Assembly: GCF_000143415.4 (NCBI RefSeq)
Contig: NW_003314267.1
Location: 1,185,309-1,249,308 of the forward strand
Reading direction: 5' to 3'
DNA: 64,000 bases
DNA from: Selaginella moellendorffii
Lineage: Eukaryota; Plantae; Lycopodiophyta
The notes beneath the pieces were generated by a model, which searched no databases, was not told where the DNA came from, and worked only from the letters and a program-made list of their open reading frames with translations. Positions 1-64,000 of the stretch are shown here, one piece after another. How positions within the stretch are numbered: the first letter of the stretch is position 1; each line of letters begins with the position of its first letter. The translations under genes were made by a program, and so were the position numbers.

Positions 1-421
1 TTTGCTCCTTAAACTCTCTAGCACCTGGAGTGGATTTGGAAAACACATTGGACGGTGTCAACCCTCGTTTCCACGGTGATCTCTGGATGACCTTCACCAG
101 CGAATTGCTAAACTTGGGCATTTGCATCTGCCGCTTGACGTCCCGCTTGACTTTAGCGCGTACTGCTTTCACGAGATCTCGGTGCGTTTTCTCACCCAAG
201 CTATGCACGCCAGAGCGGAGGTTGGCGTAAAAGATACCAAAATAGGGGCCCTCCATACTATAGAGGGGAAAGGGATCATAATAGTCATCGATCACCTCGA
301 CTCTGGCGGTGGACATGTCGACCTCTGCGGCGTTGCAGGCTTGATCCCACACGCGACACAATCGAAGGTCCAGCCTCCGCACCACAGTGCTCACAACGCT
401 CAGATATGAATTCCGTCCCAT
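1..421 (-). CDS. 5' part of lineage-specific ORF (paralog of 14717-15574), truncated by the window edge
   Basis: ATG at 421 on the minus strand (MGRN...), near-identical to the start of the 285-aa ORF at 15574. Confidence 0.6.
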   Translation of the reverse strand, partial: MGRNSYLSVVSTVVRRLDLRLCRVWDQACNAAEVDMSTARVEVIDDYYDPFPLYSMEGPYFGIFYANLRSGVHSLGEKTHRDLVKAVRAKVKRDVKRQMQMPKFSNSLVKVIQRSPWKRGLTPSNVFSKSTPGAREFKEQ

Positions 422-1902
422 CAGAACCTACCGTACCCCTAATTGTCTAATTGAATTTTGAGCTTTTGCGTGAGAGAAAAATTCAAATCCTGTTGCTGCC
501 TTGAGAAACGCAATTTGAACAAACACACCTTGGGCTCATTGCTGCTGCTCACAAGCCGAGCGAGCAATCCTAAACTTGCATATAGATGACAGCTATTTTC
601 TATGCTTTCTTTTCACTGCCCTTTATCGGCCAAAATATCAACCCCATTTTTCCTGAAATCACTGAACGCGATCCATGCAGGAGAACATTTACTCTATCTA
701 TTTATTTATCTATATTCTGTGTTGATAGTCTCGCACTTTGAAGCATGAGACTGATGGATGCATAATGCAAGGGTTTGTGAGCTTTGCTAATGATGCTCGC
801 TACTCCATGCTTCATACAATCTTCAAGCTCCAAGCTCTTCAGAAGTTGTAGACTTTACCTTGTTCTTGGTCTTCCTAGCTCTTCTTGGTTTCAGTGCTCT
901 TGACCTCTCTTTGTTCTATAACTTCTCTTGGCAATAATCTTTTGGCAAATTATTGGCTTGAAAGTTGAGTTGCCTTTGTCCACTTGTTTCTTCTTACTCG
1001 GGTTTATGGCTTGATTGTAGTAGTGGTCTTGGCTGATGAACACTTGACCTTGTCAGTTGCAACCTGCTTCCGAAGTTGCACAAGATGCGAAGAGTACATT
1101 CCATCGTAAGTAACACAAAGCTAGGCAAAGCCTTCACTGAAGAGATCGCATATATGGTACTCGATTTATACCAACTCGCAATCAAGAAGCGAGGTTGCAA
1201 TTGTGATTGTAAAGCCATGGAATCTTCATAGATGAGCAGACGATAACCCTCCTTGACACTCTGCCTGGACACGAAGTAAAGTCCAGCAGCATCGCCTTGC
1301 GTGACACTTCCCCATCACAACTAATGAGGCAGAGCTGGAGAAGGTTCTGGGGCTCCTTCCGGAACATTGGTTGACTAAAAGTTGCAACTACACACCATCG
1401 TGAAAGGAAATGCTGCCAGTTAATTTGTTCTAGTTTTTCCACCAGCCATACCACATTGAAGGTTCTATAGTCAAATATTTCATGTTTCTCTTTATTGCAG
1501 GCTATCTGGAGTTATTCACTGTGTACAATAATCGCAACATAATGGATTTCCAACGCTACCTCACCAGCCACTTCAGAAATGTAGAAGTGAATCTAACTTG
1601 TCTACAAAGACTCACAGCTGAACGGTCTGCGCGATCTCTTTTAAAGGGTAAGGTACGTTTGGAGAATGCCCAGCTGAAATGGTTTCATACCCTCGCTCAC
1701 TTGTTTTACAGACCCAAGATTTAAATTAGAAGGATGCCAGAAACAGTACAAAACGCGGGTTGCTGGTTGAAAGAAGGCCGCTGATGATCCTCAGATTCGC
1801 GAGCTGCTTGAGATCCAAGCAAATCTCTTCACATATATTCCTTCTATAATATTCCTCGTCTCTCACGATCTTCTAAATCGGTTCCCTATTATATTGGCGG
1901 CG

Positions 1903-3923
1903 ATGGAAGCTCTAGCATTGGCGTTCTCCTGGTTGCGACGAGCTCCAGCACAGGCAAGCACGCAGGCAAACACGCAGGCAAGCACACAGGCAACAGGATT
2001 GAAGGTCCTCCTTCTTGAGGTGTGTACAGCTCGCTCGTTTCTGTCATTTTTCCTTGTTCCTTGACATTTTTCGCGTGCGGGCAGACTCCTGCCGCAACAG
2101 CGGACAAGAAAGCGGAGGGTTTCCCAGCGCAGCTCGAGGCAGTGATCGCCGGCGGTGACCCAGCATCAAGTGTTCCCGAGTATGATGCACCTGTACTCGA
2201 AGAGGATGACGAGCATGACTTGCAAGGAACTCCAGATGTAGCTAATCTTCTCTTGCAGCCGGTTACTCCAATCGAGCTGGAGGATTCGTCCTCGCCAGCA
2301 CCACCCTTGCAGCTCGAGGCAGTTCTCACCAGCAGTCACGCGGCAGCGTCAAGTGTTCCCGAGTATGATCTACCACCATTACCTGTACAAACCCATGATT
2401 CGCAAGAGGTAACTCAGAGAGCTTAGATGGTTTGCCTGGAACCGCACCAACCTTCTCTTGCAGCTAGAGGCGGTCATGGTTGGCACTGTGGATTCAGTTC
2501 GGTATACTTCTCTTTGTGGCAAGACACTTGCAATCGACGACGACAACGATGACAACCTGAGCTGGGAGGATATCCAGAGCTTCTCTCGGACCTGGACATT
2601 CCCGTTGGTGCAGCTACCGTCCAGAGCCGAAATGCATCCGGAGGTGGAGGAACTTAAGAAGCTAGTTGGAGAGTGGACTTGGAAGCTACCGACCACTCTT
2701 CAGTCGATAAAAGAAGAAATGTGGAGTAGGCTTTTGAACGCGGGCTTGGAGGACGTCCCAGGAATTATGGGAAGAACTCAAAAACTTCCTGGGGTGGCAT
2801 CGATTCCCAGTTATCAGTTCCCGACGGATGCTTCTGGAGGCAGCGCCAGGTCCTCCTATCTTCGTCTCCAACGAGAATGGACCTTCTCTGTTCCACTGGG
2901 TGGATCGCTGCATAGCTCCACTGTGCGCACAACAAGATGGAGAAGAACAAGCTTCAGTCTTTTGGCACAGGTTGAGAGGCGATGGCACCAGCAGCGTGAG
3001 AAAGCACAGGAGGCCTCCAGACAAGAATAGTGAAGGACAAGAACCTTCTGGCAGCAATGGCCGAGGAGTCATCCTAAAAGGTATGTCTCTGTTGACAGGA
3101 ATTAGATATGTATTCGTACTAAGATCTACACTGAACAGGTGCTAAAGCGTCATGCAGCAGCAGGATCTCGAAAGTTGTTGAGGCAAGCTGATGTTTCATC
3201 GACACCAGCTTCAGTCTTTTGGCGGAGCTTGCAAGGTGATGGTGTGGGAATGCACAGGAGGCTTCCATACAAGAATAGTGAAGAACTTGCAGCAGCAATG
3301 GCCGACAAGTCATCCTACAAGGTATGCCTCTGCTGACAGGAAGCAGATATATTCGTACTATATGCTGGATGGACATTGAACAGGTGCTAAAGTCCCATGC
3401 AGCCACAGGATTTCCATCTCAGAAGTTACTGGCTGGCGGCACTGGTGACACTAAGGAGGCTAGCAGCAATGCTTCACCACCACCAGCATCGCCACCACCT
3501 TTTATGTGGTGGTGGTTCCCTCGAAGCTTGGGCGAGGATGGTGGGAAGGCCAAGAGGATCAACACCGAAACGTTTCAAGAAGCTGAAGAGACTTCATTAT
3601 CGATCTCTCAGAGTTTAGTGTATGACGTCGGGGTGAGCAGCGGCAGTGCCAGTGATTTCATTGAGTTATTTGAAGGAGAAGGCATTAGCAGCAGTGATGC
3701 CTTCCTGAACTCGCTGTTGGAAGGCGAAGGTGGCAGCAGCAGCAGCAATGCGTATCTTCAGCTGGCTTCCTCCAATGATCTCAACTTGCAAGCGACGGCT
3801 GTGGCGGCAACTCCGCTGCTTCTTCCAATCCTTGGCGGGCTGCTGGTTGCGCTGCTCCTCCTCTTCTTTCTCTACTTCCTCTCGGGGTGGGGGAGGAGGA
3901 AGAGAGGGCTCCTGCCTCACTGA
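1903..3923 (+). pseudogene. Disrupted copy of 4-exon orphan gene for a tail-anchored membrane protein
   Basis: Exons ~1903-2019, 2085-3080, 3139-3321, 3384-3923 with GT-AG introns. Relative to the intact copy at 59093-61116 it has a +1 insertion near 2415, an 11-nt deletion near 2750 and a TAA near 3075. Confidence 0.75.
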
Positions 3924-4535
3924 GTTCCAGCTTTCGATGCAAATGCATCAGGATGTGCAGTGGACGGGATCAAGTTGTCGCAGGCATGGCTAGGTACTTG
4001 GATCAAAACTTGAAGCCGGTGGCTTAACACTCCGTGACCCCCAACGGGAGTGATAAAACTTTGGTGGCAGGTTTTCATCGGCTGGAGAGAAGGTGGCTCT
4101 AGCGTCATCAAGGCAAGAAGTGAGCGGATATATCTTACAAAACAGAGGTTTCTGGTGGTTCTGGAGCTTTGTCTGGTCATACACAACTTTCTATACCAAT
4201 TGATGGTGTAAGTGCAAGCTAGGAAGAAAGATCATATACTGAGTGTTTGTAGAATTTAAACATTGCTGATTCAGAAAAACAGTTTTTTGTTTTCTTCGAG
4301 GCTTGGTGGGAAGCAAAAAAAGTTGCATGACTAGAAGTAACACTTGGACAGCAAGATGAGTTACTACCCTATATGAGAGGTAAATGGAAGAAAACACAGT
4401 TACATTGCTTGTGAAAGGATTCGTGCAAAGCCTTCTCTTGTGCGTCTCTTCTCGTCTCCAATCTTTGCTCACTTGGTTATGGCCTGAAAGATGAACGAAA
4501 AAAAGAACAGCCCTTAACCAGTGACTGAGATTTCA

Positions 4536-7500
4536 TAGATGGTAGTGCAAGTGTTAACATTATTAAACGCTCAATATACAAAGTGATGGGACTTGAACCA
4601 ATTTAACTAGCATCCTTTAAAGTCAAAATGGCTAATGACAAAAGTGTGTAACCATTTGGAACCATCCACAACATCCTAATCAAGATCAACAATCAAAAGT
4701 TCAAGGTGACTTTCATCATACTCAAGATGGATAAAGAATATCGTTCCTATGAAGTATTTCTTGGACGAACTTGGCTCAAGATAGTTGATGTTGTTATATA
4801 CTGGTAGAAGAGCATAATTGCCTTTGGAAAGCATCAAAAACCCCCTTGAATCTCCATAAGTACAACAAAGAAAATTCCAAAGAAATTCTGACCAACTATT
4901 ATTTAACACTACAATTGGAATGAATGCCTTAACAACTATGAAGAAGTACAAATCATAAAGGCAAATCTAGAATTAAAGTCCCTTGTCGAAGTTAATCTCA
5001 ATTGAGTTATTCCAAAGCCTAATTCAATTTGCTCAACAAAACTTGAAACTCAAGAAACTCAACTCAAGGAAAACTCCTAACTTAAGAAAATTCAACACTT
5101 AAGATTACATCAACAGAAATCAAGAAATAGTATGGCCAACTGGGAATTAAACCTGAGCATCTCCAACTAATTTAGCAATAAATCAACCTTAAGGAAGAAC
5201 TAACTCTTTGACAAAAAGACTCGTAACTCAAACCAATTCTCAATCTTGAAAAACCAACTAAAGAAATCAGCTTAGGAACCAAAGATGAACCATGGATGTT
5301 TCATATCACTAGAGATTTAGATCACATCTTTAGAGATAGAGCAATTGACATTCTAAAGAAGTATAAAGATATTTTTGCTTGGTCTTACATAAATTTGAGA
5401 AGAATCCCTCCCGAGATCTGTATACATCAAATTGAACTTTTTCTTCAGATTATACTATGGAAACAATCAACATACCAAATGAACCTCAACATGCAATTGA
5501 AAGTCAAAGAAGCACTCGACAAACTCAAGAAAGTCAGTTTCATTTACCCAATCCAAAATCTAGAATAGTTATCACCACTAGTCATTGTTTTTAACAAAAA
5601 CAATAAACTCATGATCCATCTTAACTACAAAAAGCTCAATAACACCATATGGAATAACACATTCTCAATTCCCTTTTCTAATGAGATTCTTGATACAATT
5701 GTGAGATACAAAATGTACTCATTCCTTGACAGTTTCTAAGGATACAACTAAGTTTATATTGCACCTAAAGATTAGTACAAGATAGCTTTCATCAATCTAT
5801 AAGGCACTTATATGTATATCTATGTATGCCATTTGATTTTTCTAACACACCATTTACTTTCCAAAGAGTTATCATTGACACTTTTAGAGAATACTTTACC
5901 AGATTCATGTGAGTTTGCATAGATAACTTTAGTGCTTTCAACAGCAAAGAACACCATCTTTACTATCTTGAGAAAGGCTTCATTAGATATCAAAAAAACA
6001 ACATTGCCTTGAATCTTGAGAAATGCAATTTTTTCTCCGAAGCCTGGAGTTCTACTTCGATGTGTCATTTGCAAAGAAAGCATCCTCACTAACAAAGACA
6101 AGACTCTCATTATCACCAATATGCAACATCCAACAAATATTGCCAAACTTTGAACTTTCCTTGGCAAAATAAGATACCATCGACAATTCATCAAAAATTA
6201 TACAAAAATCACCAAACCACTCACCCAGCTCTTCAAGAAGAATCAAGTTTACAAATGGACTCAAGAATGTTAAAAACCTTTCAACACAATTAAGAATTCA
6301 TTAACAAAAACTTTAATATTTTTTTAACAAAATTGGAGCAAAGACTTCAACATTCAAGTCGACACCTCCAACTATGCAATCAGAGTGATTCTTTCACGAT
6401 AATAAAAAAACTACAAAATTGACCAATCTACTACACCAGTCAAAGACTCAATTCAACTTAAATGAACTACACTACTACAGAGAAAAAAGTTCTTGGAATG
6501 GTTTATGCACTTTAGAAGTTTTGACATAACCTTCTCGGCAACAAAGTAAAAATCATGATCGACTATAAAACACTTCTATACCTTTTCAACAAAACCATCC
6601 TCAACAGCAAAATTGCCTAATAGTTCTTACTCCTTCAAGAATATAACTTCAAGATCATTTATAAGCCCAACAAATAACACAAACAAGTTGACCACCTTAG
6701 CCATATTATGACAAGTGAACAACCAAAGTATAACGAGGATAACTTCCCCAACTCCAACATCTTGTAAATCCATACTTCATCAACCTAGATACAAGACATT
6801 TACCACTACCTAACAACAATGAAAATACCAAACTAATACATTATTTCTGACCAACACAAGCAATTCATTTTAAAGATAAGACCATATTCAGTTATGGGAG
6901 GAAGACTATACAAGAAAAGATGAGACAATGTATTATGAAGATGTGTACAACCTAAAGAAACTCAAGATTTACTTGAAGAAGCTCATTGTAGATAAGCAGG
7001 AAAACACTTTGCAAAAGAAATCACAACTCGATAGATTTTACAAGCTAAACTTTGGCGGCCAACACTCTAAAATGATTCAGCAAAATTTTGTTATGAATAT
7101 AACATTTATTAAAGAACCAAGCATGTGTCAAAAATGTAGAATCAAGGACTTCATCCAACAACTTCTCTCAAACCACTTAACAATTTTGTAGAACCACTTA
7201 CAACAAGTTCAAAATAAAACAAATATATCCTCATAACTACTAATTACATAACAAAGTGGGTTGAAGCTCAATTAATAAATGTTGCAATAGGGAAAAACAC
7301 AGTAAAGGTCATTTATAAAAACATTATCACAAGGAACAATTTACCTCAAGAATTTGTTATAAATCGAGAAACACACTTCATTAACAAAACTACCAATATT
7401 CTTACTCAAGAATTCACAATCAAGCATAAAGCTTTAACACTATACTATCCTCAAGGAAATGGTCAAACCTACAAACAAGACCTTACAAAATATATTCAAA

Positions 7501-7878
7501 AGGGATCATGAAGATGAATAAAAAAGACTGGGACAATTGTATCCACAATGCCCTTATCAAACTATTTATAAGCTTTTAACAAATTTGACATCATTTAAGC
7601 TTGCTTACAGCTTGACACCACTTAAGTACATCATTCTTTCATTACAAATGGCAATACTCTATGCGATCAACCAAGAAGAATCAATGACCAATGATAGAAA
7701 AGCTTAACAAAAAATAACTATAAGCAATTTGGACACTTAAAACCATTCAAGCTAAAAGAAAAGCCAACCATGACAAAAAAAGACAACTCAAGAAAAGTGA
7801 AGAATTCAAGGTTAGAGATCAAGTTTTATAATTTCAAGGAAATATAAAAAAAATCAACTCAAAGATACAATCAAGATG
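4536..7878 (+). mobile_element. Degenerate Ty3/gypsy pol remnant (protease-RT-RNaseH-integrase), copy 1
   Basis: IDGSASVNII protease, DIFAWSY..CIHQIEL, RT and RNaseH (DTSNYAI) relics, integrase YYPQGNGQ. Many stops; gypsy domain order. Confidence 0.9.
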
Positions 7879-7885
7879 AGAAGGA

Positions 7886-8870
7886 CAATATTTAAACCCA
7901 TGGATTTTTCTAAAATTGTTTTCTTTAATTGCTTATAACTTTCCACTAGTGAAGAGTGACTGACATTGATTCCATGCATGAAGGAACTCCACTAAAGTGT
8001 ATCAAGGTGGAAATTTTCTGCAAATGAACAACGTGATTGACAAAGCTAAGTTGCAATTCAAGGTTTTGATCTCCACACTAGAGATGTGAAAGTCCAAAAC
8101 TTTTGCTAGTAAAGCAATCATGATTCTCTATGAAGATTTGTAGTAAAAGACACAGTGCTACCTCTGTGACAAGCTCATCAAGGAACTTCATATCACAATG
8201 ATAATAATCCAAGACAGCCTCAAATGCAAAACACTCGTCCCTTCATTGTAGCATTCATTCTGAAACTCAACACCACCATTCTACTACAAATCAAAGAGAT
8301 AGAAATAAATAATAGCAACAAAAGACTAAGGAAAGCCACAAACACAGAGACATCATAAACACAAAGAAAAGGGGAATGTGCTTAAAGAATATGAGACAAT
8401 TTCCCATTAACAGTAAATTATCATTAGGATCCGTCCCCACAAAATAAAGAAAATCATCATTAAGGCAATATTGAAAATGTAAATACTTATATAACAAATC
8501 ATCAATAAATAATGCAAAATTCTCAAACTTATTATAAAGCCTTTAGACAACTCAACCTCACTAGGACTCAATAAATTTGTCACATTAGGCTTAGCTTTGG
8601 GGTGACCTTTGAAGTGTTGAGGTAAGTCATATATGACATGTTTATAGTGTGAGTATACACTTTCATATAACCTAATAGAAAACATCACATGATTGGGGAG
8701 AAATCTAGATAACTACACTCCCTTCCAACTTCTTTATGCATTAATGTTATGCATCCAATCTAGCTTAGGCAACTAGCATTGAAGGCCTAAATTTCACTTT
8801 GCAACTCCAACCAGCTCTTGGAGCTTAAGGAGACTAGAGAGCATGCAGCCCTGCACAATTGACTATACCA
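7886..8870. repeat. ~1-kb segment present inverted at 24075-25079
   Basis: 'ggagactagagagcatgcagccctgcacaattgactatacca' (~8830-8870) is the reverse complement of 24075-24117. The ORF relics 8291-8497(-) and 24449-24655(+) match each other. Confidence 0.9.
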
Positions 8871-9100
8871 GCAATAACTCATTTGTCAGCAAAGGAAGAC
8901 ACATGGCTCAACTTTTCAGACAGGGATCTCATCTGGCTTTAAAATATCTGAACCCATCAACCAAAGCTAGAACCAGCTTGGAGCGGCCCATTTCAGGTGA
9001 AAAGCATCACTGGTGCAAAGTTTATTTTACGTTCAAGTGATAGATGGCCACATCTTGCCTAATCCCTTCAACAGGGTTCATCTTCAATGCTATTACATAT
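8690..9100 (+). mobile_element. Integrase C-terminal fragment of a second gypsy family
   Basis: Translates TPFQLLYA ... FSDRDLIWL*..PKLEPAWSGPFQVKSITG (GPY/F motif), with stops. Confidence 0.6.
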
Positions 9101-9499
9101 AACAGCAGCAACATACACATAGAGGTTATCTAGTTCTTCATTTTTGCTTCACCACGCAGCCCCATCATGTAAAGTCTCAAAAAAAGCTCATGCATCTATG
9201 AGTTTTATTCATATCAAAACACTTCTAACAAGTCCCCTCTTCTTCCTAATGGGTGGAGTAGCGTATTGCTCTAACGTGCCTTTTTTCACAACATTCAGAG
9301 TGCGGATATATGGGGATATTCCCTCGAGATGCATATGTGGATGAGCTCCGGATACTTCTCTTCTATGTCCAGCTTGGCCACCGTCAGCAATCTCCAACTT
9401 CAAACTCGTACAGCTGCTGCTCAGCCACATCTTACAGTGAGGCAAAACTATTGCCGTGTGTTGTGCTTGAAGCAAGCAAAGGCACTTCCGAGCATGCAG

Positions 9500-10740
9500 T
9501 AACGCAATGAAACCGAACCCAGAAAATCCAGCCGGCATGCTGTTTGGTAGAGCGTTACTTTCCTGGTCCCAATCGCCGACCACTTGATAACCGGGCATAT
9601 GTTGTAGTTGCATGATCGAGGAGCTTGCCTCGCTCGGCAGAAGAAGACGCAGCATCCAGGTATAATTCGGCCAGGAAAAACCCCAGTGCCTGGTACACAT
9701 TTCCAGCTCGAGAAGAAGCTCGCTTTGCTCCTTCCAGTCTATACCACTGCTGGAAACGCGCTCGAGAATACCGTATCCAACGTGATATAGTCCACTGTCT
9801 TGCATAAACTGCGTCACCTCACTAGCTGAGACCGAGCTCTCAGAAGCCGGATATGCCAAGCAGCCGTCTACGCAGGGCGCGATACCTGAAGCCTCGGGAT
9901 CGACTTCGACCTCTAAACGCGAGCTGTCGATGATGAAAGGTTGTGTCAAGCTCTTGGGACAATCGGCCACCGCCTCCTCGCCTTTGATCAGGCTCCGTAG
10001 CCGAGTGCTTCGACGTTCGTGTGCATGGCTGTCTTCGACTTCTGAGAAGAAGATCATCTGTCAGCTTGGCAGAAGTCTCGCTGCTGCTCCATCGGGACCT
10101 TGCACCGAGAAGAGAACGCGAGAATTGGCAAGATAGCAGCCGTTCTTCTCGTTGAGCTCCTCACTCTTCAAAACCTTCCATTCCTGCCTGTTTTGCAGTG
10201 ACTCCAGAGTAGCCTTGATAAGGAAAAGCCAAGACGGCTCCTCAAGTACTGCTTCCTCTTTTCCTCTTGGATGTATCCGGGACAACGTCGAGCTTCCTCT
10301 TCCGCTGAAACGAAAGGTTGGGATGTGCCGGTTCCAAACTGTCCATCCCCGAAATGCCGGTGCCATGGTGCTTGCCTTCAATAACTCTCTTGGTATGAAG
10401 CGCGCGAGTGTGCGAAGGATGGAAACGTTTCACGACTGAGATGCAGCCTGTCTCGTCTCCAATGGCGATCAAAACTTCGACGAGTTTCTCCATGCGCCTT
10501 GCAACTCCCTGATAGGAAGAACACTATATATTCTTACAGTGTTGCAGAAAAAAACCCCATCGCAAGTAAGAACTCAAAGAAGAAATTTCGAAAGCAAAGC
10601 TTTCACCAAGTGTTTGAAGTCACCTGTGACTTGATCGACAAAGGATCTTGGGTGATCGCCTGGAAGGTCCCCGCTTTGCAGCATCTTGGTAGAGCTTCGG
10701 GAGATGGGACTCCTGCGCAGAGAGAAAGCAGCTTCTAACC
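9500..10740 (-). pseudogene. Chimeric lineage-specific gene relics, duplicated (diverged) at ~13040-14330
   Basis: ELLLELEMCTRHW / ELLLELDKYTRHW, DWDQESNAL / DWDQENNAL and VIEGKHHGTG / VIEEKHHGTG are shared between the two segments. No recognisable domain. Confidence 0.55.
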
Positions 10741-10883
10741 TGCGCTTCTTTTGTGCGGGCCGAAGGCTCCAATCGGCTTCTACTCTCGTTGATAGATCGC
10801 ATACAGGCGTCACGCAGAGAGTCGTCGCTCTACGGGAGCTCCCAAAAACCCTAATCGATTGAAGAGAGACCAAGGGGAAAGAA

Positions 10884-11180
10884 ATGTATCGCATCGCAGG
10901 CGTTTCCCGCATGAAGCAGTGCCGAGAGTCTCCAAGGCTCTTTTCTTCCCGAGCGCACTTGCCTATGGGCACGCACTTGCCCACGGCGGCAACTGCTGGC
11001 AAAGAGATTTCAAAGAAGCGAATGGAAGACGAGAAGACGTGGGTGTGGAACTGCATCATCAGAGACTACGGCATGCTTGGCCGAGTCGAGTGCGCTCGAG
11101 AGGCATTTCTGCAGTGTCCAGCTAGGAACTTCCTGAGCTGGAAGCATATGCCCACAAGGGGCATTACGGGAAAGTGCTAG
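10884..11180 (+). pseudogene. PPR (PLS-type) gene fragment
   Basis: WVWNCIIRDYGMLGRVECAREAFLQCPARNFLSW is a typical PLS PPR motif; short and isolated. Confidence 0.6.
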
Positions 11181-11619
11181 AGATTGAAGACAAGATCCCG
11201 GCTGTGATGTATCAGCTTGCTCCGCCTCCTCCTTCTCCAGCATCCATCTTTGATGCTGTTTCTCTGTACCAGAAAGGCAAGAGGTGGGCAGCATGGGAAC
11301 TTCTTCAATGAGGAAAATGGAAGGAAGCTTCTTTTTTTGGCATTGGGCAAATACAAGACAGTTTCTATGCTTCTTGTGTTCACTTCCCTCTTGACTTATG
11401 GCAATGTCCAGCTTTTCAAGCTAATTCGGACCATGATAGAAGGATCTTCACTGACCGAAGAAAGCCTCACCCATCTAGCATGCTGCCAGGGCACTCGAGG
11501 TGTTTCAGGCGTTCCAGTGGAAGCTACGCGAGCTGCGAAGGAACTAGCCTACGTTGTAAGTTTTTGCGAAACAGGCAGCGCTGACACCAGCTCAGGTGCA
11601 TGCGTGGTTATTATCGTCT

Positions 11620-12176
11620 GGACAAGTCTAGCTTTGGGCCGGTCTCACTGTGCCTCTCCAGTTCCCGGCACGGCACTCGTATGGCATCAATAAGCTCGCG
11701 TTTCTGACCGGAACATGTCCTGAGAGATATCAATGTTTCGGTTACGAAAGCTGGGCTGGTGAAGTAGCCACTGCCGGAGGAGAGCTTCAGCGCGGTCACT
11801 CCGGAGGGACTTGCCAGTGTTGAAGGGGCGCTTGCCTGGAAATGCGTTGGTCAGGGCTGGAGTGATCGGGCTCTCTGTTCAAGGCAGTCCTTGAGATTTG
11901 GAAACATCTTTTGGCGTCCTCCAGGAGTTGTGTCGTCGAGCTTCGAACGTACGGTGTTCGTGGCATCTTCACCTCCTCGAGCTCGATATCTAGATGAGGG
12001 GCAGCCGCGCGTGGAAGTCCTCAGCGCTGGGAACTCCAAGGAGGCATGAGCGTGGCAGAACTGGAACGGATCTAGCACGATTGGAGCACTCTTTTTCCTT
12101 TTCTCTGTTTTGTTCCGGTGCTCCTTACTATAATATATCTAACGCTTGAAACTAACCAAAACCAAACTAGACCTCA
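11620..12176. repeat. Segment repeated in inverted orientation at ~28030-28600
   Basis: Near-identical peptides TALKLSSGSGYFTSPAFVTETLISLRTCSGQKRELID at 11611-11799(-) and 28418-28699(+). Confidence 0.9.
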
Positions 12177-12281
12177 GACCTCACCATAACCGCTAGACCT
12201 CTCCACGTGGACAAGTTTGCAACCAACGTTCTAGACATGGAGGGAGCTAGAATGCCAAGTTCATCATAATTGCGCTGCCTA

Positions 12282-12850
12282 TCAACATAAGTCCATCAGC
12301 ATATACCGCGGCGACACATCCTCAAATCGCCTGGGCTCGCACCTCCTCACCACGATCTTCTGCGCTGCTCCACGGTTCCCATGAAACCTCCACACGCCCG
12401 CGACCGTATTCCTTGGTCCACTCCACCAGCTGGTTATACACGTCGGGCTCGTAGCAGCTGTTCGCCGAGAAATCCATTTCCCATGGCCTCTCCCGCAGCA
12501 TGCACATGGTGCTCGAAGCTCCCCAGCCGGACACTCCCGTGCAAACATCAGAGCAGTAGCAGCAGCAGCAGCAGGACTATTACAGTGGCTTCAAACCGCA
12601 GCATCACTTCCCTTCCCCGATGTGATTCATCTCTTGCGCATAAACAAATCCTGCTCCATAAGCTCCAACTTTCCACGGACGAGCTCGGCCAAACTTGGGC
12701 ATTTACATCAGCCGCTTGACGTCCTGCTTGACGTCTTCTTGCTTGAGAGCAGCGGCACACCCTGAAAGCTCCTGACTTTCCTCGGGGCTCCAAGTTCTCA
12801 GCTCCTCGTCGTCTCCGCTGCAAGCGCTTCCTGGTGATAGCGAAGGATCG
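12282..12850 (-). pseudogene. Degenerate paralog of the 14717-15574 ORF
   Basis: Shares EMDFSANSCYEPDVY.QLVEW, REVMLRFEA and IV.RRCEP; frameshifted. Confidence 0.7.
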
Positions 12851-14716
12851 TCGTCGGGTTTCAGGAAAACTCCAGCGCAAGATGGCAAAGTTGGCAGGGC
12901 TCGATATAAACATCCCGAGCACTTTGAACTCGTGCGATTGCACAGCATCGGTGCACTTGCCCATTTCCAACAATATCCTTTTGTCCATCTTGATACTAAA
13001 TCCTTTCTTTGATTGCCAGCGAGCACACCGGTAGACCGAATGAAAGCAAGCCCAGAAAGTCCACCCGGCATCCCTTTCGATGCTGCTGCTTCTTAGAGCA
13101 TTATTTTCCTGGTCCCAGTCAACTTCAGAGCCGACCACTCGAGAACCCGGCATAAGGTGCAGTGATCGAGGAGCTTGCCTGGCTCGGAAGAAGAAGACGC
13201 AACATCGAAGTATAACTCGACCAGGCAGAGATTGGACCTGGAACTCCTGCCATTCCCAGTGCCTGGTATACTTATCCAGCTCGAGAAGAAGCTCGTGCTG
13301 GCCTGCTGGAAACCGACTCGAGAATACCGTGTCCAACGTGATATAGTCCACTGTTGTTCTCGTAGTCTTTCATGAACTGCGTCACCTCTCCATAGTGGCG
13401 CAAGAGGCCGATCTCTCGGGACAATTGGCCACCGCCTCCTCAGTCGAATTCTTGAGTCATCCATCCGTTGTAGCTTTCGCATATCTCTTCACAAGATAAC
13501 AAGCTGACAGTTAACCTGTGGTGGCTGCGACACTGTCTCTCTTGCGGAGAGCATGAACGTCGAAGCGCCATAGCCAAATATACATAATAAGCAGTACACC
13601 TGGATCAGTGAGGTGGCGCTACTGCCACTTAGGATCATGTCATAGAGAGCATATATACTTTACGAGTTCTGCCTCCTCGTCCCAGTTCGACGCGTGAGCC
13701 CTCGTCTTGAGTGAAAAGGATTTCGCATTCGTTCTTCTCTTTGAGCTACTCGCTCTTCAAAACCTTCCCGTGTTGCCTGTTTTGCAGTGAGGAGAAGCCA
13801 AGAAGGCTAGCGTTAGCTTGACCGAATATTGCTTCCTTTCTTCCTCTTGGATGTATCCGGGACAACGTCGATCTTCCTCTTTCGTTGAAACGAAAGGTTG
13901 GTATGCGTGCATTCCAAACTCAGAAAATGCCAGTGCCATGGTGCTTCTCTTCAATAACTCTCTTGTATGGAGAGCAAATTCTTACAGTGTCGTGGGCTGT
14001 GCTCAAACGCTTTGCGTGAGATATTGAGCTTGCCAAGTGAGCAGGTGGATTCCAAAGGACGACATCCTTCGATCCCCAAAGCCTTCCTCTGGCTATGTCA
14101 GAAAACATGATCAAAGGCAAGCTTTTTTTTTTCACTCACATTGCAGCTTTCCGTCTTATGGTGAATTTGTTTGTTTCTTTGAACTCACGAGTGTTCGAAG
14201 TTACCTGTGATTCGGATCTTGGATGATCGCCTGGAAGAGACTCTGCGCATTTGCCAGATCCCACTTGACAGGGCATCTTTGTAGAGCTTCGGGCTCCAGC
14301 TCCATTGAGCCATGATCTGCAGCAGGTATTGGCACATTTCTCAAATGGAGATTGGTCATTGCTTCAGACGGCCTAGACGTAGTGATCATGCACCACATTA
14401 ATTCTTGACGTCACAATCCAAGCTCAATTCATCTAGCAATGTCGCTACCACAAGCACCTAGAAGATTATTGCAAATGACAGTCCCTCCCAAGCATGGAGG
14501 AACACACTACTTGTGTACTTCTTTACCTCAAGGCGAGAAATTTTATAGCTTCTAGCTTGTTGCATGGCGTGTGTTCGATACTGCTCTTGACCAAAAACGC
14601 GCTCAACATCTTATAAATCTCTGTATCATGAATCATCGATCATCTCTCTCCACCGAAACTGATCCGGTAGAGCAAGTCCATCAGCATATAACTGGCGGCG
14701 GCTACTCCTCATGTGT

Positions 14717-15574
14717 CTAAACATCCCTCTCTTCCTCAAAATCAATGGGCTCACACCTCCTCGCCACGATCTCCTGCGCTGCTCCCTCCTGCGCCTTGTA
14801 ATCCCGCAGCAGCTGCTCAATGTGCGCCACCTCAAACCTGAAGAGATTCACGCAGCAATCCGGTTCCCAAACCGTGTAATCTTTAATCTCGATCTCGCGA
14901 TGGTACTCCTTTGCACCCTCGATCCACTCCACTAGCTGGTGATACACGTCGGGCTCGTAGCAGCTGTTCGCCGAGAAATCCATTTCCCCTGGCCTCTCTT
15001 GCAACAGCTTGCTGCACAGCAAGCCGTCCTCGAGCTCCTCGAGCTCCTCGAGCTCCTCAACCATCCGGGCTTCAAACCGCAGCATCACTTCCCTCGTCCT
15101 ATCAATGTCGCTTGCACATCTGAACAAATCCTGCTCCGCCCAGCATGCCATTCGCTCCTTAAACTCTCTAGCACCTGGAGTGGATTTGGAAAACACATTG
15201 GACGGTGTCAACCCTTGTTTCCACGGTGATCTCCGGATGAGCTTCGCCAGCGAATTGCTAAACTTGGGCATTTGCATCTGCCGCTTGACGTCCCGCTTGA
15301 CTTTAGCGCGTACTGCTTTCACGAGATCTCGGTGCGTTTTCTCATCCAAGCTATCCACGCGAGAGCGGAGGTCGGCGTAAGTGATACCAGAATAGGGGCC
15401 CTCTATAATACTAAGGAGGGGAAAGGGATCATAACAGTCATCGATCACCTCGACTCTGGCGATGAACATGTCGACATCTGCGGCCTTGCAGGCTTGATCC
15501 CACACACGACACAATCGAAGGTCTAGCCTCCGCACAACAGTGTTCACAACGCTCAGATAAGCATTCCGTCCCAT
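14717..15574 (-). CDS. Lineage-specific 285-aa protein with a weak F-box-like N-terminus
   Basis: Intact ATG-initiated ORF. RLDLRLCRVWDQAC resembles the 3' half of an F-box. Paralogs at 1-421 and 12282-12850. Confidence 0.55.
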   Translation of the reverse strand: MGRNAYLSVVNTVVRRLDLRLCRVWDQACKAADVDMFIARVEVIDDCYDPFPLLSIIEGPYSGITYADLRSRVDSLDEKTHRDLVKAVRAKVKRDVKRQMQMPKFSNSLAKLIRRSPWKQGLTPSNVFSKSTPGAREFKERMACWAEQDLFRCASDIDRTREVMLRFEARMVEELEELEELEDGLLCSKLLQERPGEMDFSANSCYEPDVYHQLVEWIEGAKEYHREIEIKDYTVWEPDCCVNLFRFEVAHIEQLLRDYKAQEGAAQEIVARRCEPIDFEEERDV

Positions 15575-18500
15575 CAGAACCTACCCTAGCCCTAATTGTC
15601 TAATTGAATTTTGAGCTTTTGCGTGAGAGAAAAATTCAAATCCTTTTGCTGCCTTGGGAAACGCAATTTGAACAAACACACCTTGGGCTCATTGCTGCTG
15701 CTCGCAAGCCGAGCGAGCAATCCTAAACTTGCATACATATGACAGCTATTTTCTATGCTTTCTTTTCCCTCTCTTCACTGCCCTTTATCGGCCAAAACAT
15801 CAAACCCATTTTTCCTGAAATCACTGAACGCGATCCATGTAGGAGTACATTTACTCTATCTATTTATTTATCTGTTGATAGTCTCTCACTTGAAGCGTGA
15901 GACTGATGGATGCATAATGCAAGGGTTTGTGAGCTTTGCTAATGATGCTCGCTACTCCATGCTTCATACAATCTTCAAGCTCTTCAGAAGTTGTAGACTT
16001 TACCTTGTTCTTGGTCTTCCTAGCTCTTCTTGGTTTCAGTGCTCTTGGCCTCTCTTTGTTCTATAACTTCTCTTGGCAATAATCTTGGCTTGATCTTGGC
16101 AAATTATTGGCTTGAAAGTTGAGTTTCCGTTGTCCACTTGTTTCTTCTTGCTCGGGTTTATGGCTTGATTGTAGTAGTGATCTTGGCTGATGAACCCTTG
16201 ACCTTGTCAGTTGCAGATGCGAAGAGTACATTCCATCGTAAGTAAGACAAAGCTAGGCGAAGCCTTCACTGAAGAGATCGGTACTCGATTTATACCAACT
16301 CGCAATCAAGAAGAGAGGTTGCTATCGTGATCATAAAGCCATGGAATCTTCATAGATGAGCGGGCGATACCCCCTTGCGTGACACTTCCCCATCACAACT
16401 AATAAGGCAGAGCTGGATAAGGTTCTGGGGCTCCTTCCGGAACATTGTTTGACTAAAAGTTGCAACTACACACCCTCCATCGTGCAAAGGAATTTGAGAG
16501 GGATGCTGCCAGTTAATTTGTTCTAGTTTTTCCACCAGCCACACCACATTGAAGCTTCTATAGTCAAATATTTCATGTTTCTCTTTATTGCAGGCTCTCT
16601 GGAGTTATTCACTGTGTACCATAATCGCAACATAATGGATTTCCAACGCTACCTCACCAGCCACTTTAGAAATGTAGAAGTGAATCTAACTTGTCTACAA
16701 CTGCACGATGTCTTTTAAAGGGTAAGGTACGTTTGGAGGATGCCCAGCTGAAATGGTTTCATACCCTCGCTCACTTGTTTTACAGACCCAAAAAGCAGTA
16801 CAAAACGCGGGTTTCTGGTTGAAAGAAGGCAGCTGATGATCCTCAGATTCGCGAGCTGCTTGAAGCAAATCTCTTTACATATATTCCTTCGATAATATTC
16901 CACGATCTTCTAAATCGATACTTTACATAGTAACCCTTCCCTATTATATTAGCGGCGATGGAAGCTCTAGCATTGGCGTTCTCCTGGTTGCGACGCCCTC
17001 CAGCACAGGCAAGCACACAGGCAACAGGATTGAAGGTCCTCCTCCTTGAGGTGTGTACAACTCGCTCATTTCTGTCATTTTTTCTTGTTCCTTGACATTT
17101 TTCGCATGCGGGCAGACTCCTGCCGCAACAGCGGACAAGAAAGCGGAGGATTTCCCAGCGCAGCTCGAGGCAGTGATCATCAGCAGCAGTGACCCAGCAT
17201 CAAGTGTTCCCGAGTATGATGCACCTGTACTCGAAGAGGATGACGAGCATGACTTGCAAGAAACTCCAGATGTAGCTAATCTTCTCTTGCAGCCGGTTAC
17301 TCCAATCGAGCTGGAGGATTCGTCCTCGCCAGCACCACCCTCGCAGCTCGAGGCAGTTCTCGCCAGCAGTCACGCGGCAGCGTCAAGTGTTCCCGAGTAT
17401 GATCCACCACCGTTACCTGTACACAACCATGATTCGCAAGAGGTAACTCGAGAGCTTAGATGGTTTGCCTGGAACCGCACCAACCTTCTCTTGCAGCTAG
17501 AGGTGGTCATGGTTGGCATTGTGGATTCAGTTTGGTATACTTCTCTTGGTGGCAAGACACTTGCAGACGACACCGACGACAACGATGACAACCTGAGCTG
17601 GGAGGATATCCAGAGCTTCTTTCAGACCTGGACATTCCCGTCGGTGCAGCTACCGTCCAGAGCCGAATTGCATCTGGAGGTGGAGGAACTTAAGAAGCTA
17701 GTTGGAAAGTGGACTTGGAAGCTACTGACCACTCTTCAGTCGATAAAAGAAGAAATGTGGAATAGGCTTTTGAACGCGGCTTGGAGGACGTCCCAGGAAT
17801 TATGGAAAGAACTAAAAAACTTCCTGGGGTGGCATCGATTCCCAGTTATCAGTTCCCGATGGATGCTTCTGGAGGCAGCGCCAGGTCCTCCTATCTTCGT
17901 CTCCAACGAGAATGGACCTTCTCTGTTCCGCTGGGTGGATCGCTGCACAGCTCCACTGTGCACACAACAAGATGGAGAAGAACAAGCTTCAGTCTTTTGG
18001 CAGAGGTTGAGAGGCGATGGCACCAGCAGCGTGAGAAAGCACAGGAGGCCTCCAGACAAGAATAGTGAAGGACAAGAACTTGTGGCAGCAATGGCCGAGG
18101 AGTCATCCTACAAGGTATGTCTCTGTTGACAGGAATTAGATATGTATTCGTAATAAGATCTACACTGAACAGGTGCTAAAGCCTCATGCAGCAGCAGGAT
18201 CTCGAAAGTTGTTGAGGCAAGCTGATGTTTCATCGACACCAGCTTCAGTCTTTTGGCAGAGCTTGCGAGGTGATGGTGTGGGAATGCACAGGAGGCTTCC
18301 ATACAAGAATAGTGAAGAACTTGCAGCAGCAATGGCCGACAAGTCATCCTAAAAGGTATGCCTCTGCTGACAGGAAGCAGATATATTCGTACTATATGCT
18401 GGATGTACATTGAACAGGTACTAAAGTCCCATGCAGCCACAGGATTTCCATCTCAGAAGTTACTGGCTGGCGGCACTGGTGACACTAAGAAGGTTAGCAG

Positions 18501-19556
18501 CAATGCTTCACCACCACCAGCATCGCCACCACCTTTTATGTGGCGGTGGTTCCCTCGAAGCTTGGGCGAGGATGGTGGGAAGGCCAAGAGGATCAACACC
18601 GAAACGTTTCAAGAAGCTGAAGAGACTTCAATATCGAGCTCTCAGAGTTTAGTGTATGACGTCGGGGTGAGCAGCGGCAGTGCCAGTGATTTCATTGAGT
18701 TATTTGAAGGAGAAGGCATTAGCAGCAGTGATGCCTTCCTGAAGTCACTGTTGGAAGGCGAAGGTGGCAGCAGCAGCAGCAATGCGTATCTTCAGCTGGC
18801 TTCCTCCAATGATCTCAACTTGCAAGCGACGGCTGTGGCGGCAACCCTGCTGCTTCTTCCAATCCTTGCCGGGCTGCTGGTTGCGCTGCTCTTCCTCTTC
18901 TTTCTCTACTTCCTCTAGGTGATCAGGAGGAGGTGGGGAGGAGGAAGAGAGGGCTCCTGCCTCACTGAGTTCCAGCTTTCGATGCAAATGCATCAGGATG
19001 TGCAGTGGATGGGATCAAGTTGTCGCAGGCATGGCTAGGTACTTGGATCAAAACTTGAAGGTGACGATCCCCATCGGGAGTGATAAAACTTCGGTGGCAG
19101 GTTTTCATCGGCTGGAGAGAAGGTGGCTCTAGCGTCATCAAGGCAAGAAGTGAGCAGAGATATCTTACAAAACAGAGGTTGCTGGTGGTTCCGGAGCTTT
19201 GTCTGGTCATACACAGCTTTCTATACCGATTGATGGTGTAAGTGCAAGCTAGGAAGAAAGATCATATACTGAGTGTTTGTAGAATTTAAACATTGCTGAT
19301 TCAGAAAAACAGTTATTTGTTTTCTTCGAGGCTTGGTGGGAAGCAAAAAAAGTTGCAAGACTAGAAGTAACACTTGGACGGCAAGATGAGTTACTACCCT
19401 GTGTGAGATGTAAATGGAAGAAAGCACAGTTACATTGCTTGTGAAAGGATTCGTGCAAAGCCTTCTCTCGTGCGTCTCTTCCCGTCTCCAGTCTTTGCTC
19501 ACTTGGTTATGGCCTGAAAGACGAACGAAAGGAAGAAGAGCTCTTAACTGGTGAGC
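15151..19556 (+). repeat. Repeat unit A, copy 2
   Basis: Direct, colinear repeat of 1-4530. Confidence 0.95.
16958..18918 (+). pseudogene. Copy 2 of 4-exon orphan gene; premature TAA at end of exon 3
   Basis: Exons 16958-17050, 17116-18114 (open), 18173-~18355 (ends TCC TAA AAG) and ~18418-18918. Confidence 0.7.
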
Positions 19557-19607
19557 GAGTTTTGTCAGCTTTACTTGACGCTAGATGGAGCTGCGGCCTC
19601 CTGGCAA

Positions 19608-19976
19608 GAGAGAACACGCAAACACTGGCCTTCATCGCACACATTTTGCCATCGTTCACCATCCTCACTGTATCTATGTGATCAACATGAAGTTCTAGAA
19701 GAGGATCCATCGTACGTGAAGTAACTCAGGCAGTCAAAAGCTCCAATTTTAAATGTTAGTCGGACGACCAGGAATGGAACCCTACCATCAACGGCCACCA
19801 ATTAAACATAAAAAGCACTGCCAAAGGAGCTTCTCCATTTACGATCTAGATGACAACATTTTTTCACCAAGCAGCACTCTGTTTCATATGAAACATGTAC
19901 AGCACGTGGCCCTCGATGTTGTATGGAGTTAGTCAGTGGTAGACGTGCTCGGCTAGCCGAGGCATTGGGATGAGCT
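19608..19976 (-). pseudogene. Duplicated 3' end and downstream flank of the CYP703-like gene
   Basis: 'tcagtggtagacgtgctcggctagccgaggc' at 19933 matches the P450 stop region at 28959. The block matches ~28598-29002. Confidence 0.85.
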
Positions 19977-19989
19977 CTTTTGCAGATTG

Positions 19990-22900
19990 CCTTATACTTG
20001 AAGAAACAATTACTCAAAATTTGTCAAGTATTAGCACAAACATAATCAGCTTAAGTAAAGAAAAAGATTGACAACACTTCAATCCATGAATCTACTATTT
20101 AACTTAGCAACTTTGACAAAGATGTCCCATACATACCAATCAAGATAAGAAACAACAAAATTCCTCAAACAATCATCAATGGGAGTGCAAGTGTCAACAT
20201 TATTAAATGTTTAGTATACAAAGTGATGGGACTTAGACCAATTTAACTAGCATCCTTTAAAGTCAAAATGGCTAATGATAAAAGTGTACAACCATTTGGA
20301 ACCATTCACAACATTTTAATCAAGATTAACAATCAAGAGTTCAAAATGATTTTCATCATACTCAAGATAGATAAAAAACATTGTTCCTATAAAGTACTGG
20401 CAGAAGAACACAATTGCCTTTGGAAAGCATCAAAAAGTCCCTTGAATCTCCACAAGTACAACAGAGAAAATTTTAAAGAAATTCTGACCAACTATTATTT
20501 AACATTACGATTGGAATGAAGGCATTAACAACTATAAAGAAGCACAAATCATAAAAGCAGACTTAGAATTAAAGTCCCTTGTTAAAGTTGATCTCAATTG
20601 AGTTATTCCAAAACTTAATTCAATTCGCTTAACGAAACTTGAAACTCAATAAACTGAACTCAAGGAAAACTCCTAACTTGAGAAAATTCAACATTTAAGA
20701 TTATATCAACAGAGATCAAGAAATAGTATGACTGACCAGGAATTAAACCTGACCAACTAATTTAGCAATAAATCAACTTTAAGGAAGAACTAACTTTTCG
20801 ACAAGAAGGCTTTTAACTCAAACCAATTCTCAATCTTGAAGGACCAACTGAAGAAATCAGCTTAGGAACCAAAGATGAACCATTATCACTAGAGATTTAG
20901 ATCAGATCTTTAGAGGTAGAGCAATTAACATTCTAGACAAGTATAAAGATGTTTTTGCTTGGTCTTACACAAATTTAAGAGGAATCCCTTTTAAGATCTA
21001 TATATATCAAATTGAATTTCTTTTTTAGACTGTACCATGGAAACAATTAACATACCAAATGAACCTCAACATGCAATTGAAAGTCAAAGAAGCACTCGAC
21101 AAACTTGAGCAAGTCGGTTTCATCTACTTAATCCAAAATCTAGAATGGTTATCATCACTAGTCATTGTTTTTAAGAAGAATAATAAACTCATGATTTATC
21201 TCAACTACAAAAAGCTCAATGACACCATACGGAAAAAAACTATAACGCATCTGATCATGGGATGAGATTTGGATATACTGTTACCGTAGATCATTAGAAC
21301 CTTGGGGGATAAATAAGGATAAAATAACCACTAAAGGCTCCCTCATCAAACAATTGCCCATTTTTCAGTTGGTTTAAGGGGAGAGAGATAGATGTGGTAT
21401 TAGAGCAAATGGCATGAGTTTGATTCCTATTGATTAGTGGCTATTTAAAAATATAATATACCCTTGAGCAAAGTATATTCCTACCCCTAAATTTGAATCC
21501 ACAGATGAAGGTATCCACCATGGGACTGCGGTACAGGTGGATGACTAGTTATCTCACATAGAATAGCTAATCTTCACAATAGAATGATTTTGGGACTACG
21601 GTACGGGTGGATGACTAGTTGCCTAATGGAATGATTAGTAGATTTAATGGAGGTGTTGGTTGCCCTTGGTTCAGTAAGGGTTATTAGTTAATAGTCAATG
21701 AGGACATTGACATCTCTAAAAGGGGGGTGAGTATAGTGCAAGTGATCATAGGATGAGACTTGAATATACTGTTACCGTGGGTCCTTGGAGCCTTAAGGTA
21801 AATGGGTATAAAATAGCCACTAAAGGCTCTCTCATCAAGCAATTGCCCCTTTTTCCAGTTGGCTTAAGGAGAGAGAGATAGGGTGCACTACAAAAATATA
21901 TTCTCAATTTCCTTCTCTAGTAAGATTCTAGATATAGTCGTGAGATACAAAATGTCCTCATTCCTTAACGGCTTCTAAGGATACAACTAAATTGACATTG
22001 CACCTAAAAATTAGTACAAAATAGCTTTCATCACTCCATAAGGCACTTATATATATCTATGTATGTTATTTGATCTTTCTAACACACTATTTACTTTCTA
22101 GAGAGTTATCATTGACACTTTTAGAGAATACCTTACCGAATTCATGTGAGTTTACATGGACAACTTTAATGTTTTCAACAGTAAAGAACACCATCTTTAC
22201 TATCTCGAGAAATGCTTTATCAGATATCAAGAAAACAACATTGCCTTGAATCTTGAGAAATGCAATTTCTTCCCCGAAGTCTGGAGTTCCACTTGGACAT
22301 ATCATTTGCAAAGAAAGTGTCTTTATTAACAAAAACAGACTCTCATTATCACTAATATACAACATCCAATAAACATTGCTGAACTTTGAACTTTCTTTGG
22401 CAAAATAGGATACTATCGACAATTTATCAAAAACTATACAAAGATCACCAAACCACTCATCGAGCTTTTACAGAAGAATCAAGTCTACAAATGGACTCAG
22501 AAATGTTAAAAACTTTTCAACACACTTAAGAATTCACTAACAAGAGCTTCAATACTTGTTCAATGAAACTGGAGTAATATTCAAATTAAAACTATGCAAT
22601 CAGAGTGATTCTTTCATGATAATAAGAAGACTACAAAATCGACCAATCTACTACACCAGTCAAAGACTCAATTCAGCTTAGATGAACTACACCACCACAA
22701 AAAAAGAAGCTCTTGGAATGGTCTATGCACTCTAGAAGTTTTGACATTACCTTCTCAGATCATGATCAACCATAAAACACTTTTATACTTTTTTAACAAA
22801 ACCATCCTTAATAATAAAATTGCCCGATAGTTCTTACTCCTTCAAGAATATAATTTCAAGATCATCTATAAGCCTAGCAAATAACACAAATAAGCTGACC

Positions 22901-24075
22901 ACCTTAGCTATATTACGACAAGTGAACAACCAAAGTATAACATGAATAACTTCCCTGACTCCAACATCTTGCAAATCCATACTTCATCAATCTAGACACA
23001 TGACATCTACCACTACCTGACAACAATAAAAATACCAAACTAATACATTACTTCCAACCAACATAAGCAATTTATTTTAATGATAAAACTATATTCAATC
23101 ATGGGAGGAAGACCGTACAAGAAAAGATGAGATAATGTATTATGAAGATGTGTATAGCATGAAGAAAGTCAAGATTTACTTGAAGAAGCTCATTATAAAT
23201 AAGCAAAAAGACACTTTGCAAAAGAAATCACAACTTAAAAGATTTTATAAGCTAAACTTTGGTGGCCAACACTCTAGAATAATTCAGCAAAATTTTGTTA
23301 AGAATATGATATTTATTAAAGAACCAAGCATGTGCCAAAATCAAGGACTTCATCCAACAACTTCTCTCAAACCACTTCAACAATTTTGTAGAATCATTTA
23401 CAACAAGTTCCAAGTGAAATAAATACATCCTCATAACTATTAATTACATGACAAAGTAGGTTGAAGCTCAATTAATAAAGGTTGTAACAGAGAAAAACAC
23501 AGTAAAGTTCATCTATGAAAATATTATCACAAAGAACAGTTTACCTCGAGAACTTGTTATAAATCGAGAAACACACTTCATTAATAAGACTATCAACATT
23601 TTGATTCAAGAATTCACAATCAAACATAAGGTTTTAACACCATACTATCCTCAAGGAAATGGTCAAGCCTACAAACAAAACCCTCAAAAATATACTCAAG
23701 AGGATCATAAAGATGAATCGAAAAGACTGGGACAATTATATTTACAATGCCTTTATCGAACTACTTACAAGGTTTTAATAAATTTGACATCATTCAAACT
23801 CGCCTACAGCTTGACACCACTTAAGTACATTGTTCCTTCATTGCGAATGGCAATACACTACAAAATCAATCAAGAAGAATTACTCAACAATGATAGAAAA
23901 GTTTGACAAAAAACAACTACAAGCAATTTGGACACTTAAAGCCATTCAAGCTATAAGAAAAGCCAATTATGATAGAAAAGGACAACTTAAGAAATTGATG
24001 AATTCAAGGTTAGAGATCAAGTTCTATAGTTTCAAAGAAATATAGAGAAAATCAGTTTAAAGATACAATCAAGAT
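19990..24075 (+). mobile_element. Degenerate Ty3/gypsy pol remnant, copy 2 (interrupted by TRIM)
   Basis: IINGSASVNII protease, EWLSSLVIVFKKNNKLMIYLNYKKLND RT, TPYYPQGNGQA integrase; colinear with 4536-7878. Confidence 0.9.
21241..21892 (+). mobile_element. TRIM (miniature non-autonomous LTR retrotransposon)
   Basis: LTRs ~21241-21394 and 21732-21892 (tatagtgca...tgcactaca). tRNA-Met PBS tggtattagagc at 21395-21406, PPT aaaaggggggtgag before LTR2, 5-bp TSD aaaac/aaaat. Absent from gypsy copy 1 at ~5655. Confidence 0.88.
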
Positions 24076-25079
24076 GGTACAGTTAATTGTGTAGGGTTGC
24101 ATGCTCTCTAGTCTCCTTCCAAGAGTTAGTTGGAGCTGCAAAGTGGAATCTAAGCCTTTAACGCTAGTTGCTTGAGCTAGATTGGATGCACAACATTAAT
24201 GCATAAAAAAGTTGGAAGGGAGTGTAGTTATCTAGAATTTTCCCCAATCATGTGATGCTTTTTATTAGGTTATATGAAAGTGTAATAAACATGTCATATA
24301 TAGCTTACCTTAATATTCCCCTGTAAGTCAAAAGTCACCCCAAGCCAAGCCTAATGTAACAAATTTATTGGGTCCTAAGGGTTTGGTGAGGTTGAGTTAT
24401 CTGAAGGGTTCGTAATAAGTTTGAGAATTTTACATTATTTATTGTGACTTGTCATTTTGGCATTTATATTTTCAATATTGCCTTAAGGATGATCTTCTTT
24501 ATTTTGTGGGGGCGGATCCTAATGATAATTTATTGCCAATAGGAAATCATTTCATTTTTTTTAAGCACATTCCCCTTTTCTTCATATGTATGATATCTAT
24601 GTGTTTGTGGCTTTCTTTAGTCTTTTGTTGCTATCATTTGTTGCTATCTCTTTGATTTGTAGCAGAATGGTAATGTTGAGTTTCAGAATGAATGCTGCAA
24701 TGAAGGGACGAGTGTTTTGCATTTGAGGTTGTCTTGGATTATTATCATTGTGATATGAAGTTCCTTGATGAGCTTGTCACAAAGGTAGCACTGTGTCTTC
24801 TACTACAAGTCATCTTAGAGAATCATGATTGCTTTACTGGCAAAAGTTTTGGACTTACACATCTTTAGTGTGGAGATCAAAACCTTGAATTGCAACTTAG
24901 CTTTGTCAATCACGTTGCTCATTTGTAAAAAATTTCCACTATTGTAGTTCTCAAGTACCTTGATACACTTTAGTGGAGTTCCTTCATGCATGGAATCAAT
25001 GTCAGTCACTCTTCACCGGTGGGAAATTGTAAGCAACCAAAGAAAATGATTTGAGAAACAATCTATAGGGTTTAAATAT
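24075..25079 (-). repeat. Inverted copy of 7886-8870
   Basis: Reverse-complement identity across ~1 kb. Confidence 0.9.
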
Positions 25080-25147
25080 AAAGGAAAAGGGCCCATAATA
25101 AAAGTGCACCCCTTTTTCCAATTAGTTAAGGGTTTTGGGATATTTTA

Positions 25148-25203
25148 GGTTAAACATTTTTGAGTTTAAATAGTATTGGGCTGGGTGACCTCCCGAAAAG
25201 TCT
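25148..25203 (+). other. 5S rRNA-derived fragment (internal Pol III control region) in LTR-like DNA, Cassandra-like
   Basis: gttaaacatttttgagtttaaatagtattgggctgggtgacctcccgaaaagtc aligns without gaps to the recalled plant 5S core GTTAAGCG..TTGGGC..A.TAGTACT.GGATGGGTGACCTCC.GGGAAGTC. Mismatches are mostly C>T/G>A. Confidence 0.7.
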
Positions 25204-25639
25204 AAACTTAGGAACTTATAGAAGTTTGAATGTTTATATGAAGTATTTGGTGTTCAAAAGAAACTTAAGAACTTATAAAGTTGTTCATGCAAAGTACTTA
25301 GTGCTCAAGACAATTTGTAATCGTTGGTGTGAATGAAGTCTTCCTTGTATGTTAGGAGAAGTTTCTTAGTGATGTTGATGTCATACAACTTTTCTATGAT
25401 CTTTGAGAATTAACCATATATCAAGCTCTTTAATCCTCTTCCAAGTAGGATTGTAAGGTGAGAGGACACTCATCCCAATTGTGCTGAGTGCCTTGGGATT
25501 AAAAATGAACTCTTTTGCACACTTGCATGTCCGACTTTCATATTTTCGTTTTTCTATCTTGGTATGCAATACTGTAGTTGGAAGCACTAGGGTCAAAAAT
25601 TTTACCCTTTCTCTAAATTTGACCAAGTGTTGAGTGGTT

Positions 25640-27610
25640 TGAATCTCTAGTTTGAATTTTCTCTTTCTTGATGTTGTTTTTTTGTTGGAGCGTTTTTTCT
25701 CTTGATCTTATGCATATTTATTATTGAATCTTAGTGGATTGTAATGATTGTCAGTTATAGTGATATCTTTTCTTGATTTCTTGAATTTGAACTTTGAAAA
25801 TACTTTTTGAGTTTTCAAGTTTGATTTTCAAGAATCTTCTTGAAATTGTCTCCTTATGTTTGATCATTGAAGTTGTTCTTTGAGTTGATTTTTTGAGTTT
25901 AGTTGTTGAGCTTGATTTCTTGAATTTGATTTCTTCAAATTTCTTTAATTTGATTTTGTCTTTTTGTTGAAGGCTTGAGTTTTATGTTATAAGTTCTTGA
26001 ATTGTTAAGTGTCATGTTTATGATTTTCTTCAATGTTGGATTCTTGATTTTCAAAGTTGTAATCTTCACTTCTTCTTAGAATTTTGTTGATAAAGTTAGT
26101 GTTGATTGATCAATATTTCTTAATATTATTGAGGTTAATGGTTTGGAGATATTTTTTGTTGAGTGTTACCATTTCTAAAGCTTTGGATTGTTGAATAAGG
26201 AATGGTCTTTCCCATCTTGATTGTATCTTTGAGCTAATTTTCTTTATGTTTCCTTGAAACTATACAACTTGATCTTTAACCTTGAATTTTTCACTTTTCT
26301 TGAGTTGTCTTTTTCTATCATGGTTTTTTTTTAGCTTGAATGGCTAAGTGTTCAAATTGCTTGTAGTTGTTTTTTGTCAAACTATTCTATCATTGTTGAT
26401 TAATTCTTCTTGGTTGATTGCGTAGTGTATTGCCATTCGCAATGAAAAAACGATGTACTTAAGAGGTGTCAAACTGTAGGCGAGCTTGAATAATGTTAAA
26501 TTTGTTAAAACCTTCTAAATAGTTTAATAAAGGCATTGTGGATATGATTGTCCCAATCTTTTCAATTCATCTTCATGATCCTATTGAGTATATTTTTGAG
26601 GGTCTTGTTTGTAGGCTTGACCATTTCCTTGAGGATAGTATGGTGTTAAAGCCTTATATTTGATTGTGAATTCTTGAGTCAAAATGTTGATAGTCTTGTT
26701 AATGAAGTGTGTTTCTCGATTTATAACAAGTTCTTGAGGTAAACTGTTCGTTGTGATGATATTTTCATAGATGAACTTTACTGTGTTTTTCTTTGTTACA
26801 ACCTTTATTAATTGAGCTTCAACCCACTTTATCATGTAATTAGTAGTTATGAAAATGTATTTGTTTCACTTGGAACTTGTTGTAAATGATTCTACAAAAT
26901 TATTGAAGTGGTTTGAGAGAAGTTGTTGGATGAAGTCCTTGATTTTGCATTTTTGGCACATGCTTGGTTCTTTAATAAATATCATATTCTTAACAAAATT
27001 TTGCTGAATTATTCTAGAGTGTTGGCCACTAAAGTTTAGCTTGTAAAATCTTTTGAGTTGTGATTTCTTTTGCAAAGTGTTTTTTTGCTTATTTATAATG
27101 AGCTTCTTCAAGTAAATCTTGACTTTCTTCATGCTATACATATCTTCATAATATATTATCTCATCTTTTCTTGTACGGTCTTCCTCCCATGATTGAATAT
27201 AGTTTTATCCTTAAAAAAAATTGCTTGTGCTGGTCAGAAGTAGTGTATTAATTTGGTATTTTCATTGTTATTAGGTAGTGGTAGATGTCATGTATCTAGG
27301 TTGATGAAGTATGGATTTGCAAGATGTTGAAGTCGGGGAAGTTATCCATTTTATACTTTGGTTGTTCACTTATCGTAATATGGCTAAGATGGTCAGCTTG
27401 TTTGTGTTATTTGCTAGGTTTATAGATAATCTTGAAATTATATTTTTGAAGGAGTAAGAACTATTGGGCAATTTTGTTGTTAAGGAAGGTTTTATTAAGA
27501 AAGTATAAAAGTGTTTTATGGTCGATCATGATTTTTACTTTGTTGCTGAAAAGGTAATGTCAAAACTTCTGAAGTGCGCAGACCATCCCAAGAGCTTCTT
27601 TTTCTGTGGT
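25640..27610 (-). mobile_element. Degenerate gypsy RNaseH-integrase remnant, copy 3 (inverted)
   Basis: KWVEAQLI..TPYYPQGNGQA integrase; continues through SRWERPF (GPY/F motif) near 26210. Confidence 0.85.
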
Positions 27611-27611
27611 G

Positions 27612-28030
27612 GACAAAACTCACTCACTGGTTAAGAGTTGTTCTTCCTTTCGTTTGTCTTTCAGGCCATAACCAAGTGAGCAAAGATTGGAGACGGGAAG
27701 AGATGCACTAGAAAAGGCTTTGCACGAATCCTTTCACAAGCAATGTAACTATGCTTTCTTCCATTTACATCTCACATAGGGTAGTAACTCATCTTGCCAT
27801 CCAAGTGTTACTTCTAGTCTTGCAACTTTTTTTGGTTCCCACCAAGCCTCGAAGAAAACAAAAAACTGTTTTTCTGAATCAGCAATGTTTAAATTCTACA
27901 AACACTCAGTATATGATCTTTCTTCCTAGCTTGCATTTACACCATCAATCGGTATAGAAAGTTGTGTATGACCAGAGAAAGCTCCAGAACCACCAGCAAC
28001 CTCTGTTTTGTAAGATATCTCCACTCACTT
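27612..28030 (-). repeat. Inverted fragment of the unit A tail
   Basis: ORF relic 27751-27957(+) equals 4191-4472(-) and 19221-19502(-). Confidence 0.9.
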
Positions 28031-28958
28031 CTAGGTCTAGTTTGGTTTTGGTTAGTTTCAAGCGTTAGATATATTATAGTAAAGAGCACTGGAACAAAAC
28101 AGAGAAAAGGAAAAAGAGTGCTCCCTGCACACACCAATCGTGCTAGATCCGTTCCACTTCCGCCACGCTCATGCCTCCTTGGAGTTCCCAGTGCTGAGGA
28201 CTTCCACGCACGGCTGCCCCTCATCTAGATATCGAGCTTGAGGAGGTGAAGATGCCACGAACACCGTATGTTCGAAGCTCGACGACACAACTCCTGGAGG
28301 ACGCCAAAAGATGTTTCCAAATCTCAAGGACTGCCTTGAACAGAGAGCCCAATCACTCCAGCCCTGACCAACGCATTTCCAGGTAAGGCCCCTTCAACGC
28401 TGGCAAGTCCCTCCGGAGTGACCGCGCTGAAGCTCTCCTCCGGCAGTGGCTACTTCACCAGCCCAGCTTTCGTAACCGAAACATTGATATCTCTCAGGAC
28501 ATGTTCCGGTCAGAAACGCGAGCTTATTGATGCCATACGAGTGCCGTGCCGGGAACTGGAGAGGCACAGCAAGACCGGCCCAAAGCTAGACTTGTCCAGA
28601 GAGAACGCACAAACAATGGCCTTCATCAAGCCCCCACACAAAGATTTTGCCATCGTTTATCATCCTCACTGTATCTATGTGATCAACATGAAGTTCTAGA
28701 AGAACTACGCAATGGATCCAGAGAGCCACTTCGTACGTGAAGTTCAACTCAGGCAGTCAAAAGCTCCAATTTTAAATGTTAATCGGACGACCAGGAATGG
28801 AGCCCTACCATCAACGGCCACTATTTGAAATAAAAAATGCTGCCTAAGGAGCTTCTCCATTTACGATCTAGACGAGAACAACGTTTTTTCGCCAAGCAGC
28901 ACTCTCTTCCAGATGAAACGCGTACGGCACGTAGCCCCCCGGTGTCGTACGAAGCCGG

Positions 28959-31073
28959 TCAGTGGTAGACGTGCTCGGCTAGCCGAGGCGTTGGGACGAG
29001 CTTGAGCGGCTTGTCCAAAATCACACTGTTATACGCCGGGCTCACGTCGATCTCTCGTCCCTCCGGGGTCGCCCACTCGAATCCGTGCACCAGAGTGGAC
29101 ACTCCATACATGATCATGCATGTCCCCAGAGCAGCCCCGGGGCAGCCTCTCCTTCCAGCTCCAAACGGCACCATCCGGTACTCTGGATCAAACAGCGACG
29201 AGGACGCCGCCGCCTCGACCTCTCGATCGCTTCTCGTGGTAGATTCCTCGTCGCCCAAGAACCTCTCTGGCCGGAACTCGAGCGGGTTGTCCCACACCGC
29301 GGGGTTTCTTCCCAGAGAGTACGTGTTGATGAGCGCACGGGTGTTCTTGGGGATGAAGTAGCCGGCCAGCTCCGTGTCCTGGACCGTAACGTGGGGTATG
29401 AGGAAGGCGCCGACGGGGTGTAGGCGGAGGACCTCCTTGACCACCGCACGGAGGTACGTGAGGTGCTTGAGGTCCGACTCGCGTACCGCGCGGTGCCGGC
29501 CCCCGACCACGCGCTCGATCTCGTCCCGGACCTTGGAGAGTACCGCTGGGTGGCGGACCAGCTCGGCCATTGTCCACTCGCTCGTGATGGAGGTGGTGTC
29601 GGTGCCTGCCGCTGCCATGTCCTGCAAAGCAAAGTCACGGGACGATCAGGCACAACTGGAGGGACTGGGAAAAGTGAAGGAGACAAAGGCAAAAAGGTGT
29701 GAGAACAAGGAAGACGCAAAGAACAAGCAAAAAGATGTGAGAACAAATACTAAAGGGAAGGAAGATACTCAAGCAAAGAACAAGAAACAACTGGAAACCC
29801 AACACGACAAAGGCAAAAAAATGTCCAAAAGGACGACAATAAAGCAAAGAAAGAAAGAAGAATGACTTACCACAAGAATCGCCTTGATCACCGTGTGGCT
29901 CAATCCTTTCTGCGCCAGCAGCACGTCGACGAACTTGTTGGTGGTGGAATCACCGTCTTTCTCCGCGCTCGTTCTTTTGCGGCGGTGTTCTTCGATCACG
30001 GCATCGTACAGTCTATCCGTTCTGTTCATTATGTCCTTGATCTTTTTCTCGTAGCCTTGCACGTCCAGCCACCTCAGGAAAGGCAAGTAGTCGGCCAGGT
30101 TGAACGCGTTGACGAGCGCGAAGGCATCGTAGATAAGAGATCGGTGTTCGCTTCCATCTCGAGGCCCGGTGACTCCAGGCCCGAAAAATCGTTTGCCCAG
30201 AAGCATCCGAGCGAGATTGTTGCTCGCGAGTGAACCAAACAGGTGGCGTAGCTCGACTATGTTGTTTTCGGTGATCGAATCCGTCCTGATACTCAAAACT
30301 TTAGATAGGAACTCCACAAGAAAACTTACAAAGTTTTACAAACCTGTTGATCGCCTTGGTTGTATCCGCGTGACTGGTGTCGCTGCTGACAAATTTTTTA
30401 TAAAAAAACAATTATGTTTTTCATCAGAGAAAAGAAAAGCTACGAACCTTTTTCTTATGCTCGTCGTCCACACCGCTCGAGCCATGAGAGCAATCTCTTC
30501 CTCTCGTCCCTGCTTGAACAATTCGAGCCTTCTGGGAGCCAGGAGCTCCAGGGTGCAAATCCGGCGCATGGCTCGCCAATGTGCTCCGTAAGGAGCGAAC
30601 GCGATGTCGTTGCCACCGTAGGTGAAGTGTTGCGACGCGATGCTGGCTGGCCGGGACGCAAAAACCGCATCCTGGTTCTTGAGAATGGCCTTGACGATAG
30701 CTGGATCATCGGTCACGACCGCTGGAACTCGTCCCAACTTGAGAAACACGAGCGGACCGTAGCGTTTGTTCATGGCCAGCATTCTCTCGTGAGGAATCGG
30801 ACTCGTCTGCAACAGGTTCCCGACGATGGGCCACGGCATTGGCCCTGGAGGCAGCGTCAGCCCAGCCAAATTCGAATTCTTATTCGAGCACGAATCATCC
30901 TTGCTGCTGCTGCTGCTCACGAATCTTAATCTGTTGTGCTTGAGCGCCGAGAAGTATGCCAGAAGCAGAAGGCCGAGCAGCACCAGGTATTGCAAATGTC
31001 CGAAGGCTGGAAGATATAGCACCACGTCTGTACGAAGGACAGGATCTTGGAAGAAGCCCATAGCCAAGTCCAT
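28959..31073 (-). CDS. Cytochrome P450, CYP71 clan, CYP703-like; exons 31073-30448, 30285-29871, 29621-28959
   Basis: PPGPMPWPIVGNL, FASRP, WRAMRRIC, NNLARMLLGKRFFG, I-helix AAGTDTT, ExxR (EVLRLHPVGAFLIPH), PERF, heme motif FGAGRRGCPG; in-phase GT-AG introns. Confidence 0.92.
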
Positions 31074-32003
31074 TCTCCTGACTTCCTTTCTCGTCCAAGT
31101 CCCCTGACGTACGTCCTCTCCGATTGAAACCTTTTCTTTTGGCTTGCAGTCCTTGAAAACGTCCTCCCTCACGTCACTGTTGCTGGTAGCAAAACTGGCA
31201 TCTGTCCAAAACCTCGAAGTTTTCCAGAATTGCCACCGATTCTGAAGAGCGACCACTCCACCAATTTATAAAATCCGCTGGATTTTTCCTGCTTTTCACT
31301 GCTGACTTTAGCGACGTAAAAGCAGCAACGACCAGGCCGAAGGCGAGTGAACGAGTAGCTCTAAAGAGATTGACCAGGCGAACAACCCGAGTGACGCCGA
31401 CTAAATGAGAGTTTTCAACCAGCTCACATCGTCAGTAGATAAGATGCGATGCAGGGTAGCTCGAACAAGCCGCAGCACCGCCATTTCAAGTCCGAGCGCC
31501 CGCCATCTCTTTTCCTCTTTTTCTCAGTCTTCCCAAGCCGCTGAATTGTTACTCCTTCCTACTTTCGAGAGTTGCAATGTCTTCCTCTGACAAACATACC
31601 AACTTGGCCTGTCATTGCACGCCTGCCCTGGCTACCGTCGGATGCTCATTTTAGCCCATGAATGACAATAACCAAATGGAATCACGCAGCCGATAGCCTT
31701 GTACCCCCTCTTCTTCTTAACTTTGCATGCCCTGGAGCCTCTCACGTAAAGCGGGTGCTGCGAGCCTCTTTTTAACTTATATAGCACCGCCGCTCAAAGA
31801 TGACTGGTGTACTGGCTGATTCAACGTTGTTCTCGGCACCACAGGCAACATTCTCGCTTGATCTCAAGACGCGTTTCCGGAAACTCTAATCCATCCTGCT
31901 GCTACGTCTGTGCTGAAAGAATGCCGCGACGCACAAATCCTGTGTTGCTTGTATAGAAAACGAGCCACTTGTTTTTGCTGCCGACCACCTCGGACCCTCT
32001 CTT

Positions 32004-34004
32004 TCACTTGAGTAGAATTGATGCCACTTGATTCTCTAACCCGGTACCATCCTGGACAGTTGGTTCTTTCTCCTCCACACAAACACCGCGAGGGTCCTCC
32101 TCGACTGTCAGTGTAAGGACAGACCTCTCGCTCCATCTCTGCTCTACCTTACGTCTGGAATTTTTGCCGATGGTGATTGCAAAAACCGCATCCCAACCCC
32201 CAGCTCCAGGGACTCCAGCAAAGAGTACTCCCGGAAGTTCCATTGTCTCGTCTAGCAACTCACTTTGTGGGCCTGGTTCAAGCTGTTTGAAAACAAAAAT
32301 GAAAGCTCTGTCTGAAAGAAAAGGATTGACATACCGGTACTTTAGCCTCTTCTCCCATCTGTCTTAAAAGAGACCTTACAATGCTGAAATCTTGACGGAG
32401 TTTCAGAAGAGCTGACACAACGTCCTTGTCCGAATCTTTGAGCCCATTCCACTGCATAAAAAGAAAAGGCAGTAAGTAGAAAGTTGTAGAAATAAGGTGG
32501 TTCACCTTGGCTTCTCCGCAACTGCTGCAAGCTTCAAGTACAAGTGTATAAGCTTCCGAATCCGTTTCGTGTAATTCTTTTAAACGCAAAAGGTCCGCCT
32601 CCACGTTTTCGTTTGCTTTTGCTAGGGTCCTCCAACAGGCCTCCGCATTCGGGTGCTTCTCGCGCCAAGCGTTGACAGCCCCTACCATTGACGGTGTGTG
32701 TGATCCACCACGTCCAGACTCGCCCAGTACCTGAAAAATTGAACAGCACTAGAATTTATCTCATTGTGCTCGAAGGACAAACCAGAAAAAGCATTGGAGG
32801 TAGAGCAAAGTTAGATCTTTGCGAATTCCAGTTTTTCATGTCCAGTACTGACTTCATTGCCTTCTCCAGCGACTTTGGTTTTCCATTGTCCTGGAAAGCG
32901 AAACAAGAGTTGAACTCAAACTCTATAACTCTTAAAATCAAAAAGCTTACGTCAACGGGATCCATTGCTGGACTTAGCACTCCCGGTGAGAAGCGCACGT
33001 ATTTCTGGCTTCCATAGACCGCTGCGCTGACATCAAAACCACTGCCAATTTTCCCTTGTGCATGGCAGTGTGCTGCTTGAGAAGCCGCGTGTACTACGTC
33101 GAGATACTCAACAGACCCGGAACCGAGCTGAATAACACCCAAGTACTCCAAAATCCCCGCAACAATGGCTGTAGTCATGGCCGCTGAAGAGCCAAGGCCA
33201 CTCTTAGCCACCTCAGGCGACGTTCCACCAGATGTTTCAATGTTGCGTGTGATAGCATGGAACTGTGGTAGCGATGCCAGGGATGCTGCCGTCAAAGGAA
33301 GCTTTCTTGCCTCTAGCTGCATTCGAGAAAGAGAACAGAAAATAAAAAACTAAACTAAACTTTCATCAGAAAAAGAAATACCTCATTTCTGAACGAGTAG
33401 AAATCGTTGCTGCCTTTGATTTCTATGTCTAGTCCTGGCATACAACTTACAATAGAGATTTTTTCTGAAAATCATGAAAATTCATACCTTGGAGAAGACG
33501 TTCGTAAACAGCATCACGATTATTCGCTGCAGCCAGTGCCGCAGCAACTCCATACTCGATCGCATTTTCCACAAAGTTCTTCCTGGAACAGCAAAAATCC
33601 GAGTACTACTCGAGAACAAATCAAAGAAAATAGAAACGTGTACTTCGTAGAAGGCATGTCTAGCTTGCAAGTCCGAAGTAGGAGCTTGTATGATCTCTCG
33701 GAATCCATCTGTGGAGAAGAAACCCTCACATCGATGAACGACTGCGAGCTCACAACGATCAGATCACCGTCCCAACAGCAAGATTTCGAGAAATCTTACC
33801 CAGAATTTGCTGGCGCCATCGCTGATCGAGTGCAGCGGCTTCACAGTGGCATAGAATCTAGCCGATGTGGAGAGAACAAGCCCCGGATTCGGCCGCTCCA
33901 GCACCAAATATCCGCCGGCGATCAAAACCTTGCCTGGAGCCGAGACTCTGGAATGGAAATGTGAATGAGATCGAGGCGAAGTCACAAGGCGCTTACATTG
34001 TCAT
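32004..34004 (-). CDS. PMK: Phosphomevalonate kinase (multi-exon; 8-nt first coding exon 34004-33997)
   Basis: MTI-VSAPGKVLIAGGYLVLER, KSGLGSSAAMTT, HCHAQGKIGSGFDVSAAVYGS, GVPGAGGWDAVF. Confidence 0.93.
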
Positions 34005-34102
34005 GACGCGAGAAAAGAAAGAAACCTCTGTTCTAGGGTTCTATAGATTCGTTGTCTACTTATCATAATAACAAAGTAATTAAGCAGCCACTTGTTATTA
34101 AG

Positions 34103-34174
34103 GCTTTCATAGCATAGTGGTAGTGCGCTCGCTTCGTAAGCGAGAGGTCGTGAGTTCGATCCTCACTGGAAGCA
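34103..34174 (+). tRNA. tRNA-Thr(CGT)
   Basis: Acceptor stem GCTTTCA/TGGAAGC, D arm with TAGTGGTAG, anticodon arm ctcgc-tt-CGT-aa-gcgag, T loop GTTCGATCC; 72 nt. Confidence 0.95.
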
Positions 34175-34221
34175 AAACTGTTCTAAATATTTCTAGGGCT
34201 CATATTTAGTGGACTTTCTCA

Positions 34222-36941
34222 ATGTTTCTTCAGTGGAAGAGACTGTGGAAGGCGCTAGTGCGGAAGCTCAGGCGAAAGCTAGGGATAGATCGCGCTCGAG
34301 TGGCGGCAGCTTCTCTTGTGGCGGCAATGGATCTGAAGCAGCCGGCATTGCCGATCTCTTTCCCGCTCACTTCTTTGGATCAGCTCAGGGATGATTCCGT
34401 GTTCCAGAGCTTCCATTTCCCATTCCAGCAATGCTCGGTGCCGCTGGCGCTGCAGGGAGGGAAGAAGGAGAGGAAATCCAAGCTGTTGGTGTGCCACGAC
34501 ATGAAAGGAGGCTACCAGGATGATAGATTCGTGCAAGGCGATGGCAATTACAATGCTTACTCGCTCTGGCACTGGCAATGCATTGATGTTTTCGTGTATT
34601 TCTCGCACTCCTTGATCACTATTCCTCCTCCCTGTTGGATCAACGCTGGTCACAGGCATGGAGTCCAGGTAAGAAACTTCACCATTCTTTGGCATCCATT
34701 TTTCTGACGAGATTATATCGCAGGTCTTGGGAACTTTCATCACGGAGTGGGATCAAGGGGCTCAAACTTGCAAGTTGCTTCTGGAATCCAAGGATTCGGC
34801 AAGAATGTATGCGTCTCGGCTAGCAAAAGTTGCTCGGGAGTTTGGATTTGATGGATGGCTGGTGAGCAAACAAACTTTTCTTCCCCTTTGTCTTATAGAA
34901 ACGTTTTTGGTTGTTTCAGCTAAACATTGAAAACACTGTTCCGGTGGAGCAAATCGACACTCTCGTGGTGTTTGTATCGGAGCTCACCAAAGTCATGCAC
35001 GACCTTGTTCCGGGCTCGCTGGTGATATGGTTAGATTGATAGTTTTCTTGCTTTCTTTGGTACTCACTTTCCATGAACAAGGTATGATGCAGTTACTGTG
35101 GATGGAGAACTACAATGGCAAGACATGCTAACAGAGAAGAACAAGCGCTTCTTTGATGCTTGCGATGGGATTTTCATTAACTACACATGGAAGGTGTATA
35201 TCATACTTCTAAGCAAATCGTGAAATATCTCATTCTTATGCCTTGTTCCAGAGGGACTACGCAGCGAAATCGGCGAAAGTGGCTGGCGATCGAGCCTCCG
35301 ACGTTTACATGGGAGTGGACGTTTTCGGGAGAAACACTTTCGGAGGAGGAGGATTTCAGGTAAGCAACAATGTTTGCATTGCGTTTCAAGAGACCAACTC
35401 TGGTAACTTTTGCTTGTCTAGAGCAACGTTGCCTTGAAAGTAGCGCTGGAGGCCGGTGTTTCGGCAGCATTGTTTGGTCCCGGGTGGGTCTACGAGAAAA
35501 ATATTGGGCCAACTTTCGAAGACGCACAAATCAGGTACCTACGAGTTTAACTCGGTCTTTTCCTCTCTTTTTGTTTCTCATTCGGAACCTTCTTGTGGAA
35601 GGTTTTGGGCTTCTATACACAATGCCTGGCCCGTATCACACAGATATCCTGTCACGCTGCCTTTCTTCTCGGATTTCAGCCAGGTAAGTAGTAAAAATCA
35701 TTGCGAGCAAAGTTTTCATGACGTTTGTTTTGCCAGGGTTTCGGGAAAGCCGTCTATGTAGATGGTGACCAGGTATCAGACTCTCCCTGGAGTAATATTT
35801 CATGCCAAGCTCTTCAAGTATGGTTTCCTCTTCTATTGTTTTTGCTTGTGACAATAACAATCTTGGTTTTGGTAGCCGCTTTTGCTTGGAGCGCTAGATC
35901 CAGAGTTTGAAGTTACTGTAAGGTAAAAGTTTCGCTGAGAAAACGAAGTTATCCCAAAGATTGTTCACATTCTTATTTTCAGATCAGTGGATCGAGTTTA
36001 CAGCGGTGGATCGAGCCTCCGTTTCCTCGGAAAGCTCAAAGCTTCCGACGTTCGCATCACTAAGCTGTATGATCCACACCTGGTTCTCGCAAATCCTACT
36101 CTCTCCATTGACTTCTCGGTAGCGTTCTCAAGCCTCGCAAGCTCATCTTAACAGTGTTGCGCTGCAGGTCATGTCCAAGGAAAACGCAATCTTTTACCTC
36201 GTTCTTAAGTTGCAAGGCCCTGGAGGAATTCGCGTAGTGTTTCTCTCGAACGAGCACAGCGGCACCTCAGAGAAGAAGACGAATCAAAGCTCCTCCAGTT
36301 TCAGTGCCTTTGAGCCACACCGGACAGTGACGAAGAGCTCCGGTACCTCGGATGACGCCTGGAATGTGAGTGAGTACCAGATCGAGGTGGAACAAAGCTC
36401 CGTGGTAACCAATATCTACGGCATGAGCACCACCAGGAACGCTCCTCTGGACTTCGAAGAGATCACAGGCACTCTGGCGGCCGAAAGCTCCTCCGATACA
36501 CAGACCTCTTTTCGGCTTACCTCGTCTTCACTGACGCGGAAGTTCTTGCCGGACGCTACTCAACCATACGAGCTTCACTTGGGCCACCTGAGGATCACAG
36601 CAGAACCGCCAGCGCCACCGACAGTTTCGAGCTTCCGAGCCGACGATCTCAAGTGGTCCACAAGCCCCGATGGCAATAAGCTCGTCAGCCTCACGCTCAA
36701 GTGGGAGTTTGGAGGTGGTTTCCAGGCCGATCGCTGCAACACATACGTCGAGATGGTGGGAAAAGAGACGACGAGCAAAGCCAAGTACCTTGGAGCTGCT
36801 TTCGTCGACGCCTTCTACGTGGATTCGCTTCTAGTTCCTCACGAGACTTCCAGCTTGGTTTTCCGCCTCCAGCCTCGCAACGCTGCTGGTTTTCACCAGG
36901 GCTGGAATGAAGCTCTCACGCTCACTGTCGAAGTCCTTTGA
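34222..36941 (+). CDS. ENGase: Cytosolic endo-beta-N-acetylglucosaminidase (GH85), about 11 exons
   Basis: LLVCHDMKGGYQDD, IDVFVYFSH, HRHGVQVLGTFITEW, FGFDGWL-NIE, WYDAVT, DGIFINYTW, GVDVFGR, FGPGWVYE across short introns. Confidence 0.93.
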
Positions 36942-36959
36942 AAAAAAAAATAAAGTACT

Positions 36960-39795
36960 CTAGGCGAGTAGCGCCTGCTGGAGGATATCGTCTTCGACCG
37001 CCAGCCTCTCCAGCACCATTTTGGCTCGTCTCCTCGACACCTCCTTGATCTGCCAGTCGCCGAGCATGCCAACCAGCTCTCTCACGTTGCAACAATCCGG
37101 TCCCGCTACAACGACCCTTCCAAGCCTGCTCCTCGCAGCAATCTCTTGGAGCTTGTCCGCGGCCCAGACACTGTCCTCTTCCCGGCCCGCCATCGCCAGC
37201 ATCCTCATCAAAAGCTCCACGCAGTCGAGCGAAGATCCGTCGCCACCGTCGCTACTCTGTTCCTTCTTCGTCTTCTCGAGAATCTCCAGAGCTTTCGCAA
37301 AGTGAGCCACGGCCTTGTCTGGATCGCTGGCCTCCACGCCTCTTCCCGACTGGTAGCACCTCCCGAGCTCTACGTGAGCGCTCGCGCATCCTTCTCGAGC
37401 GGCCTGCTTGTAGAGCCCAAGCGCTCGCTTCTCGTCTCTGGCTATCCCGAGGCCGCTCTCCAGGCACATTGCGAGCTTCCACCTCGCTGATCCTCCTCCC
37501 GCGCAAGACGAGGCCTTGTAGTACCAGAAGACCGCCTGCTCAAACTCGTGGCCGGGACCGATCCAGTTCGCCATCAAGTCCCCTGCGATCTCTGCGGCCG
37601 CGCCGAATCCATCTTCGTGTTCTAGTTGCTCCACGGAGCTCGCCAGCCAGAGCACGAAGCTGTCCATTGGAAACGGCCAGAAACCCGGTCCTTTCTCCTT
37701 CTCAAGCATCGATATGAAGAGTCCTTCGCCAGCTTCTCGTTGTCGCTGCTGTTTCTCGTTGTGCATGAGAATGACGTCGACGAGGAACTTCACTCCAAGG
37801 TGGCTGGCGAGCTGGCTAAAGTCGGACATCGTAAGAGGAAGGATATCTTGGTGCTGCCATGACTGCCTTCTCGCGATGATCGCCTTAAGGCTCCTCAGCG
37901 CCAGGCAAACCTGTGTGAAGGACAGCCTCTGCTCTGGTTCGTGGCTCCAGCATCTACGAGCAAGCACCGCCAGGAACGCCGGAGAATGCCCAAGGATGTC
38001 GGGCCTGCCTCTCTCGACGCTCACCAGTTGAAAGAGCTGCGACTCGGTCGTGAGTTGATCGTAATCGGAGAATGGCCTGCGGCTCGAAAGTATCTGGAAG
38101 CAGAGCATACCGAAGCTGTAGACGTCGGACTTCTTCGTGAACGTAGCCTCGCCGGAGGAACTGGCTTCCTGCTGCTCAAAGACTTCCGGAGCTTGCCAGA
38201 ACGGTGGCACATCATGCCGCTGCTGCTGACTCTCGAAGGTTTCCTGGTCGTCGTCGTCAGAAGCTACGCTCTGCAACCACGAGGATCCTGCCAGCCTCGT
38301 CTTTGGCAATCCATAGTCGGTGATTTTCACTTGGATGAACTCGTCCAGCTCGTGTTTGCTGCTCGAAGATCTTCTCCGCCGCCTCGAGTCGGTCGTGCTG
38401 GGAACGAGTAACACGTTGAAAGCGTTGAGACACCGGTGGAGAACCCCTCTCCTGTGTAGAAAAGCCATTCCTTCCGCTACTTGGAGCATGATCTCGACGG
38501 CTACTGGGAGTGGAACAGGACCTTGGCCGAGATTTAAAACGCTGTCCAGATCTTTCCTCAGCAGCTCTGTCCATAACCGGCATTCTCCAAATTCCTCGTC
38601 GTCGTTTGTTATGCTCGCAAAGAGAAGCTGAGCCAGGCGAGGATGGCGGAGACTCGCGAGCACCGACACTTCGTTCCAGAAGGACTCTCGGCTGAGAAAA
38701 GCCGTTACTTTCAGCGCGGCAGGAAATCCAAGAAACTCGGACTTGTAAACGATGCCAAAGAAACCTGTACCGAGTAGCAAATTCTCCGTTCTTCTGCTGG
38801 TGATATTATCCAATGCCCAGGATTCTCTCTGGTGAATCCTCTCGATGTAGGACTCAAACCCGTCGTCTTCGGTATCCAGCTTGGCTATGAGATAGCTGGT
38901 AATCTCCGCCACCCGATTCTCCTTCCTGCTCTTCGAACTAAAAACAGCCAGGCCCCTGAAAAAGAAGCCGTCGTGCTTTTGCTTCATCTTCCGGAGCTTG
39001 TCTAGCAGATTTCTGCGGTCCAGCCGCATTGCCAGGATCAATCCACGGTCTGCTTCCGCATTGAGTGTTTCCTCTGCTATCTCGAAAGTTCTTTCTATCA
39101 TCCAGTATGGGATGTGGTGCTGATAGCTGCCGGTACCTAGCCTCTTTTTCTGGTGCTTGAAGGAATCGTCTCTCCCTGCTCTGAACTGCGCGAGGACAAC
39201 TTCCATCACTGACACACACCATTGCTGGTGCTGGTACTGCTGCGCAACGAAGATCCCATCGTCCGCCGCATAGACGATTGCTTTCATCAGCCACGAGTCC
39301 TCAGCGTCCTCCTGCCCGGACGACACCCAGTAGGACACTAGAACCTCAGCGTCGCGAGTGACTTTGGCTATTTCCACGGCCGCTGTTCTGCATTGCTCGC
39401 ATGAAGTCGAGTCCAAGCTCGCCATCTCGTCAACCAAGTTCCTCAGATTGTCATGGAAGCTCTTCAAGAAAGGACAAGAGAGGAAAAGTTAGCCAGGAGG
39501 CAAAACAGTATCAACTCAACAGTACCTGCAGGTCGAGGAATCTGCACTGTGCGTGATTGAACCTCAAACTCGCGGTGCTCGCGCCAACGATCGAAGAGCT
39601 CCCAGCGGTGCTGCTGTTACACAGCCTGATGAGCCTTTCCAGTACCTGAATTGCTTGCTCCACGATTCTGATAGAGCTACTCTCGCTGGACGTGGCAGAA
39701 TCATACAAGGAGGAGCCCGAATACGAAGAAGGCATGGCCTTGATCATCAGCTTCCGCCTTGCTATTTGCATCAGAACTTTGGCTGGCAGATCCAT
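36960..39795 (-). CDS. N-terminal helical (MLKL/HeLo-like) domain + TKL-type pseudokinase + SEL1 repeats; exons ~39795-39526, 39461-36960
   Basis: LGTGFFGIVY, AALK, HRCLNAFN (HRD lost), DYG, WQAPE, KSDVYSFG. C-terminal AVFWYYKA..KLAMCLESGLGIARDEKRALGLYKQAA..ELGRCYQSGRGV. The start codon is uncertain. Confidence 0.85.
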
Positions 39796-40212
39796 TCTCT
39801 CTCCGCAACTGAAAAGCTGGAGTGCAGAAAAAGCCACAGCTCACGCCTGAGCAGTCCGCAACAGCAACATTCCTCTTGGCTTTTCAGTGGTCCTGGCAGT
39901 GAGGCACCCGATTTTCCAAGCCCGTGTTGGAACGCTTTATACCTCCAGATTTGAATATTTGTGTTTGGTGAGCCGAGCGTCCTCGTCGCAGCCAGGTACG
40001 CTCATGCTTGCTTCAGATCCGGACTTGGCAGTAGCCTTGCGTGGAGTTCACATCGAGATGAATAGTGGAGTCCACCACCTCGACATTAACGCCGAGGCCT
40101 TCTGGGTGACAGGGACCTTATCTTGAGCCGAAAGAAGACCCTGTTCCCGTCCGCAAGAAGTTTCTAAACCCAACCGCGAGCTCACTTGGTAACGGACATC
40201 TCCCTCTCCGGA

Positions 40213-42015
40213 TCATGGTCGATGGAGCTTTGTAGAATTAGCGACGTACACACTCGAGAGTGCAACGTACGCAGCAGCCGAGTTTCGCGAGTTGAGTTGC
40301 ACCGCTTGTTTCGCGGCACGCTCCGCTCTCGAGACGTCGCCGTGCATCTTGCAAGCCCCCAGCAGAGACATCCATTTGAAGTCGTCCACCACCGACGCGG
40401 GCATTTTCTTGATGAACTCCTCGGCCTCGAGCAGCCACCCCGCCCGTCCCAGCAGGTCCGCAAGGCAGCCGTAGTGCTCCTTCTCGGGAACTATCCAGTG
40501 GTCCCTCATGAGGCCGAAGTAGTAGCAGCCTTGCTCGACACGGCCAGTATGGGTGCAACCGTCGAGCATTCCCATGAAAGTTCTACCGTCAGCTCCAATG
40601 CCTTCCAGCAGCATCATCTGAAAGAGCTCGAGAGTGCTGGCAGGGTCGCTGTGTACTGCGAAGGCTGCTATCAAAGTGTTCCAAGTCACGAGCATTGCCG
40701 ACGAATCCCAAGCCACGGAAGAAGAGATTGCGAGGAAGATCTCCCAGGCCTGTTTCAGCTTCCCAGACTTCCCATACATGCTCAGCAACGCATTCGCCAC
40801 CAAGGTGTCTGAGATAGCTCCCAAAACCACCACCCGCTTGTGAAGAGCTCGACCAACTTCCAGGAACGATGAGTCGGCAGCACAAGCGTTGAGAAGAGCC
40901 ACAAGAGTGACTTTCCTCACGGGATTTCCTTCATGCTCCATCTTCCTGAAGAGCATCACGCTGGAAGCCGAGTCACCATTGTCTGCACAGGCACCGATCA
41001 TCGCTGTCCAGCAAGCGGAGTCCCTGTTCTGGATTCCAGCAAAGACTTCTCGAGCGCCATCCAAGTTCCCACATTTTCCATACATGCTGACGATGGTGGT
41101 GGCGACTGCGGTGTCGTGGCTCAATCCCTTTTCGGTCGACTGGGAGTGGATCGACCTGCCGTGAACGAGAAACTGGGGAGATTGACAGGCCTGGAAGACA
41201 CCCAGGAACGTAACTTTGCTCGGCCTGTGCTGTCCATCGAGGAGCATTCTCCAGTAAACTCCAAGTGCCTCTTTGTGATGCCCATTTTGGGCATATGCTG
41301 CGATCATAGTGTTCCAAGTGACAGTGTTCTTCTCGGGCATGACCAGGAAGACGCTTGAGGCGCTACTCAAGGAACCGACCCTTCCATACATCGCCACTAG
41401 CGCGGTGCCCACTACGACGTCGATTTCCTCCAGCTCGATCCCTGTTCTTGATCTTGAGTCGTCGTAGAGGGAGTGGATCCATATCCCAAGGCGGAGATCG
41501 TTGCAGTTGGACAGAGCAGCCAGGAATGTCACGGCATTCGGCGCTACTCCCTGGAGCTGCATCGATCGAAAGAGATGGATCGCTCCTTCGCTACTGCCGG
41601 GCGATATTTCCCTGGATTCCGAGCGCGCGGAGATGAGAGCGGTCCAGGCAACCACGCCGGGCGCCGCGATTGCATCGAACACAACGCGCGCGCTGCGAAT
41701 ATCACCGCATTTGCCATACATGTTAAGGATCGCCGTCGCGAGCTGTGAATCGCGGCAATACCCGGATTCCTGCGCACACCTGTGGATTACCCGGCCCTGC
41801 TCCAAATCCCGGGCTGCCGCGGCCGCATTCCCGAGCGCCACGAACATCCGGCGGTCGGGAGCGATCCCTTCGAGCTGCATCTGGCGGAAGAGCGCCATCG
41901 CCTCCCTCGATCGGCCACGATCCACAAGCATTCCAAGAATCCGCGTCCATGTCGCCGACGGAGGAGGAGAAGCGAGCGACGTAGAACAAGAAAAATCCCC
42001 GCTAGGGTTTTGCAT
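40213..42015 (-). CDS. PLS-class PPR protein with E domain, no DYW (organellar RNA-editing factor type)
   Basis: Repeated TAILNMYGKCG / VTWNTMIAAYAQNG motifs; HYGCLADLLGRAG..WMSLLGACKMHGD..AAYVALSSVY; intronless. Confidence 0.93.
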   Translation of the reverse strand: MQNPSGDFSCSTSLASPPPSATWTRILGMLVDRGRSREAMALFRQMQLEGIAPDRRMFVALGNAAAAARDLEQGRVIHRCAQESGYCRDSQLATAILNMYGKCGDIRSARVVFDAIAAPGVVAWTALISARSESREISPGSSEGAIHLFRSMQLQGVAPNAVTFLAALSNCNDLRLGIWIHSLYDDSRSRTGIELEEIDVVVGTALVAMYGRVGSLSSASSVFLVMPEKNTVTWNTMIAAYAQNGHHKEALGVYWRMLLDGQHRPSKVTFLGVFQACQSPQFLVHGRSIHSQSTEKGLSHDTAVATTIVSMYGKCGNLDGAREVFAGIQNRDSACWTAMIGACADNGDSASSVMLFRKMEHEGNPVRKVTLVALLNACAADSSFLEVGRALHKRVVVLGAISDTLVANALLSMYGKSGKLKQAWEIFLAISSSVAWDSSAMLVTWNTLIAAFAVHSDPASTLELFQMMLLEGIGADGRTFMGMLDGCTHTGRVEQGCYYFGLMRDHWIVPEKEHYGCLADLLGRAGWLLEAEEFIKKMPASVVDDFKWMSLLGACKMHGDVSRAERAAKQAVQLNSRNSAAAYVALSSVYVANSTKLHRP

Positions 42016-42476
42016 GGGAGAGAGACGAGCGAATCTTAGAGAATATCCTCTGAAGAAACTGGCGTCACGTGTCGCTCTCAATGCCGTTGGATTGGATGAG
42101 GAATATTCCACCACAATTCCACGCGGATGGTCTTAATGCCGGCGACCCTGTGCCATACAGAGTGAAGAGAGAGAGAGAAGGGAGAGGAGAGGGCATTAGG
42201 GCTTTTGGGCACAGATTTCTAGAGAAGGCGAGGGCGGCAGCGCTGGAAGGGAGCTAGAGATCGGCCGCTTGCCGACGCTCTTGCGAGCAACAGAATGCCT
42301 GGCGATTCGGTTTGTGAAAATCTCTCCTCTCCTCTCCCAGATTTTAGGTCCATTTCGCTGGCGGCCACTTGAAGTGTGATTTGATTCGTGCGTGTGCTTG
42401 CGTTGCTGCTGTGTGCTGAATTTCTGTGGTTTCTAATTCCTTTCCTCTTCGACTTTTTTGGCGGCAGCCCGTTTGT

Positions 42477-43682
42477 ATGGCGCTGGAAATGCCCGACGAG
42501 ATGAGCAGCTGCAGCTGCTCCAATTCCGACCACGAGAATTTGCGGCCGAGCAGGGGTGTGCGATTGTTTGGAGTGGACCTTTTGAGCAGCGAGGGCATGA
42601 GGAAGAGCGTCAGCTTGAGCAACCTCTCTCACTATGCGACCGCCTCCTCCAACAACATTGGCATGCAAGAGCATCTGGATACCACCGATGGCTACGTCTC
42701 AGATGGCCTCGTCCAGACGAATTCCAATGCTCGCGCAAGAAGGAAAGGTGCGTGGTTGGAAGAAAACTTCGATCTTTCTTTGTTCTAGGCTGACTTCCTG
42801 GCCAATTTGTTTGTTTGTTTTTTTTTTTTTTTCCTACAGGAGTTCCATGGACAGAAGACGAGCACAGGTTGTTTTTACTAGGCTTACAGAAGCTAGGAAA
42901 GGGTGACTGGAGGGGCATTTCGAAGACCTTCGTCACGACTAGGACCCCGACGCAGGTTGCCTCGCATGCACAGAAGTATTTCATTAGACAGAGCAACTTA
43001 AGCAAGAGAAAGAGGCGCTCGAGCTTGTTTGATATCTCCCCTGGACAAGTAAGTTCTTTCAAATACGCTCTTTGGTTTCTTACTCTTACTTCCTTCTCTT
43101 CAGGATTTGAGCTTGCCAGACTCGGCGCTCGCTAAAAACGTGAGCTTGCAAACGTCCTTTCTGGAGCTGGGACTGGGACACGACCGCGTTGCGATCCCAG
43201 TGGCGCCGCCGCTGGAGAAGATAATGGAAGAGAAGGTGTTCTTCCCATCACAGGAGGGCGGTAACCCGAGCAACGGCGCTAACTTCGAGGAGGACAAGGA
43301 TGATCCAGTGGCAACGAATGAAGAGCCAGTGCCAGGCACCGGCACTGGCGCTGTTGCTGCCACTCGAGGCATCGCCATCGATGCGCCAGCTCCAGCGCTT
43401 TGGCTAGATTTAAGGTCGCAGGCAAGTGCTATGTCCTCGGAGCAGCAGCAAAACGAGGCCCTCGGCCCGCTCAAGTCCAACGTTGTGAAGCCAGTGGCAT
43501 CAATCTCGACGGGGCCAGTGAGAATTATGGAGGACAGAGAACTCGCAGCGACGGGAGGGCCATCGATCCTGTCGCTCAAGCTGGAGCAGCCCGTAAGGCA
43601 CTCGGCGTTTCACGTGAGCTCGGCATTCGCGAGCGCTGGAGCAGCGGCGGCAGGACTGGAAGCTCCAATCCAGTGTACGTGA
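42477..43682 (+). CDS. SHAQKYF-class MYB-related transcription factor (MYBS3/KUA1-like); exons 42477-42747, 42840-43048, 43104-43682
   Basis: [71 protein letters not shown]. Confidence 0.92.
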
Positions 43683-43690
43683 TGGATGTG

Positions 43691-43693
<3 letters not shown>

Positions 43694-43741
<48 letters not shown>

Positions 43742-43761
43742 TCTTTCTCTCTCTCTTTCTC
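43694..43761 (+). repeat. (CT)n microsatellite in MYB 3' region
   Basis: More than 20 perfect CT units, then degenerate. Confidence 0.95.
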
Positions 43762-43972
43762 TTGAAGTAATCAAGGGAGAGATCATGAACTGACGAAGGA
43801 CAGCTAGTAGACCTCTTTTTACTTTTTTCTTTTTTTTCTTCTTTAAGCAACAATAAGAGCCAACTTGAAAACTGTATTTATTCTAATTCAAATTTAAATA
43901 AATTTCTCTCAGGGAAATAGCATAAGATTCTAAACAATGGTCATAACCGCAATAATGCTAATAACTTAATGT

Positions 43973-45300
43973 TTAGCAAATGTCTTGGAACAAATCCACG
44001 TTCTCGTTTGATTGCTGCTTTCTCGACGTCCGGTAATGTTGGAACCCTAACTGGCTAAAGTTTTCCGAGGGTATTAGAAACAGCAGAACATCCAGAACTT
44101 TCTTCCCAAACTCCTCCTCCCGCGCTCTAAGAGCCTTGGCCAAATACTCAAGCGAAGGAGGGTCGTGTGTAATCTTCCCCAGCGTCTGTGGTGCTAACAC
44201 AAAGTCAAAATCTGCATTGTTTTTGCGCAGAGGCCTCCACAGATACCGATCAGCGTTCCCACCCTGTCAAGTAAACAAAGAAATCGGTTTATGAATGTAC
44301 ACATTTAAGTTCTTCTAAAGCTAACCAGTTGAACGTAAGGATTTCTCCTGGTACGAGCTCCCGCAGCTCGGCCGTGTCCATCTCGGATTCCTCGAAGCAC
44401 TGGGGCTGGGCGACACTGCCTGGGCAATCACGTAACATGAAACCCCATAGCACGGAGTACGAGTCTGAAAACTCGTGGCTAGCCCGACGAAACTTTCTGA
44501 CCTTGTTGATGGTGAACATACAAGACCGCCACATTCTCCAAGCAGAATGTGAAGTGGAACTTTGAGAACCAAGTACATCTCTGGAAACTTGAATGCTTTG
44601 GCAATATGGCATCTACATCTATATGCTGCAACTTCGTATTCCCAAGAGCAATGGCCACGTCCTGGCCAATGTTTTCTTCTGTCAGCTGCTTCACTTTCCC
44701 AGTCCCAGACCGAGGAATGCCTCCAAACCAATCGTAGACCATGTTTGCAGCGCTGACCCTTCTGAATATCGCTGATTTGTGTTCTTCCGGAAGTCTCTCG
44801 GCCCGCTGCTTCCAGGATAGCACAAGTGCGTCATACTCGTCCCTGTCCCATGGAGCCATGTAGCGAACATAAGTCTGGCGGTGTTTCATAGCTTCTTTCG
44901 TGTTATTCACGTCGGGAGATGCGGCAAGGAGAGCCCGCTGTCCGATGACTCGCCCGTAGTTGTACTTCTCGTTGATAAGATGGAAGCTTACACGTCAGCA
45001 ACGATGGCGTTGAATGGATACTGCTTTATGTCGATGATGCGGACGCATGACTCCCAAATCAGCCACCCCGACTCGAGTATTAAAACCGAGTTGGGCTCAT
45101 CGATTCCCATCCTTAGGATGAAGTACCAGAGGAAAGCAAACTTTCCCAACCCCCGAGTTGCCATTCAAGAGACGTAGAACGCCTGAGCGGAGTATGGTTA
45201 CGACCTCCTGAAATAATCAAAGCACTTCCTCAACCTTCTCGATAGCCGCGTCCATGAAACCCGACCGACACTAAGTTTGATGTAATACTAACCAAAAACA
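43973..45300 (-). pseudogene. Crinkler/RHS (CR)-like NTPase + restriction-endonuclease-fold gene, frameshifted
   Basis: GNSGVGK followed after a shift by FAFLWYFILR; LLAASPD; MAPW; WFGGIPR; YLWRPLRKNNADFDFV; LLFLIP. Confidence 0.6.
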
Positions 45301-48185
45301 CCTTACACATTTGTAAGACACTCTTTCTTATTGCAAAAAGCGCACCGAGAGCGAGAGAAAATGAAGCTCTGAGAAATACAGGTGTGGACGTGTATACAGT
45401 AGAAGGTGAACAATAATGGAGCCTGTGACTTTTACACCAAAAGTTTTGTACGATTACATCCTCTCTTTTTTGCAACTTCAAATTGTAGATTAGAAGGATC
45501 AAGAGTATTACAGTTTCAAATTGTTGATTAGAGGGACCAAGAGTGGTGGTCTGATTCAATGCAATTCGTCGCTGTCAAAACACGTATTCTTACTCTCTAA
45601 TGCTGCTGTTAACAAAAGCTGCCTTGTAATCCAGACAAGAACGTTATGAACATCCAAGTAGAAGCATCCACCTGGAGGGAAGACGAGGCAAAATGCCCGT
45701 GCTGGACCACTCGAGAAACTCGGCCCATCCCTTTCTTCCTGGAAACACATTTGTTTGCTGTGCTCGTTTGGCACAGGCATTGTTCCAGTCCAATTGTACG
45801 CCACCCCACGCACTCTCGTGACCTAGAAACATGGCAGTCGCAGAGCCCTCCTCTTGTGGATGGATGGATCCCCTTATCCTTTATTTTGTTCTTTCCATCT
45901 TTCTTCTCTCGTTTTTCTATTTTTTTGTCTCAAAGGGTAAGATTCTCCAAGGCCGCGCGCAGGAGGAATGTACAGCGACTTAATCTTGTAGTAAATCCAG
46001 CGCAGGATTCACAAGGAATGAATCAAGTGGCGACAATTGCAAACATACCTCACACACACACACACAGAGAGACTGAGAGAGAGCTTTTTGGGGGGAATAA
46101 ACAAAACCAGCTTCTTTGAGGCTTACAACTCTCGAGGCATCAGCCCACGACGTTGTTGGTTTTTATAAATTTTACTCCCCCAGAGAAGAAGCAAAGATTA
46201 AAACCCGAGCTCGTTTGTTTGCGATTTGGAATGCGAACGTACAACAAGACAAGTGCAAGCTTCTTAAGACAAGGACGTGGACAAAAACAACGAATCCTAA
46301 AGTTGGTATTTTAGAATAGGAGATTTCCCGCAGCCAAGAAACGTATACTATTCTAAATCTTGCGCTTTTGTCCGTGTACTCTTGCAAGGGGCATCTTTTC
46401 CCAAAGCTCACGGGGTGCCATGCAAGTACGCATGGAATCTACAGGGAATAATCACAGCAAAACAACGAGCACAACAAGACACCTTGATTCCGCAGAACAT
46501 GCTACTAACCTCGCCGTCTTTGGCCTTTTATGCTGCAATTATCAAGACCTTTCACTCAACTTCTTCTACCATCTTTGTTTTCTATAGATTTTTCCTTCTG
46601 GACAAACAACACACTATAGACTTTTCTCATGTGACTTTGTCGTGGCTGGAGCCATGGATGATCGGATTGGATCTTTTGGATCCTTGGATCGTTTGCATCG
46701 GAGAAGATATTATAGGATTTTACAAAGTTTTGTGCCGCGCAAAAGCTCTCTCTTTCGAGGACGAATCTTGTCAGTTCCTCCTGGGGAGTCCACAGTTTTT
46801 TTGCTTCTCTCTTTCATCTTCTTCAAGTGAGAGCAGCAGGCAAGGTTCTCGAGCCGAAAGGACTGAAAATTCTCTTCCTCTCGCTCGATCGATTTTTTAA
46901 TGCTTTCTCATCTTCTTCTTCTCCTTCTTTTGTCTTTGCTCAATCCCTCACGCCGGTTCGGGTACAAGGAAATTCACACCCTCTCTCGTGCATCGATAGT
47001 TCAATGCATGAACCCTCTTTCCACTTTCTTTCCATGCACGCAAGTTTAACGCCACCCCCTGCGCGCGCGAGAGACTGACCGGACGTAAATTGTTTGATAA
47101 GATTCTCGCGAATAAAACTGGAGATGATAGAGAGATCGAACCTTTAAATGTGAGATTCCACGCCGGAGATAATTCACACGCCTGTAAGAACAGCGAGCGG
47201 CCTTTGATCAGTCGGCTTGAAAACAACTCGTCTCAGCTTCTAAGACAAAACCTTCTTTCGTCTGCCAGGAGGAAGGAGATCTGGCAACTCACTCCTGCGC
47301 GCCTGCGCTCCAGGATGATCACGACTCGTCGCCGCATTTATGAAAGTCATATGAAAGCGTTGCTCGCAAATCATCCCCCCTCCATCTCCGCTTTTCCCTG
47401 CAATCAATGGAATTAGTAAGCTCATCACGAGCAACACAGCCGAGTCCCGAAAAGCAGCATCATCACGGATGCTTCGCCACGCACATAATTCAACGACAAC
47501 ATTCCCCCATACCTCGAAAACTTTGGCTGCGTGGGAGATGCCGGCACATATTCCACCGCGCGGTGGCAGGAAATAAAAATGCCGGGGGGACCACGCCTGT
47601 CCTTCACAAGTCCGCGGACGGTCCGTGACGGGCGCCGCCGGACGCGTTTCCCTCGCACTGGCCACATGAGCCGCCGCAGCTCGCCGCACGCGTCTGGAAG
47701 AACGAACTAAGTTAGTGGAAGTTTTTTTTAAAGTCTAGCGTGTGTGTTGGGAGCACCTGTATAGAAGAGTTCTTCTTCTCCTTCTCCTTCTTAGGTACTC
47801 CTGTTCCTTCTTCTCCTTCTTCTTCATTCGTTTTCGTGCGTGAGTGTGGCCGCGGAGAAAAGCTTTGGACGATTGCTTCGCGTCTCGCAAATCTTGGCTC
47901 GCAGCATCTCCCTTCTTTGTACTGAAGCGTGCTGCGGGGATTCTTTCTGCGAGAGTTAGCTACCGCGCTCGAAGGCAAGACGAACCTGGCAGAGCTCTCG
48001 CATGTGTGGCAGAATCAGGCGTTTCTACGGACACCATTCTTCCGCTCGTAATGTGAATCTTTGCGCACTTCGCCATTCACTGCTGCCACTGCTGCAGGGA
48101 GTTAGCTAGTTAGAAACTTATATCAGTCTGAAAGGGGGAGAAGAAAAGAAAGTTCACTCACCCGTGGCGTTCTTTGTCCGAATTG

Positions 48186-49579
48186 ATGCGCCTCGAGTTC
48201 CTTGGTACTGTCCAAGAAAATCAGCAAGTTCAAGTCCTGGACTCCTCCAATCTAAAGCTGGAGAAGCAGCAGCATCATCATCAGCAGCAGCAGCCGCAGA
48301 ATTTCCGTCTTCCATCGTTCTGCCTTCGAGCAAGGATGGAACTCTCCTTCGACACAAGCGAAGGCGGACTGCTAGCAGTGGACTCGCACCGCTCGGTGCC
48401 AGCTCCCTTCCTCACCAAGACATTCCATCTCGTTGACGATTCCAGCACGGACGACGTCGTCTCCTGGAGCGAAGACGGTACCACGTTCGTCGTCTGGCGA
48501 CCCCCGGAATTCGCCAAGGATATCTTGCCGAATTACTTCAAGCACAATAACTTCTCCAGTTTCGTCCGGCAGCTCAACACCTACGTGAGTCTCCCATACG
48601 TTTTCTTTCCACACCTCCTCCATAGTTCTTTGGAGTTCAGTCCCTTAGTTCTTCGCCAGTTGTCGATCACTTGCAGTACTCAGCTTCAGCATTTTGTCAA
48701 TGATGTTGCGCACTGAACTTCGTTCTTGTCGACTCGCAGGGATTTCGAAAGATCGTCTCGGACAGATGGGAGTTCGCAAACGAGTACTTCCGCAAGGGAC
48801 AACAGGACCTCCTCTGCGAAATTCACCGGAGGAAGACCGGGCAGCCGAACACGATGCAACCAATCCGACAAACCAGCACTGCAGAAGATATCCTCTGGTC
48901 GCACGTCACCACCACCTCTCCAGTCCCATCCCCACGGGCTCCACACTTCACAGCAGCAGTGTCCATCTGCGACGAGAACGAGCGACTGCGCCGGGACAAC
49001 TGCATTCTAATGTCGGAGCTCTCCCGCCTCCGAAGGCTCAACGACGAAGTCCTCCTGTTCGTGCAGAACCAAGCTCGGATGCCCCTCCAGCAGGATCTCA
49101 GCTGCATCAAGTGGCTCAAGTACAACACCCTCCCACCACTGCTGCCACCGCCACCGGCTTCTCCAAGATTCGAGGAAATTGTCGAGGATCGCAGGCCTGC
49201 CACCAGAGTCGCACACAGCAGCCGCCTCTCTTCCATCGTTTCAATGGCTGCCACCAGGCCGACTTCCGCTTCTACGCCTTACGTGAAAGACACTCCACCG
49301 AAGGTCCCAACACTGTGCTTGCTGGAGAGCAAGGCCAAGGAGCTCTCGTCCTCTACGACCGATGCTTCTTCCAAAGTCACTTCATCGAGCTCGTCCGATG
49401 ATTCGCCCAAGCTGTTTGGAGTGCCTCTCAACGGGAAGAAGAGGCCACACTCCCCGAGCAGCGACTCGTCGTCTCAGGCACGGCTAAAGAGCCCGCGGCC
49501 GGATATTTCACTCCAGCTCGGCACGGATCCCTGTTGGTTAAAAGTTTGCAAATCTGTCAGTGAGAAAATATTCATCTGA
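48186..49579 (+). CDS. Class B heat-shock factor (HsfB4-like); exons 48186 (or 48336)-48584, 48740-49579
   Basis: [24 protein letters not shown]|GFRK with the conserved intron, [13 protein letters not shown], repressor motif KLFGV. Confidence 0.93.
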
Positions 49580-49741
49580 CTTCCCAGGTGATAATTACCC
49601 AATACCCGTTGATGCAAAAAAGTACGCGACGATTTAGCTGATTGTAACGAAAGTCGTTAGAAGGAAAGAACAAAAAAGAGCAAAGAAAAATCTGCCACAG
49701 GCAGCAAATCAATCGCCCAGTCTTGTATGTGATCTACGTGA

Positions 49742-50525
49742 TCATACTTGTTTGCTTGCAGGAGTTTTGGATCTTCTTCTTCTAGATGGTGGTCTTTCAC
49801 CTACGTTGGGATCACTTCCATCATCTGGATCATGCTTTGCAAACAACTCTGGGGTTGCTTCCATGCACGCTTGCATGGCTAGATAAGGCTCAATGCAGTC
49901 TGACCCCTGGACATAAAAATTGACAATGAAAAAAGGCACGAAGACGATGCGATGCATTCTCTCTCGTTTTCTTTTCCATTTCTTTTTCCCTCGCTTGCTT
50001 CTGCCATGCACAGCTTTGGATATGAGCATGGAGCTACGTACCTTCTCTTCGGCCGTGCTCTTGAAGTAGCACACGAAAGCCTCGCTAAATTGCTTTCCAC
50101 AGGGGCCCTCACGGAGATCAGCGACGCAGGGACATTCCAGAGCTTTGCGCGCCATGTCGTCGAGAGACTGGATCAATCAACACGAAGAATGTGAGAATCT
50201 CTAGTCACGGCATTTTCGAAAGGCAAGAAAAAAAGCATCACGAACCTCTGGCTCCTTCTCGTTCTCCGGTTGGACAGTAGCTTCTGCGAGAGAAAAAGTT
50301 TTAGTCTATAGTTCTTAACTAAAGGAAAAGCCTGTATCTTCTAATGAAAAAAGAGTGACAAGCACGCAAGAACACGAAAGATCACCAGAAACCACTCACC
50401 GATCACAAGAAAGCACTCTCGATCCACGAAATATCACACGACAGACAGGAATCACGATCGCGAGAGCAAATACCTTGCGCAACACCTTGATCCGCCTCTT
50501 CGTTTCCCTGCTGCTCCATCCCCAT
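49742..50525 (-). CDS. MIA40: Mitochondrial intermembrane space import oxidoreductase; exons 50525-50474, 50283-50246, 50167-50042, 49906-49742
   Basis: ALECPCVADLREGPCGKQFSEAFVCY..KGSDCIEPYLAMQACM (CPC plus twin CX9C). Confidence 0.92.
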
Positions 50526-50554
50526 CGCTAGGCTCGAGCTCTTAGGGCAATGCT

Positions 50555-51178
50555 ATGGCGGACGATTCAGCAATGGCGATCTATCACGAGCGCCAGCGCC
50601 TCCAGCTCTGCCTTCTCCACGCGCTCAACAATCTTCTCCAGGTAAGCAATGCCAAGCAAGAACCCTATAATATTTCTTCTCTTCCCCTCTCTCGCCGCTA
50701 CTAGGGCCACGATCGATTCACTCGGCAGATCCTCGACGCCATAGCCGATTCTCTGGAGGAGCAGCACGCCACACCCTGGAGCACGCGAAATCTCTTCTTC
50801 TTGCCGGCCAAGCAGCACAGAAATCCCTTGACAGGGAACTACGATGCCAATGTCCTCATCGCCGCCTTGTCGAGCCGGGGACTGGAGGCGCGCTGGCACG
50901 ATCGACGCAGCGCCATCGCCGACGACGATCTATCCCGCCCCAATCTCGCGGGCCTCATCGCCAACACCAGCAGCCAGAGGTTCTTGGGACTGTGGAGGAG
51001 CCGCCACTGGATCGCTCTGCGCCGCGTCCACGGATCTTGGTACAACCTCGACAGCGATTTGCCGATGCCAGTGGCAATGCGCGGCGCCGGCGAGGTCAGA
51101 GATTTCCTAAACTCCCTACGCGATCAAGGAGCCGAGCTCTTCTTCGTTTTTAGAAAGGAAGAACAAGGGGATGAATAG
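50555..51178 (+). CDS. Josephin-like deubiquitinase; exons 50555-50641, 50705-51178
   Basis: IYHERQRLQLCLLHALNNLLQ, GNYDANVL, RHWIALR, WYNLDS (catalytic C/H/D). Confidence 0.93.
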
Positions 51179-51229
51179 GAGATTCTAGGCTGTTGCCCAG
51201 ATCCAAACCGACGCGGCCGATTCGATCGA

Positions 51230-51526
51230 TCATACTTCTTCGCTCCAGCCTTCTTCCGTGAGAATCGCATTGAAGACTCGGTCGATCCTGGTGCCCAGAG
51301 GGGGCAAATCCTCGCCATCGCGCTCCGCCTCTTGGATCACTCTCTTTCTCAGAATGGCGAGGCCTTCCTTGATCACCTGGTTTTCTTCTCGGGCCAGCGC
51401 GGCACACTGACCGTTCCGGTGATTCGCCAATTCACGCTCCATTGATGAAAGATATCCTGCAAAGAGAACGAGAGGGACGCCCAAACCAAAATATTTGATT
51501 GCTGGCCGAAATAACTCTGCCACCAT
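51230..51526 (-). CDS. Small single-TM coiled-coil protein, paralog of 53750-54073
   Basis: Hydrophobic YFGLGVPLVLFAGYL, then HRNGQC..EEN..LRKRV..RDGEDLPPLGTRI. Confidence 0.7.
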   Translation of the reverse strand: MVAELFRPAIKYFGLGVPLVLFAGYLSSMERELANHRNGQCAALAREENQVIKEGLAILRKRVIQEAERDGEDLPPLGTRIDRVFNAILTEEGWSEEV

Positions 51527-51626
51527 CTCTAACCCTAAAACTTTTAAAACCAAAATTATAGGATTTGGTTAACAAGATTTAGACGTTTAACAACATATAT
51601 AAGAAAACTGATTTTAAGAAAACAGA

Positions 51627-51944
51627 TTAAGAGCTTGTTGGAGGAGGAGCAAGAGGAGCATGGCAATCCCAGTAAAAACATTGAGTCTTTCCATCATGAC
51701 CACTAAAGCATCTTCGCCATGCTTCAACAGGATCTAAAAAACAAAAAACCGAAAAGTTATTTGTGGGAAAATTGCTCTGAAAGAGAAAATTATAAGAAAC
51801 AATCTTACTTCCATCAGGATCTGTCAAAGTGACATGTTCAGGAGCACCAGGAGCTGGAGTCGGAGGAGAATTCTTCCCAAGAACACATCCGGCCAAAACA
51901 AAAGCGAAGAAGCAAAGAAAGAAGATAGATTTTGCTGAAGCCAT
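51627..51944 (-). CDS. Small secreted Pro/Cys-containing peptide; intron 51734-51808
   Basis: Signal peptide MASAKSIFFLCFFAFVLAGCVLG; the spliced product continues ..DPDGNPVEAWRRCFSGHDGKTQCFYWDCHAPLAPPPTSS. Confidence 0.65.
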   Translation of the reverse strand: MASAKSIFFLCFFAFVLAGCVLGKNSPPTPAPGAPEHVTLTDPDGSKIVSYNFLFQSNFPTNNFSVFCFLDPVEAWRRCFSGHDGKTQCFYWDCHAPLAPPPTSS

Positions 51945-52227
51945 GTTGAACTAGCTGACTTTTTGTGAATAAATCTCAAGCTTCAAACCCCACATATTTA
52001 TAGTAATACTTTTGTGGCAAAAATAAAACGCTCTAGGATAATGTTTATTTTTAAAATATGTATGGACAATACCACCATGCTTAACTAAAACAATGGTAGT
52101 TGTCTTTACAACTCGGTTTTGGGGATGGAAGGTCTCTTTGCAGTGGGGCGCGTGATCTCCTTGGCGGTGTCTCTGTAGTACGTGTTATACAACTCCCTCG
52201 AGTAGCGCACGAAGTTGTAGAGGAAAT

Positions 52228-53570
52228 CTACACACGGCAAACTCTACTGTCACGCCAAAGTTTTTCAGAGAAACCATTACCTGGATTTTGCTTCTGGAGG
52301 TAGTCGATCTGGATGGGCGAGAAAAGGCTCTGGAGCTGCTCGAAAGGCTCAAACCGCGGCCTCTGCAAGGATTTCTCGGGCTCTCGGTCGACGTGATCCC
52401 TGAGCTCTCGATCATCGCTGGGAGCCTCGACTCGATCGGGCAATGCAGTCTTCGCTTGGCAGGAGCCCGTTGTTTTGCTGCATTTCTTTATCCATTCGGA
52501 GGTATTCGTCAAATCTGCGTCCACGAAGATTGTCTTAGACGATCACAAAAGTCTGTTCTACTGCCTCATACCTGCGAAAGGCGTCCTAGTTCTCTTCTGT
52601 TTCTCTCGTGCTTGCCAGCCACCTGATGGAATAACTTACGTAAGTTCGATATGAAAACCACCAAGCAAGCTATACCTTTGATGTCACACTTGATCTTGAG
52701 AGACGCAGCACCGAGAGGAGTGTCGTTGTTACAGAAAACTCTGATCGGGCTGGACACTGTGCTCCCGAGAAGTAGACGCTGGTCGTCATAGGCAGCGAGC
52801 AAGAATCGAAAAGTAGAAGCTTCTCCTTTCACCGGGCAGACATGCGTGCTGGCTTCGTCGATCGCCACGTACAAGTTCCTTGGAGATTTTTGCGTGCCAA
52901 AGCGCTGGAGTCCGCGAAGAACCGGACCTTTGCAAGGATTTTTGGAGTTCTTGCACTTGGAGCGGGTCACTGGGATCCATTTGTAGCTCTGCTGCTGCGT
53001 AGATTTTTCCTGGTAATCCTCGATCGGCGACGAGTAGACGAGGAGAATGAAGAGATCTATCCTGTTCCCTTGGGTGAAACGGACCTGGAATTTCAAGCAG
53101 CTCTCTCGAAGCCGATCGTCGACGTCAGCCGGCCCGACTGGGATCTGGACAGCCTCGGAGATTTTCAGCTTCGCGCTCGAGGAAAGCGCGTCTCGGATGA
53201 TCAGCTTCACGCGATTGTAAGAGCACTTGTGCTTGCCCAGCTTGTACGCCCTGGATGAAAGAAGCGAGGGAGAGGAGAGAGAGAGAGAGAGAGAGAGATC
53301 GGTGAGAATTCGTCGAAATGTGGCAAGATTCGCGCAAGAACCGCGAGGCATCGCTCAAGAAAGACGAAATCTCAGCGCCAGGCGCCAAAGACCATACCTT
53401 GCTTCCGGCTGCTCCTTGATCGCATGGGGCAAACCGGTCGCCACGCAGCAGCACAGCTCCGCCTCATCGTCCAGAATCCGCGACTCGCATTGGATGAGGG
53501 GATCGATTATCGGCGAATTACCGCCATCGCCGGCGCCAAGCTCCCCATCGCCATCGCCAAGCTCCTCCAT
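52228..53570 (-). CDS. Uncharacterised protein; exons ~53570-53397, 53250-52676, 52622-52572, ~52514-52228
   Basis: Phase-compatible GT-AG introns join ..CCCVATGLPH..ARAYKLGKHKCSYNRV..FRFLLAAYD..SSPIRVFCNND. Confidence 0.7.
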
Positions 53571-53749
53571 ACTAGTATCCTACATTCTACCCCCATTCAA
53601 ACCACAGAAGAAACCCTCCGCCCAATGAAACGCTGCCAGCTGCGCAAACCCCCAAAGATCGAGCATTCTTTGATTAACTGTACGACCAAGGGCCACAGTT
53701 AACTTCCGGACACTCTAGGGTTAGGGTTCGTCGATGATAGATCGTCGCG

Positions 53750-54073
53750 ATGGCCGAGAGCGTAGAGCCGCGGAGGACGATCGGCGCCAGGGTTTTCCTC
53801 AAACTCAACCGCAATGGCCACATCCTGGGCGCGATTTCGGCGGCGCTGGCAGGAATCATGCTGGTGGTGAAGATGAAGAAGGCAGAGGAGCTCCTCAATG
53901 AGCACAGGACGGGGCTTTGCGGCCTGTCCGATGGAATGGCGGAGGAGAACCGGCGATTGAAGCAGGGATTGATGAGCCTCCGGCAGCGCGTGCTGGATGA
54001 GGTGAGCCGGGATGGCAAGAAGCTGCCGCCATTGCCCACCAGGCTCAAGCAGATTTTTGATTCGGTGCAATGA
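53750..54073 (+). CDS. Small single-TM coiled-coil protein, paralog of 51230-51526
   Basis: ILGAISAALAGIMLVV, then HRTGLC..EEN..LRQRV..RDGKKLPPLPTRL. Confidence 0.75.
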   Translation: MAESVEPRRTIGARVFLKLNRNGHILGAISAALAGIMLVVKMKKAEELLNEHRTGLCGLSDGMAEENRRLKQGLMSLRQRVLDEVSRDGKKLPPLPTRLKQIFDSVQ

Positions 54074-54476
54074 GCATCGAGAGCTCTGTTCCAGGTGAGG
54101 AAAACTCTTCCTTTTTTCCAATGCGGCATTCTTCTCTTCTCTCTTTGTGTTCTTCATCGACAGACTTGGGCTCTCATCGATTAAGTGGCGTTGTGAAGAA
54201 GAAATTTTGGAGCAGTGGGCCTGCTTCTCGCAACTGGTGAAATAATTAGATTCTCTTCTCTTTCGTTTTCATTCTGTAACTCCTTGAGCAGGATCATCCA
54301 AAACATTTTGCTTCGATAGATCCGCTATGATGCTCAAAACTGGTGGAATGAATAAGTTCCTTTTCTTCGTCTTCGCGTGAGCACGATCGATCGATCTGTG
54401 ATAGCAAAGTTTGGAGCAGTGAGTAATTCGCAACTGGTAAACGCAGTAGATTTTTAGTTTTACCGCAGCATGATGA

Positions 54477-55230
54477 TCAAGCTGGTCGTTTTCCTCCTCT
54501 TCTACTTCGTCGAGATTGAACTACTGTCCAATCGTCCTCTGCGGCCTCGGTTTCGTTCGATTTATCGATGTCCATTGTCTCGGGAATGCTCGCTGGTTCT
54601 TTCTCAAGGTTGCTCGTCGATGAGAGCTCTGCGACCTCTTCACTCTCGTCATCGTGGCTTTCCTGCGAGAAAAACGCTGCCACTGTCAAGTTTCTCTGGC
54701 GATCGAAAAGCCCAACCTCTGTATCCTTGCAAATCGATTTTTTCTGAGCTCCGGAGCTAGGATTCGCCGACAAAGCCATGCTCTTTACGCGCTCGAAGTT
54801 CCCGACACCGCATTCTTCGTTCAAGAACATCACTATTTCCGCTACCTGTGTTCGCACAAAACCATCTAGAGTCGAGCGTTTCCAAAATTTACGACCGACC
54901 ATTTACCTCTTCGTGACTTCCATCTTCCAGATCCGTGTTAAACGATTCACTCATTGCGTCCTCGAGCAATGCTTCCAGATCGTCGATATAGAGCGTTCCT
55001 GGGAATTTGCCCGAATTTGAGAATTTGAGACGAATTTGAGAGGATTTCCTCGTACCTTTGGTCTGAGTGAGGAAGGAAACTACATCCTCGACCAGCTGCT
55101 GCGATTTCTGGACAGAATTGCGGCCGCCCCACTCATTCTCCACGGCCAGCTGCAGCGCCGTCCACCGCGAGAAGCACAGCCGGATCCCTTCGGCCAGCAT
55201 TCCAAGGCGCTCGTCGTTCCATCGCGCCAT
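54477..55230 (-). CDS. TSR2: Pre-rRNA-processing protein TSR2; exons 55230-55056, 54998-54907, 54845-54477
   Basis: FSRWTALQLAVENEWGG (WGG domain), FNTDLEDGSHEEVA, C-terminal DDWTVVQSRR. Confidence 0.92.
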
Positions 55231-55239
55231 TCTTGCAAG

Positions 55240-55305
55240 AACCCTAAACCCAGAATTAGAACCCTAGCTGCTCCGTGTTCTAGGGCAAGGAGGAGCTAGG
55301 GTTTT
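55240..55305. promoter_or_regulatory. Telo-box-like motifs in the TSR2/NUP50 bidirectional promoter
   Basis: aaccctaa, aaccctag and ctagggtttt within the ~160 bp between the divergent starts. Confidence 0.45.
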
Positions 55306-55389
55306 CGGAGCGGCAAGAGGTATGTCGGTGGATTCTTGGCGAGCGAGCGCTTCTTGTCTGGATCTTTAGCTTCCTCTCCACTCTTGCAG

Positions 55390-56664
55390 ATGGCCGATGC
55401 GTCCAACAAGAAACGCGGCGCGCTTCGGCAGATTACCAAGGACGATCGGGCAGACGAGGACGAGGAGGATGCCTCTCCATCGGAGCAAGGGACATTCGCG
55501 AGGGCCAGCGACGAGGTACTCGCGACGAGGAAGATTGTCAAGGTCCGGCGGAGTTCTTCCACGGCAGCGGCGCCATCGGGGCCGAATTTGTTCGCAAACA
55601 TCCAGCTCGTAGCTCCCGGCACCGCTCCTCCGTTGGTTTCTTCCACTCCAGCTCCAGCTCCGGTGATGGATTCGTCAGTGAAAGATCCGGGCGAGAATGC
55701 GAAGGATGGAGGAAAGAATGCGAATGGAAACGGCAACGCCAAGGAAGAGGAAGAGAAGCAAGCAAAGGAAGAGGTGGCTCCAAACGAGAATGGGGAGAAG
55801 GAGGGTGGCAATCCAGGGAAAGCTCCAGTGGCAGCGGCGCTACCAAAATCCTTCGATCAAGTCTCCTCCAGCGCCAACGCATTTGGATCTTTCGGCACGG
55901 CCTTCTCCACCTCGAGTTTCTCCTTCTCGACGACTGGATCATCGTTTAGCTTCGGGAGCTCGCCGGCAATGGGTTTTGGTTTTTTTGGCTCCTCCACCAC
56001 CACCACCACCGCGACGCCAGCCGAGGGAGGGAAGTTCCCACTCTTTGGACAGGCGCCGCCGAGCAGCGGCGACACGGCGGCGCCGCCATCGAGCAGCAGC
56101 GGCGGTGGAGGTGGCGGCGGCGGACACCCGACGGTGTCGCTTCAGGAGGTTCCGGTCGAGACGGGGGAGGAGAACGAAAAGGCGGCGTTCTCCGGCGATG
56201 GGATCCTGTACGAGTTCGTGGACAAGAGCTGGAAGGAGCGGGGTAAAGGCGAGCTCAAGCTCAACTTGTCCGAGGATTTGAAGAAGGCCCGGCTGGTGAT
56301 GCGATCCAGGGGGAACTTGAAGCTGCTGCTCAACGCCAGCCTCTTCCCGGACATGAGGATGAGCAAGATGGACGGGCGGAGCGTCACGTTTGCGTGTGTT
56401 AACAGCGCCGCCGCCGCCGCCAGCGCCGCCAAGGATGGCAAGGCTGTGCTTACCACGTACGCCGTGAAGCTGCGAGACGCGGCCGGGATTCCAGAGTTCC
56501 TGGGGCTGGTTGAGGCGCACAAGGGGATCAAGCCGGTGGCGGAGGCGGCGGAGGAAGCGGAGGAGGTGGCGGCGGTGGAACAAAAGGCTGATGATCAAAG
56601 TGGCAGCGAAGATGCTCAACGAAACAGTGGCGAGGAACAAGCGCCAAAAGAAGAACAGGTGTGA
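55390..56664 (+). CDS. NUP50: Nucleoporin NUP50-like (N-terminal NUP50 motif, FG-rich region, RanBP1 domain)
   Basis: KKRGALRQITKD..GTFARASDEVLATRKIVKVRR; VETGEENEK..WKERGKGELKLN..ARLVMR..LLLNA; probable 5'UTR intron ending at 55389. Confidence 0.88.
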   Translation: MADASNKKRGALRQITKDDRADEDEEDASPSEQGTFARASDEVLATRKIVKVRRSSSTAAAPSGPNLFANIQLVAPGTAPPLVSSTPAPAPVMDSSVKDPGENAKDGGKNANGNGNAKEEEEKQAKEEVAPNENGEKEGGNPGKAPVAAALPKSFDQVSSSANAFGSFGTAFSTSSFSFSTTGSSFSFGSSPAMGFGFFGSSTTTTTATPAEGGKFPLFGQAPPSSGDTAAPPSSSSGGGGGGGGHPTVSLQEVPVETGEENEKAAFSGDGILYEFVDKSWKERGKGELKLNLSEDLKKARLVMRSRGNLKLLLNASLFPDMRMSKMDGRSVTFACVNSAAAAASAAKDGKAVLTTYAVKLRDAAGIPEFLGLVEAHKGIKPVAEAAEEAEEVAAVEQKADDQSGSEDAQRNSGEEQAPKEEQV

Positions 56665-57034
56665 GCGAGCGATCTTTCTACATTTTGTTGTGTGCTTGCG
56701 ATCGATCGATCAACTTCAAAACATTGATATTTGATTGAAATACTAATCGGAAGAACAAAGTGATAGCCACCATGTCGACCATGTCCGCCACCACGTTACT
56801 ATCGTTACCATCGGTGATACCGGCGTTGGTAGTGGCGCTGGCCCTGGAACTGGAACGTGACCCTGCGCATCGTCAAGGTGGACGTGATTATACCACATGT
56901 GAATTGGCGTCATAGCTGTCTGTCTAGGGTTTGTGAGCATACGGTAGAATATACTACAAGAAGAATATGCTTTTAAAGATTCGATTTACTCTAGAAGGAG
57001 AATATTCTAGCTCTTGCACTTGCGCTAGGGCTAG

Positions 57035-57913
<879 letters not shown>

Positions 57914-58344
57914 AGTCCGTGTGTATTTAGCAGCAAGAACTCTCAAGAACAAGAACAATTAAAACAGGAACTCTCAAGAACAAGAACAATTAAGGCAGGG
58001 ATAAAGAGTGGGCTCTGATCATCACACCAAGTGTATTAATCCTTTATCATCATGTGGAAGAAAATCTACGAATTACTCGAAGAACTAGAAGCTATAACTG
58101 TTCGAGATTATGTATATAAGCTTTATTTTCAGTTTTCTTAGGTTTAAAATGTTCTTAGAGAATAAACTTTTATCCATTTCTGGCCGTCCGATTCCAACGG
58201 TCAAATTTAAATCCTGGCCGTCCGTTCTTGGATGTTTTTCCCACGACATCTGCTTTTGCTTGACGAACACTGTGCGATTGGATCGGCTAGACTTCAGGTG
58301 CGAGCTGGCTCTCTGGATCCATTGCGTAGTTTTTCTAGAACTTA

Positions 58345-58470
58345 AGTTGATCACACAGATTTGTTTTGATACAGTGAGGATGGAACGCTCTTGGCTGCCA
58401 CTACAAACGGTGGCAAAACCTTTGTGTGGGGGCTCGATGGAGGCCATTGTTTGCGCATTCACTCTTCAGG
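58345..58470 (+). pseudogene. WD40-repeat fragment; inverted relics at ~19570-19700 and ~28600-28700
   Basis: ITQICF / SEDGTLLAATTNGGKTFVWGLDGGHCLRIH, with a frameshift. Confidence 0.5.
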
Positions 58471-58539
58471 CGATGTTCATGGCCGCAGCTCCATCTAGCG
58501 TCAAGCAAAGCTGACGAAACAGTTTCTTTCACTCTCGTG

Positions 58540-61500
58540 GCTTCCAGGCCATAACCAGAGCGAAGACTAGAATCGCACGCATCCTTTCTCAGCCTCTGGC
58601 ATAAAGCTACTGGAATTGTAACTATTGCTTCCTTTGCTTCTCACACAAGGTAATAACTCATCTCGGGTGCTGTCCAATTAGCCAGTGATAGTGTTACTTC
58701 TAGTCTTGGCAACGTTTTTTGTTTCCCACCAAGCCTCGAAGAAAACAAATAACTGTTTTTCTGAATCAGCAAAGTTTAAATGCTACAAACACTTATATGA
58801 TCTTCCTTCCTAGCTTGCACTTACACCATCAATTGGTGTAGAAAGTTGTGTATGACCCGAGCAACCTCTGTTTTGTAAGATATCTCCGCTCACTTCTTGC
58901 CTTGATGACGTTAGAGCCACCTTCTCTCCAGCCGATGAAAATCTGCCACCGAAGTTCTATCACTCCCGACGGGGATCATCACGGAGTGTTAAGCCACCGC
59001 CTTCAAGTTTTGATCCAAGTACCTAGCCATGCCTGCGACAACTTGATCCCGTCCACTGCACATCCTGATGCATTTGCATCGAAAGCTGGAACTCAGTGAG
59101 GCAGGAGCTCTCTCTTCCTCCTCCCCCACCTCCTCCTGATCACCGAGAGGACGTAGAGGAAGAAGAGGAAGAGCAGCGCAAACAGCAGCCCGGCAAGGAT
59201 TGGAAGAAGCAGCGGGGTTGCCGCCACAGCCGTCGCTTGCAAGTTGAGATCATTGGAGGAAGCCAGCTGAAGATACGCATTGCTGCTGCTGCCGCCACCT
59301 TCGCCTTCGAGCAGCGAGTTCAGAAAGGCATCACTGCTGCTAATGCCTTCTCCTTCAAATAACTCGATGAAATCACTGGCACTGGCACTGCTGCTGCTCA
59401 CCCCGACGTCATACACTAAACTCTGAGAGCTCGATATCGGAGTCTCTTCAGCTTCTTGAAACGTTTCAGTGTTGATCCTCTTGGCCTTCCCACCATCCTC
59501 GCCCAAGCTTCGAGGGAACCACCGCCACATAAAAGATGGTGGCGATGCTGGTGGTGGTGAAGCATTGCTGCTAGCCTCCTTAGTGTCACCAGTGCCGCCA
59601 GCCAGTAACTTCTGAGATGGAAATCCTGTCGCTGCATGGGACTTTAGCACCTGTTAAGTGTCCATCTTAGTACGAATATATCTGGTTCCTGTCAGCAGAG
59701 GCATACCTTGTAGGATGACTCCTCGGCCATTGCTGCTGCAAGTTCTTCACTATTCTTGTATGGAAGCCTCCTGTGCAATCCCACACCATCACCTCGCAAG
59801 CTCCGCCAAAAGACTGAAGCGGGTGTCGATGAAACATCAGCTTGCCTCAACAACTTTCGAGATCCTGCTGCTGCATGAGACTTTAGCACCTGTTCAGTGT
59901 AGATCTTAGTACAAATACATATCTGCTTCCTGTCAACAGAGACATACCTTGTGGGATGACTCCTCGGCCATTGCTGCCACAAGCTCTTGTCCTTCACTAT
60001 TCTTGTCTGGAGGCCTCCTGTGCTTTCTCACGCTGCTGGTGCCATCGCCTCTCAACCTCTGCCAAAAGACTGAAGCTTGTTCTCCATCTTGTTGTGGTCG
60101 CAGTGGAGCTATGAAGCGGAACAGAGAAGGTCCATTCTCGTTGGAGACGAAGATAGGAGGACCTGGCGCTGCTTCCAGAAGCATCCGTCGGGAACTGATA
60201 ACTGGGAATCGATGCCACCCCAGGAAGTTTTTGAGTTCTTCCCATAATTCCTGGGACGTCACCTCGTCCTCCTCCAAGCCCGCGTTCAAAAGCCTACTCC
60301 ACATTTCTTCTTTTATCGACTGAAGAGTGGTCGGTAGCTTCCAAGTCCACTCTCCAACTAGCTTCTTAAGTTCCTCCACCTCCGGATGCATTTCGGCTCT
60401 GGACGGTAGCTGCACCGACGGGAATGTCCAGGTCCGAAAGTAGCTCTGGATATCCTCCCAGCTCAGGTTGTCGTCGTCGTCGTCAATCGCAAGCGTCTTG
60501 CCACCAAGAGAAGTATACCGAACTGAATCCACAGCGCCAACCATGACCGCCTTTAGCTGCAAGAGAAGGTTGGTGCGGATCCAAGCAAACCATCTAAGCT
60601 CTCGAGTTACCTCTTGCGAATCATGGTTGTCATCCTCGAGTACAGGTAATGGTGGTGGATCATACTCGGGAACACTTGACGCTGTCGCGTGACTGCTGGC
60701 GATAACTGCCTCGAGCTGCGAGGGTGGTGCTGGCGAGGACGAATCCTCCAGCTCGATTGGAGTAACGGGCTGCAAGAGAAGATTAGCTACATCTGGAGTT
60801 ACCTCTTGCAAGTCATGCTCGTCATCCTCTTCGAGTACAGGTGCACCATACTCGGGAACACTTGATGCTGGGTCACTGCTGGCGATCACTGCCTCGAGCT
60901 GCGCTGGGAAATCCTCCGCTTTCTTGTTCGCTGTTGCGGCAGGAGTCTGCCCGCACGCGAAAAATGTCAAGGAACAAGAAAAAATGACAGAAACGAGCGA
61001 GCTGTACACACCTCAAGGAGGAGGGCCTTCAACCCTGTTGCCTGTGTGCTTGCCTGCGTGCTTGCCTGTGCTGGAGCGCGTCGCAACCAGGAGAACGCTA
61101 ATGCTAGAGCTTCCATCGCCGCCAATATAATAGGGCAGGGTTACTATGTAAAATATCTATTTAGAAGATCGTGAGAGACGAGGAATATTATCGAAGGAAT
61201 ATATGTAAAGAGATTTGCTGGATCTCAAGCAAGTCGCGAATCTGAGGATCATCAGCGGCCTTCTTTCAACCGCATCCCGCGTTTTGTACTGCTTCTGGAA
61301 GTGAACCACCCATCCTTCTGATTTATATCTAAGTTATGAAACCATTTCAACTCGCATCCTCTCAAACGTACCTCACCCTTTAAAAGACATTGCGCAGCGC
61401 AGACCGTTCAGCTGTGAGTCTTTGTATCCCCACTTACCCCGTTAGATCAGATTAAGAATATCACTTTTGAAGAGTGAGGGAGCATTGGAAACCCGTGTTG

Positions 61501-61655
61501 CGATTGTTGTACACAGTAACTCCAGATAGCCTGCAATAAAGAGAAACACGAAATACTTGACTATAGAAACTTCAATGTGGTGTGGCTGGTGGAAAACCTA
61601 GAACAAGTTAACTGGCAGCATCCTCTCAAATTCCTCTGCACGATGGAGGGTGTGT
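58540..61655 (-). repeat. Repeat unit A, copy 3 (inverted)
   Basis: Reverse complement of ~1390-4500 and ~16470-19520. Confidence 0.95.
59093..61116 (-). CDS. Intact 614-aa orphan protein with C-terminal TM anchor; exons 61116-61012, 60946-59948, 59889-59707, 59650-59093
   Basis: All exons are open with phase-0 GT-AG introns (105+999+183+558 nt). Ends LLLPILAGLLFALLFLFFLYVLSVIRRRWGRRKRELLPH. Confidence 0.75.
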
Positions 61656-61689
61656 ACTTGGGAAATGGAGGGAGCTACGAAGATTCCTT

Positions 61690-61905
61690 GCCTTTCCACG
61701 CACGAGACCTTGGTAGACGTCGCCATTTGCATAGTAAAACGTATTGCTTTCGCCTTGGACCCAATTTCCGTCGTAGAAGATCGTCCATCGACCTTGAAAA
61801 CGTAGAATCACGACGAGAAGGATTTACGATCGTTACTTCATTCATTTCTAGTTGTTCTCCTCCAGACCGTCCTTTATACGAACCACCTTGAAAGCACATC
61901 TCCAC
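61690..61905 (-). pseudogene. MORN-repeat gene fragment
   Basis: GRWTIFYDGNWVQG..TFYYANGDVYQG and GGSYKG motifs; frameshifted. Confidence 0.55.
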
Positions 61906-63904
61906 CGATGGAGGAGTTCGCCCGTTTTCCTGATGAAACTAATGACAAATATATGTAAGAACAAACCAAATGGAAACTTTGGCAGCTCGTTGCGACAGAG
62001 ATTGCTCTGGCCTGTTGCGATTTCTGTCTTGGGTCAACTCGACCCCGTCGATTCCCATCCTTAGAACGCCGGGCAGTCACGGGGGTGCATTTCATCCTTT
62101 TGTCTCTCTTGCTCGCAACAATTGGTTTTGGGACGTATACACCAGAAACCAGATGGGAATCATGTTGAGGGCTACCTGCGATTCGCTGCGCCCGATAGCC
62201 CAAGGATCTGAGCAGAACCGAATGATAGCAAATGAATGAAGTAGAGAAACGTATCTTACCATTTCTGGTATCGAGAATTCAATAGTTCCATCACCTATAA
62301 AAGACGATGGCAATTGTCATAAACGGGAAGCAATGTCGTAACTTACAGTTATCAGTCTCTTGTTAGTAATGTCTCGTCAACCTCACATAACTTGCAAAAG
62401 GACAAGTCATCTTACCGAGAAGCAAGTCATCAGCAGCTTTAAGAGTGGAAGAGCAAACAAGACCGAAACAGTAAAACTGACAGCTTATTAAGAAAGACTT
62501 ACTTTCGCTAGATGGTTTCGTGGCAATACAAACCAGCTAAGCGTATGCAAAAGCCTCCTACCAAGCACTGATATATAAAGGACTTTGCTTCTAATATTGT
62601 GTCTTCGACACTTCTAAATATTTGAGACTTAGAAAAGTTTGCACCTCAAGACCACCACCAGTGTGCACAGCCCTGAGTTTGGCACATACTGCGTCCAAGC
62701 CTTGACACAAAGAACAGAAAACATGCCCTTCAAATGGAAAATTACTCGTACAAACATACCAACACAATGTCAGTTCATGGATTTTCAATAAGTGGCCCTG
62801 CCATTTAGCAAAGAAATGTTCTGTAAAGGAGAAATAATTTGTTCTGGTTCTAAACTGTCACAACTCGCGAGCTCCACAATGTCGCCCGCGACGCCGATTC
62901 TAGCTTGGGATTTTTCTCCTTTTCTTGTCTAGAATCAACCACTCTTCTCTCTAAATACCTTCAAAACAACATCAAGAACTCCCTCTCTAACAACCTGTCA
63001 CACTTTCACGTCGAGGGCGGCTCTCAAGGACGTGTTGCAGCTGGCCGTGGATGGAGCTGGCAGAACAAGCGAGCAGGGTCTTGACGGGGCTTGACACTTT
63101 GTCATCTGCGCGGGCAGAGAAGCCCAGCTAGCCCGTTTCAGCTCCCTCAGCCATGCGACGCAAGATTAAACTCACGGCAAGACAAGGCCCTCTCAGCACA
63201 CTCTCCTCCTAGCTCCTCGTATTTGAGCATTTCAGCTTCTCAGCCAGCCGCCACAAGACAACAGCTTCTTCGGTCACATCTCAATATCAAGACACAAGCT
63301 ACACTGCTCATCGACAACAAGATCTAGACCATGGACCAGCTCAAGAAGTTCTGCTGCAAGTATGGTAACCTCTGCAGTATGGCAAAACAGGAGAAGAGCA
63401 TTCCTCAAGGATCTCAAGCACTGAGAGAAGGCAGCAGGCCCTACCAAATATGCCAAACTAACTTCAGCGTCCTTCAAGGATCAAGTCCAAGTAGCTCAAC
63501 TGTTGGACTTCGCCCCAGTTCCAATTGCGGAGTCAGCCAGCAACACCTTGGATGCCGAGAACTTGGCGTTACCATGATGTGGGCAATGGGAACTGAGTCA
63601 AGACCCAAGGCCACCTAAGCAAGACAATTTCCCCTCCCAAGCAAAGGAAGAAGTCAGAATTACATCAAGAGCCAAAGCATGACGAATGCTCAAGCAAAGA
63701 AAGAAGCTGTCACAGATAGACAAGCAAGAAAGCCACGTGGTCGAACCACTCGACCTCTCAAAGCCGAGCGTCGTCCGCAGCCCAGCCCCAAGACATCCCG
63801 TTAAGCACAATCCACCGTAGTCAATGGTCTTAAGCTTCTAAACAAAGGCCTAGTCAATATGGAAAGCAATGTTGCATCGAGAGAGAGCACAAATCGCCAA
63901 TTCC

Positions 63905-64000
63905 AAACCAAGATATACTCCTCGCATCTTGTGCAGCTTGGGAAGCAGGTTGCAACTGACAAGGTCAAGTGCTCATCAGCCAAGATCACTATTACAATCA
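63905..64000 (-). repeat. Inverted copy of unit A positions ~1012-1100, runs off window end
   Basis: 'gcatcttgtgcagcttgggaagcaggttgcaactgacaaggtcaagtg' is the reverse complement of ~1040-1090. Confidence 0.85.

Follow-up and report, generated by a model that had tools for sequence, protein, structure and literature searches.

The window analysed here is a 64,000-nucleotide stretch of Selaginella moellendorffii DNA, and the gene LOC112344899 lies on its minus strand with two exons (39795-39526 and 39461-36960), the product of which has 923 aa (90 + 833) and is identical to NCBI XP_024526212.1. The title of this NCBI record is “uncharacterized protein LOC112344899”. Exon 1 (39526..39795, aa 1-90) starts with the ATG at 39795-39793, which is contained in a separate upstream ORF, and is 100% identical to aa 1-90 of the database protein P0001; exon 2 (36960..39461, aa 91-923 with the stop codon at 36960-36962) matches the same protein with 100% identity at 100% coverage. 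The minus-strand ORF at 36960-39467 had been described in the first-pass annotation as long and intact, which was borne out. The splice could be read from the sequence, with the donor CAG/GTACTG after 39526 and the acceptor ..TTGAAG/AGC before 39461, and delimits a phase 0 intron of 64 nt (39462..39525, minus strand, GT..AG) which is also seen in RNA-type contigs: precisely these nucleotides are absent from contigs of runs X1, X9 and X10, i.e., the spliced form is present in three independent studies. The intron is kept in a contig of run X2, and its retention would stop the reading frame four codons past exon 1.

Downstream of the stop codon lies a second intron of 55 nt (36734..36788) of the minus-strand type (CT..AC on the plus strand), with the joint 36733/36789 in X1, X9 and X10 and with unspliced contigs coexisting with spliced ones. 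This stretch is antisense to the last exon of an ENGase-like gene, and the long X1 contig of LOC112344899 stops exactly at 36789; the strand type and the adjacency, rather than a single spanning read, indicate that it is probably a 3'UTR intron of LOC112344899.

A second haplotype copy is syntenic, has the same PPR and ENGase genes as neighbours on its scaffold, and keeps an intact ORF of 923 codons. Between the two copies there are 23 synonymous and 11 non-synonymous changes (pN/pS 0.14; binomial p 2e-8 for the departure from neutrality), with values of 0.18 for the N-domain, 0.15 for the kinase and 0.04 for the C-terminal third, and a separate tally of variants in RNA contigs gave 22 synonymous to 10 non-synonymous. 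The only indel between the copies is a 10-nt deletion in the other haplotype, within the first intron. Absent expression together with a dN/dS near 1 had been named beforehand as a ground for giving up the first-pass reading; spliced transcript was found in contigs from three studies, and the pN/pS between haplotypes is far from 1. LOC112344899 is a real, native and expressed gene under selective constraint. Contamination or a fungal origin was considered and rejected, because land-plant genes (a PPR with E motif, a GH85 ENGase) flank the gene on two haplotype scaffolds, its splicing is confirmed by RNA, and the relatives of its kinase are plant proteins.

The same data bear on the view that the gene is a young, lineage-specific fusion which drifts to loss and has no maintained function. 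Such a history would agree with the databases searched having no orthologue for either the N-domain or the full architecture, with a catalytically degenerate kinase on long branches, and with the intron retained in one run, where the frame would end after four extra codons. However, the 923-codon frames are intact in both haplotypes, pN/pS is low throughout and lowest in the Sel1 third, the sole indel is intronic, and the spliced form occurs in three studies, so that constraint and expression come close to refuting this view, which we hold to be very improbable indeed.

The central part of the protein (aa 312-620, 37872..38798) is a kinase domain of the TKL-like type with a full fold by sequence (Pfam PK_Tyr_Ser-Thr, PF07714, 1.5e-30, profile positions 7-255 of 258). 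In the PDB, its closest matches by sequence are AtMLKL3 (6KA4, 2.7e-30) and AtMLKL2 (6LBA, 2.6e-28), and the 60 top-scoring entries listed include no animal MLKL. The identity to plant MLKL kinase domains is 35-40%, as against 26-31% to other kinases, and two traits are common to it and the plant MLKL kinases, namely an insertion between APE and DVYSFGMLCF and an LN in the catalytic loop. In quick kinase trees, with SH-aLRT supports and without bootstraps, it falls in a clade with a Sphagnum family, the Ceratodon protein P0003 and the seed-plant MLKLs (SH-aLRT 91-92); it stands outside the tight seed-plant MLKL clade (support 100), and its placement within the larger clade is not fixed by these trees, in which it has a long branch of 1.2-1.36. 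Kinase-Sel1 genes are expanded in Rhizophagus, and the first-pass annotation had called kinase-SEL1 fusions typical of glomeromycete fungi; a glomeromycete affinity found no support for the kinase of LOC112344899, whose relatives in this analysis are land-plant proteins.

The catalytic loop reads HRCLNAFN (aa 432-439, 38415..38438), with the catalytic Asp replaced by Cys and the Lys by Asn, and is the same in the second haplotype copy. DYG stands for DFG (aa 472-474, 38310..38318), with the Mg-binding Asp retained. All three motif changes had been correctly read in the first-pass annotation (HRD to HRC, K to N, DFG to DYG), and its assignment of a pseudokinase, together with the affinity to plant MLKLs, agrees with the PDB matches, the insertion after APE and the clade at SH-aLRT 92. 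Also retained are the G-loop GTGFFG, the beta3 Lys341, the alphaC Glu, the catalytic-loop Asn439 and Asp472 of DYG. Lacking both residues for phosphoryl transfer, the catalytic base and the catalytic-loop Lys, the kinase is predicted to be catalytically dead, and since the residues that hold the nucleotide are kept, it is most likely a nucleotide-binding switch or scaffold and not an enzyme. It is conceivable that the domain is a weakly active, atypical kinase whose missing catalytic Asp is made up for by Cys434 or some other residue, and which signals by phosphorylation like its active Sphagnum relatives or Pm13, as all nucleotide- and metal-binding residues are retained, unlike in seed-plant MLKLs, where the G-loop, the beta3 Lys and the DFG Asp are lost, and the catalytic motifs are complete in the majority of the Sphagnum relatives. 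Several former “pseudokinases” such as HER3, CASK and WNK also keep weak activity. Nevertheless, neither the catalytic Asp nor the catalytic-loop Lys is left in either haplotype copy, which makes an active kinase distinctly unlikely in our judgement.

Upstream of the pseudokinase, the protein is predicted to be helical. The first 40 residues (39676..39795) form an extension with a basic amphipathic helix (aa 5-20 in a low-confidence model) followed by a Ser-rich linker, and according to alignments A3 and A6 this extension is missing in the seed-plant MLKLs and in the Sphagnum family. It is followed by a HeLo-like helical bundle region (aa 41-190, 39162..39675, spanning the intron), supported by hhalign through the Sphagnum profile A6, with the motifs FNHAQC (aa 79-84), EIAKVTRDAEVLV, SWLMKAI (aa 146-152) and QQWC (aa 169-172); the N-terminal strings on which the first reading had relied are all present, at aa 52-59, 79-87, 118-132 and 146-152. 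The next part (aa 191-311, 38799..39161) is brace-like and all-helical in both models; its alignment to the brace part of DUF1221 is collinear but weak (hhalign P 0.0066-0.024), and it also aligns to the N-region of P0006 (BLASTP E 7e-4).

Direct searches with the N-terminus recover very little. Against DUF1221 the comparison is weak (hhalign P 0.024 and 0.0066; 35/3000 in a shuffle test), and at E<=10 Pfam returned no relevant family for the N-terminal 330 aa, including DUF1221, MLKL_NTD, Cbl-N and MCAfunc. The PDB sequence search gave no match, and no MLKL, either with the N-terminus or with the 3-row profile A4, and a word-index search with aa 1-320 found P0001 itself alone. An exhaustive phmmer search with the same 320 residues against 1.84 billion representative proteins returned just two repeat-protein artefacts (P0174 and P0175) and no true relative, for which reason no orthologue is known beyond Selaginella moellendorffii. 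As for structure, AlphaFold2 gave a pLDDT of 37.7 for the N-terminus alone and 51.4 when given an alignment of 18 rows, MLKLs among them; because the latter model is biased to the MLKL fold by its own alignment, it weighs as “all-helical, bundle-like” and nothing more. Foldseek of the low-confidence N-terminal model had no match in the PDB, the ESM Atlas held no usable look-alike for the N-terminus, and the fold searches met generic helical bundles and no MLKL, the low-confidence AlphaFold2 model being a generic up-down four-helix bundle. In the structural check proposed in advance, the four-helix bundle did not model with confidence at these pLDDT values, and a match to MLKL was not obtained.

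The link to known proteins is provided by mosses. In Sphagnum we found 80 loci (L005-L084; e.g., S. magellanicum KAH9533006.1) in which a helical N-domain with an NxxQC motif precedes a kinase. The profile of this N-domain, A6, matches the plant-MLKL domain DUF1221 (hhalign Prob 97%, E 1.2e-10), its best match in the PDB is aa 22-228 of AtMLKL2 (6LBA, E 1.3e-11), and it matches the N-terminus of our protein (P0001:36-312) with Prob 90.5% and E 1.4e-6, the significant match being limited to aa 75-180, with none in the brace region; against the C-terminus of the same protein, as a control, P was 0.26. Homology of the N-terminus to the HeLo/brace domain of plant MLKLs (DUF1221) is therefore supported at the level of profiles, transitively through the Sphagnum bridge. 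The pattern that the first-pass annotation had described as MLKL/MCAfunc/HeLo is supported in its HeLo part, through DUF1221, and a Pfam match to MLKL_NTD or MCAfunc is absent. Judged by sequence, the members of this land-plant family have a DUF1221-like N-terminal part, with a HeLo-like bundle and a brace, ahead of a TKL-type kinase. The Sphagnum proteins have in common with the Selaginella protein the N-domain motifs NxxQC, E..E..V..C/W, W..AA/KAI and WC and a kinase from the same clade (identity up to 38%). They differ from it in being intronless, in having no Sel1 repeats among the members found, and in that most of their kinases look active, since most members retain HRDLKxxN and DFG. Their C-terminal modules vary, with PP2C in the family and a jacalin lectin in one Sphagnum magellanicum protein. 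Literature searches on MLKL in Selaginella, bryophytes and lycophytes and on DUF1221/TKL-Gdt brought up no account of either the LOC112344899 protein or the Sphagnum family.

At the C-terminal side, a linker (aa 621-707, 37611..37871) has no Pfam match and, going by the model, possibly forms the first turns of a solenoid. It leads into three Sel1 repeats, the first of them degenerate (aa 708-818, 37278..37610), supported by Pfam (PF08238, 1.5e-15, 57.4 bits against a cut-off of 30.7) and by PDB matches (6OK3, 4.7e-25; human SEL1L, 6e-13); two Sel1 stretches are individually significant, and the third, degenerate repeat is visible in the PDB alignments. The protein had been thought to end in 2-3 SEL1 repeats: three are present, and about 105 residues still follow them, a helical tail (aa 819-923, 36963..37277) with no family by sequence. 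In the ESM Atlas model the whole of aa 635-923 aligns to Sel1 solenoids with a TM of about 0.55. The C-terminus is a Sel1-type alpha-solenoid, a protein-binding module which replaces the Ser-rich tail of the seed-plant MLKLs.

Such a tail invites the explanation that the protein is a scaffold or adaptor pseudokinase of ordinary signalling or of the cytoskeleton, in which the head and the Sel1 repeats are protein-binding surfaces and which takes no part in cell death. Sel1 repeats serve generally as adaptors, e.g., in SEL1L of ER-associated degradation; the adjoining genes in the window are of the housekeeping type (P450, ENGase, PPR, NUP50, NKAP) and include neither a kinase nor an NLR nor any other gene of immune type within the 64 kb; and RNA-type contigs with LOC112344899 occur in many runs of several studies, as if it were broadly expressed. 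On the other hand, its N-domain appears homologous to the AtMLKL domain that causes cell death once freed, and with its exchangeable C-terminal modules (PP2C, jacalin, Sel1) the family is closer in kind to immune “integrated domain” proteins than to housekeeping scaffolds, so we regard the scaffold explanation as possible, if clearly the lesser chance.

Taken jointly for the gene, its family placement and its mechanism, the explanation that we find fairly probable is that LOC112344899 encodes a divergent lycophyte protein of the MLKL type, with a dead kinase as switch or scaffold, a Sel1 tail, and an auto-inhibited head which acts in defence or cell death. The gene model, its expression and constraint, the domain homologies and the place in the family come from the data above; auto-inhibition, binding by the Sel1 part, membrane activity and a role in immunity are proposed. 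The mechanism takes AtMLKL2/3 and animal MLKL as its analogues. In this scheme, the pseudokinase and the brace would keep the helical bundle auto-inhibited until a partner is bound by, or acts through, the Sel1 solenoid, and/or another kinase phosphorylates the long Ser/Thr-rich activation segment; the freed bundle would then oligomerise and associate with the membrane or the cytoskeleton in a defence or cell-death response. Reading the Sel1 repeats as sensor, the pseudokinase as switch and the bundle as executor is plausible on the same analogy. To hypothesize further, non-seed land plants may possess an extensive and so far undescribed set of MLKL-type receptors built as a single chain, in which a kinase or pseudokinase gates a killing or membrane-acting HeLo head and the C-terminal sensors are swappable (Sel1 in Selaginella, PP2C and jacalin in Sphagnum), LOC112344899 being a pure-switch form whose Sel1 repeats directly sense a pathogen or danger ligand. 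We consider this bolder proposal rather unlikely; if true, it would mean an NLR-independent sensor-plus-executor that is older than the seed-plant MLKLs.

As a probable member, LOC112344899 carries a known plant family of immunity and cell-death proteins beyond the seed plants and adds to it a Sel1 tail that is new; its own role in such responses is putative. The bridge from LOC112344899 through Sphagnum to DUF1221 suggests that the design of an MLKL-type head plus kinase goes back to lycophytes and mosses, with apparently active kinase forms common among mosses and with the C-terminus as a slot for differing modules. As LOC112344899 has lost other residues than the seed-plant proteins, more than one origin of the dead-kinase state is suggested. 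Constructs derived from the gene could also be used to study how proteins of this kind are activated, and whether their head is lethal to cells of early-diverging plants.

Among known systems, kinase-Sel1 fusions such as P0007 (from a Logan assembly) have the same order of a kinase and then Sel1 repeats, but P0007 has an active kinase and no helical head, is 22% identical and is distant in the tree. Animal MLKL, the executioner of necroptosis (4BTF), is alike in architecture and logic, with a four-helix bundle, a brace and a nucleotide-binding pseudokinase switch that are predicted for LOC112344899; it differs in having no Sel1 tail, a RIPK3-type partner is not known for the LOC112344899 protein, and by sequence the N-domain of the latter matches neither MLKL_NTD nor an MLKL chain in the PDB. 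In cereals, four-helix-bundle kinases are emerging as resistance genes and cell-death helpers (PMC10951266; a wheat helper MLKL, 10.64898/2026.08.07.743466), and Pm13, a 4HB-kinase, gives mildew resistance (PMC10951266). These MLKL_NTD/MCAfunc-kinases likewise join a four-helix-bundle head to a kinase, with a link to disease resistance and cell death that is experimental in cereals; however, their N-domains are of another family (MLKL_NTD/Cbl-N/MCAfunc), their kinases are active, and they cluster apart from the DUF1221 kinases.

The closest comparison is with the seed-plant MLKLs (AtMLKL1-3), and plant MLKLs had been presented as a family of seed plants (10.1101/681015). The AtMLKLs have HeLo domains that trigger cell death, and they restrict biotrophic pathogens (Mahdi et al., 10.1101/681015), with an immunity that is separable from cell death (10.1101/681015). 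Pfam DUF1221 does not directly match the LOC112344899 protein, which also differs in its 40-aa N-terminal extension, its lycophyte host and its Sel1 solenoid in place of a Ser-rich tail. The lost residues differ as well: LOC112344899 has HRC and keeps the G-loop, the beta3 Lys and the DFG Asp, whereas the seed-plant MLKLs keep HGD, have lost the G-loop, and show Lys changed to Arg and DFG to GFG/GYG. In common, both have the order of helical bundle, brace helices and kinase-like domain (with bundle and brace predicted in LOC112344899), N-domains that appear homologous through the Sphagnum bridge, kinases that are mutually the best solved relatives, the insertion after APE, an Asn for the catalytic-loop Lys, and a kinase predicted to be catalytically dead.

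The gene is read on the minus strand in two exons. An ORF scan of the region gave a long frame at 36960-39467 (-), which holds the exon 2 part, and an upstream frame (-) with an ATG at 39795. In the minus-strand reading, exon 1 (39795-39526, 90 aa) is followed by a 64-nt, phase 0 intron (39525-39462, with the donor CAG/GTACTG after 39526 and the acceptor TTGAAG/AGC before 39461) and by exon 2 (39461-36960, 833 aa plus stop). In a word-index search, exon 2 matched XP_024526212.1 (923 aa; here P0001) with 100% identity and 100% query coverage, and exon 1 equals its residues 1-90, also with 100% identity; the NCBI name is [quoted passage not shown]. P0001, being the spliced product, was the query for protein searches and folding, and the exons were joined for codon-change counts. 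Its aa 1-40 (39676-39795) form a start that is absent in seed-plant MLKLs and in the Sphagnum relatives: first a basic amphipathic helix, MDLPAKVLMQIARRKLMIKAM, then residues rich in Ser. This start might serve in targeting or as a membrane anchor.

By Pfam, aa 319-609 make up a complete kinase fold (1.5e-30). The top two solved structures by PDB sequence search are AtMLKL3 (6KA4, 2.7e-30) and AtMLKL2 (6LBA, 2.6e-28), with Src-family, B-Raf, RIPK1 and TAK1 kinases ranking below them, and kinase-domain identity is 35-40% to plant MLKLs versus 26-31% to other kinases. Kinase motifs were read by aligning P0001 with both plant MLKLs and ordinary kinases, which bore out all three substitutions read by the first-pass annotation (HRD to HRC, K to N and DFG to DYG). 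The catalytic loop is HRCLNAFN (aa 432-439; Asp to Cys, Lys to Asn, last Asn kept), where seed-plant MLKLs have HGDLNPxN, and DYG (aa 472-474) keeps the Asp, where they have GFG or GYG. The G-loop (GTGFFG, aa 321-326) is kept, unlike in seed-plant MLKLs; the beta3 Lys (AALKV, K341) is also kept, where they have Arg, and the alphaC Glu is kept in both. With its nucleotide- and metal-binding residues retained but no catalytic base, this domain is most likely a nucleotide-binding, non-catalytic switch.

Kinase domains were placed in two quick IQ-TREE phylogenies with SH-aLRT support and no bootstraps, the first with 73 rows and the second with 78, after 19 receptor-kinase or long-branch rows were dropped and 24 Sphagnum rows added. 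P0001 falls in a clade (SH-aLRT 91-92) with a Sphagnum family, the Ceratodon tandem kinase P0003 and the seed-plant MLKLs. The seed-plant proteins form a clade of their own with support 100, which branches from among Sphagnum groups (support 96). P0001 is a long branch near the base of the larger clade, at a position that these quick trees do not resolve, and its nearest rows are PP2C-fused Sphagnum kinases (38% identity). Most members of the Sphagnum family keep HRDLKxxN and DFG and therefore look active; since, in addition, the residues lost differ from those lost in seed-plant MLKLs, the dead-kinase state of P0001 looks like a separate loss.

The N-terminus had been proposed in the first-pass annotation to be of MLKL type, and direct comparisons gave this no match. 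Pfam assigned it no family, including DUF1221 (PF06760), the N-domain of seed-plant MLKLs, which is found at 1e-100 in the database proteins P0002 and P0004. PDB sequence searches returned no match, a word search limited to aa 1-320 returned P0001 alone, exhaustive phmmer over 1.84 billion representatives gave no relative of the N-terminus (just two repeat-protein artefacts), and the ESM Atlas search had no usable match. AlphaFold2 models stayed at low confidence, with a pLDDT of 37.7 when no alignment was supplied and of 51.4 from one of 18 rows, and Foldseek against PDB found no match. Comparing the N-terminus directly with DUF1221 profiles gave no more than a suggestive signal: in hhalign, a DUF1221 alignment of 19 rows gave P 0.024 over 183 collinear columns and a 3-row profile gave P 0.0066, and in an hmmsearch shuffle test the real score was reached by 35 of 3000 shuffles, against 583 of 3000 when a control region was used.

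A link was, however, found through the peat-moss family. The similarity of the kinase match P0006 (548 aa, from metagenome contigs) to P0001 reaches far into the part before the kinase, and its N-region alone gives a BLASTP E of 7e-4. Scanning the alignment of the two against JGI metagenome contigs yielded 80 loci with intronless ORFs of ~460-590 aa, in which a helical N-region of 170-260 aa precedes a kinase; because the 90%-identity clusters around these ORFs hold annotated Sphagnum magellanicum, S. jensenii and S. tenellum proteins, the loci are peat-moss host DNA. An alignment of 22 Sphagnum N-regions shares with P0001 and DUF1221 the motif order NxxQCxxL, E..E..V..C, W..AA/KAI and F/W-C. 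It matches the 19-row DUF1221 profile (Prob 97%, E 1.2e-10, 182 columns) and, among all PDB sequences, AtMLKL2 at the top (6LBA, aa 22-228, E 1.3e-11), with AtMLKL3 in register (E 0.41); two Sphagnum members also have in-register Pfam DUF1221 matches below threshold. Against P0001 aa 36-312 the same alignment gives Prob 90.5% and E 1.4e-6 over 94 columns (aa 75-180), and against the control, aa 620-923, P 0.26. The significant stretch corresponds to bundle helices 2-4, and the brace part is only weakly matched. The fold of the HeLo/brace domain of plant MLKLs is established by cryo-EM (10.1101/681015), and by transitive homology over a one-genus bridge we infer that the P0001 N-terminus belongs to the same domain superfamily.

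Tails vary within this family. Some Sphagnum members extend into a PP2C phosphatase domain: in L009, L010, L013, L014 and L016 (metagenome contigs of Sphagnum DNA), one intronless ORF of 770-790 aa encodes a helical N-domain resembling DUF1221, a kinase that looks active and a full-length PP2C (1e-54). The MLKL-type head is thus followed by both a kinase and a phosphatase in the same polypeptide; our literature search found no paper on this layout. The 705-aa S. magellanicum protein KAH9533006.1, from the 90%-identity cluster of the L034 ORF, carries a jacalin-like lectin domain at its end (2.1e-27), a second example of a possible sensing module fused to an MLKL-type head and kinase. Four proteins of 805-1279 aa (P0214, P0215, P0219 and P0220), without any Pfam family, share the 90%-identity cluster of the 505-aa L030 kinase; their gene models may overlap others or have been called wrongly.

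In P0001 the tail is of Sel1 type (Pfam 57.4 bits, cut-off 30.7). PDB Sel1 proteins align to aa 708-816 as three repeats, the first degenerate. These do not stand at the very end of the protein, as ~105 further residues follow. In the ESM Atlas model of P0001 (whole-protein pLDDT 0.58), aa 635-923 match bacterial Sel1 solenoids (TM ~0.55), a lead that the entire C-terminal third could be one solenoid.

The gene is expressed, and all three parts of the protein are under constraint. Expression was judged from contigs of four runs, from four studies, over 36500-40300; these show splicing, and transcript ends and expression levels are beyond their reach. In X1, X9 and X10 one long contig each skips exactly 39462-39525 (CT..AC on the plus strand, GT..AG on the gene strand); because of this exact skip they are transcript assemblies in which the predicted splice is used. 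The X2 contig retains the intron, where the frame, if read through, would stop after four extra codons; it could be an unspliced precursor, library DNA or regulated intron retention. A second copy, P0173 (LOC112350997), is 99% identical and flanked by the same PPR and GH85/ENGase genes on another scaffold, and is thus the other haplotype. The coding sequences differ by small counts, 23 synonymous and 11 non-synonymous changes (binomial p against the neutral expectation 2e-8), and RNA-contig variants independently gave 22 and 10; the sole indel, of 10 nt, is within the intron. Over the whole coding sequence pN/pS comes to 0.14; by part, it is 0.18 for the N-domain and 0.15 for the kinase, and the C-terminal third, at 0.04, is the most constrained. 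Of the 11 amino acid differences, eight lie in the helical head and brace (within aa 126-317), two affect the kinase and one the C-terminal third; even so, the pN/pS of the head is no more than 0.18. An unexpressed gene with dN/dS near 1, which would have spoken against the first-pass reading, is therefore not what these spliced contigs and ratios describe.

The neighbours in the window are genes of ordinary kinds: P450 fragments, a convergent GH85/ENGase-like gene, an upstream PLS-type PPR gene, NUP50/RanBP1 and NKAP, with no partner kinase or NLR adjoining the gene within the window. A 55-nt joint at 36734-36788 (CT..AC on plus, hence a minus-strand intron) occurs in contigs of three runs, alongside unspliced ones, inside the last coding exon of the ENGase-like gene (36171-36941 (+); Ig_ENGASE1_C, 9.8e-17). 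The two stop codons are 19 nt apart, which suggests that the 3'UTR of the MLKL-type gene is spliced and runs antisense to this neighbour; the junction, ~170 nt beyond the stop, might mark the mRNA for nonsense-mediated decay. Contigs with the spliced 5' part continue unbroken upstream (39796-40300) into the PPR gene (40213-42114 (-); 633-aa ORF with an E-motif trace), and one X10 contig is of a length that would take in most of it. Either the UTRs overlap or transcription reads through from one gene to the other, two possibilities that contigs do not separate.

The architecture indicated by these comparisons is a helical head, brace-like helices, a dead but apparently nucleotide-competent kinase and a Sel1 solenoid, and P0001 is very probably a member of the MLKL-type family with a Sel1 tail. 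If the protein behaves like AtMLKL2/3 and like the MLKL of animals, its head would stay buried, held by pseudokinase and brace, until a signal releases it for oligomerisation and action on membranes or the cytoskeleton; this signal might come from a ligand or partner at the Sel1 solenoid, or from another kinase that phosphorylates the long, acidic, Ser/Thr-rich activation segment (aa 475-513). The earlier scheme of sensor, switch and executor is a fair hypothesis, favoured because the family tails are interchangeable. An immune or cell-death role is judged somewhat less likely than not, and AtMLKL immunity need not involve cell death (10.1101/681015). Family identity and mechanism taken together, we consider the explanation somewhat better than even.

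Plant MLKLs are reported across seed plants (10.1101/681015); in cereals, DUF1221-kinases and MLKL_NTD-kinases are handled as two clusters (PMC10951266; 10.64898/2026.08.07.743466), and NLRtracker counts "MLKL", without description, among NLR-associated proteins from algae to angiosperms (PMC11218826). Our literature searches found nothing on Selaginella MLKL, MLKL with Sel1 repeats or the Sphagnum family; P0001 itself is an "uncharacterized" NCBI entry. With plant MLKLs it has in common two insertions, one that separates the catalytic loop from DFG and one between APEV..E and DVYSFGMLCF, and the Asn replacing the catalytic-loop Lys, which could be convergent between P0001 and the seed-plant proteins.
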